A stretch of DNA of 60,576 nucleotides, counting the filler. It is 3 parts of 3 records of this genome, joined end to end, with 100 filler letters (N's around TTAATTAATTAA, not from the genome) between each part and the next. Parts side by side here need not be neighbours in the genome. Positions count along the whole stretch, not along the records: positions 1 to 26,786 come from SRR31156797_352; 2 more parts are not named here. One strand, given 5' to 3'. The translations under genes were made by a program, and so were the position numbers. Shown piece by piece: positions 1-60,576 of the stretch (its first letter is position 1; each line of letters begins with the position of its first letter). The notes below the pieces were generated by a model that was not told the DNA's origin, made no database searches, and worked only from the letters and a program-made list of their open reading frames with translations.

Positions 1-24
1 ATCTGTGTTTTGCGTGGCGTTCAT
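1..24 (-). CDS. Possible 5' end of a gene running off the window start (MNATQNTD...)
   Basis: ATG on minus strand at 24 preceded by an A/T-rich Bacteroidota-like leader; only 8 codons visible. Confidence 0.3.
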
Positions 25-263
25 AGCTTTATTAATTTTTGGCTAAAGTAAAAACAAATCAGGAATCCCGGAAATCGCATCCAAAGTTTTTAAGGGTAAT
101 CGCATTAAAAAGCCGGGATAGCAAAGCATTTCAAATGAAAAGTTAAGCTGCTCCGCTTACTCAGCGGAAACTCTGCTAACTCTGAGGTTTTATTCTTTAA
201 TCGCAGAGGGAACAGAGAAGTCACAGAGTAAACAGTAAAAGAGGGATGCTGGGATTTGTAGGT

Positions 264-1760
264 TCATTTCTGAATGATCAATTCTTTTGTGATAGTATTA
301 TTTTCAAAATGAAACCTGCAGAAATACATACCGGCTGTTAAGTCGCTTACATCAACGTTTATCCGTTCCGTAATGAATGCTCCCTTCCAGGATTTTACTA
401 CTTTCCCGAACATATCAATAATTTCAAACCGGTTTATTTCAACTCCGGATTCTACACCTGAAACGCTGAATTTATCTATGGTTGGATTGGGATAGATTGT
501 AAAATCAACCTCCGCTTCTTCATTAACGGTGGTTGTTTCGGCATCAACCCTGATAAGCCAGATGTCGTAACCGCCCGCCCCGTATGAGTCAGTGAATCCG
601 CAAACAATATAGCCGCCATCGCTTGTTTGCTGCACGGACCTGCCTTGTTCATATCCATCGGCGCCAAAAACTTTTGTCCACAATGTATCGCCGGAAGAAT
701 CCGTTCTGAGAAGCCAGACATTGCTGTTTGCAGGGCCTAAGGGTTCGGCCCATCCGGTGACGATGTAACCGCCGTCGGCAGTCTGCTGTCCCGAATATCC
801 GCGCGAACCGCTGAAGTCTTTCGTCCATAAAGTATCGCCGGCAGCATCGGTTCTGATCAAAAAGATATGTGAGCCCGGACCAAATGACCAGGAAGTGCCG
901 GTAATAAAATAGCCTCCGTCAGTGGTTTGCTGAACGGAATAGCCATAATCATTATCAAACCCGCCATACGTTTTGGTCCACAATGTATCGCCGGCAGCGT
1001 CTGTCTTTAGCAGCCATACGTCATTATACCCTGCGCCAAAGGATGCCGTATATCCTGTAATGATATATCCACCATCCGTAGTCTGCCCTACGGAATAACC
1101 TTTATCAAATCCGGTTCCTCCGTAGTTTTTTGACCAAACGTAATTTCCGTCATCATCCGTTTTTATCAGCCAAAGGTCTGTCATATTGCCACTTACAGCA
1201 ATCTCACCGGTGATAATATATCCACCGTCATTGGTTTGCTGAACGCAATAACCCATCTCATTGTTTATTCCGCCAAATTCTTTTGCCCAAAGTGAGTCAC
1301 CACCTGCATTGGTCCTGATTAGCCACACCTGCAGGCCTTTGCCCTGCGAAAATACCGATCCGGTGATGATAAAACCTCCATCGGTGGTTTGTTGAACGGA
1401 ACGTCCCTCATCCACACCATTTCTTCCATACGTTTTCGTCCATAGTGTATCGCCGGCTTCATCGGTTCTGATCAGCCAAAGATTGGCAAAATTGGCACCA
1501 TAGGAGTATGTTTGTCCTGTAATGATGAAGCCGCCATCGTTGGTTTGCTGAACGGAATAGCCGTCCTCAGCCTGAACGCCGCCAAAAGTTTTTGTCCATG
1601 ACGTTTCCGGTGCCTGTGCAGATAAAGACCTGACGTTTAAGAGCAGAAACAGAAAGGTTCCGGAGAGGAAAATCAATTTGAAGAGAGGATAATATAGCCT
1701 GATATTCTTATCAGCTTTTTTACCCATGTGTTGTTTTAAAAGGTTTTTTGAGGTTTTCAT
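264..1760 (-). CDS. T9SS type A sorting-domain protein with seven ~50-aa repeats (predicted 7-blade beta-propeller)
   Basis: Signal peptide ending SLSA-Q; 7 repeats of W-T-K-x-(F/Y)-G...GYSVQQTxDGGYIITG...WL(I/L)(R/K)TD; C-terminal IYPNP...GMYF...KELI CTD. Confidence 0.85.
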   Translation of the reverse strand: MKTSKNLLKQHMGKKADKNIRLYYPLFKLIFLSGTFLFLLLNVRSLSAQAPETSWTKTFGGVQAEDGYSVQQTNDGGFIITGQTYSYGANFANLWLIRTDEAGDTLWTKTYGRNGVDEGRSVQQTTDGGFIITGSVFSQGKGLQVWLIRTNAGGDSLWAKEFGGINNEMGYCVQQTNDGGYIITGEIAVSGNMTDLWLIKTDDDGNYVWSKNYGGTGFDKGYSVGQTTDGGYIITGYTASFGAGYNDVWLLKTDAAGDTLWTKTYGGFDNDYGYSVQQTTDGGYFITGTSWSFGPGSHIFLIRTDAAGDTLWTKDFSGSRGYSGQQTADGGYIVTGWAEPLGPANSNVWLLRTDSSGDTLWTKVFGADGYEQGRSVQQTSDGGYIVCGFTDSYGAGGYDIWLIRVDAETTTVNEEAEVDFTIYPNPTIDKFSVSGVESGVEINRFEIIDMFGKVVKSWKGAFITERINVDVSDLTAGMYFCRFHFENNTITKELIIQK

Positions 1761-2103
1761 AACATTATATTTTTTGAATGAACCATTTTTGTTTCACAGT
1801 TTTGTTTTAAGAAATCATGCTGTTTATGACGTTCACAGCTTTAATATACTTCGGACTAAAATAAGAATAAATCCGGAGATTATGAAATGCTTTTTCTAAT
1901 TCACAAGGGAAATGACGCTGCCGGTTAATTAATGGTTATTCATTAAAGGTTGCTTCGGCATTACGCCTAACATTCAAAATCATAATTTTCTTTGCGCAGG
2001 TGCAAAGGATGCCGGCCGAAAGGAGGCAAGTTACGTTGGAGCCTAGCGATGACCAATTTTAACCCGATAATAGTTAACAAATAACGATTAACTCACATTT
2101 CGG

Positions 2104-2111
2104 TAACTTTG
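2104..2111 (+). promoter_or_regulatory. Bacteroidota -7 promoter element upstream of meaB
   Basis: TAACTTTG matches TAnnTTTG, 15 bp before the ATG. Confidence 0.55.
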
Positions 2112-2126
2112 CCAAAAATTTGATCC

Positions 2127-3239
2127 ATGACGCAAAAGGACAAACATCATAAATCTGCCTTACAGGTAAACGATGGCGTGGAGCAACCCGATTCCACCAG
2201 CCAGGCGGCTATTGCACGTTTTAAGAAATTCAGGCAAAAGAGCCTTACGGTAGATCAATATGTAAAGGCCATCTTATCAGGTGACCGGACCATCCTGAGC
2301 AAATCCATTACGCTGGTGGAAAGCACCAATCCGGCACACCATGAGTTGGCACAGCAAATCATCGAAAAATGCCTGCCGCACTCAGGGAAATCAATCCGGA
2401 TCGGGATCACCGGTGTGCCGGGAGTTGGGAAAAGTACTTTCATTGAAGCCATCGGGAAATATCTCACCAGCAATGATCACAAACTTGCAGTGCTTGCCAT
2501 CGACCCCAGCAGCAGCCGCACCAAAGGCAGCATCCTGGGAGACAAAACCCGAATGGAAGAACTTTCTACGGATAAAAACGCCTTTATCCGCCCTTCGCCC
2601 TCGGCAGGCTCTTTGGGTGGTGTGGCACGCAAAACCAGGGAATCGATCATTCTTTGTGAGGCATCCGGATTTGATGTGATCTTTGTGGAAACGGTGGGTG
2701 TGGGCCAGTCGGAAACGGCCGTACATTCCATGGTGGACTTTTTCCTGCTCCTGATGCTGGCTGGTGCCGGTGACGAACTCCAGGGCATCAAGCGTGGTAT
2801 CATGGAAATGGCAGATGCCATTTTTATCAACAAAGCCGACGGAGACAACATCGACAAAGCCATACGTGCCCAGGCTGAATATAAAAATGCCCTGCACCTC
2901 TTCCCGACCACACAGTCGGGGTGGATTCCGAAAGTTGGAACATGTTCAGCTAGCACAAGAACAGGCATTCAGGAAGTTTGGGAAACCATTAAATCCTTTG
3001 AGAATCATACCAAAACAAACGGATTTTTTGATCAAAAGCGGCGGGAACAGAAAAACCTGATCATGTTCGAAAGCATCAATGAACGCTTGAAAACAGATTT
3101 TTATGAAAACGATACCGTAAGGCAAAACATCGATGGCGTTATATCCAGCCTGCAGTCAAACAAGATCAGCTCATATGTAGCAGCACAAAAGTTGCTGGAC
3201 ATATACTATCAAACCAAAAAACAAACCCCGGGCCGATGA
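2127..3239 (+). CDS. meaB: Methylmalonyl-CoA mutase-associated GTPase MeaB (ArgK family)
   Basis: GITGVPGVGKST, AIDPSS, GSILGDKTRM, ETVGVGQSE, GDELQGIKRGIME, NKAD motifs. Confidence 0.95.
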   Translation: MTQKDKHHKSALQVNDGVEQPDSTSQAAIARFKKFRQKSLTVDQYVKAILSGDRTILSKSITLVESTNPAHHELAQQIIEKCLPHSGKSIRIGITGVPGVGKSTFIEAIGKYLTSNDHKLAVLAIDPSSSRTKGSILGDKTRMEELSTDKNAFIRPSPSAGSLGGVARKTRESIILCEASGFDVIFVETVGVGQSETAVHSMVDFFLLLMLAGAGDELQGIKRGIMEMADAIFINKADGDNIDKAIRAQAEYKNALHLFPTTQSGWIPKVGTCSASTRTGIQEVWETIKSFENHTKTNGFFDQKRREQKNLIMFESINERLKTDFYENDTVRQNIDGVISSLQSNKISSYVAAQKLLDIYYQTKKQTPGR

Positions 3240-3826
3240 ATTACCTGGCCCACCTCTACCTGTCGTTCGACCATGAAGAGATCATGGTTGGCAATTATAT
3301 TGCCGATTCAGTGAAAGGCAAACAGGTGAAAAACTTTGCTGAAAATATTCAAAAGGGCATTTATCTGCATCGCAGGATCGACGAATATACAGATAACCAC
3401 CCGGTTGTTGAAAAAAGTAAAGCGCGTATAAGGAATATATACAGAAAATATTCCGGTGTGGTTGTAGATATGTACTACGATCATTACCTTGCAGCAGGCT
3501 GGAGGGGATATTCAAAAACACCATTGCTGCAATTTACAAAATCAGCTTACAAAACACTTTTCAGATATTATTTTTCGCTCCCACCCCGCATGAAAAAAAT
3601 ATTGCCGGCCATGGCTATTGGCAACTGGCTGGCTTCATATGCCGATGTGGATAATATTGGTTTGGCACTTCAGGGCATGTCGCGCCGCACTACATTTGAA
3701 TCAGGCATCGAAAACGGGAAACAGCAACTGATTGAGCATTACGATGACCTTCAAGGCGATTTTGAATTGTTTTTCCCGGAACTTGTTGATTTTGTAAAAT
3801 CGCAGATGGGTACGGATTTACCATAG
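3236..3826 (+). CDS. acpH: Acyl carrier protein phosphodiesterase
   Basis: MNYLAHLYLS, GNYIADSVKG, LHRRIDEYTD, DMYYDHYLA motifs; 4-bp ATGA overlap with meaB. Confidence 0.9.
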   Translation: MNYLAHLYLSFDHEEIMVGNYIADSVKGKQVKNFAENIQKGIYLHRRIDEYTDNHPVVEKSKARIRNIYRKYSGVVVDMYYDHYLAAGWRGYSKTPLLQFTKSAYKTLFRYYFSLPPRMKKILPAMAIGNWLASYADVDNIGLALQGMSRRTTFESGIENGKQQLIEHYDDLQGDFELFFPELVDFVKSQMGTDLP

Positions 3827-4323
3827 ACATGAATTCGAAATTGGGATTTGAATAACTCAATTAAACAATACCTGTTAAAGGGAAATCATACCAAATTGAG
3901 AAACGGAGTAATGGGGTGTTGGAATAATGCAAAATGGACAATAACCATGAAAATGAACTCCATTTCTCCAATCTTCTAAAATAAAAAGATGATTGTAATA
4001 CGTTCAATATCACAGTAAAGTTCATCAGGTTATTTCGAGTTAACTTTATAAATTATTGTCATTCATACTATGACTTTGAGTCATCGTACGAATATGCCTA
4101 ACGATTGAACAAGGCCTACAGTAAGTACAAATAAATAAACAAATTCCATGGTTTAAACGAAGATCAAATTCGTAAAGCCGGCTAAGTTAGCTTTAACCTT
4201 TATTACACTGTAATAACAATTTTATTTATAAAATATCTAAATAAGGTTGACTGCAGCAATGATTAATTATACTTTTGTTCTTAGCATTATCAAAAGAGAT
4301 TAAACACTTAAAACTAAATTATT

Positions 4324-5187
4324 ATGAAGAACCTTACGCATATAGTAGTCGTTTTATTTGCGCTAATTCTTGGCGCGTCAATCTCCGCCCAGGTGATTCC
4401 AAACGGCGGATTTGAAGAATGGGAAACAAACATGTTTGGTGGTGTTCAACCGGTTGGTTGGCAAGCCATAACCAATTCTTCAGTAATATCAAATATAAAT
4501 GAGGTGTCAGGTTACGGAGGTGGCTCTGCCGCTGAGTTTCTTGCAGTTGAAATTCCAGGAGCCGGCGTTATTGCCCCGTCGCTCTTTAGCAATCCTTTCC
4601 CGGTAGACCAAAGCTACACCAAAATGAGTGGATACTTAAAAGGTGCTCCGGTGGATAATGACACACTGTTTATTCTTGCCGGTATGTACGGCGGACAAAG
4701 CGAACTTGTTGGTGCCGGCGTGGCATATGTATCACAGGAAATTGCTGATTTTACAGCATTCACGGTCAATATCTTTTACGAGTCAAAAGTGGCCCCGGAT
4801 TCATGCGTCATTACATTGATTGCCGGATCAGTTTCCAACAACGGACAGGCCAATGCGGGCACCACTTTTGCCATTGATGAACTTTCGTTGAGTGATGTAT
4901 CCGGTACATCTGATTTAAGCCCTGTATTTACGGAAATCGGGCAACCATATCCAAGCCCGGCTTATGATCACATCAAACTGCCATTCGAATTAAAACAGCC
5001 GGATCAAATTGCGGTAACTGTATTTGATGTAACAGGAAAAATGATCATTAACCAACGGCCACAAATATTCTCATCAGGCCAAAATGAATTAAATTTTGAT
5101 ATATCAAATCTGACCACCGGTACTTATATTATCTCTGTTCTTCCATCAGACGGAAGTGCTACAACCCGTAAATTTTTGGTGAGGTAA
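4324..5187 (+). CDS. Secreted T9SS type A sorting-domain protein (paralogue 1)
   Basis: Signal peptide ISA-Q; IPNGGFEEW N-terminus; C-terminal PYPSPA...VFDVTGK...GTYII...RKFLV; TACTTTTG promoter element at 4270-4277. Confidence 0.85.
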   Translation: MKNLTHIVVVLFALILGASISAQVIPNGGFEEWETNMFGGVQPVGWQAITNSSVISNINEVSGYGGGSAAEFLAVEIPGAGVIAPSLFSNPFPVDQSYTKMSGYLKGAPVDNDTLFILAGMYGGQSELVGAGVAYVSQEIADFTAFTVNIFYESKVAPDSCVITLIAGSVSNNGQANAGTTFAIDELSLSDVSGTSDLSPVFTEIGQPYPSPAYDHIKLPFELKQPDQIAVTVFDVTGKMIINQRPQIFSSGQNELNFDISNLTTGTYIISVLPSDGSATTRKFLVR

Positions 5188-5217
5188 AACAAACGTAATT
5201 CGTATTAGAAATATCTG

Positions 5218-5253
5218 CTCCTGCAATACATCCAGTTTGCAGGAGTTTTTTTT
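5218..5253 (+). terminator. Intrinsic terminator
   Basis: CTCCTGCAA/TTGCAGGAG stem followed by T8. Confidence 0.75.
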
Positions 5254-5372
5254 CTAAATGTTAACTGTATCTGTAAACTTATTGCTTTCACCACGATTTG
5301 AGAAGCGAAAATCATAATTATATTTACCTTTGTATTGATAGAAAATCGATTGGTTTACCAAATTCAATTTTT

Positions 5373-6230
5373 ATGAAACCGCGGTTATTTTTCATCATTA
5401 CAGGCATATTCTTTTCAGTGCTGATATCAGCGCAAAGCCCAATTCCCAATGCAAATTTCAATAATTGGATTACCAATGAAAGTGGAGGGCTGGTTCCTGA
5501 AGGATGGCAGGCTTATGCAAATACCTCAATGCACGCAAATGTGCTTAAAACAGCCGGTGTAGGTGGAGGATATGCTGCACAACTCAAAGCTGTTGAAATA
5601 CCGGGCAGCTTTGGAGTTGTTGCTCCGGAACTCAGCTCAGAACAATTTAATGTTAATGACCGATACAGAAGCATGGATTTTTACCTGAAAGGCACGCCCC
5701 AGGGATCCGATACATTATTTATCCTGGTGGGTATGTTAGATGCCACCCAGGAACTGATTGGTGCAGGTGTAGGTTTTATCAATTATACGGTTTATGATTT
5801 TACCCTGTTTAGCCTGGATATTTTTTATGACAGCCCTGATGTTCCTGAAACATGTTTTATAATATTTACACTTGGCAATTCATCTTTCGAAGCAACCGAA
5901 GGATCAACCTATACAGTTGACAATCTTAATCTGCAACCTGCACCCGGCTATGCTGAATTCAGCAAGGTATTTACAGAAATAGGTGATGCTTTTCCAGCCC
6001 CGGCTAGCGAATCTGTTTCGCTAGCTTTTACACTGGCTGAACCTGATAATTTGAGTGCTACCGTATTCGATATGAACGGTAGAATGGTTTATTCTCAAAA
6101 AAAACAGCTTTTCAGCAATGGTAAAAATGAAATTAAAATTGATGTGCAACATTTTCCATCAGGCAGCTACATTTTAGCAATAACCCCATCCGATGGAAAA
6201 ACTGTAACACGTAAATTAATTGTTGAATAA
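5373..6230 (+). CDS. Secreted T9SS type A sorting-domain protein (paralogue 2)
   Basis: Start moved to ATG 5373 (signal peptide MKPRLFF...ISA-Q; TACCTTTG at 5325-5332); collinear similarity to 4324-5187; CTD AFPAPA...VFDMNGR...GSYIL...RKLIV. Confidence 0.85.
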   Translation: MKPRLFFIITGIFFSVLISAQSPIPNANFNNWITNESGGLVPEGWQAYANTSMHANVLKTAGVGGGYAAQLKAVEIPGSFGVVAPELSSEQFNVNDRYRSMDFYLKGTPQGSDTLFILVGMLDATQELIGAGVGFINYTVYDFTLFSLDIFYDSPDVPETCFIIFTLGNSSFEATEGSTYTVDNLNLQPAPGYAEFSKVFTEIGDAFPAPASESVSLAFTLAEPDNLSATVFDMNGRMVYSQKKQLFSNGKNEIKIDVQHFPSGSYILAITPSDGKTVTRKLIVE

Positions 6231-6267
6231 ATGCTAAAATGCTTGCTCAAATTTGGATTGCTTTTGT

Positions 6268-6678
6268 CTAGCCATAGATGGTAATCTGCAGCCTTCTGCT
6301 CCCGCCATGATTTCTGAATTCGCAAAGATAAATGCCTTGCCATGTTCCCATGTTTAACCGTCCGTTGGTTACCGGTATGGTCAATGACGTTCCGGTTAGT
6401 GTAGCTTTGATGTGTGCCGGCATATCATCGGCACCTTCCAATGTATGTTGAAAATAAGGTTCGTGTTCCGGAACATACTTTTCAAAAAACGCCTCCATAT
6501 CGCTTCTCACGGTAGGGTCGGCATTTTCATTAATGGTAAGGCCGGCCGAAGTATGCCGTATAAAAATGTTGACCAGCCCTTTATCAGGCAGGTTTTTCAA
6601 TTGCGATTCGATATGCCGGGTTACCAGGTGAAAGCCCCGCCGGAATGAAGGCAGGCTGATTTCATATTGTTCTATCAT
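6268..6678 (-). CDS. yjbQ: YjbQ/UPF0047 family protein (secondary thiamine-phosphate synthase)
   Basis: HTSAGLTINENADPTV, HTLEGADDMPAHIK, GTWQGIYLCEFR motifs. Confidence 0.92.
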   Translation of the reverse strand: MIEQYEISLPSFRRGFHLVTRHIESQLKNLPDKGLVNIFIRHTSAGLTINENADPTVRSDMEAFFEKYVPEHEPYFQHTLEGADDMPAHIKATLTGTSLTIPVTNGRLNMGTWQGIYLCEFRNHGGSRRLQITIYG

Positions 6679-6696
6679 GGTTTAACAGTGTTTTGC

Positions 6697-6726
6697 AAAA
6701 AAAAGTCCCGTAAAAATACGGGACTT
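6697..6726 (-). terminator. Intrinsic terminator after citrate synthase
   Basis: AAGTCCCGTA/TACGGGACTT stem with an A-run (T-run on minus strand). Confidence 0.75.
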
Positions 6727-6753
6727 ATTTGATATAATTTTTTGGGTACGCAT

Positions 6754-8061
6754 CTATTTCTTTATGCCTGCAATCTGTTCAAGCATGTCTGTTGTAATTG
6801 ATTTTGGACGCTCAAGCGGATAAAGTAAGGCCCTGTCCCAAATGATATTTGCAGCAATACCTATCGACCTCCCGATGCCAAACAGTACGGTGTAAAAGTC
6901 GTATTCCGTAACACCATAGTGCCACTGGATAACACCGGTTTGTGCATCGAGGTTTGGCCATGGGTTTTTGGCTTTGCCCTGTTCTTTAAGGATAGGTGGG
7001 ACCACTTTATAGAGCATATCAACATATTTAAACAGCGGATCGTCCGCCATATGACTCAGGCAGAATTCACGCTGGATAGAATATCTCGGGTCGGTTTTCC
7101 TCAAAACAGCATGCCCGTAGCCCGGAATTACCTGGCCTGAGTTCAGCGTATCCCAAACAAATTGCTTCATCTCATCTTCTGATGGAATATCATCACCCAT
7201 TTTTTCCTTCACACCTTGCAGCCAGCGTAACACTTCCTGGTTGGCCAATCCGTGGAGAGGTCCTGCCAAACCGTTGATCATTGCAGAAATGGATTGATAA
7301 ATATCTGCTAACGTACTTGCCACAAGATGACCTGTATGCGCACTTACGTTACCACTTTCATGGTCGCTGTGAATGATAAAATGCAACCTTGCAACATCAT
7401 CATAAGGCTTCGCTTTCATCATCAGGTGAGCGAAATCCGCTCCCATATCAAGGCTTGGGTCTGATTGTGTGCGTTTTCCATCGCGGTAGAGTTTTGCATA
7501 GATGTATGATGCAATTTCAGGAAGTTTCGCCAGCAGGTTGAGGGCATCCTCGTAAGTGGGATCCCAATATTCCAGTTTGTTAATACCTGCCTCATATTTC
7601 TTGGAAAAGAACGACTCACGATGCAATGTAAGGATTGCATTGGCAAAAATGGCCATGGGGTGACTACAACATGGATATGCATCAATCACCTCGTAAACAT
7701 ACCGTGGCACAATGCGACGTTTGCGGAATTCATCCACAACATCAGATACTTCAGATTCTGTTGGGATATCACCGGTTAACAGCAGGTAAACCAGGCCTTC
7801 AACGTATGGCATTTCAGAGCCTTTAGCCTTGGGTAACTTCTCGAATACCTCAGGCAATGTGTAGCCACGATAGCGAATGCCTTCATTTGGGTCAAGATAT
7901 GATATGTCAGTAACAAGCGATTTTAGCCCACGCATACCTCCAATCACCTGTGAAATGGTTACTTGATCAACCACCACATCACCATACTCTTTTAAAAGTC
8001 TTTGGGTACGTGGACGGTGTTGTTCTATTTTTTCGCGTAGTTTTTCTTTTAGACTAGCCAT
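6754..8061 (-). CDS. gltA: Citrate (Si)-synthase, eukaryote/Geobacter-type
   Basis: GGMRG, GIRYRG, HSDHESGNVSAH, GLAGPLHGLANQEV, PGYGHAVLRKTDPR, KNPWPNLDA, LERPKS. Confidence 0.95.
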   Translation of the reverse strand: MASLKEKLREKIEQHRPRTQRLLKEYGDVVVDQVTISQVIGGMRGLKSLVTDISYLDPNEGIRYRGYTLPEVFEKLPKAKGSEMPYVEGLVYLLLTGDIPTESEVSDVVDEFRKRRIVPRYVYEVIDAYPCCSHPMAIFANAILTLHRESFFSKKYEAGINKLEYWDPTYEDALNLLAKLPEIASYIYAKLYRDGKRTQSDPSLDMGADFAHLMMKAKPYDDVARLHFIIHSDHESGNVSAHTGHLVASTLADIYQSISAMINGLAGPLHGLANQEVLRWLQGVKEKMGDDIPSEDEMKQFVWDTLNSGQVIPGYGHAVLRKTDPRYSIQREFCLSHMADDPLFKYVDMLYKVVPPILKEQGKAKNPWPNLDAQTGVIQWHYGVTEYDFYTVLFGIGRSIGIAANIIWDRALLYPLERPKSITTDMLEQIAGIKK

Positions 8062-8132
8062 TTTTCCAATTGTTTTTGTTGTTGTAAATTAACACCAGAA
8101 TGAAGATATTTGTTTGGTCAATCCCAAAAAAA

Positions 8133-9368
8133 TCAGGCTCCCAGTTTCTTCATCAGGTTTTTGTCAAGTGCGCTTAAAAAGTCTTCTGTATTCAGATAAT
8201 CTGCTTCGGTCACAGCCTTGCCGTGTATGAGCAGGGCCAGGTCTTTAGTCATTTTGCCTGATTCCACAGTTTCAATACAAACTTCTTCGAGTTTGGCGGC
8301 GAAATCCACAAGCCGGTTATTATTATCGAGTCTTCCCCGGTGGGCCAGGCCACGGGTCCATGCAAAGATAGAAGCTATCGGGTTGGTTGAGGTGGGATTT
8401 CCCAGCTGATGCATACGATAGTGGCGGGTAACAGTTCCATGGGCAGCTTCGGCTTCCATGGTTTTACCATCAGGTGTAACCAGTACGGAGGTCATCAACC
8501 CCAGTGATCCAAACCCCTGGGCTACCGTATCCGACTGAACATCGCCATCATAATTTTTGCATGCCCAAACGAAGTTTCCATCCCATTTCAAGGCTGCAGC
8601 CACCATGTCATCAATCAGCCGATGCTCATACGTAATACCGGCCTTTTCAAATTTTTCGTGGTATTCGTTGTCATAAATCTCCTGAAAAATATCCTTAAAC
8701 CGGCCGTCATACTTTTTAAGAATGGTGTTTTTGGTTGAAAGATACAGAGGCCATTTTTTGCTCAGGGCCATATTAAAACATGCATGTGCAAAACCTTTGA
8801 TCGACTCGTCGGTATTGTACATCGACATAGCCACACCATCGCCCTGGAAATCATAAACTGTATGGCTGATGGGCTCGCTGCCATCTTCAGGAGTGAAGGA
8901 TATGGTAAGTTTTCCTTTGCCTTTGGTTACAAAATCCGTGGCGCGATACTGGTCCCCAAATGCATGACGCCCTATACAGATTGGGCCTTTCCAGCCGGGA
9001 ACAAGCCTTGGCACATTTTTGATGAGAATAGGTTCACGAAAAACAGTCCCTCCAAGAATATTCCTGATGGTACCATTTGGAGATTTGTACATTTCTTTCA
9101 AATCAAATTCCTCAACCCGCTTTTCGTCCGGAGTAATTGTGGCACATTTAATTCCTACATTGTATTTTTTGATGGCCTCAGCAGCGTCAACCGTGATTTG
9201 ATCACAGGTTTCATCACGTTTTTCAATGCCCAGATCATAATACTTAATGTCGATATCCAAATATGGGAAGATTAGTTTATCCTTGATAAATTGCCAGATA
9301 ACCCGGGTCATTTCATCACCATCGAGCTCGACCACAGGATTTTGAACTTTTATTTTTTCCATTTGCAT
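8133..9368 (-). CDS. icd: NADP-dependent isocitrate dehydrogenase (type II, eukaryote-like)
   Basis: [60 protein letters not shown]; true start may be 9362. Confidence 0.97.
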
Positions 9369-9623
9369 TTTAGTTTATGTCTTAACACAACAAATATATC
9401 TATATATTTGAATGTGTCTATTAATTTGAGTACAAATTTAGAAAAGTGGCCTTAACTGCTAAGCAGCCGCTTCCATTTTAAGATTTATTAACGACATTAC
9501 TTTTTTTTGTGATCTCAATAATTAATGTTGGATTTTTTCCCAATATTAAAATTTTTCCAAAAAATATTACTTTCCCATTTTGAGATTGAAGTTAAAATAT
9601 TATTTTTGAAAAAAATAAATGCA

Positions 9624-10970
9624 ATGAGCAATTTTAAAATATTTGTTGTTGAAGACGATCCTTTTTATGGCGAAATGCTGAAATACCACATCAGCCTCAA
9701 CCCCGACTATGTTGTTGAGAAATTTGAAAACGGGAAGGAGTGCCTTGATAACATGTACAAAAACCCTGCTGTTATTTCACTTGATTATTCTTTACCTGAT
9801 ATGTCCGGGCTCGAAGTGTTGAGAAAAGTTAAGGAGCACAATTCTGAAATTCCCGTGATAATTGTTTCAGGGCAGGAAGACGTTTCAACGGCCGTAAATC
9901 TTTTAAAGGAAGGCGCTTACGATTATTTTGTAAAAGATGACGAAACCAAAGACCGCATCTGGAATGCGCTAAAGAACATCCGTGAAAAGCTCACACTGGA
10001 AAAACAGATCGACGACCTGAAAGAGGAGATCGGTAAAAAGTACGTTTTTAACAACATCATCAAAGGCAACAGCAAAGAGATTAAACAAGTCTTTAGCATG
10101 ATTGAGAAGGCCATAAAAGCAAACATTACTGTTTCGATTTATGGCGAAACGGGTACCGGTAAAGACCTGGTTGCAAAAGCCATTCACTACAATTCAAACA
10201 GGGCAAAATTTCCATTTATCGCGATCAATGTTTCTGCGATCCCCAAAGAACTGATCGAAAGCGAAATGTTCGGATATGAAAAAGGTGCTTTCACAGGTGC
10301 CAATACCCGCAAGATCGGTAAGTTTGAAGAAGCCGGCAAGGGAACCATCTTCCTGGATGAAATCGGTGAAATGGATTTAAACATGCAGGCAAAGCTGCTG
10401 AGGGTGCTACAGGAGAAAGAGCTAACCCGTATTGGCGGGCACAATGAGGTAAAGATAAATGCACGGATTATCGTTGCTACCCACCGTGATCTGGCCGAAG
10501 AGGTGAAAAATGAAAATTTCAGGCAGGACCTCTATTACCGCCTGTTGGGACTGCCCATTCACCTGCCGGCACTCAAAGAACGTGGAAACGACATCCTGCT
10601 GCTTGCCAAGTTTTTTGCTGACGATTTTTGCAAGGAGAATAATATGGCGCTCAAAACCCTGTCGGCGCATGCCCAGGACAAACTACTCAGCTATAGTTAT
10701 CCGGGAAATGTGCGCGAACTAAAAGCCATCATCGAACTGGCGGTAGTTATGTCTAATGGTGAAATTATTGATGATACGGATATCTCGTTCACATCAACCA
10801 AAAATGTAAATGACTTTTTACTTGATGAGGAAGATACCCTCCAGGGATATACCCGCAAAATTATCAGGCATTACCTGGATCGTTACGACAATAATATTAT
10901 GAAAGTTGCCAAAAAACTCGATATCGGAAAATCGACCATTTACCGAATGTTGAAAAACAACGAACTATAA
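9624..10970 (+). CDS. Sigma-54-dependent NtrC/AtoC-family response regulator
   Basis: Receiver domain (VVEDD, LDYSLPD), AAA+ GETGTGK, GAFTGA, FLDEIGE, YPGNVREL, C-terminal Fis-type HTH; start moved to ATG 9624. Confidence 0.93.
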   Translation: MSNFKIFVVEDDPFYGEMLKYHISLNPDYVVEKFENGKECLDNMYKNPAVISLDYSLPDMSGLEVLRKVKEHNSEIPVIIVSGQEDVSTAVNLLKEGAYDYFVKDDETKDRIWNALKNIREKLTLEKQIDDLKEEIGKKYVFNNIIKGNSKEIKQVFSMIEKAIKANITVSIYGETGTGKDLVAKAIHYNSNRAKFPFIAINVSAIPKELIESEMFGYEKGAFTGANTRKIGKFEEAGKGTIFLDEIGEMDLNMQAKLLRVLQEKELTRIGGHNEVKINARIIVATHRDLAEEVKNENFRQDLYYRLLGLPIHLPALKERGNDILLLAKFFADDFCKENNMALKTLSAHAQDKLLSYSYPGNVRELKAIIELAVVMSNGEIIDDTDISFTSTKNVNDFLLDEEDTLQGYTRKIIRHYLDRYDNNIMKVAKKLDIGKSTIYRMLKNNEL

Positions 10971-10980
10971 CCCAAAAATT

Positions 10981-11331
10981 ATGAATACAGAAAAATTATA
11001 CGATATCACCTCGATCAGGGAAATGCTGGTTGATGATGAAGAAGTTAAACGCATGATGAGTATTTTCCTTGAATCCACACCTGTATCACTTCATGATATG
11101 AACGAGGGATTTAGAGACGATGATGCTGATAAACTTGCCCGCAACGCCCACAAGATGAAAGCCTCACTAGACATGCTCAAGGTAAACGACCTGTATGATG
11201 ATGTCAGGAAAATTGACAAGGACTTCAAAGTCGAAGAAATACCTCAGGAACAGTTGGAAACAATAATTGAAAAAATGAATTCAGTTCTCGAGCAGGTGTT
11301 CGATCAGCTTAGGGAAGAATTTAATCTATAG
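10981..11331 (+). CDS. Stand-alone Hpt (histidine phosphotransfer) domain protein
   Basis: AHKMKAS motif in a 116-aa helical protein, 10 bp downstream of the response regulator. Confidence 0.8.
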   Translation: MNTEKLYDITSIREMLVDDEEVKRMMSIFLESTPVSLHDMNEGFRDDDADKLARNAHKMKASLDMLKVNDLYDDVRKIDKDFKVEEIPQEQLETIIEKMNSVLEQVFDQLREEFNL

Positions 11332-11965
11332 GTTTTAGCCTAAAATCATCCCTGAATAAATCTGAAAATTTTTCGCCGGGCTTTAACCAGTATGCCGGCA
11401 TCTCAGCAAGCTGAGATGCCTTAACGTTTATTTGTGTATCATCCACAAAAAGCATTTTTGCCGGATCATTGCCAATTTCAGTTTTCACAAAATCAAATAT
11501 CTCCCGATCCGGTTTGCGCATTCCAATTTGAAACGACCAGAATGCTTTTACAAAAAGTGAATTAAAATCGTACCCGAAGTTTTTTAGAAATTGATGGATG
11601 TATATTTCATAATGGATTGCATTGGTATTGCTGAGGAGGTATAGCTGATAATGATCCTGTAATGATTCCAGAAATTTCACGTTTTCTTCAGGAAACCCAA
11701 CCAGGATGCTGTTCCAGGCCCTGTGGATCTCTTCCCTGCTGAACCTTTGCCCGAGAAACCCGTCAACTTTTGAAATAAAAGCTTCGTTGGATATTTGGCC
11801 ACGTTCCAGATCGGCAAATAATGGGCTCTGTTTTGCCTGTGAATAAAGCGCTTCAAAATTGGGAATACCCATGGCGGCAAAAGCCTCTTCTTGTTTTTTA
11901 TGGCTTATTTCATAGATCACCCCGCCAAAATCAAGGATCAGGATTTCTGTATTTGTATTTTTCAT
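11321..11965 (-). CDS. HAD-family phosphatase (YihX-like)
   Basis: DFGGV motif I, LSNTN, KPD, FVDD. Confidence 0.9.
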   Translation of the reverse strand: MKNTNTEILILDFGGVIYEISHKKQEEAFAAMGIPNFEALYSQAKQSPLFADLERGQISNEAFISKVDGFLGQRFSREEIHRAWNSILVGFPEENVKFLESLQDHYQLYLLSNTNAIHYEIYIHQFLKNFGYDFNSLFVKAFWSFQIGMRKPDREIFDFVKTEIGNDPAKMLFVDDTQINVKASQLAEMPAYWLKPGEKFSDLFRDDFRLKPID

Positions 11966-12048
11966 GCCAAATTTCTATTAAGACGTGCTGTTAGAAAATG
12001 GTGGAATTAAAAAAAAAGCCATTTCTCACGAAACGGCATTTTATTTTG

Positions 12049-12122
12049 TGGGCCCACCTGGACTCGAACCAGGGACCACTTGATTATGAGTCAAGTGCTC
12101 TAACCAACTGAGCTATAGGCCC
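12049..12122 (-). tRNA. tRNA with CAT anticodon, most likely tRNA-Ile2 (lysidine)
   Basis: Minus strand GGGCCTATAGCTCAGTTGGTTAGAGCACTTGACT-CAT-AATCAAGTGGTCCCTGGTTCGAGTCCAGGTGGGCCCA forms a full cloverleaf; CCA not encoded. Confidence 0.93.
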
Positions 12123-12162
12123 ATCTACTTCACGATAAAAAACCTTTATTTAAAAAGGGCTG

Positions 12163-12194
12163 CAAAATTAAACTAATACAAACAAATTCACAAA
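12163..12194 (-). promoter_or_regulatory. Bacteroidota promoter of the tRNA
   Basis: TTTG-N20-TAATTTTG on the minus strand. Confidence 0.65.
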
Positions 12195-12355
12195 ATATTT
12201 TTTCTGATATTTTGCGAATTGCATGTCAGGCTATTAGATATTTATCATAAAACCAAATAACAATTGTGCGTTCGATTAAAAAACCTGAAAAGCCTATCAA
12301 GATTTCATTAAATTTGTGATCTGAATATTTATTAATAATTACATAACTGAGCAGT

Positions 12356-12811
12356 ATGAAAGATTTTACATCCATCAATTCCATTCTGAATTTTGCCATT
12401 GAAAATGAGCAGCAGGCTGTTGACTTTTACACCAGTCTCGCTGGCAATTCGAAGAATGATGAAATGAAAAACGTGTTTACCCAGTTTGCCAAAGAAGAAA
12501 TGGGACACAAGGCACGGCTTACAAAAATTAAAACCGAGGGTACTTTTGATCTGAAAGAACAGGATGTGCTGGATTTGAAAATGAGCGATTATTTGGTTGA
12601 TGTTGAGCCTAAGCCTGATATGACTTACGAGGAGGCGCTGATACTGGCTATGAAACGCGAAAAAAGTGCTTTTAAACTGTATATCAAACTTGCCGAAAAA
12701 GCGCCAACAGCCGATCTGCAGAAAATATTCCAGTCGCTTGCCCAGGAAGAATCAAAGCATAAGCTTCGTTTCGAACTTGAATACGATGATTATGTGTTGA
12801 GAGAAAATTAA
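12356..12811 (+). CDS. Rubrerythrin/ferritin-like diiron protein without a rubredoxin domain
   Basis: Two repeats: E..AVDFY/FAKEEMGH and E..AFKLY/LAQEESKH; TAAATTTG at 12309-12316. Confidence 0.88.
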   Translation: MKDFTSINSILNFAIENEQQAVDFYTSLAGNSKNDEMKNVFTQFAKEEMGHKARLTKIKTEGTFDLKEQDVLDLKMSDYLVDVEPKPDMTYEEALILAMKREKSAFKLYIKLAEKAPTADLQKIFQSLAQEESKHKLRFELEYDDYVLREN

Positions 12812-12830
12812 AATACAATACATATTTCTG

Positions 12831-12865
12831 CAAAACCCCGGACTGAACCCGGGGTTTTTGTTTTG
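12831..12865 (+). terminator. Intrinsic terminator after rubrerythrin
   Basis: AAAACCCCGG/CCGGGGTTTT stem and T-rich tail. Confidence 0.75.
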
Positions 12866-12989
12866 ATGAAACCAATTTTTCAACTGAATACCGTCAATAT
12901 CTGCGCCTGCTTAATTTAAAAACACTTAAAGGGATAATATTTACATTTGCCGGCGTTTAAATGGAAAGATTTAATCAGCCTAATATTTT

Positions 12990-15038
12990 ATGGAATTTGC
13001 AAACCCTTTGTTTCTGTTTGGTCTCGCTGCCATTGCTATTCCAATCATCATCCACTTATTTAATTTCAGACGTTTTCGCAAGGTATTCTTTACCAATGTA
13101 AAGTTTATTGAAGAGCTCAAACAACAAACCCGCCAGCAGTCGCAATTGCGGCACCTCCTGGTGCTGCTGATGCGGATACTTGCCATTTCGGCGCTGGTGA
13201 TTGCGTTTGCTCAGCCGTTTATCCCGGTAACCGAAAAGCAATCCGGCCAGGCATCGTTGAATGCCATCAGCATTTATGTGGATAATTCATTCAGCATGGA
13301 AGCCGAAACTACGGAAGGCCCGCTACTCAACCAGGCACTAAACCTGGCCCGTGAAACCGCTATGGCCTATGGAAGTTCAGACCAGTACCAGCTGCTTACC
13401 AATGATTTTGAAGGCCGCCACCAACGATTTGTTAGCCGTGAAGATTTCCTTGAAATGCTCAATGAAGTTGAATTATCTCCGGTAACCCGAAATATTTCAG
13501 AAGCTTATAAACGCCAGGCCGAATTATTGAACAATGAAGTGAAGGGGTCAAAAACCGCCTGCGTAATTTCCGATTTCCAGGAAAGCACCACCGACCTCCC
13601 AAATATCACTCCGGATACCACCATCAACACGTTCCTCGTCCCCGCCACTACCAGTGAGACAGGGAACATTTATATCGACAGTGTTTGGTTCCGCGAGCCG
13701 GTTTACAGGGTAAATCAACTGGCAACTTTGCATGTACGTATCGTGAATGATTCGGAGCAGGACTACGAAAAAACACCTGTGCGCCTTAAAATTAATAACG
13801 TTCAGCGCGCCATCTCCAGTTTTGACATTGAGGCAGGTGAATCACTGGAGATCACCATGCCCTACTCAAATAATGCAGCAGGCCTCCAGTTTGGTGAACT
13901 CCATATTTCTGACCATCCCGTTACCTACGATGACAGCTTTTATTTTGTTTACGAGGTGATGAATCAGATTCCGGTGTTGGCCATCAATGCCGATGAAGAA
14001 AACCCATACCTGAATTCGTTATTCGCCAACGACTCGCTGATCGTTTTTAACAATGCCGATAAGAATCAGCTCGATTACACCACCTTTGGAAATTACAACC
14101 TGATCATACTTAACGGACTCAATATCATTTCATCAGGATTGTCGCAGGAAATCAAACGTTTTGCCCAGGCAGGCGGACATGTAGCACTATTCCCTGGTGA
14201 AATGGCTGACATATCAAGTTATCGTGAGTTTTTCCTGAATATGGAAACTGCCTATACCATGGCCAGAGACACCTTCCAGACCAGGATCAGTACGATTAAC
14301 CTGGAAAGTGCGCTGTACGATGATGTCTTTGAATCGATCCCCGAAAACATAGATTTGCCGGTTGTTTTTCAACATTATACCATCGGCCGCCAAACCAGGT
14401 CGCTGATGGAAGTGCTGCTTGAAACCCAGGACGGTGATATATTTCTGGGCAGTGAACCGGTTGGCAAAGGCATGCTGTATGTTTTTTCAGCCGCACTCAG
14501 CAACGAATGGAGCAATTTCCCGCGACATGCCATCTTCGTCCCAACCCTCTACAAAATGGCACTGCTGAGTAAACCTTCTGCTAAACTCTATTATACCACC
14601 GGAAGTGAGGAATCGATTCTGGCTAAAAATGAAGTGCTGGAAGGCGACAGGGTGATCAGGATTAAGAGCAGGAGCAAGGAATTTGAGATCATCCCTGAAA
14701 CCCGGACCATAGGCTCGCAGATGAATATTTTTGCCAGCCCGCTTATCCGCGAAGCCGGATTTTACGACATCCTCAACGATGGAAACCTGGTTACCGCAGT
14801 AGCTTACAACTATGATCGCGCCGAATCCGAACTGAGCAATTTGGATATTAAAGACCTTGAAACCCAAATCACCGATCATGGGCTCCAAGGTTTTTCAGTC
14901 ATCAAACCCGCTCAAAACCGGTCGATTACAACCGTGATCGAGGAAATCAACAGCGGAAAAAGGTTATGGAAATTATTTCTTTTACTGGCACTTGGTTTCC
15001 TGCTTGGAGAGGTGATTTTACTGAGGCTGTGGAAGTAG
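12990..15038 (+). CDS. BatA-like N-terminal double-TM domain + vWA-domain membrane protein
   Basis: F.NPLFLFGL...IPIIIHL...LLLMRIL..LVIAFAQP N-terminus, DNSFSM MIDAS, ISDFQ, C-terminal LWKLFLLLAL..LLGEV..LR anchor. Confidence 0.85.
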   Translation: MEFANPLFLFGLAAIAIPIIIHLFNFRRFRKVFFTNVKFIEELKQQTRQQSQLRHLLVLLMRILAISALVIAFAQPFIPVTEKQSGQASLNAISIYVDNSFSMEAETTEGPLLNQALNLARETAMAYGSSDQYQLLTNDFEGRHQRFVSREDFLEMLNEVELSPVTRNISEAYKRQAELLNNEVKGSKTACVISDFQESTTDLPNITPDTTINTFLVPATTSETGNIYIDSVWFREPVYRVNQLATLHVRIVNDSEQDYEKTPVRLKINNVQRAISSFDIEAGESLEITMPYSNNAAGLQFGELHISDHPVTYDDSFYFVYEVMNQIPVLAINADEENPYLNSLFANDSLIVFNNADKNQLDYTTFGNYNLIILNGLNIISSGLSQEIKRFAQAGGHVALFPGEMADISSYREFFLNMETAYTMARDTFQTRISTINLESALYDDVFESIPENIDLPVVFQHYTIGRQTRSLMEVLLETQDGDIFLGSEPVGKGMLYVFSAALSNEWSNFPRHAIFVPTLYKMALLSKPSAKLYYTTGSEESILAKNEVLEGDRVIRIKSRSKEFEIIPETRTIGSQMNIFASPLIREAGFYDILNDGNLVTAVAYNYDRAESELSNLDIKDLETQITDHGLQGFSVIKPAQNRSITTVIEEINSGKRLWKLFLLLALGFLLGEVILLRLWK

Positions 15039-15045
15039 GTGACAT

Positions 15046-15102
15046 GGGATGATGGAGTGATGTGGCATTGGAGTGTTGGTAGTTTGGAAAGTTGGGGATT
15101 TG
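15046..15102 (+). repeat. Degenerate period-8 GG-N6 tandem repeat
   Basis: gggatgat ggagtgat gtggcatt ggagtgtt ggtagttt ggaaagtt ggggattt. Confidence 0.6.
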
Positions 15103-15138
15103 AATATACTTTTGATAAAAATCTAAAACAAATAAGTC

Positions 15139-15681
15139 ATGAGAATATTAGCTGAAGATTCCGTTGGACTGATCATCGATATGCAGGAACGCCTTTACCC
15201 GTACATTCATGAACACGAGCAACTCACCAAAAACACAGGTATCCTGATTGAAGGGCTCATAGCGCTGGGCATTAAGATTGTTGTAACCGAACAATACACC
15301 AAAGGATTGGGCTTTACCATTGAGCCTCTAAAAGGTTTGCTTAGCGATATCAAGTTTATCGAAAAGCAGGCATTCAGTTGTTGCGATGAACCCCGGTTTT
15401 ACGAGGATCTTGCGCTGATCAATCCCAAGTGGGTTATCGTTGCCGGCATCGAAAGCCATGTGTGCGTCCTGCAGACTGTCATCGATCTGATCGCAAACGG
15501 CTATCGTCCTGTACTTGTGGAAGACTGTGTTGGATCACGCCGGCCCAACGACAAAGCCATGGCTATCGATCGCATGCGACAGGAAGGTGCCATCATTACC
15601 ACCTACGAATCGCTACTGTTTGAGTTGTTGAGATACTCAGGAACGGATGTTTTCAAGAAAATCTCAAAACTGGTTAAATAA
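15139..15681 (+). CDS. Isochorismatase-family cysteine hydrolase
   Basis: IIDMQERL, TEQY, K..FSC, GIESHVCVLQT; promoter TTTG-N20-TACTTTTG at 15083-15114. Confidence 0.92.
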   Translation: MRILAEDSVGLIIDMQERLYPYIHEHEQLTKNTGILIEGLIALGIKIVVTEQYTKGLGFTIEPLKGLLSDIKFIEKQAFSCCDEPRFYEDLALINPKWVIVAGIESHVCVLQTVIDLIANGYRPVLVEDCVGSRRPNDKAMAIDRMRQEGAIITTYESLLFELLRYSGTDVFKKISKLVK

Positions 15682-15863
15682 CCAGATCCACAATTCATTT
15701 AAAGCCAGCACGCTGTTTTTTTTACTATCATCATTTTTTTTAGCGCACCAATGTCCAAAAGGACGATTGGGGGTCTGACCTTGAAGTTTCCGAAGGAACT
15801 TCAAGCGTCAAATGTCCGGTTTCGATCTGTGATCAGTGTTTTAAAATCAAACATCAAAAATCG

Positions 15864-15890
15864 GACATCTGACATCTGACATCTGACATC
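15864..15890 (+). repeat. 7-bp tandem repeat (GACATCT) x ~4
   Basis: GACATCT GACATCT GACATCT GACATC directly at the msr stop codon. Confidence 0.8.
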
Positions 15891-16830
15891 AAAAGATTTC
15901 CCTTTTAAAATGGCAATAGGGTGTGCCGCCGGTTTTGTCGTAGTAATCCTGATGGTATTTTTCTGCAGTGTAAAACCCGGTGGCTTTTTCGATTGATGTA
16001 GCTACTTTATAACCTTTTTCAGTTAAGATATCAACATACTTTTCGGCGATTTTCTTTTGCTTTTCGTTGGTATAGAAAATCACCGAACGATACTGTTCAC
16101 CAATATCCGGGCCCTGGCGGTTTACCTGGGTAAAATCGTGGGTTTCGAAATAAAGCCTCGTGAGTTCCTCATAAGAAATCTTTGAAGGATCAAACTCCAC
16201 CTCCACAGCTTCGGCGTGGCCGGTGCGGCCGGTACACACCTGCTCGTAAGTCGGGTTGTTTACATGGCCACCAATGTAGCCAACGGTGGTTGATTTCACC
16301 CCCTTTTCTTTATTGAAATAATATTCGGTGCCCCAAAAACATCCTGAAGCAAAGATGGCTGTTTCAGTTTTGGCTTCCTTTTTCATATACTGCCCCTCCG
16401 GGATAAAGCCCATCGAAATGGAATTAACGCAATGGCGGGTATTTTTTTCGGTAAATCGTTCGCCGAGAAAAACATGTCCCAGGTGGCCATCGCAATTGGC
16501 GCAAACGATTTCTGTGCGACGGCCATCTGCATCAGGCACCCGTTTAACGGCTCCATCAATTTCGTCATCAAAGCTGGGCCAGCCGCATCCTGAATCAAAT
16601 TTATCTGCCGATTCGTAAAGTGCAGCACCGCATTGACGGCAGGTGTATGTGCCTTTTTCTTGGTGTTTGTAAAATTCGCCGGTAAAAGGCATCTCGGTGC
16701 CTTTATTGATGATCACCCTTTCTTCTTCGGGTGTGAGTTTGTTAAATTCCATGGTTTCCTGTGCTTTTAATTGTTGAACAATAAAAACCGCAAAAAGTGC
16801 AACTGTTAGTTTAAAAAATGTAGTACGCAT
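15889..16830 (-). CDS. msrAB: Exported bifunctional methionine sulfoxide reductase MsrB-MsrA
   Basis: Signal peptide (MRTTFFK...LKA-Q, start 16830); MsrB GTE.PF, Cxx[21 protein letters not shown]; Msr[22 protein letters not shown]. Confidence 0.93.
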
Positions 16831-16944
16831 AGTTTTAAGTGTTTCTTTAATAACCTTACGGGCTGCGAAATGTTTCTTTGAAATTCTTACATTTTTATCA
16901 CTTTTTTGTGGAGGCAGGATCACGGTGGAGGGGTGAAGCCAGAT

Positions 16945-17150
16945 GGAAGAATGGAGTCTTGGAGGAATGGATTATTGGAAGGTTGGGGGTATTGGAATAA
17001 TGTATAGGTGGGGAATGTTGTAATATTGGAGTCTTGGGGAAATGGGTTATTGGAAGGATGGAAGGTTGGGGTATTGGAACGATGGATAGGTAGGGAATGT
17101 TGGAATAATGGAGTCTTGGGGGAATGGAATAATGGAAGGATGGGATGCTT
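16945..17150 (+). repeat. Degenerate period-8 purine-rich tandem array (~25 units, consensus GGARKRWT)
   Basis: ggaagaat ggagtctt ggaggaat ggattatt ggaaggtt ... ggaataat ggaaggat; almost no C on the + strand. Confidence 0.8.
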
Positions 17151-17161
17151 GATTTTTGGGG

Positions 17162-17244
17162 AAACCTGTCAGGTTTTTGCTCAAAGCGAGAAGCTATTTT
17201 CCGGAGGTTTGTGTTTAAGGTATGGGAGGAAACCTGACAGGTTT
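17162..17244. repeat. Pair of REP-like palindromes AAACCTGTCAGGTTT / AAACCTGACAGGTTT
   Basis: Exact 15-bp inverted copies at 17162-17176 and 17230-17244; same motif recurs at 25487-25903. Confidence 0.8.
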
Positions 17245-17355
17245 AATAAACAACCGCATGCCAACCGAAATGGGCTAAGCGCACGTGCGGCAGGCCCTGA
17301 CTCTTTGATGTCAGGCAGTACCCGCCTTGCCGCCAGAGATGGGCTATGCGCAGGC

Positions 17356-17499
17356 GAGGCAGGGATTGGAGCGGTACCCCTGTGCAGCGGCAGCTGATGT
17401 TTTATGTTGGCGGGCGCAGGCTGACAACGGAAGCCCACGTACCGCCTACAAAAACACAGCCGGCGCAAGCAGGGTAAAGCGGAAAGCCCTGATAGCCTC
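17356..17499. ncRNA. Candidate structured RNA / repeat element (long imperfect hairpin)
   Basis: Nested complementary segments GAGGC/GCCTC, AGGG/CCCT, TACCC..CTG/CAG-GGTA, GCTG-TGTTTT/AAAACA-CAGC, GGCGG/CCGCC; GC-rich within AT-rich DNA. Confidence 0.45.
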
Positions 17500-17620
17500 C
17501 CTCACACATATTTTCCCCGAAGGCATCAGGATAAACCCGGACGCCTCCCAAACATATTAAAACCAAAACATTGTTAATAACTACCAATAAAAATTGTTGT
17601 AACCTGAGCGTGTGGTGAAT

Positions 17621-17724
17621 TATTTTTGCTGCCTAAAAAGTATATGGTAACACATCCTGAACAGGGATTTATAATACAAAAAGAAGCGCTTCGGCTGAAG
17701 TGGCTTCTTTTTTTTATGTGGTAA
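17621..17724 (+). promoter_or_regulatory. pyrBI promoter and putative attenuator with a 26-aa leader ORF (17644-17724)
   Basis: TATTTTTG at 17621-17628; ORF MVTHPEQGFIIQKEALRLKWLLFFMW* spans the hairpin AAAGAAGC-GCTTC...GAAGT-G-GCTTCTTT ending in T8. Confidence 0.55.
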
Positions 17725-17748
17725 TTCGAATCATTAACTAATAAATGC

Positions 17749-18657
17749 ATGAAAAACAGAAACTTAATTTCGATCAATGATTTTTCCAAAGCGGAACAAA
17801 TCAAAATTCTGGACATCGCCGAAGGTTTCGAAGCAAACCAGCGGCAGCGCATCCTGGAAAACTTTGTGGTGGCCACACTATTTTTTGAACCTTCCACCCG
17901 CACACGCCTCAGTTTTGAGAGTGCAGCCTCCTATCTGGGTGCCAAGGTTGTCGGGTTTTCCAGTTCGGCATCTTCAAGCGTTTCGAAAGGCGAATCGCTG
18001 AAAGACACCATTTTAACCGTGAGCAGTTACAGCGACATTATTGTGATGCGTCACCCCAAAGACGGCAGTGCGCGATGGGCCAGTGAGGTCTCTCCGGTTC
18101 CGATCATCAACGCCGGCGACGGTGCCAACCAGCACCCCACGCAAACGCTGCTGGATATGTATTCGATCCGTAAAACCCAGGGAACCCTCGACAACCTGAA
18201 CATCGCGTTTGTGGGAGACCTGAAATATGGCCGCACCGTGCATTCGCTCACCATGGCGCTTACACAGTACAATACCACCTTTCACCTGGTATCGCCTGTT
18301 GAGCTGAAACTTCCGAGTTACGTGAAACGCCACATCAAGCAAAATAACCTGGCTTATCACCAGTACACCGACCTGATGGAGGTAATCCCAAAAGCCGACA
18401 TCATCTACATGACCCGTATACAGCGCGAAAGGTTTTCTGATCCGATGGATTATGAAAAAGTGAAAAACGCCTACAACCTGGAAAATGAAATGCTGGCCGG
18501 ATCAAAAGAAAACATGCGCGTACTGCATCCGCTGCCTCGTGTTAATGAAATTTCGGAGGATGTTGACCCTAACCCGAAAGCCTACTACTTTACCCAGGCA
18601 CTCAACGGTGTGTATGTACGTCAGGCACTACTGGCTACCATTCTCGGTGTTAAATAA
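17749..18657 (+). CDS. pyrB: Aspartate carbamoyltransferase catalytic subunit
   Basis: FFEPSTRTRLSF, KGESL, INAGDG..HPTQ, GDLKYGRTVHS, YMTRIQRER, HPLPR. Confidence 0.98.
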   Translation: MKNRNLISINDFSKAEQIKILDIAEGFEANQRQRILENFVVATLFFEPSTRTRLSFESAASYLGAKVVGFSSSASSSVSKGESLKDTILTVSSYSDIIVMRHPKDGSARWASEVSPVPIINAGDGANQHPTQTLLDMYSIRKTQGTLDNLNIAFVGDLKYGRTVHSLTMALTQYNTTFHLVSPVELKLPSYVKRHIKQNNLAYHQYTDLMEVIPKADIIYMTRIQRERFSDPMDYEKVKNAYNLENEMLAGSKENMRVLHPLPRVNEISEDVDPNPKAYYFTQALNGVYVRQALLATILGVK

Positions 18658-18687
18658 TTGTGGAACATAAAATCAGAAGATAAGATC

Positions 18688-19158
18688 ATGGAAAATAAAG
18701 AAACCAGAAAAGAATTGCAGGTATCGGCCATCGAAAACGGTACCGTGATCGACCATATACCCGTGCAGGCGGTATTCCAGGTAATTAAAATCCTGAACCT
18801 CGACGAAACCGACGATATGGTGCTTTTTGGCAATCATCTCGAAAGCCGCAAGTATGGCAAAAAAGGCATCATTAAAGTGAGTAATAAATTTTTTGAAAAA
18901 GGTGAGGTCAACAAAATAGCGCTTGCAGCGCCATCGGCTTCTTTAATCGTAATTAAAGATTTTAAGGTGGTGGAAAAAACTGTGGTGGAAACCCCGGAAT
19001 ACATTGAGGAAATTGTGAAGTGCTTCAACCCCAACTGCATCACCAACCACGAAAGTATAGCTACCAAATTTGATGTGATTAAAGATGAAGGTGCCATGAA
19101 ATTGCGCTGCCACTACTGCGAAAAAACCACTTCGCAAGAGAATATGGAATTTTTGTAG
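18688..19158 (+). CDS. pyrI: Aspartate carbamoyltransferase regulatory subunit
   Basis: LQVSAIENGTVIDHIP; Zn ligands CFNPNC and CHYC; start moved to ATG 18688. Confidence 0.96.
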   Translation: MENKETRKELQVSAIENGTVIDHIPVQAVFQVIKILNLDETDDMVLFGNHLESRKYGKKGIIKVSNKFFEKGEVNKIALAAPSASLIVIKDFKVVEKTVVETPEYIEEIVKCFNPNCITNHESIATKFDVIKDEGAMKLRCHYCEKTTSQENMEFL

Positions 19159-19385
19159 GGATTGATTCCACGTTTTATTGAACCGACTAAAAGTGTCAAT
19201 TCGTTGATGTATGTTGAATGAATGTCAGTGGGTTGGCACTTTTTTTCGTTCTCTAAGAACTTTGGCATAAATAGAGCGAAACAAAACAAAGTCAATTTAC
19301 AGGATTAATGTAGTCTTTGAAAAATGCCCCTATTGCTATATTTTTGTCAGTGGCTATGAATCAATAATTACCAAAATCTAAAATC

Positions 19386-21548
19386 ATGATCGCAAATCCT
19401 AAAAAATCCACCCTTCTTAAAATCGTCATCTGCTTGATCCTGATTGTACTGTATCCAGGCAAAACCCGCGCACAGAAAACTCCCACGAAGACATTATCAG
19501 ATTTGAATCAAGCAGAAACCGAATTGCTCAATTACCCTTCGTCACCGAAGGTATTACAAACAGACACCATTTTTGATATCCCTGTAAATGATGAATACAG
19601 ATGGCTGGAAAATCTTGACAGCCCGGAAACCAAAGCATGGATTGATGCCCAAAATCTACTTACAGATAAAGCACTCAGAAAGCCCTCCAATAAGATCAAT
19701 TCTTATGTGCTAATCGATAAGTATTCGTACGTAAAATATGACAATCCGCAAAAAATGGGCAGTTACTATTTTACATATGCTTATTACAACAATGTAAGTG
19801 TCCCGGCTCTGTTTTATCAAAGAACGCTACATGAAAATCCGACCATAATTGTAGATCCGAATTTTATTTCTTCAAAAGATAATATTCTTCTGAAAAACTA
19901 CGCCGTTTCAAAAGACAACAAATTTCTGGCGTACCAATTTAGCCGCAATGGAAGTGACTGGGGTGAAATTAAAGTGGTTAATCTGAAAAGTGGGAGCCAT
20001 AAAGATGACCACCTGACCGGGGTGAAATTTTCGGGTATCTCGTGGAAAGACGATGGGTTTTACTATTCAAGATTTTCAAAAAGCGAAGAAAAGGATTTTT
20101 GCCAGCATGTGTATTACCATAAGTTGGGCACTACACAGGAAAATGATGAATTGATATTTAAGCGCAAGGATCCGGATATATTGTTCGATGTGAAGACAAC
20201 ATCTGACGAGCGCTACCTGATCATCCATGAACAGAACCAAACCACCGGCAGTGGGAATGTTTTCTATATTGATTTTAGTTCAGAGATGCCTGCACTCCGG
20301 CCACTGATAACAAGGCTATCAGGTGATGAAAACATGACTGTTCTTGATAATTCCGGAGATCTGATTATGGCAACCTCGTTCAAAGAAAACAACAACGGGA
20401 TGATCATTGCGGTCGATCCGGCCAACCCAAGGCAATGGGAAGTAGTTATTCCAGAATATGAGTCGTCACTTTTAATTGATGTGAAGCTGCTGGATGAAAA
20501 AATAATTGCACTTTATCAATCCAACAGGAAACAGATGATCACCTTTTACGACTACAAGGGAAAGGTGCTGGAGGCACTGCAATTGCCATTCGGTTTTTCT
20601 GCCGATGGCTTTAGTGGTGAGAAAAGTGATAAGGAAATCCTGTTTTCCTATTCGAGCTACACACAGCCACCGGTGGTTTATATTCTGAATACGGAAACAT
20701 TTAAAATGAAACCACTTCGGGCAACCGTTGTAAACTTCGATTACAAAAATTTTGAAACATTGGAACTGGAGTATAAATCGTTTGATGGAACAAAAGTGCC
20801 ATTGTTTGTTATTTACAAAAAGGGCCTGGACCTTTCGGCAAAAAACCCTTTGCTGCTGGAGGCTTACGGTGGTTTTGGAAGTATTGTCACCCCATCTTTT
20901 TCCCCCGGGATTGTTCATTTTTTGTTTAAGGGTGGCGTGTATGCTTTTGCCAACATCCGGGGTGGTGGTGACAATGGAAAAGCCTGGGCTCTGGCTGGAA
21001 GAGGCGAGCACAAACAAAATTCATTCAACGATTTTATTGCTGCTGCCGAATACCTCATCCAGCAAAACTATACATCTCCTGAAAAGCTGACTATAACCGG
21101 CGCTTCAAACGGCGGCCTGGTGGTTGCCGTGGCCATGACGCAAAGGCCTGATCTATTTAAAGTAGCTGTGCCCGTGGTTGCTCCATTCGACATGATCAGG
21201 TTTGAGCAGTTTTCTGTTGGCAAGTATCATACTGATGAGTATGGAAGTGTAAGTGACCCAGATGGGTTTGCACACCTTCTTGATTATAGTCCCTATCATA
21301 ATATTGACCCCAAGCGTAATTATCCGGCAATGCTAATCATGACCTCTGAAAACGACGATCGGGTTCCCCCATTTAATTCCTATAAGTTTGCTGCAAAATT
21401 GCAGAATAATCCTGCTCAAAGAAACCCGGTGCTGCTTCGTGTGGAAGAGGGCGCAGGTCATTATGGTGCAACCGGCAGTTTCAAAAAACACCTGAGAAGC
21501 GAAGCCGCCATGTATGATTTTATTTTATTTCATTTAAACACACCGTAA
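19386..21548 (+). CDS. Prolyl oligopeptidase (S9A), exported
   Basis: Signal peptide; D.YRWLE, YGGF, ANIRGGG, GASNGG (Ser), DDRVPP (Asp), AGH (His). Confidence 0.93.
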   Translation: MIANPKKSTLLKIVICLILIVLYPGKTRAQKTPTKTLSDLNQAETELLNYPSSPKVLQTDTIFDIPVNDEYRWLENLDSPETKAWIDAQNLLTDKALRKPSNKINSYVLIDKYSYVKYDNPQKMGSYYFTYAYYNNVSVPALFYQRTLHENPTIIVDPNFISSKDNILLKNYAVSKDNKFLAYQFSRNGSDWGEIKVVNLKSGSHKDDHLTGVKFSGISWKDDGFYYSRFSKSEEKDFCQHVYYHKLGTTQENDELIFKRKDPDILFDVKTTSDERYLIIHEQNQTTGSGNVFYIDFSSEMPALRPLITRLSGDENMTVLDNSGDLIMATSFKENNNGMIIAVDPANPRQWEVVIPEYESSLLIDVKLLDEKIIALYQSNRKQMITFYDYKGKVLEALQLPFGFSADGFSGEKSDKEILFSYSSYTQPPVVYILNTETFKMKPLRATVVNFDYKNFETLELEYKSFDGTKVPLFVIYKKGLDLSAKNPLLLEAYGGFGSIVTPSFSPGIVHFLFKGGVYAFANIRGGGDNGKAWALAGRGEHKQNSFNDFIAAAEYLIQQNYTSPEKLTITGASNGGLVVAVAMTQRPDLFKVAVPVVAPFDMIRFEQFSVGKYHTDEYGSVSDPDGFAHLLDYSPYHNIDPKRNYPAMLIMTSENDDRVPPFNSYKFAAKLQNNPAQRNPVLLRVEEGAGHYGATGSFKKHLRSEAAMYDFILFHLNTP

Positions 21549-21626
21549 ATTATTGATGCAACCATCGCAGTTTAATCCGTCTCTTTTATAAAGTGGTTTT
21601 TTTTATTTAGCCGAAAAAATTCTGGC

Positions 21627-24050
21627 ATGCTCCGGGTACCCTTAATGTTTATGATATTATTCTTTGGCATCGCTTTACATGCCCAGCAATTTTTTTCGGG
21701 TGTAGTTAAAGATGCCGGTACCCGCATCCCCATCGATCAGGTGCTGATTCACACTACCAATGAAACTTATTTAACAGCCTCTGACTCAACAGGTGCATTC
21801 AAACTTTCGCTGGCCTTGCCCGGAAGCCCGGAAACTACGCTAAATCAATGGATCTCACTTTCAGATAATTTACTTAGATGGGACCAGCATCTCACAGTGA
21901 TGATTTCGCTTTATGCCATGAACGGCACCACCATTTTTAACGAAAACTTTGCCGGAGAAAATTCGACATATTTACCGGTACCGGCACCCGGACATTATAT
22001 ACTGGAAGCAAAATCCGGATCACATCAAACCACGATTCTGCTGTTTTCTAACGGACAAACGCTGGTTCAGGGAAAAAAAAATAACATGCAGTTTCTCCCG
22101 CCGGTTACCGACAGCATGCTGATATTTTCCAGGCCAGAGTATTATCCACGCGAAATTTCGCTTACCAAAACCGATACATTTGTTACGGTAAACCTCTTGA
22201 AGAAAGCCTATGACAGCCTTGACTACTTTAATGAACTGATCAGCCACGAGGCTTTTCTTATGCTGCATAGCAGCCCACCACTTTCTAACTATGGCGGGAT
22301 ACAGTCGATCAAAGTCTTATACAACTTTGAAGATGATGAAATTTACTATTCCAATACCAAAAAATACAGTAGCCATTTTGCTTTCGCTGAAGCCATTCTC
22401 GACTATAACCTGGGCATCGACAACTTTTTTTATTCGCAATATGGCAGCCATAGCAGCCGGTTTTTAAACCTGGTGACCATCAATTATCACAAAACAATCG
22501 ATAAATATGTTTTTGAATTTGGATCTATTGACCTTGTAGATTGTGAAGGTGTAAAAGACACCTATGAAAAAATCCTTGCCACCTCATTTTTTGGCGACAA
22601 GCTTTTTTTCTATGCCAATAATCTGCGCTGGCAGGATTGCCAGGAGTTTCCCATAATAACATCCGAAGAGTTGTATGAAGGCCAGAATTACCAGGCCCTC
22701 AATCCGGAAGAAGGTTACGGATACCTGCGCAAGGTAGAAATAGATCATTTACCCGACACCTACCTCGGGCGTCATGATATTGTACTGCTCAACGGAATCC
22801 CAAATAATTTGTCGGTAGTAGCCGGCATCATTACCACCGAATTCCAGACCGCACTCAGCCACATCAACATCCTGAGCCACAACCGCCAAACACCAAATAT
22901 GGCGCTGAAGGACGGCTGGACAAACCCGCGATTGGATACACTGCTGGGCCAACTCGTTTATTTAAAAGTTGAAGGTAACGACTTTGAAATCCGAAGCGCC
23001 GGCATTGATGAAGCTGAAGCCTTCTGGCTGCAGAAGGAGCCCCAGACACCTGTAATTCTTGAAAAAGATACCGAAACGTCTGGCCTTATCGAAATGGAAG
23101 ATGCGGATTTTTTTGCCGTGGCAACCATTGGGGGTAAGGCCGCCAACTTCGCCGAGCTGGTTAATTTGGAGAGCATCCCCGTTCCTGAGAACTCTTTTGC
23201 CATCCCGTTTTACTATTATGAACAGCACATCCAGACGCATGGCATCGATACCCTGATCAATCAGATGCTTACCGACGAACAGACCTACAGCGACCTGGAC
23301 TACAGGAGAGAAAAACTGGAAGATATTCAGGATGCCATTGAGGATGCACAGCTTGACCAGGAATTGGAGTCGCTGGTTTTGGAACGAATCGGAAATTTTA
23401 ATGATTTTGAGGCGATCAGATTCCGTTCTTCAACCAACGCCGAAGACCTGGAAAACTTCAGCGGAGCCGGCCTGTACGATTCCTATTCAGCCAAAAAAGA
23501 CCACCCGACAAAAACCATCGACCGGGCCATCAAAAAAGTATGGGCGAGCCTTTGGAACCTGCGTGCTTTTGATGAACGGGAATATTATAAAATTGATCAA
23601 CAGTCGGTATCCATGGGAATTCTGGTGCATCGTTCCTTTCCCAACGAAGATGCCAACGGTGTGGTGATCACCAGGAACCTGTACAACAACAACCACGGTT
23701 ATACCATCAATGTACAGTATAAGGAATATAGCATCACATATCCCGAACAGGGCATTATGCATGATCAAATTATTGCTTATACCATCAACCTTGAGCAAAA
23801 CAATTATACTTTTGAATACCTTACCCAGTCGAACATACCTGAACTGAACGGCCAGCCGGTACTCAGTGACGAAGAGTTATATGAACTGGCTGACTATTGC
23901 ACCGAGATCAAACAGCATTATTTTTATAACCTTCCGCACAATGGCGATGGATATAACCTGTTTGCCGTGGATATCGAATTTAAAGTAGATTCACAAGTAA
24001 CCCCCAGGAAGATATATATCAAACAGGCCAGAATATACGCCCAGGATTAA
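21627..24050 (+). CDS. Exported PEP/pyruvate-binding (PPDK-type ATP-grasp) protein with upstream phospho-His-like domain; putative X,water dikinase
   Basis: Signal peptide ALHA-Q; AGIITTEFQTALSHINIL (His412); GGKAANF (502), RSSTNAEDLENFSGAGLYDS (600), KKVWASLW, MGILV, DIEFK, YIKQAR. Confidence 0.8.
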   Translation: MLRVPLMFMILFFGIALHAQQFFSGVVKDAGTRIPIDQVLIHTTNETYLTASDSTGAFKLSLALPGSPETTLNQWISLSDNLLRWDQHLTVMISLYAMNGTTIFNENFAGENSTYLPVPAPGHYILEAKSGSHQTTILLFSNGQTLVQGKKNNMQFLPPVTDSMLIFSRPEYYPREISLTKTDTFVTVNLLKKAYDSLDYFNELISHEAFLMLHSSPPLSNYGGIQSIKVLYNFEDDEIYYSNTKKYSSHFAFAEAILDYNLGIDNFFYSQYGSHSSRFLNLVTINYHKTIDKYVFEFGSIDLVDCEGVKDTYEKILATSFFGDKLFFYANNLRWQDCQEFPIITSEELYEGQNYQALNPEEGYGYLRKVEIDHLPDTYLGRHDIVLLNGIPNNLSVVAGIITTEFQTALSHINILSHNRQTPNMALKDGWTNPRLDTLLGQLVYLKVEGNDFEIRSAGIDEAEAFWLQKEPQTPVILEKDTETSGLIEMEDADFFAVATIGGKAANFAELVNLESIPVPENSFAIPFYYYEQHIQTHGIDTLINQMLTDEQTYSDLDYRREKLEDIQDAIEDAQLDQELESLVLERIGNFNDFEAIRFRSSTNAEDLENFSGAGLYDSYSAKKDHPTKTIDRAIKKVWASLWNLRAFDEREYYKIDQQSVSMGILVHRSFPNEDANGVVITRNLYNNNHGYTINVQYKEYSITYPEQGIMHDQIIAYTINLEQNNYTFEYLTQSNIPELNGQPVLSDEELYELADYCTEIKQHYFYNLPHNGDGYNLFAVDIEFKVDSQVTPRKIYIKQARIYAQD

Positions 24051-24151
24051 TCAGGCGCTTAATAAATTCCTCCGCTACAACAAACCGATCAGGACATTTC
24101 CATATTTTTGCCGTGATTTGAGTAATACATAACACAAGATTAATCAGATTT

Positions 24152-25480
24152 ATGAACAAGATTTACATTCTAACCTTGCTGCTACTTTTCCTTTTGCCGG
24201 GAATAATTCATGCACAAACCCCCATCAGCTCGATAAAAGGTGAACTGGAAAGCATTGATGGAATCGCAAATGTTAAACCACTGGAATGCGATACCTTTTT
24301 CCTGGAAAAATACCTGGTAATTGTTGAGCAGCCTGTAAACCACAAAAAGAAAAATGGAGACCAATTCACCCAGCGTGTGGTGGTAGGTTTCAAAGGACGC
24401 ACCCGGCCAACCATTTTTGTAACCGAGGGCTATGCAGGAAATTATGCCCTGTGGCCAAAATATGTGAACGAACTTTGTGTGCTGCTGGATGCCAACCTGG
24501 TGTTTGTGGAGCACCGGTATTTCGCTGAATCCATTCCGGATACAACCTCCTGGAAATACCACACCATTAAGCAATCAGCCAGCGATCATCACCGGATAAA
24601 CCAGCTGATGCAGCAGGTACTCACCGGTCCTTATGTAAGCACGGGCATCAGCAAAGGCGGACAAACCACCATGTATTACAAGTATTATTTTCCGGAGGAT
24701 TGCGAAGCCTGGGTTCCATTGGTTGCCCCGCTAAACTTCAGTATTGCAGATGATAGAGTAAATCCATTTATTAATCAGATTGATGGTGAGGAATGCAGAA
24801 AAAAGATCCGGGATTTTCAGATTTTGGCGCTGGAGAAGCAGGATGATTTAATGGCTGATTTTCTGAAACTTGCCAAAGAGAAAGGTTACCATTACGAAAC
24901 TGTTGGTGGCCCCGAGGCCGGATACCAGATGATTGTGCTGGAATACCCCTTTGCTTTCTGGCAGTGGGGATTTATCCCCTGCGAAGATATTCCGGGAACT
25001 AATGTAGCTGATTCAACCATTCTGAAACATCTGCTGGCAGCTTCTCCTGCCGACTATTTTGCTGATGAAGGTATTGAGGGGATGTGGCCTTTCTTTTACC
25101 AGGCACTCACCCAGATCGGTTATTACGATTATGACACCACCGGACTTGGAAAATACATGGATCATGTTACCGATCTTGATTTTTCGGCGTTTGCACCGGA
25201 AGGGACAAATCTAAAATTCAAGAAGCGCTATATGAAAAGGGTGAACCGCTACCTCACCAAAAAAGGCAACAACATGATATATATTTATGGGGAATACGAT
25301 CCGTGGTCATCCACAGGTTTTACCCCGGATAATGAAAAAACCAATTCATTCAGAGTGGTAAAAGCCGGAGGCTCGCACACCACACGCATCCGAAATTTAC
25401 CACATGAACAGCAAACCCAGGTGATGGATTCTTTGGAAAACTGGCTGGGAGTTAAGATTAACAGGAAGGCATTTCAATAG
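24152..25480 (+). CDS. Exported serine aminopeptidase, S37 (PS-10)/S28 family
   Basis: Signal peptide; QPVNH, FTQRV, VEHRYFAES, STGISKGG nucleophile, IYIYGEYDPWS, GSH. Confidence 0.88.
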   Translation: MNKIYILTLLLLFLLPGIIHAQTPISSIKGELESIDGIANVKPLECDTFFLEKYLVIVEQPVNHKKKNGDQFTQRVVVGFKGRTRPTIFVTEGYAGNYALWPKYVNELCVLLDANLVFVEHRYFAESIPDTTSWKYHTIKQSASDHHRINQLMQQVLTGPYVSTGISKGGQTTMYYKYYFPEDCEAWVPLVAPLNFSIADDRVNPFINQIDGEECRKKIRDFQILALEKQDDLMADFLKLAKEKGYHYETVGGPEAGYQMIVLEYPFAFWQWGFIPCEDIPGTNVADSTILKHLLAASPADYFADEGIEGMWPFFYQALTQIGYYDYDTTGLGKYMDHVTDLDFSAFAPEGTNLKFKKRYMKRVNRYLTKKGNNMIYIYGEYDPWSSTGFTPDNEKTNSFRVVKAGGSHTTRIRNLPHEQQTQVMDSLENWLGVKINRKAFQ

Positions 25481-25499
25481 GTCAGTAAACCTGACAGGT

Positions 25500-25872
25500 G
25501 GTGTGTTAATTACTTATTTTTATAACATCACATGTTGCTGTTTATGAACGCTTTAAAGAATTGTATAAAAATATGCTTTTTCGTTCCAAATTTATTCATC
25601 AAAAAAATAGATTTCTCCCTGCGGTCGTGCCGTAGGCATCCCTATCTTTGGGGAAATGACACTGATTAAGGTTCGTATGGGAGGGACGGGGAAAAGCGGA
25701 CGCTCTGCATCCGCTTTTCCCCGTCCCATCAGAAGTTCGCATTGTTGTCATTTCGATGGAGCGAAGCGACTGAGAAATCTATTTCAGGTTGCTTACTTGA
25801 AAAAGACACCTAAATATCATCGCATTATTTTTTAAAATGGGACGTAAAAACAGAATTCAAATTTTACACCCC
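25500..25872. mobile_element. Non-autonomous MITE-like insertion (373 bp) with 11-bp target-site duplication
   Basis: ACCTGACAGGT repeated directly at 25489-25499 and 25873-25883; imperfect terminal IRs GGTGTGTTAATT vs GGGGTGTAAAAT (9/12); no transposase ORF. Confidence 0.6.
25605..25784. repeat. Nested fold-back repeat
   Basis: AAATAGATTTCTC/GAGAAATCTATTT (13 bp), GAAATGACA/TGTCATTTC, and a perfect 18-bp stem 25683-25700/25710-25727. Confidence 0.8.
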
Positions 25873-26136
25873 ACCTGACAGGTTTCAGAAACCTGTCAGG
25901 TTTATCCATAAAAACCAAAAACTAAGCTTCACCCCTATCCTGGCGGTCCAGGGTTAGAATTCCTGTTTTTGGATCACGTAATTTAACCCATCAGTAAGAT
26001 TTCATAAATTGAGATGAATATTTATTCACTGGTAATGGACATTCAATAAATTTGTTGCAAATTTTTAGAGTACGCATTTTAATTAATTGCGCCTTTAAAT
26101 AAAGTACATCTATTAACCATAAAGAGAGCTAAAGTC

Positions 26137-26786
26137 ATGAATCATCAAAATTTGAAATATAATATAAATACTGGTTTACCAACAAAATTAATAACCATAC
26201 TTGTTGGAATTATGCTTGTATCCTGCAATCAAAACCGCAGCACCTTCCTTCCGGTGAATATTATTCCTGAGCCAGTTTCCATGGAGGAAAGAGGCGGCTA
26301 TTATCAAATTACAGATGCCACCAAAATGCTGATAGAACAAGGAGATGAAAATTCATACAAAATCGCAGAAATGTTCACAACTCAGGTTTCAGCTGTTTCG
26401 GGTTTAAATCTGGAAATTAAGCCTATTGAAGACCGCAGAAATGATCATGGAATCATTTTTGAAACCTTGCCCGAAGCCGACACACTGGGAGCAGAAGGAT
26501 ATATCCTGCAGGTGAAAAACAAGAAGATCGAACTTTCGGCACACCAACCGGCCGGCCTTTTCAGGGGAATGCAAACATTGTTTCAACTGATGCCTCCGGA
26601 AACTTTTGGAGAACAAGTTGCAACACAAGTAGAATGGAAAATCCCCAGAGTAATAATCCATGATAAGCCAAGATACGGATGGCGCGGCATGCATCTGGAT
26701 GTTTCACGGCATTTCTTCGATACGGCCTTTATCAAACGCTACATCGACCTGATTGCCATGCACAAAATGAATGTATTTCACTGGCA
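26137..26786 (+). CDS. Beta-N-acetylhexosaminidase (GH20), lipoprotein; truncated by contig end
   Basis: Lipobox LVSC; IIPEP, EGYIL, DKPRYGWRGMHLDVSRHFF, KMNVFHW(H). Confidence 0.92.
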
Positions 26787-26886
26787 NNNNNNNNNNNNNN
26801 NNNNNNNNNNNNNNNNNNNNNNNNNNNNNNTTAATTAATTAANNNNNNNNNNNNNNNNNNNNNNNNNNNNNNNNNNNNNNNNNNNN
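26787..26886. other. Artificial contig-join spacer
   Basis: N44-TTAATTAATTAA-N44; GH20 is cut at the join and gene content changes across it. Confidence 0.97.
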
Positions 26887-26898
26887 TTTATAGATAAT

Positions 26899-26934
26899 AA
26901 AAATCCCCGGAAACAAATGTTTCCGGGGATTTTT
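26899..26934. terminator. Bidirectional intrinsic terminator
   Basis: Perfect 17-bp IR AAAAATCCCCGGAAACA/TGTTTCCGGGGATTTTT downstream of mscS. Confidence 0.8.
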
Positions 26935-26945
26935 CATTTTAATTT

Positions 26946-27035
26946 TCGCCGAAAGCGACAGAGGGATTCCAAAGGGGGATTGCCCCTTTGGCCGTCGGAG
27001 ACGAAATCACCTGTCAATTCCGCCAACGGCGGTGT
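26946..27035. repeat. Multi-hairpin intergenic element (possibly a Desulfovibrionaceae-type dispersed repeat)
   Basis: TCGC/GCGA, CCAAAGGGG/CCCCTTTGG and CCGCC/GGCGG hairpins in series; single copy in this window. Confidence 0.45.
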
Positions 27036-27046
27036 CTTAATCCTTT

Positions 27047-27877
27047 CTAATTCTTATCAACAGTATACATGTATACATCCTGTTGCGGATAAGGAATGGA
27101 AATGCCTTCCTGATCGAACACAAGTTTTACTTTTTCGGTGATGGCGAAGTAGACACCCCAGTAATCTCCAGTTTTGCACCAGGGGCGTACAATAAAGTTG
27201 ACCGAAGAATCTGCCAACTCGGAAACTTCCACCTGCGGGGCGGGAGAGGCGAGAACTCGTGGTTCATCTGCGAGAATTTGTTGCAGAATCTTTTTTGCTT
27301 TGAGCAAGTCATCATCGTAGCCGATGCCCATGACCAGATCGACTCGGCGAGTGTCATTGGCTGTGACGTTGGTGATTGTTCCGCCGAGCACTGCGGAGTT
27401 GGGCACGGTGATAACTTTGTTGTCTGGCGTGGTCAGTACTGTATTGAAGATGTTTACAGCCGTAACAGTACCGGATTCTCCACCGGCTGTGACGTAGTCA
27501 CCTTTCTTGAAGAAATTCATCATGATCAGGATGACACCAGCTGCAAAGTTGGACAGGGAATCCTTGAGAGCGAGACCGACAGCCAAACCTGCGGCACCGA
27601 GGACAGCGAGGAAAGACGTTACGTTGATTCCAGCCTGTCCAAGCGCAGCAATGACCACGGCGGCGAGCAGGGCATAGTAGATAATGTTGCGCATGAATGA
27701 GCCAAGGGTTTCATCCATTTTTGCTTTGAGCATGACTTTGCGGGTCATGTCAGCAATAGAGCGGGCAATTATGCGCCCGATGACAAAAAGTATCAGGGCA
27801 ACGATGAGTTTTACGCCATACGTGGTGGCGTAATACATTGCTGTATCAAAAAGCATTTGGGGGTCGAATCTTTCCAT
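27047..27877 (-). CDS. mscS: Small-conductance mechanosensitive channel
   Basis: GAAGLAVGLALKDSLSNFAAG, FKKGD, VPNS, RRVDL, SSVNF, ISIPYPQ; GGAGG RBS before ATG 27877. Confidence 0.95.
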   Translation of the reverse strand: MERFDPQMLFDTAMYYATTYGVKLIVALILFVIGRIIARSIADMTRKVMLKAKMDETLGSFMRNIIYYALLAAVVIAALGQAGINVTSFLAVLGAAGLAVGLALKDSLSNFAAGVILIMMNFFKKGDYVTAGGESGTVTAVNIFNTVLTTPDNKVITVPNSAVLGGTITNVTANDTRRVDLVMGIGYDDDLLKAKKILQQILADEPRVLASPAPQVEVSELADSSVNFIVRPWCKTGDYWGVYFAITEKVKLVFDQEGISIPYPQQDVYMYTVDKN

Positions 27878-27970
27878 GTTTCCTCCAGAGAAAAAAGTCA
27901 CTAAGATTTGGTAGTCATTATCATAAAGATAGTCGGTTAGGAACTCCCTACTTGGTAAATGGGGAAAGTT

Positions 27971-28726
27971 TTATTCACCCCATTTTTCTTTTTCGTCCAC
28001 CCGAATGTACTTTTGGAATGTGTAATAATACCCGGCAAGAGCGTTGCAGAACCCTGCAGCACCGTCGAGAAAACCGAGTTTCAGGAAATAGAGTTTGATG
28101 AAACGGACAGTAGCGTGAAGCAAAGCATTGAGCATGCCGCCGCGTTTCCCTTTTTCACGAAGAGCGATAGCCCCTTCTTCAGCATAGTAATTGATTTTTT
28201 CCATGTGCTGCTGAAAGGATTCATAAGGATAATGCAGAATGTCGCCGGACAGTTTTATTGTCTCGCCACGTGGTTTAAAGTGATAATGGGCACCTGAAGC
28301 CGACACTTCCATTTGTCCTGTACGAAAGACACGGAAAAGATAGTCGGGATACCAGCCGGAATGCTTCATGAATCGGTTGAAATAGAAAGAGCTTCGTGGA
28401 GTATAGTAGCCGGAAACATGCTCTTTTTTTGAGAGTTTTCTGATGATATTATCGCGTAGTTCGTCGGTGAGGTACTCATCTTGATCTAATGAGACAACCC
28501 AGGTGGTAGTGATTTCCGACAAGGCGAGTTTGAATTGAGCAACGGGGCCGGGCCAAGGGTTGACGATAACCCGAGCGCCACAAGCTTCCGCTATTTCTCG
28601 CGTGCGATCAGATGAGTCAGAATCAACAACGAGTAATTCATCACAAAAATCAAGCGACTTAAGACATTTCTCAAGTAGCCGTTCACCATTATATGTCAGG
28701 ACCAATCCGGTCACGGTTTCACGCAT
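27971..28726 (-). CDS. Glycosyltransferase family 2 (WaaE/KdtX-like)
   Basis: TYNGE, VVDSDSSDRT, SLDQDE, GWYPD, HYPY, LGFLDG. Confidence 0.9.
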   Translation of the reverse strand: MRETVTGLVLTYNGERLLEKCLKSLDFCDELLVVDSDSSDRTREIAEACGARVIVNPWPGPVAQFKLALSEITTTWVVSLDQDEYLTDELRDNIIRKLSKKEHVSGYYTPRSSFYFNRFMKHSGWYPDYLFRVFRTGQMEVSASGAHYHFKPRGETIKLSGDILHYPYESFQQHMEKINYYAEEGAIALREKGKRGGMLNALLHATVRFIKLYFLKLGFLDGAAGFCNALAGYYYTFQKYIRVDEKEKWGE

Positions 28727-28819
28727 TGTATCTCCCTTGATTGCTCGCGAATCTTACTCATTTATTCTAAATGGGTCCAATGAAACATGGTTCTTGTTGT
28801 GTCTCTTGTTTTGTTGTCC

Positions 28820-28857
28820 AAAAAAAAACGCCCCTCTTCGTCGAAGAGGGGCGTTTT
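28820..28857 (-). terminator. Intrinsic terminator after uraA
   Basis: AAAACGCCCCTCTTCG/CGAAGAGGGGCGTTTT stem with A9. Confidence 0.85.
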
Positions 28858-28870
28858 ATGCGTTTGAATA

Positions 28871-30241
28871 TTAGAGATCAGTATGGTGATCAGGAGCTGC
28901 GGGATCAATTTCGTCAGGCAACGGAGCATCGCAGTCTTTGCAGGGTAAAACAAGGTTCAGGATAACGCCGACAATACCGGCCAGACCGATGCCGCCGAGT
29001 TTAACTATGACGAGGTCGAAGCTCATCCCGCCGATACCGAACACGAGGATCATGGCCACGATGGCGAGATTACGCGGGAGCATCAGATCAGTTCCAGCAC
29101 GGACCAAAGTGTTAATGCCGATAACGGTGATGGCACCGAACAACAGAATCATGATGCCGCCCATGACGGGAACGGGGATGGTGCTGAGGAAGGCGCCAAG
29201 TTTGCCGACAAAGGCCAGCAGGATGGCGGTGATGGCTGCCCAAGTCATGATCGCGGGGTTGAAGGAGCGGGTCAGTGCGACTGCGCCGGAGACCTCGGAG
29301 TAAGTAGTGTTCGGGGGGCCGCCCAGACAAGCTGCCAAGGAAGTTGCAACACCGTCACCGAGCAAGGTGTTTTGGATGCCGGGATCTTTAACATAGTCTT
29401 TGCCGGAGATGCCACCGATAGCGAGAACGTCACCAAAGTGTTCAATGGCCGGCGCAATGGCAACCGGGACAATGAACAGAATAGCTTCGAGATTCCAGGT
29501 GGGGAATGTGAAATTGGGGATTGCCAGAACCGGTGCTTCCGCTATCTTCTGGAAGCTGACAAGCGCAGGGGCTGTCCAGTTCTGGAGAGTGCCTGGATCG
29601 AAAGCGGCTTGTTGAGCAGCAGTGAAGCCGGTGGCGTCCAAAATCAGGGATGTCACATAACCAACGGTGATGCCGAGCAGGATGGGAATGAGTTTGATCC
29701 AGCCTTTGCCGAGCAAAGATGCGAGGATTGTCGTCAGAAGAGCAGAGCCTGCAATGATCATGGCGGTGAGATTGGGCACAAGCCATGCGCCACCATCGCC
29801 TGTACGTCCCATCGCCATATGAACGGCAACCGGAGCCAGGATCAGGCCGATAACCATGATGACCGGGCCGGTGACAATCGGGGGCAGTACGCGGCGCAGC
29901 ATTTCAGACCCGTAAATACGGATCAGGAAGCTGAGTATCACGTAGAGCAGACCGGCACCGATCAGGCCACACATAGTGGCGGGAATACCCCAAGTCTGTA
30001 CGCCGTAGATGATGGGGGCGATGAAAGCAAAGGATGATGCCAGAAAAACAGGGACCTTGCCTTTGGTGATGACCTGGAAAACCAGAGTACCTGCGCCAGC
30101 AGTGAACAATGCCACGTTGGCGTCAAGGCCGGTCAACAGTGGTACCAGTACCAGTGCGCCGAACGCGACAAAAAGCATTTGCGCGCCGAGTAACGCGTCT
30201 TTGGGTCTGAAATTATACTCGGTGGAATGAAAGTTACTCAT
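28871..30241 (-). CDS. uraA: Uracil permease (NCS2/NAT family)
   Basis: [32 protein letters not shown] signature; downstream of upp; GGAGGAG RBS. Confidence 0.93.
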
Positions 30242-30340
30242 AATGTGCCAACTCCTCCTCTCGGGCGTTATCGTGAAAGTTTTTCTTGTACTGTGCAAAT
30301 TTCACGAAGCGCCATTAATGGTTGCCCCCCTAAAAACCCC

Positions 30341-30369
30341 AAAAAAAGACACGCTGTGAAGCGTGTCTT
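30341..30369 (-). terminator. Terminator-like hairpin between upp and uraA
   Basis: AAGACACGCT/AGCGTGTCTT stem followed by T7 on the minus strand. Confidence 0.65.
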
Positions 30370-30374
30370 CATAC

Positions 30375-31001
30375 CTACTTGGTACCGAATATCTTGTCTC
30401 CCGCGTCTCCAAGACCGGGGATAATGTATCCGATGTCGTTGAGTCGCTCATCAAGAGCGGCTGTGTAAATATCCACTTCTGGATGCTCTTTGAGAATGCG
30501 ATCAACGCCTTCTGGCGCGGCGCACAGGAACAGACCTCGAATGGATTTACAGCCTGCATCCTTGAGCAGACGGATGGTTGCTTCCAAAGTACCACCGGTA
30601 GCCAGCATGGGATCGAGAATGAGCGCGGTGCGTTCTTCGATCTTGTTGGCGAGCTTGACGTAGTACTGGACAGGCTCAAGGGTTTCTTCATCGCGGTAAA
30701 AACCGACAACGGATGCCTTGGCGCCGGGAATCATATCGAATACGCCGTCCATCATGCCCAGACCTGCACGCAGGATAGGCACGACCGTGACCATTTTGCC
30801 CTTGATGCAGTCGACTTCGACGTCACCGGCCCAACCCTTGATAGTTCTTTTCTCGGTGGCGAAGTCTTTTGTGGCTTCGTACGTCAGAAGACGGGTGATC
30901 TCGTTTGACAGAGTGCGAAAATGGCTGGTGGAAATGTCATAAGAACGAAGCAGGCCGACTTTGTGTCGGATAAGCGGGTGATCTACCAGATGTAAGGCCA
31001 C
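30375..31001 (-). CDS. upp: Uracil phosphoribosyltransferase
   Basis: [40 protein letters not shown] start after GGAGG. Confidence 0.97.
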
Positions 31002-31179
31002 AGGCCCTCCTTGTGTGCTGGTGTTTTATAAAATATAGTAATGAAAGTTGCGATTGCGCAAAATTTCCCTTTTCTAAGCTGATGAACGGCGTGGGTCAAG
31101 ACCCAATTTGGACTACGTCTAATGCATAAAATCAATTTGAATTTTACTTTCCAATGATTCCCGGTATATCGTCCATTTT

Positions 31180-32856
31180 ATGGTTGAAGAGAAAAAAATG
31201 AACATATGGAAGAGGAACGTGGACTTTTCGGACAGGGGCGTGCGTCTGGATAAATTCTGGGGGCGCGAACTGACTGAAGAAGGAGTCTCACGCGGACGGG
31301 TCAAATCCTGGATTGAATCCGGCATGGCTATCGTCGATGGGCAGATTATAACCAAAGGTAAACACAAGCTTTTAGGTGGTGAGCAAGTCTCCATCGGGGC
31401 TGAAGATGTGTTGATGGGCGAGAACGCCCCTGAGCCGATCCCGGGAGATCTATCGGTATTGTTTGAAGACGAGCATATGCTCGTGGTGGAAAAGCGTGCC
31501 GGAGTTACAACGCACCCTGCGCCGGCGGAAAAAGGACCGACTCTGGTCAATTATCTTCTGCATCAATGGCCGGATATTGCGGCGGATGTGTCAGGTATGG
31601 ACGAACAGCGTCCCGGCATCGTGCATCGATTGGATAAGGATACTTCAGGTATCATGGCAGTTGCCCGTACTGAAGCTGCCCGGTTGAAACTGGCATCTGA
31701 TTTTGCCGAGCGCAAAGTTCACAAGGTCTATCTTGCCATTGTCCACGGTTGTCCATCCCAGCCTTACGGTACCATTGATGCTCCTATGGGGCGTCATCCC
31801 AATCAGAAGACTCGCATGGCCGTTGTTGAAAAAGGCGGTCGTGATGCTCGGAGTGAGTATCGTGTCCTTTGGACCGGACCTCGCGGGTTGGCCTCGTTGG
31901 TGGCCGTGCGTATCCATACAGGACGAACCCACCAAATTCGTGTGCACATGGCACATATTGGTCATCCGCTTTTGGGAGATGGGGTCTATGGCTCGCGGGA
32001 AAATGTTGACTGGTCCCGGCGGCCTGATTCTTTGGCTGTATTGGCTCCGCGCCAAATGCTTCATGCCTTTTATCTTTCAGTAACACACCCCGTGACCGGT
32101 GAAAAAATAATCCGCTGGCAGGCCCCGCCTGAAGATTTTCAGACGTTATTGTCCGGTTTGACACGTGAGTGTTTGCGGGTGGGGATTGTTGGTATGCCCG
32201 GTTGTGGTAAATCCACGATGCTTAAGGCGTTGTGTGGCTTGGAGCTCCCCTGTTTCAGTGCAGATGAGAGTGTTGCTGCGCTTTATGGCCCGGATGGTGA
32301 TGGGGCCTCCATGATTCGACAACGATTTGGCGGGCAGTATTCGCTTGAGGATGGAAGCGTGGACAAAATAGTTTTGTTTCAAGCCATGCAGACTTCCGAA
32401 ACCGTGCGCCGAGAGGTGATGGATTTGATTCATCCCATGGTTCGTCATGCGTGCGAAGAGTTTTTCAAGGAGCATCGTGATGAGGTGGCCGCCTTTGCCG
32501 AGGTTCCATTGTTGTTGGAGTCGGGGTGGCATAAAGACGGTCGTGTGGATATGGTTGCCGGAGTCTCGTGTCCCGATGAAAAACGGACAGGCGAATTGCG
32601 TGAGAAACGGGGACTGACTGCTGAAACATTGGCCATATTCGACTCGTGGCAATGGTCGGAGAAAGATAAGCTCGCGGCATGTGATCTTGTGTTGAGCAAT
32701 GCTGGCGGCGTGAAAGAATTGCAAGGTGAAGCCGTCACATTGTGGAATTTTGCTCGTGAAAAGGCTGAGCGGCGTAATACGGAATTCGAGGGCTGGATGG
32801 AAGAACTGTGGCCTGATCTGGCCGATGAATTTTCGGCTGAGGGGGCTGATGCATGA
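31180..32856 (+). CDS. Fusion of RluD-type pseudouridine synthase and dephospho-CoA kinase
   Basis: S4 domain, HRLDKDTSG, TGRTHQIRVH, QMLHA, then GMPGCGKST, IHPMV, EVPLLLE (CoaE) in one open frame. Confidence 0.9.
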   Translation: MVEEKKMNIWKRNVDFSDRGVRLDKFWGRELTEEGVSRGRVKSWIESGMAIVDGQIITKGKHKLLGGEQVSIGAEDVLMGENAPEPIPGDLSVLFEDEHMLVVEKRAGVTTHPAPAEKGPTLVNYLLHQWPDIAADVSGMDEQRPGIVHRLDKDTSGIMAVARTEAARLKLASDFAERKVHKVYLAIVHGCPSQPYGTIDAPMGRHPNQKTRMAVVEKGGRDARSEYRVLWTGPRGLASLVAVRIHTGRTHQIRVHMAHIGHPLLGDGVYGSRENVDWSRRPDSLAVLAPRQMLHAFYLSVTHPVTGEKIIRWQAPPEDFQTLLSGLTRECLRVGIVGMPGCGKSTMLKALCGLELPCFSADESVAALYGPDGDGASMIRQRFGGQYSLEDGSVDKIVLFQAMQTSETVRREVMDLIHPMVRHACEEFFKEHRDEVAAFAEVPLLLESGWHKDGRVDMVAGVSCPDEKRTGELREKRGLTAETLAIFDSWQWSEKDKLAACDLVLSNAGGVKELQGEAVTLWNFAREKAERRNTEFEGWMEELWPDLADEFSAEGADA

Positions 32857-33593
32857 TTCCCATTCGTGACAATGTGCCAAGACTGACATCCCCTTATGGG
32901 GTGAGTCTCATCATTGTCATTAATGTGGTGGTTTTTCTGTATACCCTGACCGTGGGGCCGCGTGAGCTCGCTTATCTGTATCATTTGTTCGGAGTTGTCC
33001 CAGCTCGGTTCTTTTCTCCTGACTGGGCTACATGGGCCGGATATCCCGACACTGTGGGGTGGCCGTTGTTTTCCTATATGTTTCTGCATGGCGGCTGGCT
33101 GCATATAATCATGAATATGTGGATGCTCTGGCTGTTTGGAGACAACATCGAGGATGTCACAGGCCATGGCCGGTTTGTGTTGTTCTACTTGCTTTGCGGT
33201 CTGGCGGCAGTGAGTCTGCATATGGTGTTTGAGTCGGATTCGACGATCCCTATTGTAGGCGCATCCGGGGCCGTGGCAGGAGTCATGGGGGCCTATGTCT
33301 TCCTGTATCCTCATGGACGAGTTACTGTTTTAGTGCCCATCATTATTATTCCGCTTTTCTTTCAGGTGCCGTCATTCCTTTTTCTTGGTATCTGGTTTCT
33401 CTCTCAGGTGGCGTCTGGGATTTCGGCATCCGCACAGCAGACCGCGCACGGCGTGGCCTGGTGGGCTCATGTTGGCGGTTTTATTGCTGGTGCGATTCTT
33501 ATTCGTTGGTTCAAGCGTCCGGGAAGTTGTAAATACTGTTATAACCCGGACACCAAGGATTATGACCCGGAGTTATTGGATCAGGATATTTAA
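32853..33593 (+). CDS. Rhomboid-family intramembrane serine protease
   Basis: MIPIRD start, FLHGGWLH..NM, GASGA, AWWAHVGGF; ATGA overlap with the upstream fusion gene. Confidence 0.93.
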   Translation: MIPIRDNVPRLTSPYGVSLIIVINVVVFLYTLTVGPRELAYLYHLFGVVPARFFSPDWATWAGYPDTVGWPLFSYMFLHGGWLHIIMNMWMLWLFGDNIEDVTGHGRFVLFYLLCGLAAVSLHMVFESDSTIPIVGASGAVAGVMGAYVFLYPHGRVTVLVPIIIIPLFFQVPSFLFLGIWFLSQVASGISASAQQTAHGVAWWAHVGGFIAGAILIRWFKRPGSCKYCYNPDTKDYDPELLDQDI

Positions 33594-33620
33594 GCGCCAT
33601 TATGATTGATGCTTTTGGGG

Positions 33621-34178
33621 CTATTTGCTCGGGATCATGAATGATGTCACTTTACGAACGCCCTCAACACTTTTAGCAACTTTGATGGCTAGTTGAGCAT
33701 CTTTTTTGCTACGAACCATGCCGAGCAGTACCACTTCTCCGTTCATGGCTTCCTGTTCGATTTGTGTCGCCGAAAGATCTCCTTCGGCAATGAGTGCCGC
33801 ACGCACGCTGGCAGCAATTTCCAGATCGTCCGCAGTCGTGTCGGATTCTTTGACAAAGTATTTGGTAACTTTTTTTACTTCTTTTGTGGACTTGGCCGTC
33901 TTGACGGCAAATGATTGGAATGCAGTGTCATTGATGGCGCCTACGAGATATACGTGTTTCAAGAAGCAGTAGACATGAATTTGGAGAGCCTTTTCGCCAT
34001 CTTTGTCGGCCATGTTTTTTTTGATGGAAAGAGAAATTTCCTTGTCAGCTGCCTGGTCACCAACACTGCGTTCATCTCGTGCACTGCCGTATATGGCTCC
34101 CCATGGAGTCCACGCTATGGCTGATATGGCAAGGCAAACGATAAGCAGATTGGAGAGTATCAATTGAGAGTTTTTCAT
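33621..34178 (-). CDS. Dual BON-domain periplasmic protein (OsmY/DolP-like)
   Basis: Signal peptide; DERSVG..D, VYLVG, NGEVVLLGMV, VEGVRKV; start moved to ATG 34178. Confidence 0.85.
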   Translation of the reverse strand: MKNSQLILSNLLIVCLAISAIAWTPWGAIYGSARDERSVGDQAADKEISLSIKKNMADKDGEKALQIHVYCFLKHVYLVGAINDTAFQSFAVKTAKSTKEVKKVTKYFVKESDTTADDLEIAASVRAALIAEGDLSATQIEQEAMNGEVVLLGMVRSKKDAQLAIKVAKSVEGVRKVTSFMIPSK

Positions 34179-34243
34179 GATTCCTCCTGAAAGAGCTGTG
34201 GAAAAGTTTGTGGAAAACTTGTGTAATGTTTCCATTTAGGCAC

Positions 34244-34271
34244 TTGACACAGAGTGAGAGCATATTAACTT
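34244..34271 (+). promoter_or_regulatory. Sigma70-type promoter of cbpA-cbpM-clpB
   Basis: TTGACA-N16-TAACTT. Confidence 0.5.
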
Positions 34272-34325
34272 AGAAAAGTATCGACGGAAATATTTTTTTG
34301 TTTTCAGGAAAGGAACACGATTCGA

Positions 34326-35300
34326 ATGGAATATAGAGATTATTACAAACTCCTCGGGGTTTCCCGTTCATCATCCAAGGATGAAATAAGTAAGGCCTTT
34401 AAAAAATTGGCCCGCAAGTATCATCCTGACCTCAATCCGAACAACCCGGAAGCGGAAGCCAAGTTCAAGGAGATCAACGAAGCCTACGAAGTTCTCAAGG
34501 ATGAGAAGAAGCGCAAACTCTATGATCAGTTCGGTTCCAATTGGGAACACGGACAGAATTTCCAGCCACCGCCGGGATATGAAAATATGCAGTATGGTGG
34601 CGGAGGGGGATTCGGCGGCGGAGCCGGTTTCTCAGACTTTTTTGAGACTATTTTTGGTGGTGGTGGACCGGGGGGCGCAAGTTTCCGCGGTGGGTTCCAG
34701 CAGGGTGGCTTTGGTGGCGGAGGCTATCAGCAACGGCCCCGTCGCGGTTCTGATTCCGAGGCATCCTATGAGATGTCGTTGGAAGAAGCGTTTCGCGGTG
34801 GCAAGAAGTCTATCACTGTGCAGGAACAGGTCACCGGCCCGGAAGGCTTCCCGCACATGAGCACCAAGACCCTTGAGATCAATGTGCCACCGGGTGTCAA
34901 GGATGGGCAGAAGATTCGTCTGGCCGGACAGGGCAACCCCGGTATGGGTGGTGGCCCTAAGGGGGACCTGTATCTCAAGATCAGGCTTATGCATCATCAC
35001 ATGTTCAAAGTGTCTGATGCAGACGTTATTCTTGATTTGCCTTTGTCTCCTTGGGAAGCTGCGCTGGGTGCAAGTTTACGTATTCCTACACTCGATGGCG
35101 CAGTGGAAATGAAGATTCCGCCAGGCATTGGTTCCGGTAAAAAGTTGCGAATCAAGGGCAAAGGGCTGGGAGCCGGTGCGAAGAAGGGTGATCAGTTCGT
35201 TCGTATCATGATTCAAGTGCCTGAGCGACTTTCTAGCGAAGAGCGTGACTTGTTGGAAAAGCTGCAAGAAGTGTCTGATTTCACACCGAGAAATTTCTGA
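34326..35300 (+). CDS. cbpA: DnaJ class B chaperone (CbpA-like, no zinc finger)
   Basis: J-domain HPD, G/F-rich linker, FSDFFE, GDLYL, PWEAALG. Confidence 0.88.
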
Positions 35301-35312
35301 GGAAATTGAACT

Positions 35313-35648
35313 ATGACCACACGAAAGCTTCAGGAAATGTTGTTGCAACTGCCCGGTCTGAATTTGCCGGAACGTAGTGAGTATGTGGCTTGGGCACAAC
35401 TGGTGCAATTGACCAGTATTCAACCTGCTCAGGTCTCGGAATTGGTCGACCTCGGTTGGATTAGACCCAAGAAGACGAACGCGGAGGAGTATTTGTTTCG
35501 TCTGCGCGATGTCTACCGTATTCATAAACTTATGCGTCTGGTCAATGATCTGGACGTTTCCTTCAACTCCGGTTCCATTATTGTGGATTTACTGGAGCGG
35601 GTGGAAGAATTGGAAAAAGAAGTCATAGAGTTGAAGAGGCTTGTATAA
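35313..35648 (+). CDS. cbpM: Chaperone modulator CbpM (MerR-like fold)
   Basis: ELVDLGWIRP, RL..DLDV, IVDLLERVEEL; directly follows cbpA. Confidence 0.8.
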   Translation: MTTRKLQEMLLQLPGLNLPERSEYVAWAQLVQLTSIQPAQVSELVDLGWIRPKKTNAEEYLFRLRDVYRIHKLMRLVNDLDVSFNSGSIIVDLLERVEELEKEVIELKRLV

Positions 35649-35680
35649 CGGAGCCTTTTCACCTCTAAGGAGGTAAAAAT

Positions 35681-38278
35681 ATGGATCCGAATACTTTTAC
35701 GAAAAAAACACAGGACGCTGTATCCGAGGCCCAGAATTTGGCCATTCGAAGCGGACATCAGCAAATTGACTGCGAGCATCTCATGCACGCTCTTGTTGCG
35801 CAGGAGCAGGGATTGGTTCCCCAAATTCTGCGTAAACTCGGAGTGGCCCCTGATGCCTACCTTGGCGCTATTGACGCCGAAATAGCCAAAATGCCCCGCG
35901 TGACCGGTTCCGGCGCACGCCCCGACCAGATCGTTGTTACCCCACGTATGCAGAAAGCATTGGTGGCGGCAGACGACATGCGCAAGCGTATGAAGGACGA
36001 GTTCGTTTCCGTTGAGCACGTATTTGTTGCTCTCGTGGATGAATCCGGCTCTTCAGGTGTCGGACGTGTGAATAAACAGTTCGGTTTGAACAAGAACAAG
36101 GTCCTTGGTGCGCTTGAGGAAGTGCGTGGCAAACAACGCGTCACGTCCGACAATCCCGAAGCCACGTATGATTCGCTCAAGAAATATGGACGCGACCTCG
36201 TGGAAGAGGCCCGGTCCGGTAAGCTTGATCCCGTCATTGGTCGGGATAGCGAGATTCGTCGCGTTATCCGTATCCTTTCCCGTCGTACCAAGAATAACCC
36301 GGTGCTCATCGGTGAGGCCGGTGTTGGAAAGACCGCCATTGCCGAAGGACTCGCCCAACGTATCGTTAAAGGTGATGTGCCCGAGGGACTTAAGGACAAG
36401 ACTGTCTTTTCGTTGGATATGGGCTCGCTCATTGCCGGTGCAAAATATCGTGGTGAGTTCGAGGAACGACTTAAGGCCGTGCTTAAGGAAGTGCAGGAAT
36501 CCGCTGGACAGATTCTCATGTTCATTGATGAATTGCACACCATTGTGGGGGCAGGAAAAACCGATGGTGCCATGGACGCAGGAAATATCCTGAAGCCCAT
36601 GCTGGCGCGTGGTGAACTGCATTGTATCGGTGCAACCACCATTGACGAGTACCGCAAGTATATTGAGAAGGACCCGGCACTTGAACGCCGTTTCCAGACT
36701 GTGCTTGTGGAAGAGCCGAACGTGGAAGACACTATCTCCATCCTGCGCGGATTGCGAGAGCGATTCGAGGTGCACCATGGTGTGCGTATTGCGGACGGAG
36801 CAATTGTGGAAGCCGCTGTGCTGTCCAATCGATACATTACAGATCGTCAGTTGCCGGATAAAGCCATTGACCTCATTGATGAGGCCGCAGCTTTGATTCG
36901 TACCGAGATTGACTCCCAGCCCTATGAACTGGACAAGGCCAACCGTCAGATTATGCAACTCGAAATCGAGCGTGAGGCATTGAAGCGCGAGTCAGACAAG
37001 GCTTCGCGTGAACGTCTGGTCGAACTGGAAAAGAAGTTGGCCGAACTCAAGGAACATCAGTCTGCATTGCTTGCCCAATGGGAAAATGAAAAGGGTGGCA
37101 TCGAACGTCTGCGCTCCTTGAAGGAAGAGATTGAGTCTACTCGTCGTGATATTGACGAAGCCAAACGTGTGCACGATTACAACCGTGCTGCTGAACTGGA
37201 ATATGGTCGTCTGGCAACGTTGGAAAAAGATCTCAACGAACGCAACGAAGCCCTTGAATCCGGGGACACGCCGCGTATGGTCAGGGAAGAAGTCGGCCCT
37301 GATGATGTGGCGCAGGTCATAGCCCGGTGGACAGGTATCCCGGTATCCCGTTTGATGGAAGGAGAACGCGAGAAGCTTCTCAAACTCGGTGATATGCTAC
37401 ATGAGCGGGTTATTGGTCAGGACGACGCTGTTCAGGCCGTAGCAGATGCCGTCTTGCGCGCTCGTGCTGGTCTCAAAGACCCGACCAAGCCTATTGGCTC
37501 GTTTATCTTCCTCGGTCCCACAGGTGTGGGAAAGACCGAGCTGTGCAAGACTCTTGCATCCGCTTTGTTTGATTCTGAGGACAACATGGTTCGTATCGAC
37601 ATGTCCGAATATATGGAAAAGCACACCGTGGCCCGACTTATTGGTGCGCCTCCGGGGTATGTCGGGTATGACGAAGGTGGTCAGTTGACCGAATCCGTCA
37701 GGCGCAAGCCTTATTCCGTCATTCTGTTTGATGAAATTGAAAAGGCGCATCATGACGTTTTCAATGTGCTTCTCCAGATTCTCGATGACGGACGACTGAC
37801 TGATTCTCATGGGCGGACCGTGGACTTCAAGAATACCATCGTCATTATGACGAGCAACCTTGGTGCGGAGTTCATGCTGGACGGTATTGATCAGACCGGC
37901 GAGTTCCGGGAAGGGGTAGAAGAGCAGGTCATGGATGTTCTGCGTCGCCATTTCCGTCCGGAGTTTCTCAACCGTGTGGATGAGACCGTGCTGTTCCGAC
38001 CTCTTACGCCGACCCAGCTTGCAGGAATTATTGATCTGCTGGTTGCAGGATTGCGTTCCCGTTTGGAAGACCGCAAGATCGAGTTGCTCCTTACAGATAA
38101 GGCCAAGGCGTTTATTGCTGAATCTGCCTATGAACCGAGCTTTGGCGCACGTCCGCTTCATCGATACCTGCAGGCACATCTGGAAACACCGCTTGCAAAG
38201 TTGCTTATCAGCGGAGAATTGGCGGATGGCACCTCTGTGACTGTGGACGAAAAAGATGGCGGACTGATGTTCGTATAA
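35681..38278 (+). CDS. clpB: ATP-dependent disaggregase ClpB
   Basis: Two AAA+ modules ([16 protein letters not shown]), coiled-coil M domain, GAPPGYVGY. Confidence 0.97.
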
Positions 38279-38300
38279 ATATGGAGTAGAACGAAAGTAT

Positions 38301-38336
38301 AAGGTCGGCACCCGAGATGGGTGTCGGCCTTTTTTT
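38301..38336 (+). terminator. Intrinsic terminator after clpB
   Basis: AAGGTCGGCACCC/GGGTGTCGGCCTT stem followed by T7. Confidence 0.85.
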
Positions 38337-38421
38337 ATGGTAAACGATACAAAGCGTTTCTTGACTAATGTAGTCTACTTCTGAAAGGTTGCACTCTCAA
38401 CTTTTTGAAATAAAGGACCGT

Positions 38422-39579
38422 ATGCCGAATTTGATTTTACTTTCACTACTGGCGGCATTCCCGCCGCTTGCCATTGATATGTATCTACCTGCCATGCCAA
38501 CCTTGCAGGTTGTGTGGGGTGTCCCTTTTGGGGTGATCAATTTGTCGTTGGTTGTCTTCATTGTGACTTTCAGCGCATGTCTGTTGGTTCATGGGCCGTT
38601 GTCTGATCGGTTTGGACGGCGTCCTGTCCTTATTTCAGGTATTCTGCTTTTTATTCTTGGCAGTCTTCTGTGTGCAGCGTCCGACTCCATTACTTTTCTT
38701 CTTTTTTCGCGAGCCGTTCAAGGAGCTGGAGCGGCCGCAGCGGCTTCCCTCTCTTTGGCATTGTCCAAGGATTTGTATGAAGGCGTCGAACGACAGAAAA
38801 TTTTGGCGTACATCGGCGTCATAATGGCTTTTTGTCCCATGTTGTCCCCGACATTGGGTGGCATTATGTTGCGGTTTGGTTCCTGGCAATGGATTTTTAT
38901 TGTCCAGTCGATAATGGCTCTTGTTGCACTGTATGGTGTTCTCCGTTTGAAAGAGCCATTGACGGAATTTACTCATGGCGGTGTGTTTGCCGTTGCTGGT
39001 CGATATATTGCAGTTTTTAAAAATGGTCGATTTACCGTGTTGGCGTTGGCCTTTGCCATTATGATTTTGCCACATTTTGGATTTATTGGTGGCTCAGCAG
39101 ATATCTATATCAACGGTTTCGATATGTCGGAACATGTGTTTGGTCTTTATTTTGGGGCTAATGCCGTAGGCTTCATGCTTGGATCATTCACCTGTACGCG
39201 ACTGGGTGGTTCATTGAAGCCTATGCATATTTTATATATTGCCCTGTGTGCAATTTTCGGGGCCGGTGTGCTCATGCTTTTCTTGGGTGGGACTTCGCCT
39301 TTGACGGTTGCCATACCCATGTTTTGTATCACGTTTTCCGTGGGTTTTTCTCGTCCTGTCAGCAATTCCATGATTCTGGATCAGGTGGATTCTGATGTGG
39401 GAGCAGCCTCTGGTGTGATGACCTTTGAGATGTTTTTCGTGGGAGCCATGTCCATGGAGTTTATCTCCCTTGATTGGCCCAACAAGCCTATGGTGCTTGG
39501 TTTGCTTGCTTTAACCGGTGCGGCCATTCCGTTGGGGACACTGTTGATTATGCGTGTCATTGGAAGACGTCGGATTTGA
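38422..39579 (+). CDS. Bcr/CflA-family multidrug MFS transporter
   Basis: IDMYLPAMP, GPLSDRFGRRPV, ~12 hydrophobic segments; start moved to ATG 38422. Confidence 0.9.
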   Translation: MPNLILLSLLAAFPPLAIDMYLPAMPTLQVVWGVPFGVINLSLVVFIVTFSACLLVHGPLSDRFGRRPVLISGILLFILGSLLCAASDSITFLLFSRAVQGAGAAAAASLSLALSKDLYEGVERQKILAYIGVIMAFCPMLSPTLGGIMLRFGSWQWIFIVQSIMALVALYGVLRLKEPLTEFTHGGVFAVAGRYIAVFKNGRFTVLALAFAIMILPHFGFIGGSADIYINGFDMSEHVFGLYFGANAVGFMLGSFTCTRLGGSLKPMHILYIALCAIFGAGVLMLFLGGTSPLTVAIPMFCITFSVGFSRPVSNSMILDQVDSDVGAASGVMTFEMFFVGAMSMEFISLDWPNKPMVLGLLALTGAAIPLGTLLIMRVIGRRRI

Positions 39580-39652
39580 GTCTGATTCAAGACCATAGCT
39601 ACCCTGCGTCATTTCGTTACAATATCTTTGCGAAAAATCATGGTGTTACACT

Positions 39653-40576
39653 ATGCGTTGCCGTATATTATGTTTTATGAATGGTGGCTGTTTGTTTTTT
39701 TATCGTTGGTTTTTTTGTTCTGCATCAGCAGGGGTATGCCTTTTTGCCTTTCTCTTTTGTTGTCCATCCCTATCACTAGCCGAGGATGATCCTTTTGCGA
39801 CATATCGATCCAAGGGTATTATCGTTGCTCAGGAATCTGATATGCCTCCTATGTCCTTTGTCGGTCCCAGTGGTCGTCCAAAGGGATTTATCATCGATCT
39901 TTGGCGGAAATGGTCGTCAGAGACCGGCGTCCCGGTACATTTTCATCTTGTGGAGTGGGCTGAGACTTTGAATGCTGTGCGTGAAGGGAAAGCAGATGTT
40001 CACGGTGGCCTTTTTTACACCGCCGGGAGAGATCGTTATCTGGATTATTCCTCTCCGTTTTTTGTCTCTCGTGGTGTTGTTCTTGCGGTGGGTGATTCAG
40101 CCATGACAGACATTAGTCAATTGAATGGTACGAAGATTGGTGTGATTGACAAGAGCTTTTATGACGCGCTCTTGCGCGAGAAGTATCCAACTCTGAGACC
40201 ATACCCAATCGAGAATACGACTCGATTGGTTGAAGTGGCTGTCAATGGTGATGTCGAGGTGGTTATGGGTGATTATCCAACTATCATGCATCAGATCGGG
40301 TCTATGGGAAAGGCTCGATCTTTCAAGGTGATAGAGTTTGTTGCGGATCAGCACTATAGAGCTGCTGTTGCCCAGGGCAATGATGCCTTGCTGAAGGTCA
40401 TAGAAAAGGGGTTGTAGCGAATTGATGAAGAAGAGCGAAAAGTTATTTTTGAGCGGTGGGTTATCGGAGGGCACACTTCATCCAGAAGTTGGCTTGCTCC
40501 AGCAATTATTATCAGCATTTTAAGTCTTGGTTTTGCGCTTCTTGTTCCCTTTGTTTTTGATCGGTTTCGCCGTTAG
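39653..40576 (+). pseudogene. Family-3 (PBPb) substrate-binding-domain protein with C-terminal TM anchor, interrupted by an in-frame TAG at 40415-40417
   Basis: DMPPMSF..G.PKGFIIDLW, GKADV; frame continues past TAG as RIDEEERKVIFERW...WLAPAIIISILSLGFALLVPF...RFRR* (52 codons); start uncertain. Confidence 0.7.
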
Positions 40577-41553
40577 CCTTTGTTTTGTATCAAGAATTGA
40601 GCGGCTCGTTTTTCAGACCAATACACATTATTCCCGCCATTGAGCACAAATCCGACATGTCCTCCGTGTTCCGGTATTTCCAGAAACACATTCGGGTTGG
40701 CCTCGGCTTCGTGGAGCGGATAACATTCCGGCCCTAGAAAAGGGTCGTCCTGCGCATTGACGAGCAGGGTCGGGATGCGGATGTCTTTGAGAAATTGAAG
40801 GCAGCTTGAACGGGCGTAATAGTCCGCAGCATCTTTGAATCCATTAGAAGGTGCAGTGAATCTATCGTCGAAATCCCGGAGCGTTTTAATACCTCGCAGC
40901 TGTGTTGGGTCAATTTCGTTTGGGAAACGTTTTCCTTTTTCTCGAATGGTCCGACGCAGTCCTCGCATGAAATATTCAAAATAAATATGACGGGAAGGCA
41001 GGGCAATCACTCGTTCCGTCACATCCAGATCACAGGGGACGGAAAATGTGGCTGCGGAAATGACTTGTGGTGGAATACGGTCAGGTTTTTCTCCCAGATA
41101 TTTGAGAATCTGGTTGCCGCCCATGGAAAATCCTATGAGGCTGATTTCGTCATATCGGCCTGTGGAAAGGCAGTGTGTAATGACCGCGTGCAGATCATTG
41201 GTTTCACCAGAGTGGTAGGAGCGCGGCAATCTATTTGGCTCATCACTGCATCCGCGTTGGCACCAGCAGGCAACGTCAAAGCCGAGGCCCGTGAACATGT
41301 GGGCCATGCCGAGTATATATTTTTTGCGTGCATGTCCCTCCAGTCCGTGGCTGACGATGACCAGTTTACGTGTTTCACCGATACGGGAACGGTGCCAGTC
41401 GAAATCCAGAAAATCGGTATCAGGTAGTTCAATGCGTTCTCGCATGGGAGCCGTGATCGGTGTCAGCCTGAACAGAGGGGGATAGAGGGTGGCGATGTTG
41501 CCGAAGCGAAATGGTAAGGGCGGTTGATACTCGGGGGTTGGCAGTATTGGCAT
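40573..41553 (-). CDS. YheT-family alpha/beta hydrolase
   Basis: HGLEG, RGCS, YHSG, GFSMGGN, NAQDDPF, GGHVGF; start moved to ATG 41553. Confidence 0.9.
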   Translation of the reverse strand: MPILPTPEYQPPLPFRFGNIATLYPPLFRLTPITAPMRERIELPDTDFLDFDWHRSRIGETRKLVIVSHGLEGHARKKYILGMAHMFTGLGFDVACWCQRGCSDEPNRLPRSYHSGETNDLHAVITHCLSTGRYDEISLIGFSMGGNQILKYLGEKPDRIPPQVISAATFSVPCDLDVTERVIALPSRHIYFEYFMRGLRRTIREKGKRFPNEIDPTQLRGIKTLRDFDDRFTAPSNGFKDAADYYARSSCLQFLKDIRIPTLLVNAQDDPFLGPECYPLHEAEANPNVFLEIPEHGGHVGFVLNGGNNVYWSEKRAAQFLIQNKG

Positions 41554-41685
41554 GAGGATTGGTGTACGACCACACCAGATTGATGTCAAAAGCAATGTCT
41601 GTAATTGAAAACAGTTGCTTGAATGAGAGTGGCTTTGTATTCTGTCGATCTGTGCCTGTAGGTGTGTCCAAAGCAAGGAGTTATT

Positions 41686-42891
41686 GTGTCGTTGTTTGAT
41701 CAGGTTGATATGGAAAATTACGCGGAAGTTCTTCTCTGGGCTTTGGCTGAGACCAGAGAGAAGCCGTTAAAGAATAAGGATATTGTGCTGATTCGGTATG
41801 ATATCCCCGGACTCGCCCTGGCCGAAGCAATTTATTCCCGACTCATGGATATGCATCTTATGCCCGTGACCATGGCTATGCCTACCCCGTACATGGACAT
41901 GGAGCGATATCTTAATTCCAGTTACGGTCAACTTTTGTTCCAACAACCCGGACTGGCTGAACTCTATTCTCAAGTGGCCGGGATTATCACTGTTCTGGCT
42001 CCTGAGGACCTGACACATCTTCAGACCGTGGATCCGCGCACCATTGCCGAGGCCCGGCGGTCAGATGATTCCAATCGGCGTATACTGCAACGTCGCAAGC
42101 AATCCGGTGTGCTTGGTTGGACGACCTGCGTCTATCCTACCGAGGCCTTGGCTCAGGCTTCCGGTATGACTTTGGAGGAATATGCCACGGCTTTGAAACG
42201 TGCCTGTTGGTTGAATATGCCCAGTCCGGTCAAGGAGTGGAAGCGGCTTCAGCGTGAGGTCGGCGAGGTGTGTGATTGGCTTGATTCCATGGAAATAAAT
42301 TCTTTGCGTGTGGAGTCCGAAGATATCAATCTCAAGGTGCCCGTTGGCAATAACCGGAGATTTGTCGGCGTGAGTGGGGGGAATATTCCGGGATATGAAA
42401 TATATTTCGCGCCCGATGCCCGCAAGGTGGAAGGCACCTACTACGCCGATCAAGCCTCGTTGCGGTACGGACATTTGGTGCTTGGTGCTTCTTTGGATTT
42501 TTCGGATGGTATCGCCGCCCGTGTAGAGGCGGAACGCGGACAGGTCTTTTTGCAAAATCAGATGTATTCAGACTCTGGCGCGCGGAGGGTGGGAGAATTC
42601 TCCCTGACAGATAAACGATTTTCTCGTGTGGATAAATTCATGGCTCATACTTTGCTGGATGAGAATTATGGTGGCGACAATGGTAATTGTCACATCGCGC
42701 TTGGTGGTTCTGTTGTGGAAAGCTTTACTGGTCCACCCGAAATGTTGACCCCGGAGTTGGAATATGAGCTTGGTTTTAACTCCTCGGATATGCATTGGGA
42801 TTTGGTGAACACCCAGCCAAAACGAGTCACCGCAAGGCTTAAGAGCGGAGAACCCAAGTTGATTTATGAGAATGGGGCTTTTCGTTTTTAA
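41686..42891 (+). CDS. Aminopeptidase, M29 (AmpS/AmpT) family
   Basis: NIPGYEIY, RVGEFSL, LLDEN, CHIALG, SDMHWDLV; GTG start after AAGGAG. Confidence 0.88.
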   Translation: MSLFDQVDMENYAEVLLWALAETREKPLKNKDIVLIRYDIPGLALAEAIYSRLMDMHLMPVTMAMPTPYMDMERYLNSSYGQLLFQQPGLAELYSQVAGIITVLAPEDLTHLQTVDPRTIAEARRSDDSNRRILQRRKQSGVLGWTTCVYPTEALAQASGMTLEEYATALKRACWLNMPSPVKEWKRLQREVGEVCDWLDSMEINSLRVESEDINLKVPVGNNRRFVGVSGGNIPGYEIYFAPDARKVEGTYYADQASLRYGHLVLGASLDFSDGIAARVEAERGQVFLQNQMYSDSGARRVGEFSLTDKRFSRVDKFMAHTLLDENYGGDNGNCHIALGGSVVESFTGPPEMLTPELEYELGFNSSDMHWDLVNTQPKRVTARLKSGEPKLIYENGAFRF

Positions 42892-43044
42892 GAGTAAGGC
42901 TTTGAGTTTGTCGATTCTGCCTGTGCTTGGTCATATTCTTATATAAAAGACCATTGACAACCTTTTCCACATGCTTATTTTCCCATCACGCCTCGCTTTT
43001 GTCGGGGCCTTTTCATGATAAATCACGCTTTGTAAGGATGATAC

Positions 43045-43668
43045 ATGACCAAAGATAAAAACAACGAAGTCCCTATCACCGGTCTTTATGATGATGAAGG
43101 GAAGATTTTTAACGAAGCACAGGGTGAAAGTCTTGATGCTACCGATGAGGTTGGCGAAGAAGAGGCTACGGAAGTCTCCCTGAGTCAGGAAGAATTGCAT
43201 GCGCTGTGTCTTGAATCCGTTTGTCCCGAATGTGATGTGTTCAAGGAAGCCGAAGGGATTCGTCTTCGCGCCTTGGCAGATGCCGAAAACGTCAAGAAAC
43301 GTTTGTTTCGGGAAAATGAAGAGATGAAGAAGTATGCAGGTGAGTCTGTTTTGGCCGACCTGCTGCCTGTTCTGGACAATCTTGATCTTGCCTTGGCTCA
43401 TACCGGGAACTTAGACGACGCCTGCAAAAATTTTGTTATCGGCGTGGATATGACCCGCAAGCTGTTTCTCGATGCAGTGAAAGGACATGGCCTGGAAGCC
43501 GTACCTGTGTCTGTCGGCAGTGATTTTGACCCGGAAGTCCATGAGGCCGTGGGAACTGTGCAGGAACCAGAGCTTGCTGACAACCAGATAGCTCAGATTG
43601 TTCAGGGTGGTTACTTGTTGAAGGGACGGCTTATTCGTCCTGCCAAGGTTATGGTCAACAAGGCATAG
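43045..43668 (+). CDS. grpE: Nucleotide exchange factor GrpE
   Basis: LRALADAENVKKR, LLPVLDNL, FDPEVHEAV, GYLLKGRLIRPAKV; TTGACA at 42954-42959. Confidence 0.95.
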   Translation: MTKDKNNEVPITGLYDDEGKIFNEAQGESLDATDEVGEEEATEVSLSQEELHALCLESVCPECDVFKEAEGIRLRALADAENVKKRLFRENEEMKKYAGESVLADLLPVLDNLDLALAHTGNLDDACKNFVIGVDMTRKLFLDAVKGHGLEAVPVSVGSDFDPEVHEAVGTVQEPELADNQIAQIVQGGYLLKGRLIRPAKVMVNKA

Positions 43669-43730
43669 GCAATATTTTTTGACGCTGAAGCTCTTTACAA
43701 GGCCGAATGCGTACTTATTGAACAGAGTAA

Positions 43731-44351
<621 letters not shown>

Positions 44352-44451
44352 NNNNNNNNNNNNNNNNNNNNNNNNNNNNNNNNNNNNNNNNNNNNTTAAT
44401 TAATTAANNNNNNNNNNNNNNNNNNNNNNNNNNNNNNNNNNNNNNNNNNNN
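44352..44451. other. Artificial contig-join spacer
   Basis: N44-TTAATTAATTAA-N44; dnaK is cut at the join. Confidence 0.97.
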
Positions 44452-44639
44452 ATTGTATATGTGCTCGAGTTAATTGGTCAAATTTGTTTGACAATTATTT
44501 TGAATTTTGGGCCAATAATGAGAGAAAAGACTGCCGACTGACAGGGAATGGGTAAAGAGTGGGGGAAATAGTCGCTAGTTGTACGAAATGGGGTTAATGG
44601 AGGGGGCGTAACATGTTTATATTCCCCCCCCCTTTTTTG

Positions 44640-45224
44640 TTATGGTTTCCTGGTTTGTTCAATATTTTGCTGATACCCTTGCGCATCTCCATATTCTGCG
44701 AATTGGTGATAGCGACTATGGGTATCTTTTAATGCTTTGGCATGTTTGATGGGGCACCAGAATGCTTCAGTCCGAGATGCTATCTCAAGAGCATAGGAGA
44801 GGAGCCCATTGCCATATCCACAATACATACAGTTAAATTTTTCAATGATATTAAGATAAGCCAGGTGTTGCCTGTCAATAATCAGGTATTCATTGCGAGG
44901 CACCTTTTTTATCCGATAGATAGGAAAACAGATCAGTTGGTAGAAAAAAAGAAATATATCGAGAAACACCAACGGAATCGCAAGTGAATAGATGATAGGC
45001 GCGGTGATAAAAAAAAGAACGTTTGATTCTTTTAAGTAATGGTAGAGGTTTTTTTTAAACGTTTTTTGGGCTTTGAGCGCTCCTTCCTGAAAATGTATTT
45101 TTCCTCGTTCAACAGAATAGTGCAGCTTTTGGCGAATTTTTCCTAGTTCCAACTCAAGTTCAGTGGCCAATTCTGACTCCAGCTTTTTGATATGTTCCAG
45201 CAATTCAGCTATTTTTTTATTCAC
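44640..45224 (-). CDS. Hypothetical membrane protein with Cys motifs
   Basis: N-terminal coiled coil, hydrophobic segment, CFPIY, NCMYCGYGNG, WCPIKHA; GTG start at 45224 after GAGG. Confidence 0.75.
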   Translation of the reverse strand: MNKKIAELLEHIKKLESELATELELELGKIRQKLHYSVERGKIHFQEGALKAQKTFKKNLYHYLKESNVLFFITAPIIYSLAIPLVFLDIFLFFYQLICFPIYRIKKVPRNEYLIIDRQHLAYLNIIEKFNCMYCGYGNGLLSYALEIASRTEAFWCPIKHAKALKDTHSRYHQFAEYGDAQGYQQNIEQTRKP

Positions 45225-45470
45225 AAATGGCCTCACACTTAGAATGAACAAACGGTATATTTTTTTCCCTCTATAGTTAGTCTATCACCTCTGTCGATAT
45301 TTTTATAATTTCAGGAAAGATAAAATACAGTTAACTAATCCATGAATAGCCGATAACCTCGCATTAACCGCGATGCTTTTGTACCCACGACCGGTGATTT
45401 AATCGATGAGTTCCGGATAATTGTCTTTCATAGGGAGGATGCAGGGTGATTTTTGACAAATGTGGTTACC

Positions 45471-46238
45471 TCAAAAAATTGTTTTTCTTGTAGGGCTCTG
45501 TTCAACAAGCTTCATTTCCATGTAATGAGATAATTTTTTACAGAGATCATCCACTGCGGCAGTTAGAATAGCCGCGCCTGTTTCCTGATTAGCGAGCCAG
45601 GGTGCAGAATCCATCCGCCCATCAGGGTAGGTAGTTTTCATCTCTGCTGCAGTCATGGGCCAGTATGTGTCTTGTACCTCAATTTTTCGGGGGCTGGTTT
45701 CTTTATGGGCAAATGCCTCAGGTCGCATATGCATGGTTAATGAAATTTCAGAAGGGGTTGCATGCCGCCCTTCCTTGTGATCAAAACATCTACCGTTAAA
45801 CCGTTTCACTCCTGTACATTCGTACCAGGAAAAAATTTCCAATAGACCTGGAATACCCTCCATTTTACTTTGCTGGAAAGCTGTTCGCAGGGCATGTCTA
45901 TTCCCTCCATGGCCGTTGATAAAAAAAATGCGTTTAAAACCGTGGCTGGCAAAAGAGCGGATAAGGTCGCAACAGACCGCAATCATAGTACTCGGACTGA
46001 AAGTGGCGCTTCCAGCAAATTCCATATGGTGGGGAGAAATGCCATAATTGACGGTCGGAGCAACCATGAGGTTTAACTTGTCCCCGGTTGTTCTTGCTAC
46101 TGCTTCAGCAGCAATAAAATCTGTTCCGATCAAGCCATAGGGGCTGTGCTGTTCAACAGCACCGATGGGAATGAGCAGGGTGTCTTTTGTTTGTAGATAC
46201 GCCTCTACTTCAGGAAAAGAGCATTCTTCAAGCAGCAC
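45471..46238 (-). CDS. Creatininase/creatinine amidohydrolase-family protein
   Basis: PIGAVEQH...GTD, GISPHH..FAGS, INGHGGN, HA..SEIS. Confidence 0.9.
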   Translation of the reverse strand: MLLEECSFPEVEAYLQTKDTLLIPIGAVEQHSPYGLIGTDFIAAEAVARTTGDKLNLMVAPTVNYGISPHHMEFAGSATFSPSTMIAVCCDLIRSFASHGFKRIFFINGHGGNRHALRTAFQQSKMEGIPGLLEIFSWYECTGVKRFNGRCFDHKEGRHATPSEISLTMHMRPEAFAHKETSPRKIEVQDTYWPMTAAEMKTTYPDGRMDSAPWLANQETGAAILTAAVDDLCKKLSHYMEMKLVEQSPTRKTIF

Positions 46239-46511
46239 TTGTAGTCTCCTTAATGAGATTGTATGTGTGTGGGGAGACGGAGGTTAATGGTCCGATGGCT
46301 CCCCCCCCTGATGGTATTCAGGTTTTCGATATTTCCACAGGTTGTTAACGGTTGTAAACCGCATACTTTTAATTAATAGTCACTTTCTTCTGCCTGGGCG
46401 CAGAAAAGGACTTTATTTTATTCACTATAATTTTATAGTTGTAGTGATTGTGATAAGAATTCTCGTTTTAATCCAGAAACTAAAATTACTGCTTTCTCAG
46501 GAGTTGCTGCC

Positions 46512-48293
46512 TTGAAACCTACTGATATTAAAAATATTGAATATTTCCATAAGGTCATAGACTGCCAGTATGCCTGTCCATCGCATACGCCGGTCCCTGA
46601 GTATATACGGCTGATTAGAGAACACCGTTATGATGAAGCCTATATGATTAACTGGGTTTCCAATGTTTTTCCAGGCATTCTGGGGCGTGTGTGTGATCGT
46701 CCCTGTGAACCTGCCTGCAGGAGGAGCAGGGTGGAGGAGGATCCCGTTGCGATTTGCAGATTAAAACGGGTGGCTGCCGATAATAGAAAAGAAAATATTG
46801 AAGCGTATTTTCCTCGGATTCCTGAAAAGAAAAATGGCAAAAAAGTTGCACTCATCGGTGGCGGCCCAGCTTCGTTGACTGTTGCTCGTGATCTGCTGCC
46901 TCTAGGGTATGAAGTGGATCTTTATGACGAACAGTCCACCGGTGGCGGTTTCATGCGGAGCCAGGTTCCTTCCTTTCGCTTACCCGAACGTGTTTTAAAA
47001 GAAGAAGTTGGCTACATTCTTGACATGGGAGTGACCACTCATTTCAATCATTATGTAACCAGCCTGAAGGATATGCTTGCTAAGAACTATGATGCACTTT
47101 TTGTTGGTACCGGAGCACCCAAAGGGAGAGATCTTCCAAATCTTCCCGGCAGGCAGGAGGGGGATGCTTCCATCCATGTTGGCATCGATTGGCTTGCCTC
47201 TGTTGTTTTTAACCATGTTGAGTCCATAGGGAAGCAGGTGCTGGTTTTGGGTGGAGGCAATACGGCCATGGATTGCTGCCGCACAGCCAGGAGAATTGGT
47301 GGTGAGGATGTACGGATTGTTGTTCGAAGTCCCAAGGCAGAAATGAAGGCCTCTCCTTGGGAAATAGAGGATGCGGAAGGGGAAGACATTCCGATTTATG
47401 AAAATCATGTACCTGTTGATTTTGTTGTGGAGAACGGCAAGCTCGTTGGTATGCATTTTGAGAAGGTGGAAGCCCGCTACGACGACCAAGGGAAGCGAAC
47501 CCTGATACCCACTGGTGAACCCCATGTTTTTATGGCGTGTGATGAGGTACTGATTGCCGTAGGGCAGCTGAATGCATTTCCCTGGATTGAGGAGGACGTT
47601 GGTATCGAATTTGATACATGGGGCCTGCCGGTATTAAAGGAAGGCACCTTTCAGTCCAGTCTTGAGCATGTTTTCTTTGGGGGGGATGCTGCCTTTGGAC
47701 CCAAAAATATCATCACTGCTGTTGCCCATGGACATGAGGCAGCAATATCCATAGATCTTTTTTGTCGGGGAGAATCCCTTGATGCACGACCACTGCCCAA
47801 AGTGCATCTTGAGGGACAGAAGATGGGGGTTCATGACTGGTTGTACCATAATCAGATAGATGATGACCACCGGCAGTTGGTCCCTATGCTGGATAAAGCT
47901 AAAAGCCTGAAAGACAGATTGCTCGAAGTGGAATTAGGTTATGACCGGGCTATTGGCCATACTGAAACCCAGCGTTGTCTTAATTGTGATGTGCAGACCG
48001 TGTTTCGTTTTGAAGAATGTATTGAGTGCGATGCATGTGTTGATGCCTGTCCAGAACGGTGCATTTCCTTTGTCGATAACGGAACGGAAGAGGAGCTGCG
48101 CACCCGACTCAATGCGCCTGCAAAGGAGCTAGATCAGGATCTCTATGTTTCAGATGTACTGCCTACGGGTAGGGTGATGGTCAAAGATGAAAATGTTTGT
48201 CTTCATTGCGGCATCTGTGCAGAACGATGTCCCACCTCTGCTTGGGAAATGCAGAAATATACCTACAAAATACCACTTGCGGGTCATAAATGA
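46512..48293 (+). CDS. GltD/NfnB-like FAD/NAD(P) oxidoreductase with N-terminal Fe-S and C-terminal 2x[4Fe-4S] domains
   Basis: CQYACP, CDRPCEPAC, GGGPAS, GGGNTAMDC, GGDA, RCLNC, CIECDACVDACP, CLHCGICAERCP; TTG start. Confidence 0.9.
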   Translation: MKPTDIKNIEYFHKVIDCQYACPSHTPVPEYIRLIREHRYDEAYMINWVSNVFPGILGRVCDRPCEPACRRSRVEEDPVAICRLKRVAADNRKENIEAYFPRIPEKKNGKKVALIGGGPASLTVARDLLPLGYEVDLYDEQSTGGGFMRSQVPSFRLPERVLKEEVGYILDMGVTTHFNHYVTSLKDMLAKNYDALFVGTGAPKGRDLPNLPGRQEGDASIHVGIDWLASVVFNHVESIGKQVLVLGGGNTAMDCCRTARRIGGEDVRIVVRSPKAEMKASPWEIEDAEGEDIPIYENHVPVDFVVENGKLVGMHFEKVEARYDDQGKRTLIPTGEPHVFMACDEVLIAVGQLNAFPWIEEDVGIEFDTWGLPVLKEGTFQSSLEHVFFGGDAAFGPKNIITAVAHGHEAAISIDLFCRGESLDARPLPKVHLEGQKMGVHDWLYHNQIDDDHRQLVPMLDKAKSLKDRLLEVELGYDRAIGHTETQRCLNCDVQTVFRFEECIECDACVDACPERCISFVDNGTEEELRTRLNAPAKELDQDLYVSDVLPTGRVMVKDENVCLHCGICAERCPTSAWEMQKYTYKIPLAGHK

Positions 48294-50113
48294 AAAATAT
48301 TGAGTGTACCAACGATTTTGTCATTCGTTTTGCCAATGTGAACGGCTCCGGTTCTGCCAGTGCCAATAATCTCTTTGCCAAGGCGGTATTCAGGATGGGA
48401 GTGCCGGTCAGTCCTAAAAACATCTTTCCTTCTAATATCCAGGGGCTGCCAACCTGGTATGAAGTAAGAATTAGTGAGCAGGGGTATCTTGGCCGACATG
48501 GTGATGTGGATATGGTTGTTGCCATGAATGGGCAGACCATGAAAAAGGATTATGATGGTTTGCTTCCGGGGGGGTATTTCCTCTACGATTCCTCACGCAA
48601 GTTGTCCGAGCACTACGGGCGGGATGATGTCGTATTGATCGGCATTCCTTTGACCCAAATCTGCAATGATGCCTTTGAGAATCCCAAAATGCGCGGGCTG
48701 CTGAAAAATATTATTTATGTCGGCGCTCTTGCCTTTTTGCTGGATATGGAACTTGAGGTATTGACCTCCTCGGTTGAAAAGCAGTACCGGAAGAAATCAA
48801 AGCTTATTCCCCCTAACTTAAAAGCTTTACAACTCGGTTTTGAGTATGCAAAGGACAACTATAGAGGTGTCTGTAAACTTGCCATTTCAAGACGGAATAA
48901 CGTAGGAGATGCCATCATCATAGATGGCAATGCTGCAACCGGTCTTGGTGCTCTCTATGGAGGGGCATCCGTAGTCGGATGGTATCCTATCACCCCATCT
49001 ACCTCTGTGATTGAATCGTTTGGCCGTTATGCTGATCGATTTCGGAGAGAAACTGAAAGCGGACGGCTAAAAGCAGCTATTGTTCAGGCAGAGGACGAGT
49101 TGGCAGCCCTTGGTATTGTTATTGGTGCTTCCTGGAACGGAGCTAGAGCGTTTACCGCCACAAGCGGTCCTGGGGTATCACTTATGAGTGAGTTTCTTGG
49201 GCTTGCCTATTTCGCGGAAATTCCTGCGGTGTTGGTCAATGTACAGCGCACTGGCCCTTCCACTGGAATGCCAACCAGGACACAGCAGGGGGATATTTTG
49301 GCGTGTGGTTATGCCTCCCACGGTGACACCAAGCAGGTATTACTTTTTCCCTGTAATCCAAAAGAGTGTTTTGACATGACCGCAGATGCCTTTGATTTTG
49401 CAGAGCGTTTGCAGGCGCCGGTCATTGTTATGAGTGACTTGGATTTGGGGATGAATGATCACATGAGTCCACCCCTTGGTTGGGACGATAATCGCACCTA
49501 TGATAGGGGCAAAGTGCTTGACCAAAACCAATTGGAGGAACTGGGCGACAGCTGGGGGCGTTATTTGGACGTGGACGGTGACGGTATCGGATACCGGACC
49601 TATCCCGGCACCCATCCCACCAAAGGGTCATACTTTACCCGTGGTACATCCCATGATGAGTATTCAAAATATACAGAAGAAAGCAGCGCCTACGAGCAGA
49701 ACATGCAGCGTTTGCTGCAGAAGTGGGAAACCGCCAGGGAACTGGTACCTGCTCCTGAGATAATAGTTCATGATGAAGCTGCTGCCGTTGGGATGCTGTA
49801 TTACGGCACCAGCACAGATGCGGCTTTGGAAGCTGTGGACCAGCTCAAAGAACAAGGGGTAGTGATTAATACCCTGCGCATTAAAGCATTTCCCTTTCAC
49901 CTGGATGTGGAAAACTTTGTAGGGCAACACGATTTGGTCTATGTGATTGAGCAAAATAGGGACGGCCAGATGAAAACTTTATTAATAAATGAATTTGGTT
50001 TACAGCCGGATAAACTCACTTCGGTTTTGCATTATGACGGGTTGCCTATCACCGCCCGAATAATTACCAGCGCCATCAGTGCATCCATCACAAAGAAAGG
50101 AGGGAAAGCATGA
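48290..50113 (+). CDS. 2-oxoacid:acceptor oxidoreductase subunit alpha (gamma-alpha fused)
   Basis: NGSGS, YPITPSTS, QAEDE, ATSGPG, QRTGPSTGMPT, IEQN; 4-bp overlap with the upstream gene. Confidence 0.93.
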   Translation: MKNIECTNDFVIRFANVNGSGSASANNLFAKAVFRMGVPVSPKNIFPSNIQGLPTWYEVRISEQGYLGRHGDVDMVVAMNGQTMKKDYDGLLPGGYFLYDSSRKLSEHYGRDDVVLIGIPLTQICNDAFENPKMRGLLKNIIYVGALAFLLDMELEVLTSSVEKQYRKKSKLIPPNLKALQLGFEYAKDNYRGVCKLAISRRNNVGDAIIIDGNAATGLGALYGGASVVGWYPITPSTSVIESFGRYADRFRRETESGRLKAAIVQAEDELAALGIVIGASWNGARAFTATSGPGVSLMSEFLGLAYFAEIPAVLVNVQRTGPSTGMPTRTQQGDILACGYASHGDTKQVLLFPCNPKECFDMTADAFDFAERLQAPVIVMSDLDLGMNDHMSPPLGWDDNRTYDRGKVLDQNQLEELGDSWGRYLDVDGDGIGYRTYPGTHPTKGSYFTRGTSHDEYSKYTEESSAYEQNMQRLLQKWETARELVPAPEIIVHDEAAAVGMLYYGTSTDAALEAVDQLKEQGVVINTLRIKAFPFHLDVENFVGQHDLVYVIEQNRDGQMKTLLINEFGLQPDKLTSVLHYDGLPITARIITSAISASITKKGGKA

Positions 50114-51162
50114 CATTCTTTCGACCCAGTTTCCGACACCCGGACCTGCCTCCCAATGAAGCTGGTTATTACCTGAAAGATTACGAGGGCGGAATATCAA
50201 CCTTGTGTGCCGGTTGCGGCCACGATTCCACCAATGCTGCTATCATTCAGGCGTGTTTTGAGCTATCGATTCCACCGCATAAAATTGCTAAAATTTCAGG
50301 TATTGGTTGTTCCTCTAAAAGTCCTGCCTACCTGCTTGGCAAGGCGCATGGTTTTAATTCGGTGCATGGGCGTATGCCGTCCATTGTAACCGGGGCAAAC
50401 ATGGCTAACCGTGATTTGCTCTATCTTGGCATCTCCGGTGATGGTGATACTGCCTCTATCGGAATGGGGCAGTTTGCTCATGCAGTTCGGAGAAATCTGA
50501 ACATGGTCTATATTATGATGAATAATGGTTGTTACGGGTTAACCAAAGGCCAGTACTCGGCAACCGCAGATAAAGGCTCGGTGGGGAAAAAGGGCGATCC
50601 AAATCTGCTGGAATCCATTGATCTTTGTGAGATTGCCATTCAATTGGGGGCAGGTTTTGTTGGGCGCAGTTTTTCCGGTGACAAGAGGCAGCTCGTTCCT
50701 ATGTTGAAAGCTGCCATGTCTCATACCGGTATGGCCTTTATTGATGTTATTTCCCCCTGTGTCACCTTTAATAATACCCCTGGGTCAACCAAGAGCTATC
50801 ATTGGGTGCGTGAGCACAGTGAGGCCACGAACACGTTTGACTACGTACCTTTTAAGCAGGAGATAACTACAGATTATGAGGACGGGGCAACTGAGAGTGT
50901 GGTCCTTCATGACAGCAGTGTCATCCATCTTCACAAAGCCGACAGCTCTGTCCATGTGACTGACAGGCGTCAGGCCGTTGATGCTTTGGAGGAACACAAG
51001 GAAAAAGGGCTGATATTAACAGGGGTTCTATATATTGATCCAGACAGTGAAGATACCCACCATATATTAGATACAAGTCAGCAGCCGTTGAATACACTTG
51101 GCGAAAAAGACCTCTGTCCTGGAAATGAGGCGCTGCAGTCGCTCAACGAAAGTCTGCGTTGA
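50110..51162 (+). CDS. 2-oxoacid:ferredoxin oxidoreductase subunit beta
   Basis: LCAGCGH, SGIGCSS, HGR, GDGD...NN TPP motif, YGLTKGQ, SPCVTFN. Confidence 0.93.
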   Translation: MTFFRPSFRHPDLPPNEAGYYLKDYEGGISTLCAGCGHDSTNAAIIQACFELSIPPHKIAKISGIGCSSKSPAYLLGKAHGFNSVHGRMPSIVTGANMANRDLLYLGISGDGDTASIGMGQFAHAVRRNLNMVYIMMNNGCYGLTKGQYSATADKGSVGKKGDPNLLESIDLCEIAIQLGAGFVGRSFSGDKRQLVPMLKAAMSHTGMAFIDVISPCVTFNNTPGSTKSYHWVREHSEATNTFDYVPFKQEITTDYEDGATESVVLHDSSVIHLHKADSSVHVTDRRQAVDALEEHKEKGLILTGVLYIDPDSEDTHHILDTSQQPLNTLGEKDLCPGNEALQSLNESLR

Positions 51163-51180
51163 GACTTATGCAAAGGGAAG

Positions 51181-51229
51181 AAAAAAAGCCCATCACCTGC
51201 CATGGAAAAACCATGACTGGTGATGGGCT
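51181..51229. terminator. Terminator between convergent genes
   Basis: AGCCCATCACC/GGTGATGGGCT stem with A7 on the left. Confidence 0.75.
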
Positions 51230-51265
51230 GCAAGAGAATGGGCAGAGTAAAAGTATTTTACCTGC

Positions 51266-52888
51266 TTAGAGAAAAAGGTAAGTAGCGGCAAGACCCGTAA
51301 TTGACATGGTGATGGTGTAAGGAAGGGCCAAGTATACCATGCGGCCATAAGACAGCCTGATCACGGGTGCCAGGGCAGAGGTAAGCAGGAACAAGAATGC
51401 TGCCTGTCCGTTAGGTGTTGCCACACTTGGGATATTGGTACCAGTATTAATGGCAACCGCAAGCTTGTCGAACTGCGTCATCAGAGCACCAGCCTGCTCA
51501 GATACTGCCTGTGGGAGAGTTGCCAACACTTCGCTGCGAGGATGGTGAGGGTCTGTAAGCTTATCCATAAGCTCAGCCCCGGTCATCCCGATATTTGGCA
51601 AGGCATCCAATGCGTGGACAAAGTGGGTTTTGGTTTCTCCAATGTAGACGGTTGCCACAAAGACGTTGTCAGAGATCATGGAAAGAACACCGTTGGCAAT
51701 ATAGTAGGCAGCCAACTGTGATTGTCCCTTGAGACTGAGTACATATTCAATGACCGGTGTGAAAAGGTGCTGGTCATGGATAACTGCTACAATGGCAAAA
51801 AAGACTACCAGCAGAGCAGTAAAAGGCAGGGCCTCTTCAAAAGCCTTGCCCAGTTGGTGTTCTTCAACCACACCATTGAGAGAGGTAAGCAGCACGATAA
51901 CCGATAGGCCGATGATCCCTACTGCCGCAAGGTGCATGGCCAGGGCAACCATAAGCCAGACACCTGTCAGAGCCTGGATGATCAATTTTGCACGACCAAG
52001 ATGACCTCGTTTGGCCTCCATCTTGATTTCTGTTTCCAGGAGATGGGAGCGGATGTTGCCGGGCATCTCGACTCCATAGCTAAACCACTTCTTCTTTTCC
52101 AGTATATAGCATGTCAAAAGCCCTATGACTAAGACCGGCATGGAGACAGGTGCCACTTTGAGAAAAAATGGCAGGAAGTGCCAGCCCATTTCATTGGAAA
52201 TAAGCAGGTTCTGTGGTTCGCCCACCAATGTACACACTCCACCCAGTGCAGTACCGACCGCCCCGTGCATCATTAGGTTGCGCAGGAAAGCTCGGAATTG
52301 TTTGAGTTCCTCTCGTTCGGCTTCTTTTATTGCCAGGTCGCTTGTCAAATCATGACTTGTCTGGGGATCTTTACCGGAGGCATAGCGGTGGTAGACATCG
52401 TAGAAACCGTATGCAACAGCGATAATAACTGCCGTAACGGTGAGTGCATCAAGGAAGGCAGAGAGAAAGGCACCAGCAAAACAAAAAAGCAATGAAATGG
52501 CGGCCTTGGACTGCACTTTAGTCAAGATACGGGTGAAGGTGAACTGGAGGAAATCCTTCATGAAGTAGATGCCGGCCACCATGAAGATCAGGAGCAGGAT
52601 AACTTCAAAATTGTTTAATGCTTCATGGTATACTGTCTCGGGGCTGGTCATCCCGATGAAAACCGCTTCAATGGCCAGAAGTCCACCGGCAGGCAGTGGG
52701 TAGCACTTGAGGGCCATTGCCAGGGTGAATATAAACTCCGCAATTAACACCCAGCCCGCAATAAACGGACCAAATGCCTTGAAAATAATAGGGTTTATAA
52801 TCAGGAAGAGTAGGATTGCGAACTTGTACCACTTGGGGGCATTTCCCAAAAAATTTCGGGCAAATGCCTGGGGCATGGATTTGGGCAT
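51266..52888 (-). CDS. nhaB: Na+/H+ antiporter NhaB
   Basis: [74 protein letters not shown]. Confidence 0.95.
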
Positions 52889-53481
52889 GGGGTGAATCTC
52901 CTATCCGTTTAGTATATACGTTTTAAAGCACGCATCGCAGTATTTACAGGCTGCAGTACAAAAAAAGTCTATAAATACAGTGAGTTTGGTGCAGGCCTTG
53001 CTTGAATGTTCGGTCAGGTTTGTCCGCCAGGATATGGCAAAAGCCGTCCAAAACAAGACATCCCGTGCAGATTGGCAGGCATAAAATGTTAGTATCTACC
53101 ATTTCTTTTTTATGGGTGTCAAGGAAGACTGCCCGAATGAGAGGGGAGTAAAAGCAGAGTGGTCCTAAGGTGAACCGATAGACTGGAAAAGTATACTACC
53201 TGATTTGTGCAGTTAAAAAGAGTTGCCGAGTTCATAAAATGCAAAAAAAATTATTAAATTAGAGGTTTAAGAGCTTTTCTGTTCTTGGAAAAATATTGCG
53301 GGATAGATAAAAAATGAGTCTATTGTGAAAGATTCTCAGTTGCTGGGTATTGTTTGTAAAATATTGATAGGATTGATCAGTCTTTTTTATTGATAACAGC
53401 GTGTGCTGCACCATGGACATATGTTGGACTATTCACATGTGTACTGTGCTGAGGAAAGTATTTAAAATCAAGGGGTCAGAA

Positions 53482-53850
53482 ATGAAATTTCTTTTTTCAA
53501 CAGCAGCCTTACTTGGCTGTGTGGCTGTTGTTCTGGGAGCATGGAGCAGTCATGCTGGATTGCGCGTATTGAGTCCAGAGCAGATTGCGTTGGTGCAAAA
53601 GGGGCTGCGTTATCAGATGCACCACGCCTTGGCTCTTTTTGCTGTCTGCTGGGCAATAGCGCAGTGGCCTCAGGCGGCAACTGCTTTAACAGTTGCCGGA
53701 GGATTGCTTGTTGCCGGAGTGATTCTTTTCAGCGGTTCTTTATATATGCTGGCATTTAATATCTTTAATCCCGGTTATTTGACACCTGTTGGCGGAACAT
53801 TGTTGATTGCAGGCTGGTTGTGGCTTGCCATTGCTGTTTGGCGTGGGTAG
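53482..53850 (+). CDS. DUF423 (YgdD/TMEM256) small membrane protein
   Basis: LGAWSSH, YQMHHALAL, LFSGSLY, TPVGG..LIAGW; start moved to ATG 53482. Confidence 0.9.
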   Translation: MKFLFSTAALLGCVAVVLGAWSSHAGLRVLSPEQIALVQKGLRYQMHHALALFAVCWAIAQWPQAATALTVAGGLLVAGVILFSGSLYMLAFNIFNPGYLTPVGGTLLIAGWLWLAIAVWRG

Positions 53851-53893
53851 CTACAACCTTAAGCAACGCTATGTTGAGTAGCGACCGGTCGTT

Positions 53894-54895
53894 TCACTTT
53901 TCGATTGCTGCTACTTTCCATTGGATCTTTTCTCCAGCAAGAAATGGTCGTACCGTCCCGTAAGCCTGTGGAACTGTCCAGGCTTCACTCTGGAGGTGCA
54001 CTGTCTTAGGGACAGGGGTAATACCGTAAAAACGTTGAGCATTGTTGGTTACAAAATCTGCCAGCACATCCAGCCGATCTTCTGTTGCAAAGAGTTCAAC
54101 CAGTTTAGGCAGAGCAACAGGGGCAGAAAAAACGCCGGCTGCGCACCCGCAGCATTCCTTGGCATGGGTTGGGTGGGGTGCAGAGTCGGAACCAAACAGT
54201 ATGCGGGGATGTCCGCTCAACACAGCTGCGCGCAATGCCGCAAGATCGTGCGGGGTTTTTGCGATGGGCTTGCAGAAAAGGTGCGGCTGCATGAGGCCTC
54301 CTACCACATCATCTAAGGTGAGCAGCAGGTGATGAAGGGTGACTGTAGCAGCTACATTGGGGAATTCATCGAGAATGTCCAGGGTATCTGCAGTGGTGAT
54401 ATGTTCCATGATAATGGGAAGTCGGGGGAAGCTTTTGGCGAGCCACCTGTATATTTCCAGAAATTCCCGTTCTCTTTCCATTACAAAGCCGTTTGATTCA
54501 CCGTGAACTAAAAGGGGGAGCTGCAACTCCTCCATAAGTGCGACTGTGTCTCCTATCGCCTCAAAGTCGGCAACCCCAGCTTCGCTTTGGGTGGTTATTC
54601 CTGCCGGGTACAGTTTTATGCCGATAATGTGATCTCGAACCGCTTCCAGTTCCGCTTTTGTGTAGGGTTTGAAAAAGAGGGTCATGTATGGTGTGAAGCT
54701 GTCATCACCGATAGCATCGAGAATTACACGGCGGTAGGCAAGCAGCTTTGGCAGTGAGTCTACAGGGTCCTGTAGGTTAGGCATGACAACAGCTCCGGCA
54801 AAGTGGGCAGCACTTAATGGGGCCACAAGCTGCAGCATCTCAGCCTCGCGAAGGTGAAGGTGCATGTCCAGGGGGGCATTAATCGTAAATTGCAT
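53894..54895 (-). CDS. pyrC: Dihydroorotase, type II (E. coli-like)
   Basis: DMHLHLR, MPNL, KLYPAG.TT, VHGE, MEHITT, CKPIAK, GSDSAPH. Confidence 0.95.
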   Translation of the reverse strand: MQFTINAPLDMHLHLREAEMLQLVAPLSAAHFAGAVVMPNLQDPVDSLPKLLAYRRVILDAIGDDSFTPYMTLFFKPYTKAELEAVRDHIIGIKLYPAGITTQSEAGVADFEAIGDTVALMEELQLPLLVHGESNGFVMEREREFLEIYRWLAKSFPRLPIIMEHITTADTLDILDEFPNVAATVTLHHLLLTLDDVVGGLMQPHLFCKPIAKTPHDLAALRAAVLSGHPRILFGSDSAPHPTHAKECCGCAAGVFSAPVALPKLVELFATEDRLDVLADFVTNNAQRFYGITPVPKTVHLQSEAWTVPQAYGTVRPFLAGEKIQWKVAAIEK

Positions 54896-54941
54896 GGTTT
54901 TCTCTTCTTCGATTACATGTGGTCAGTAAGCGATATTACGC

Positions 54942-56348
54942 TTATTTTTTAGGTGGCAGCATATCTGTAATGGAGCCATCGACAATTTCTGCAGCAAAGG
55001 CAAATGTTTCAGCCAGGGTAGGGTGGGCATGGACAGTTTTACTGATATCTTCGGCATCAGCCCCCATCTCTAGTGCAAGTACGGCCTCGTGAATGATCTC
55101 GCCAGCGTTAATACCACATATGCCTGCTCCAATAATACGTCCGCTTTGTTCATCAAAAAGGACTTTGCTTACCCCGGTTGAGGCTCCAGAACTCAGCGCA
55201 CGTCCGCTGGCCCCCCATGGAAATTTACCTTTCTTGTAGGCTATTTTTTGTTCTTTGGCCTCTTTTTCCGTTATTCCTGCCCAGGCAATTTCAGGGTTTG
55301 TGTATGCAACCGACGGAATGGTCATCGGGGTGAAAGCCACTTTATGTCCGGCAATACTTTCTGCCGCAACCTTTCCCTGGTGGGTTGCTTTGTGGGCAAG
55401 CATTGGGTCTCCGACCACGTCGCCTATGGCATAGATGTGCGGGGCGACAGTTTCCTGGCACTCATTTACTGGGATACAGCCTCGCTTATCCGCTACGATG
55501 CCCAGAGATTCCAAGCCGATGTCTTGGGTGTTGGCTTTGCGGCCTACTGCAACCAAAACTGCTTCAAATTCTTCGTTGGCAGGAGCTTTTGCTCCAGCAA
55601 AAGCAACGTTAATACCACTGTCTCCTTTGGTAACGGTCTCTACTTTAGTCTTGGTAAAAATTCGATACCGCTTTTTGAGCTTGAGAAACAGGGGTTGAAT
55701 AATATCTTTATCCGCCGGGGGGATAATATGATCCAACATTTCAACTATGGTGATGGAGGTACCAAGGGCGCTGTAGATCTGAGCCATTTCCAAGCCGATA
55801 ATACCGCCGCCGATAATCAGAAGTCGCTCGGGAATGCTTTTCAGGGCAAGTGCATCGGAAGAATCCCATATTCGTTCATCATCGGGCAGGTCTGGCAGCA
55901 TAAAAGGGGCAGAGCCCGTGGCAATGACAGCATCCTTAAACGTGATTGTGGCCAGTTCGTCTCCGTGGACGGTGAGGGTACTGTTACCTGTAAAAATACC
56001 GTTGCCTTGGATACGGGTAATATTACGGGCCTTGCACAGTCCGTCCAAGCCGCCTGTCAACTGATTGATGATTTGTTGCTTATGGTTACGAAAAGCTTCC
56101 AGGTTAACCGTTGGCGTAGAAAAAGAAATTCCGAATGATTCTGCTTCTGCAGCCTCCTCAATGACTGTAGCTCCATGGAGCAGAGTCTTGGATGGAATGC
56201 AACCAACGTTAAGGCAGACACCGCCAAGGCGGCTTTCTCTTTCCACCAGGCAGACGGATAAACCGAGGTCAGCAGCCCGGAAAGCTGCGGTGTAACCACC
56301 AGGACCACCGCCAAGAACAACAACATCGGTTTGGATTTCGGTACTCAT
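54942..56348 (-). CDS. lpdA: Dihydrolipoyl dehydrogenase (E3)
   Basis: GGGPGG, GGVCLNVGCIPSK, GGGIIGLE, HAHPTLAE. Confidence 0.97.
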   Translation of the reverse strand: MSTEIQTDVVVLGGGPGGYTAAFRAADLGLSVCLVERESRLGGVCLNVGCIPSKTLLHGATVIEEAAEAESFGISFSTPTVNLEAFRNHKQQIINQLTGGLDGLCKARNITRIQGNGIFTGNSTLTVHGDELATITFKDAVIATGSAPFMLPDLPDDERIWDSSDALALKSIPERLLIIGGGIIGLEMAQIYSALGTSITIVEMLDHIIPPADKDIIQPLFLKLKKRYRIFTKTKVETVTKGDSGINVAFAGAKAPANEEFEAVLVAVGRKANTQDIGLESLGIVADKRGCIPVNECQETVAPHIYAIGDVVGDPMLAHKATHQGKVAAESIAGHKVAFTPMTIPSVAYTNPEIAWAGITEKEAKEQKIAYKKGKFPWGASGRALSSGASTGVSKVLFDEQSGRIIGAGICGINAGEIIHEAVLALEMGADAEDISKTVHAHPTLAETFAFAAEIVDGSITDMLPPKK

Positions 56349-56372
56349 GGAAAACTCCTTACGAGTGCGTAT

Positions 56373-57683
56373 TTAGAGAAGTGTTTTTTTAAGATCAGTT
56401 ATATACGATGCCAAGGTAACACTAAAGCGGGCTGCCTGGGCCCCGTCAATAATACGGTGGTCATAAGAAATGCTGAACGGCAGCATTAGGCGTGGAATAA
56501 ATTGCTCCCCATCCCAAACAGGCTGCATTTTGCTTCTCGCAAGTCCGAGGATGGCTGTTTGGGGGCCGTTAACAATGGGAGTGAAGTTAGTTCCGCCAAT
56601 ACCTCCCAGGCTGGAAATGGTAAAAGACGCGCCCTGGAGATCGTTGATGTTGAGTTTACCTTGGCGGGCTGCCTTGCTGAGTGTTGAGAGTTCAACTGCA
56701 AGGTCGGTTATCCCTTTTTGGTCGCTGTTTTTAATGACCGGTACCACCAGTCCTTGAGGGGTGTCAACGGCAACGCCGATATTGTAATAATTTTTGAGGA
56801 TTATTTTTTCGTCCGGCACGAGGGAACTGTTAAAAACCGGGTATTGCTTCAGTGCGCCGATCACAGCTTTAATAATGAGCGGCAACGGGCTTAAACGGAC
56901 CTGCTCTTGACGTGCTTCACTGTTGAGTTGTGTGCGGAATTGTTCAAGTTCAGTAATGTCAGATTCGTCAAAGTGGGTCACATGGGGGATGTTGAGCCAG
57001 CTTTTATGGAGGTGCGGGCCGGATACTTTCTGGATTCTTCCCAGGGGGATTTCTTCTATCGGGCCATGGGCGGAAAAATCCTCCAATGCAATTTTTGGTA
57101 GTGCACCAGCCATTTTTTCTGGTGCCGATGCATCCTGGTTTTGTCGCTGGAGAAGATGTTTAACCAGATTTTGAACGTCCTTTTTTAAAATTCGTCCTTT
57201 GGGTCCGGTAGCAGTTACCTGGGCAAGGTCCACCTCTAATTCGCGTGCGTAACTGCGGACAGAAGGTGTTGCGTGATACACTCCGCTCTGTCCTTGTTTA
57301 TCCGCAGCTGGCGGCGTTGCTGGTGAAGGTTGCTCGTTAGGCAGCGAAGGTTTACTTTCGTTCGCCGCAGGCGTTGCCTCCTGTTGTTGCTGGGACTTGA
57401 CATTTTGTGCCTCAGGTTCATCGTCCGCAGGACGCTTTGTTTCGAGTTCGGTCTGGATGGAGGCGATAGGCGCACCACTTTGTACTGTCTGGCCCTCTTG
57501 CACAAAGAGTTCCTCTATGGTTCCAGCCAAGGGAGAGGGGATATCCATGACTGCCTTTTCACTCTCCAGGGCGATAATGGAATCGTCAACTTGGATTGTG
57601 TCGCCGGATCGGACAAATACTTCGACAACGGTTATTTCCTGAACATCTCCAAAGTCAGGAACTGTAATAGTTTCAGTAGCCAT
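56373..57683 (-). CDS. aceF: Pyruvate dehydrogenase E2 (single lipoyl domain)
   Basis: ESEKA lipoyl site, ATPSVR..GPKGRI binding domain, SYDHRIIDGA. Confidence 0.93.
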   Translation of the reverse strand: MATETITVPDFGDVQEITVVEVFVRSGDTIQVDDSIIALESEKAVMDIPSPLAGTIEELFVQEGQTVQSGAPIASIQTELETKRPADDEPEAQNVKSQQQQEATPAANESKPSLPNEQPSPATPPAADKQGQSGVYHATPSVRSYARELEVDLAQVTATGPKGRILKKDVQNLVKHLLQRQNQDASAPEKMAGALPKIALEDFSAHGPIEEIPLGRIQKVSGPHLHKSWLNIPHVTHFDESDITELEQFRTQLNSEARQEQVRLSPLPLIIKAVIGALKQYPVFNSSLVPDEKIILKNYYNIGVAVDTPQGLVVPVIKNSDQKGITDLAVELSTLSKAARQGKLNINDLQGASFTISSLGGIGGTNFTPIVNGPQTAILGLARSKMQPVWDGEQFIPRLMLPFSISYDHRIIDGAQAARFSVTLASYITDLKKTLL

Positions 57684-57697
57684 ATTGTTCGCTCCTG

Positions 57698-60355
57698 TTA
57701 TTGGTTGTGAGAGTGTGGCGTTTCGGTGGCAATGTTGTATGTCTTCAATGCTTCTGTTACCCTTTCCAAGGGCAGTAAGCCTTGGTCGGCAAGTGCTTTA
57801 AGCGCGGCAATAGTGATATGGTATCTGTCGACTTTAAAAAAGTCGCGCAATGCCTCACGGGAATCGCTGCGGCCAAAACCGTCGGTTCCGAGAATCGTGA
57901 GTGGGTTTGGAATCAGGCGGCGTATCTGTTCCGAATAGGCCTGCACATAATCAGTGCTAATTACAGCGGGCCCTGGGTGATCAGCCAACATTTGGGTTAC
58001 ATAGGGGATTTTGGCCTGTTGGTCAGGGTGCTGTCTGTTCCAGCTTTCTGTCTCCATGGCGTCGCGATGTAACTGATTGATACCAAGGACTGACCAGATG
58101 TCGGCGGCAACACCGAAATCGTCTGCAAGGAGTTTTGCTGCGGCAATAACCTCGCGAAAGATGGCCCCGCTGCCCATGAGCTGCACCCGCAGTTCGCTTT
58201 CTTTGCCACGCTGGAAAAGATACATTCCTTTACAAATCCCTGCCTCGCTGCCTTCTGGTAATGCAGGTTGCGGGTAGTTTTCATTGAGGAGCGTTATATA
58301 ATAATAGATATCTTCGCCATCGTTATACATCCTCTGCATTCCACTTTGAATAAGGACGACGACTTCGTAGGCAAAGGTTGGGTCGTAGGCCTGACAGGTA
58401 GGAATAGTGGAAGCGTAAAGCAGTCCCTGGCCATCCTGGTGCTGCAGGCCCTCTCCATTAAGTGTTGTCCTGCCTGAGGTGGCTCCCATTAAGAATCCTT
58501 TTGCCCTGGCATCGGCAGCAGCCCAGAGCTGATCGCCGATCCTTTGAAAACCAAACATTGAGTAGAAAGTGTAGAATGGAATCATGGGGACGCCGTAGTT
58601 GGTGTGCGCAGTTGCGGCAGCCAGCCATGAGGAGATGGAACCTGCCTCGGTAATACCCTCTTCAAGAATCTGTCCCTGAGGGTCTTCCCTGTACCAGGCT
58701 ATTGATTCTGAATCCTGCGGTTCGTAGAGCTGGCCGGTGGGTGCGTAAATACCGAGTTGTCTAAACAGTCCTTCCATGCCAAAGGTACGTGCTTCATCGG
58801 GTATGATGGGTACCACATGTTTGCCAATGGTTTTGTCTTTGACCAGGGTCCCAAGCAATCGGACAAAGGCCATGGTTGTAGAGAGCTGTCGTTCTTTTGA
58901 AGACGTGAGTAGGGTTTTAAAGTGATCCAGGGGCGGGGTGGATAATGGTTTGTATTCAGTTTCTCGATAAGGGACCGGACCACCGAGTTTTTTTCGTTGG
59001 GTTTCGAGGAACTGTTCTTCAAGGCTCCCTTGGGGTGGTCTTATAAATGGGAGCTCGGCAAGCTGGTCGTTTTCCAGGGGCACATGAAATCGATCGCGAA
59101 ATTCCTTGAGTGATTCCACATCCATTTTTTTAACATTATGGGCGACCATGACAGATTCTCCAGCCTGGCCCATACCAAATCCTTTAATGGTCTTTATTAG
59201 AATCACCGTGGGCTTTCCCTGGTAAGCACTGGCAGCGGTAAAGGCTGCATAGACCTTTCTTGGATCATGACCACCCCGGGTCATCTGCCAGAGTTCGGTG
59301 TCGGTCATGTCTTCAACCAGTTTAGCCAGGTGCGGGTCGTCACCAAATACTTTTTCTCTCAGGTAGGCAGGGCCGCGGGCTCTTATTGTCTGGTAATCAC
59401 CATCGACCATGGTGCCAAATTTCTGCAGGAGCCTGCCTTCGGTGTCTCGCTGAAGGATTTTGTCCCATTCTGTGCCCCACAGGACTTTGATTACATGCCA
59501 GCCAGCTCCGCGGAACTTGCCTTCTAGCTCCTGGATAATCTTTCCGTTACCGCGAACTGGGCCGTCAAGGCGCTGCAGGTTGCAATTGACAACAACGATA
59601 AGATTGTCGAGCTGTTCTCTTGCCGCCAGTGAAAGTGCTCCTAGGGATTCGGGTTCGTCAGACTCTCCGTCTCCCATGAAAACCCAGACTTTTCTGTCCC
59701 CAGCCGGTTTAAGGTCGCGGCTGTCCATATACTTCATAAAGCGGGCCTGGTAAATGGCAGCCATGGGGCCTAACCCCATGGAGACAGTGGGGAACTGCCA
59801 GAAATCTGGCATGAGCCACGGATGAGGGTAGGAGGGAAGGCCATGACCGCCAACTTCCTGGCGGAAATTGATGAGGTGCTGTTCGTCTAGCCTGCCTTCA
59901 ACAAAAGCGCGTGCATATACTCCAGGGGAGCTGTGTCCCTGGAAATAAACCATGTCAGCGCCAAACGGGGCTTGAGGACCGCGAAAAAACCAGTTGAATC
60001 CGACCTCGAAAATAGCGGAAACCGATGTGTAGGTTGCAATATGACCACCCAAAGCTTTACCGTCTCGGTTGGCCCTTGCCACCATTGCCATGGCATTCCA
60101 GCGGACATAGGCCGCAACATTGCGAGCAATAAATGATTCTTCCGGGATCGGTGTTTCCTGGTCAGGGGAGATGGTGTTGCAGTAGGGAGTGAGTATGCCG
60201 GGAGATGTTGATACGCCCTTTTCCCTGGCCCGGTCGGTGAGGGTACGAAGGAGGTAGTCTGCTTTATCTTTACCCTCAGTTTCGATTACGCCATCAAGTG
60301 ATTGGATCCAATCTGTGGTTTCCGCTGGGTCCGGGTCAATATAATATGAACTCAT
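57698..60355 (-). CDS. aceE: Pyruvate dehydrogenase E1, homodimeric type
   Basis: GGHIA, QGHSSPG, SYPHP, PTVSMGLG, GDGESDEPE, NCNLQRLDGPVRGN, GLQHQD, GTDGFGRSD. Confidence 0.97.
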   Translation of the reverse strand: MSSYYIDPDPAETTDWIQSLDGVIETEGKDKADYLLRTLTDRAREKGVSTSPGILTPYCNTISPDQETPIPEESFIARNVAAYVRWNAMAMVARANRDGKALGGHIATYTSVSAIFEVGFNWFFRGPQAPFGADMVYFQGHSSPGVYARAFVEGRLDEQHLINFRQEVGGHGLPSYPHPWLMPDFWQFPTVSMGLGPMAAIYQARFMKYMDSRDLKPAGDRKVWVFMGDGESDEPESLGALSLAAREQLDNLIVVVNCNLQRLDGPVRGNGKIIQELEGKFRGAGWHVIKVLWGTEWDKILQRDTEGRLLQKFGTMVDGDYQTIRARGPAYLREKVFGDDPHLAKLVEDMTDTELWQMTRGGHDPRKVYAAFTAASAYQGKPTVILIKTIKGFGMGQAGESVMVAHNVKKMDVESLKEFRDRFHVPLENDQLAELPFIRPPQGSLEEQFLETQRKKLGGPVPYRETEYKPLSTPPLDHFKTLLTSSKERQLSTTMAFVRLLGTLVKDKTIGKHVVPIIPDEARTFGMEGLFRQLGIYAPTGQLYEPQDSESIAWYREDPQGQILEEGITEAGSISSWLAAATAHTNYGVPMIPFYTFYSMFGFQRIGDQLWAAADARAKGFLMGATSGRTTLNGEGLQHQDGQGLLYASTIPTCQAYDPTFAYEVVVLIQSGMQRMYNDGEDIYYYITLLNENYPQPALPEGSEAGICKGMYLFQRGKESELRVQLMGSGAIFREVIAAAKLLADDFGVAADIWSVLGINQLHRDAMETESWNRQHPDQQAKIPYVTQMLADHPGPAVISTDYVQAYSEQIRRLIPNPLTILGTDGFGRSDSREALRDFFKVDRYHITIAALKALADQGLLPLERVTEALKTYNIATETPHSHNQ

Positions 60356-60381
60356 GCTTCGCCTCCTGAATATTCTTATTC

Positions 60382-60414
60382 AATTTTGATGGGCCCGTAA
60401 AAGTCCATCAAATT
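60382..60414. repeat. Hairpin/REP-like element upstream of aceE
   Basis: AATTTTGATGG-GCCCGTAAAAGT-CCATCAAATT inverted repeat. Confidence 0.45.
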
Positions 60415-60576
60415 CCAATAAAGGTCTAACCCTGATTTTTTATCAGTTCAGGCGGTATCAGGCTGAAAGTTTTTGGCTATGAACAGGTAAGGATAGACTC
60501 CTGTAGCAGCTTGTATTCATTTCCAAAATGCTGAATAAAATGATACCGGATGGACTGACCTTTGGTGAACATTGTG

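Follow-up and report, generated by a model that had tools for sequence, protein, structure and literature searches.

The stretch of DNA analysed here (60,576 nucleotides with filler, in the following called the window) carries a gene whose product is best read as an extracytoplasmic X,water dikinase. On balance, and with slightly better than even chances in our estimate, it is an exported histidine-swivel dikinase with the layout of GWD and PWD that would phosphorylate an acceptor outside the cytoplasm. We could assign its domains and their order, found its catalytic residues to be conserved and detected export signals across the whole family. This family is large, widespread in bacteria and uncharacterised; a literature search, with subscription journals lying outside its coverage, found no paper on it.

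The histidine-swivel dikinases known so far work in the cytoplasm or in plastids, and the periplasm and the cell surface are usually assumed to lack ATP. As the family appears to be exported with all nucleotide-binding and phospho-His residues in place, NTP-dependent phosphorylation is implied to occur in the periplasm or at the surface of the cell, and this would hold, against the no-ATP assumption, for many polymer-degrading and predatory bacteria. Recent reviews treat glucan,water dikinases as a hallmark of starch metabolism in eukaryotes and state that no glucan phosphorylation machinery is known from prokaryotes (10.64898/2026.09.25.754361, PMC13666283). Since a Pfam model built on GWD1 recognises the His domain of some members of this bacterial family and this machinery is deemed eukaryotic, the family bears both on the origin of GWD and on polymer phosphorylation in bacteria.

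Domain architecture and conserved residues

Translation of the + strand gave an ORF with an ATG start and exactly the bounds claimed in the sequence-only reading of this DNA (21627..24050, 807 aa), and all motifs quoted there, LSHINILSH, GGKAAN, RSSTNAEDLENFSGAGLYDS and IKKVWASLW, were found in the product. The LSHINILSH motif is encoded at 22854-22880 and its His412 at 22860-22862. From the N- to the C-terminus the protein is composed of a signal peptide, two β-sandwiches, an α/β domain, a swivel phospho-His domain and a PPDK_N ATP-grasp. In one point the earlier description had to be revised, as it placed a single domain of about 170 aa ahead of the His domain; the stretch in question measures about 340 aa and has two distinct parts, an all-β region (residues 20-190) and a separate α/β domain (residues 195-355).

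The C-terminal nucleotide-binding domain (residues 499-802, 23121..24032, +) matches PPDK_N (PF01326) with an E-value of 4.7e-36 and a score of 125.1 bits (cut-off 27), and the same family was matched by all 65 relatives scanned. Its predicted ATP/Mg residues are kept nearly throughout 134 representatives (K504 in 134, R600 in 133, E784 in 131, Q800 in 132 and R802 in 133). In alignments these residues fall on the corresponding motifs of PEPS and RPH; the assignment as PPDK-type, already made in the sequence-only reading, is confirmed, and we take the ATP-grasp to hold the equivalents of K22 and R337 of PPDK. Profile matches in the PDB are the PEP synthases 9dae (8.8e-21) and 8a8e as well as RPH 5hv6, and the fold of the domain corresponds to that of RPH, PEPS and PPDK; the best Foldseek match is RPH 5hv1 (E 5.3e-16), with the ATP-grasp dominating the Foldseek result for the whole protein. 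The polypeptide terminates with this domain, and PEP-utilizers_C, by which we judged the presence of a PEP/pyruvate TIM barrel, is not among the four Pfam families found at E<=1, in agreement with the previously noted absence of a pyruvate-binding barrel.

The phospho-His swivel domain (residues ~359-470, 22701..23036, +), delimited from fold and relatives, precedes the ATP-grasp, which is the GWD-like order that had been proposed. His412 is invariant in 65/65 relatives and kept in 132 of the 134 representatives. With the structure model of residues 195-490 (pLDDT 94.3), RPH 5hv2 was the best Foldseek match of the His domain (E 2.1e-4, 109 columns, rmsd 3.3), and PPDK, the Enzyme I N-domain and the PPDK phosphoryl-carrier domain 2fm4 were matched as well, which fits the earlier placement of His412 in such a domain. 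Residues 1-473 of the window protein matched neither PF22973 (GWD1_pHisD) nor PF00391 (PEP-utilizers) at E<=10, and the assignment is therefore based on fold, relatives and sub-threshold alignments. GWD1_pHisD was matched over the equivalent region by 23/65 relatives (best E 1.2e-6), with P0169 as the sole one above the curated cut-off (28.6 bits vs 27), and PEP-utilizers weakly by 3/65. In a PDB profile search sub-threshold stretches (i-E 1e2 to 3e3) align the LSH with the TSH of three PEP synthases; the catalytic His of PEPS falls consistently on the LSH His, which, being below threshold, we use as supporting evidence only. From the fold and the conservation of His412 we assign a phospho-His domain of the swivelling type, in which the catalytic His is kept.

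The N-terminal all-β region (residues 20-190, 21684..22196, +) contains only strands in the model, arranged as two β-sandwich domains, and is restricted to a Bacteroidota clade of ~810-aa proteins, being missing from relatives of ~630-660 aa. It showed weak matches to CarbopepD_reg_2 (residues 24-62, E 0.0012, under the cut-off) and to a Por_Secre_tail-like T9SS domain (residues 87-136, E 0.019), and Foldseek found the DUF3244 protein BT_1867 (4g5a, E 5.5e-3). Starch-binding modules of the CBM45 or CBM20 type were looked for, and the Pfam scan of the window protein returned no CBM family.

The core that is common to the whole family begins with the conserved α/β middle domain (residues 195-355, 22209..22691, +), which belongs to no known family: it had no Pfam match at E<=10 and no PDB fold match in Foldseek with the 195-490 model, for which matches to PPK1 reached a probability of only 0.10-0.16. 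Among the 134 representatives H250 is kept in 134, Y272 in 133, K229 in 128 and R278 in 123, and we propose this part as the acceptor-binding domain. The best ESM Atlas scores were 0.84 (residues 195-372) and 0.80 (residues 195-355), both under the 0.9 level; a Chlorophyta cluster with GWD1_pHisD scored 0.79 and 0.75 and, being below this level too, provides leads only.

Export of the dikinase family

From hydropathy and conservation a signal peptide is predicted at residues 1-19 (21627..21683, +), with cleavage by signal peptidase I between HA and QQ. The N-terminus, MLRVPLMFMILFFGIALHA followed by QQ, combines a basic n-region with a hydrophobic core of 14 residues. No other stretch of the protein is hydrophobic, as windows of 19 residues reach KD>=1.6 only when they begin at residues 1-6; segment 3-19 was modelled as a lone helix with low confidence. 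Gln20, which by this prediction would be the first residue left after cleavage, is the same in all 32 clade members compared, in agreement with the Bacteroidetes Q-rule (PMC5837995). The Sec signal peptide claimed before is borne out in this way, as a hydropathy-based prediction.

Signal-like N-termini were present in 228/242 full-length relatives by a crude hydropathy rule that 267/621 neighbouring control ORFs also pass, and by the same crude rule 37 of the 228 have a lipobox-like N-terminus. The cysteines C306 and C338 co-vary among the 134 representatives (both in 22, one alone in 2 and 0, neither in 110), as would a disulfide pair. Long relatives carry Por_Secre_tail (T9SS sorting), LTD (lamin-tail), CARDB, SprB, cadherin, Calx-beta and fn3 domains. 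Together with the signal peptide and Gln20, these features support export of the family as a whole, as the sequence-only reading had suggested for the window protein. In its own organism the latter is probably periplasmic, given that a signal peptidase I site is present while both a lipobox and a T9SS domain at the C-terminus are lacking.

The dependence on ATP, and the fact that the signal call is based on hydropathy, would argue for a cytoplasmic dikinase with a false signal peptide, resulting either from a mis-called start or from an inward-facing, uncleaved anchor. We consider this very improbable, as the N-termini of the relatives align with the start codon in the window, Gln20 is invariant, a lipobox is found in 37 relatives, long forms have T9SS sorting domains, the Cys pair co-varies and the basic residue before the hydrophobic core predicts an N-in, C-out topology. 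It counts against the exported dikinase that we favour that no supply of ATP to the periplasm is known. A precedent for an ATP-dependent enzyme targeted to this compartment is Lig E (10.64898/2026.03.22.713542). Lig E likewise is nucleotide-dependent, has a signal peptide and occurs in Gram-negative bacteria (10.64898/2026.03.22.713542, PMC10799422), which we use as an analogy only; it is unlike the dikinase family in fold and chemistry.

Proposed mechanism

The following scheme goes beyond what was shown: we infer in it the enzyme activity, the part played by water as a co-acceptor, the nature of the acceptor and the origin of the nucleotide. The ATP-grasp (499-802) would bind a nucleoside triphosphate with Mg, and the β-phosphate would be transferred to His412 on the swivel domain, the γ-phosphate going to water and being released as Pi. 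The His domain would then swing to the middle domain (195-355, with the invariant H250 and Y272 and the near-invariant K229 and R278), where phospho-His412 would hand its phosphate to an extracytoplasmic acceptor held there, and the N-terminal β-sandwiches may take the role that CBMs play in GWD and PWD. The nucleotide could be ATP that lysed or leaking cells set free and that enters the periplasm by way of porins, and another supply route is possible as well. The acceptor would most likely be a glycan or an envelope polymer; as none of the searches with the middle domain gave an informative match, a glycan is a guess by analogy.

A more far-reaching version, which we regard as speculative and rather unlikely, would see in the family what corresponds among prokaryotes to the starch dikinases, perhaps standing near their evolutionary source: its enzymes would spend NTP outside the cytoplasm to phosphorylate insoluble or envelope glycans and thereby open these to hydrolases, as GWD does on starch. 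Lysed prey, leaking cells or an export route of its own would provide the nucleotide. If true, ATP-driven chemistry would be routine both in the periplasm and on the cell surface among Bacteroidota, Fibrobacterota and Myxococcota.

Relation to known dikinases

With GWD and PWD of plants and algae (EC 2.7.9.4/2.7.9.5) the dikinase shares the succession of binding modules, central region, phospho-His domain and C-terminal PPDK_N as well as the lack of a TIM barrel, and it is the GWD1-built model PF22973 that recognises the His domain in about a third of the relatives scanned (23/65). The phosphohistidine domain of GWD uses a catalytic His, and the structure of GWD is described as still unsolved (PMC12892837). 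In contrast to these enzymes, which are plastidial or cytosolic, the bacterial dikinase is predicted to be exported; the window protein has neither CBM45 nor CBM20 and is itself under detection for PF22973.

RPH (5hv1, 5fbs) is the best match with a solved structure for both the ATP-grasp and the His domain and is likewise a swivel dikinase that consists of three modules and lacks a TIM barrel. Its domain order is ATP-grasp, rifampin-binding domain and His domain, whereas in the window dikinase the ATP-grasp comes last. An order of acceptor domain, His domain and ATP-grasp would correspond to a circular permutation of that of RPH. The dikinase belongs to a widespread family, and its members are frequent among lineages of soil and predatory bacteria; one could think of an RPH-like small-molecule kinase that modifies or inactivates an antibiotic, a toxin or a signal in the periplasm. 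We judge this clearly unlikely: the RPH equivalog NF041857 (NCBIfam) reached 72.6 bits where the cut-off is 999 and covered the ATP-grasp only (model positions 4-195), the Foldseek matches were confined to the ATP-grasp and the His domain, with none to the rifampin-binding domain, and the fusions found in the family involve adhesin-like and surface modules and not resistance contexts. It also counts against such a kinase that we know of no RPH enzyme with an export signal.

PEP synthase and PPDK have an ATP-grasp of the same family (PF01326), with D-x-E...K-Q-x-R and G-G-K motifs in common, and their His-containing S-H motif aligns, although below threshold. They differ from the window dikinase, which has no PEP/pyruvate barrel, a reversed domain order and a predicted export signal. 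Two curated equivalogs scored far under their cut-offs (PEP synthase NF005057 107.6 bits vs 598, TIGR01418 98.1 vs 739.75), and TIGR01828 gave an E-value of 0.12.

Distribution and genomic context

At E<=0.001 the searches gave 336 full-length relatives and 4398 cluster representatives, and at E<=1e-30 there were 966 clusters and 591 genomic loci; the best 120-150 matches listed in the homologue searches are all family members. Most belong to Bacteroidota, with Fibrobacterota, Myxococcota and some Proteobacteria as well; homologues are on record from Flavobacterium, Chitinophaga, Tenacibaculum and Maribellus, among others. An abundant form of 1456 aa from Flavobacteriaceae has LTD domains fused to the dikinase, and in P0356 the dikinase core is fused to Metallophos domains of the purple-acid-phosphatase type.

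In the window the dikinase gene is preceded by an S9 prolyl oligopeptidase gene (19386..21548, +; Peptidase_S9_N and Peptidase_S9) and followed by an S37 peptidase gene (24152..25480, +; Peptidase_S37, E 1.3e-60) and a GH20 ORF (26137-26838), the latter being shortened by unread bases (X in the translation) and not a genuinely short gene. The products have N-termini of the signal-peptide type (S9 and S37) or, taking all three, of the signal-peptide or lipobox type, so these neighbours, which are given as context only, are real and of an exported type, as had been stated. The functional argument drawn from them fails, because none of the other 80 loci shows this synteny: an S9 homologue lies within 8 kb in 1/80 of them, non-adjacent, and no S37 homologue was found beside the relatives there. 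Across all 81 loci no neighbour family is widely common, the largest cluster comprising 10 loci when built with blastp and 14 when built with jackhmmer, and neither a glycan-active neighbour in these loci nor, by Pfam on the window protein, a carbohydrate-binding module was found to be conserved with the family.

That no acceptor-specific partner is conserved among the loci would suit a role in nucleotide or phosphate scavenging, in which extracellular NTP is converted to AMP and 2 Pi for uptake, with water as the final acceptor or together with phosphatases, and no polymer or small molecule is phosphorylated. The Metallophos fusion of P0356 points in the same direction, as do a Pur_ac_phosph_N/Metallophos gene that follows the dikinase gene in L078, a His_Phos_1 phosphatase gene that follows it in L070 and the LTD fusion in the 1456-aa form, LTD being linked with extracellular nucleases or phosphatases. 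We nevertheless hold this role to be improbable, though worth keeping in mind: the invariant additional domain (H250 134/134, Y272 133/134) is hard to explain with a water-only acceptor, simple phosphatases would suffice without a three-domain swivel machine, and the phosphatase links are confined to few lineages, with one PAP gene and two His_Phos_1 genes in the 81 loci.

DUF4956 directly adjoins the dikinase gene in 5/81 loci from at least four lineages (Tenacibaculum, Edaphocola, two of Flavobacterium and a Myxococcales MAG). In L078 a VTC-domain gene comes first and then DUF4956, and VTC, presumably a polyphosphate-polymerase-type domain, was found in 2/81 loci. From this one might derive an exported protein that uses a donor other than free ATP or takes part in a polyphosphate-linked phosphoanhydride relay, the ATP-grasp binding another phospho-donor or running backward. 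We give little credit to this idea, since the complete PPDK-type set of nucleotide and Mg residues is conserved and the link to DUF4956 exists in just 5/81 loci and is absent from the window; moreover, we know of nothing that shows polyphosphate export by bacterial VTC/DUF4956 pairs. Such lineage-specific partners, DUF4956 included, are missing from the window, where the NTP-dependent, exported X,water dikinase remains our preferred reading.

Sigma-70-like sites number 24 in the window against 17.7 ± 4.0 expected, counted with a consensus that does not fit Bacteroidota, and terminator-like sites number 8 against 8.6 ± 3.1 expected, with none in the gaps that separate the S9, dikinase and S37 genes; these counts are uninformative. 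We also count in favour of our preferred reading that, outside Bacteroidota, a gene for a Cys-rich lipoprotein of no known family lies within 8 kb of the dikinase gene in 14/21 loci.

Domain architecture and family

The dikinase gene (21627–24050, plus strand) translates as one 807-aa ORF starting with ATG, and all motifs quoted in the sequence-only reading are found in this translation. As LSHINILSH is encoded at 22854–22880, the codon of His412 is located at 22860–22862. One homologue search returned 336 full-length relatives at E ≤ 0.001, and an exhaustive search of cluster representatives yielded 4398 matches at E ≤ 0.001, of which 2173 reached ≤ 1e-10 and 966 reached ≤ 1e-30. The gene is real, and a chance ORF can be excluded.

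The domain limits were drawn from an AlphaFold model of the full-length protein (mean pLDDT 84.4, pTM 0.71) and from the extent of homology among the relatives. A signal peptide (residues 1–19), modelled as an N-terminal helix, is followed by an all-beta region of two sandwiches (20–190) with weak CarboxypepD_reg-like matches in residues 24–62, an alpha/beta domain (195–355), a small beta/beta/alpha domain (~359–470) and the ATP-grasp (499–802). A typical relative comprises only 630–660 aa, namely a short signal peptide or lipobox and a core equivalent to residues 195–804. The "unknown ~170-aa domain" described before does exist but is only a clade-specific N-terminal extension, since most relatives go from the signal or lipobox straight to the core; the 195–355 domain, which belongs to this universal core, had been missed.

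Within the extension, residues 87–136 (21885–22034) weakly resemble a T9SS C-terminal sorting beta-sandwich (TIGR04183, E 0.019), here near the N-terminus and not the C-terminus. The relatives P0125, P0127 and P0129 carry such an N-terminal sandwich (PF18962, E 0.00042 in relatives), and NCBI even lists the relative P0065 as a T9SS sorting-domain protein. Bacteroidota use D(S/T)(A/I/L/V/M/T) as O-glycosylation motif. A D-(S/T)-x tripeptide fitting it is kept where the N-terminal beta region ends (alignment consensus DTL; DSM in the dikinase, residues 162–164, 22110–22118), and the dikinase contains five such motifs.

The ATP-grasp and the phosphohistidine domain

PPDK_N (PF01326) is the sole significant Pfam domain of the dikinase (residues 499–802, E 4.7e-36, 125.1 bits, cut-off 27). 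Among 134 cluster representatives of 560–1100 aa, K504, S601, S602, N604 and E606 are present in all, R600 and R802 in 133, Q800 in 132 and E784 in 131. These residues sit in G-G-K, R-S-S-x-N-x-E-D and D-x-E-F-K...K-Q-x-R, motifs that align with their counterparts in PEP synthase and rifampin phosphotransferase (RPH), a pattern indicative of a working nucleotide site rather than a degenerate domain.

For the proposed phosphohistidine domain, neither PEP-utilizers (PF00391) nor GWD1_pHisD (PF22973), the Pfam model of the phosphohistidine-like domain of alpha-glucan,water dikinase, was reported for residues 1–473 even at E ≤ 10. When 65 diverse relatives were scanned singly, 23 matched GWD1_pHisD (best E 1.2e-6) over nearly all of its 115 positions, with one of them, P0169, exceeding the curated cut-off (28.6 versus 27 bits); the matched region corresponds to dikinase residues ~359–464. 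PEP-utilizers was matched by just three of the 65 (best E 0.15). A separate model of residues 195–490, built from a 77-sequence alignment (pLDDT 94.3), was searched against the PDB and matched RPH first (5hv2, rmsd 3.3 over 109 columns, E 2.1e-4). Further top matches were PPDK, the C-terminal domain of pyruvate kinase from S. aureus, the N-terminal domain of Enzyme I and the isolated phosphoryl-carrier domain of PPDK (2fm4, TM 0.46 on target), and other swivelling beta/beta/alpha proteins appeared as well, so that the predicted fold gives a coherent list although its E-values are modest. A comparison of the family profile with PDB sequences placed LSH(I/V) on TSHAA of three PEP synthases (9dae, 8a8e, 2ols), whose TSH histidine we take to be the catalytic one, although these stretches are non-significant alone. 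His412 is invariant in two family alignments (65/65 and 77/77) and kept in 132 of the 134 representatives, while His418, the second histidine of the repeat, is found in only 39. The placement of His412 in a swivel phosphohistidine domain is thus borne out by the GWD1_pHisD matches of the relatives, the fold and the conservation, if not by Pfam on the dikinase alone.

Comparison with known dikinases

The protein fits into the His-swivel dikinase superfamily, as it has an ATP-grasp and the catalytic residues together with the swivel fold and its conserved histidine. No PEP/pyruvate-binding barrel was found by Pfam and the ATP-grasp forms the end of the protein, as had been noted from the sequence. 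The NCBIfam models for PEP synthase, RPH and prodigiosin ligase match in the ATP-grasp part only and far under their cut-offs, in agreement with the PDB sequence search, which returned Listeria RPH for residues 497–690 (E 2.6e-12). An identity as PEP synthase or PPDK can be ruled out because the barrel is missing, the domain order is reversed and the equivalog scores are far too low (PEP synthase 107.6, cut-off 598). RPH can likewise be ruled out (72.6, cut-off 999, ATP-grasp part only), and the dikinase order of acceptor domain, His and ATP-grasp is a circular permutation of that of RPH. Plant and algal glucan,water dikinase (GWD) and phosphoglucan,water dikinase (PWD) share the cyclic order of the dikinase, in which the His domain precedes the C-terminal ATP-grasp as previously proposed, and in architecture and His-domain type they appear to be its closest counterparts. 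In contrast, their CBMs and compartment are absent from the dikinase. Reviews describe no GWD or PWD structure as solved and locate the catalytic histidine of GWD in the phosphohistidine domain (PMC12892837); they also describe prokaryotes as being without known glucan phosphorylation machinery (PMC13666283) and GWD as tracking starch in eukaryotes (bioRxiv 10.64898/2026.09.25.754361). No published description of the bacterial family was found in the literature searched, which covers few subscription journals. As far as sequence and fold reach, these results support the sequence-only reading and suggest an uncharacterised and widespread family of GWD-like swivel dikinases whose members are consistently exported and carry a putative acceptor domain.

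Export

The N-terminus MLRVPLMFMILFFGIALHA|QQ shows an n/h/c layout and holds the only hydrophobic segment of the protein, with neither a twin-arginine motif nor a lipobox. Gln20 is invariant in all 32 members of the ~810-aa clade amid variable surroundings, and cleavage by signal peptidase I typically leaves Gln at the N-terminus of Bacteroidetes proteins (PMC5837995). A hydrophobic N-terminal segment was found in 228 of 242 full-length relatives, 221 of these having Lys or Arg ahead of it and 37 being lipobox-like, and most of the 14 failing ones resemble gene calls that were cut short. This is a crude test, which 267 of the 621 neighbouring ORFs pass too. Cys306 and Cys338 co-vary among the representatives, as a disulfide pair would: both are present in 22, one alone in 2 and in 0, and neither in 110.

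The strongest line for export comes from the long forms, of which 140 relatives of at least 1414 aa were found and five scanned for domains. P0321 represents an abundant Flavobacteriaceae form of 1456 aa, bears the name "lamin tail domain-containing protein" and joins the core to CARDB, SprB repeat, LTD and a C-terminal T9SS sorting domain; P0356 combines Calx-beta, purple-acid-phosphatase-type Metallophos, cadherin, core and fn3, and P0328 has AIR9-type and SCAB-type Ig-like domains. In the other two the core is C-terminal, following Receptor-L, a Ser/Thr/Tyr protein kinase and Sel1 repeats in P0272 (1740 aa) or Receptor-L, a PIG-L deacetylase and a methyltransferase in P0283 (2032 aa). The architectures of P0272 and P0283 are receptor-like.

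Signal-peptide layout, Gln20, the N-termini of the relatives, the cysteine pair, the long surface-type forms and a lipoprotein encoded near relatives outside Bacteroidota all agree with the proposed export and make a cytoplasmic dikinase very unlikely. As it has neither lipobox nor T9SS tail, the protein itself would reside in the periplasm. Taken on their own, fold and export are together held with high confidence.

Distribution and gene neighbourhood

The genome scan detected relatives at 591 loci. By record title, the best 80 of these belong to Bacteroidota (59), Myxococcota/"Deltaproteobacteria" (10), Fibrobacterota (4), MAGs labelled Rickettsiales (3), Alphaproteobacteria (2), Comamonadaceae (1) and an unclassified proteobacterium (1), with the nearest relatives among them in Lentimicrobiaceae MAGs (60–61% identity). 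Clustering of 945 neighbouring ORFs from these loci and the window (81 loci) revealed no widely conserved partner gene. The exported S9 and S37 peptidases and the GH20 pointed out earlier are present in the window, but no homologues were found beside relatives except for an S9 peptidase ~1.7 kb away in L007, and this neighbourhood is therefore uninformative on function.

A DUF4956 gene directly adjoins the dikinase in five of the 81 loci from at least four lineages (L070:7347–7943, L074:9874–10434, L077:10037–10594, L079:9842–10399 and L078:6519–7178). In L078 a VTC-domain gene comes first, followed by DUF4956, a DUF3108-like gene, the dikinase and a purple-acid-phosphatase-like gene, and in L070 a His_Phos_1 phosphatase with a homologue in L034 lies downstream of the dikinase. 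A link to polyphosphate or phosphate cycling is possible. Of the 21 non-Bacteroidota loci, 14 encode an exported Cys-rich lipoprotein of ~300–440 aa, matching no Pfam family, within 8 kb of the dikinase and often adjacent to it (L046:6664–7734, L054:6922–7860, L080:6658–7878 and 11 further loci); it shows five invariant Cys in G-D-C...C-x-P-x-C...C...C as well as invariant W, H-G and R. None of these lineage-specific associations occurs in the window.

Proposed mechanism and acceptor

By analogy to swivel dikinases of solved structure, NTP and Mg would be bound in the ATP-grasp, and the beta-phosphate would be transferred to His412. The gamma-phosphate would be passed either to water or, if the enzyme resembles PPDK in this respect, to Pi, and the His domain would then rotate to the acceptor site. 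We consider such an extracytoplasmic dikinase mechanism slightly favoured. The 195–355 domain is the sole conserved candidate for the acceptor site: H250 is found in 134/134 representatives and thus exceeds even His412, and Y272, K229, R278 and Q356 are nearly invariant. This domain gave no Pfam match and no PDB fold match, and its Atlas leads were sub-threshold only.

Carriers of the family are polymer degraders and predators. This lifestyle, a His domain of the GWD type, beta-sandwiches at the N-terminus in the place where GWD and PWD carry CBMs, and the adhesin-like fusions make a polymer, possibly a glycan, our preferred if tentative guess for the acceptor. As to the energy source, ATP is small enough to pass through porins, and the VTC/DUF4956 and phosphatase neighbours may hint at a route by which phosphoanhydrides are supplied or recycled. 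A periplasm-targeted ATP-dependent enzyme has a precedent in Lig E (10.64898/2026.03.22.713542).

Other observations in the window

The GH20 gene (26137–26838, plus strand) encodes a lipobox N-terminus, Glyco_hydro_20b and the catalytic domain's first 37 positions. It has no real stop and is cut by missing sequence rather than truly short, as its translation runs into X (unread bases); a perfect 16-bp hairpin follows at 26899–26934. The stretch 16944–17143 consists of tandem repeats whose periods are 16, 24 and 82 nt (the 82-nt unit occurs twice, 87% matches). They are overlaid by a 129-aa ORF (17008–17397, plus strand) with a W/G-rich repetitive translation and no Pfam match, which probably reflects a repeat in the intergenic region from msrAB to pyrB and not a gene. 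The 558-aa ORF at 31180–32856 (plus strand) combines PseudoU_synth_2 (pseudouridine synthase, residues 99–259) with CoaE (dephospho-CoA kinase, 334–512) and represents either an unusual fusion or a two-gene read-through.
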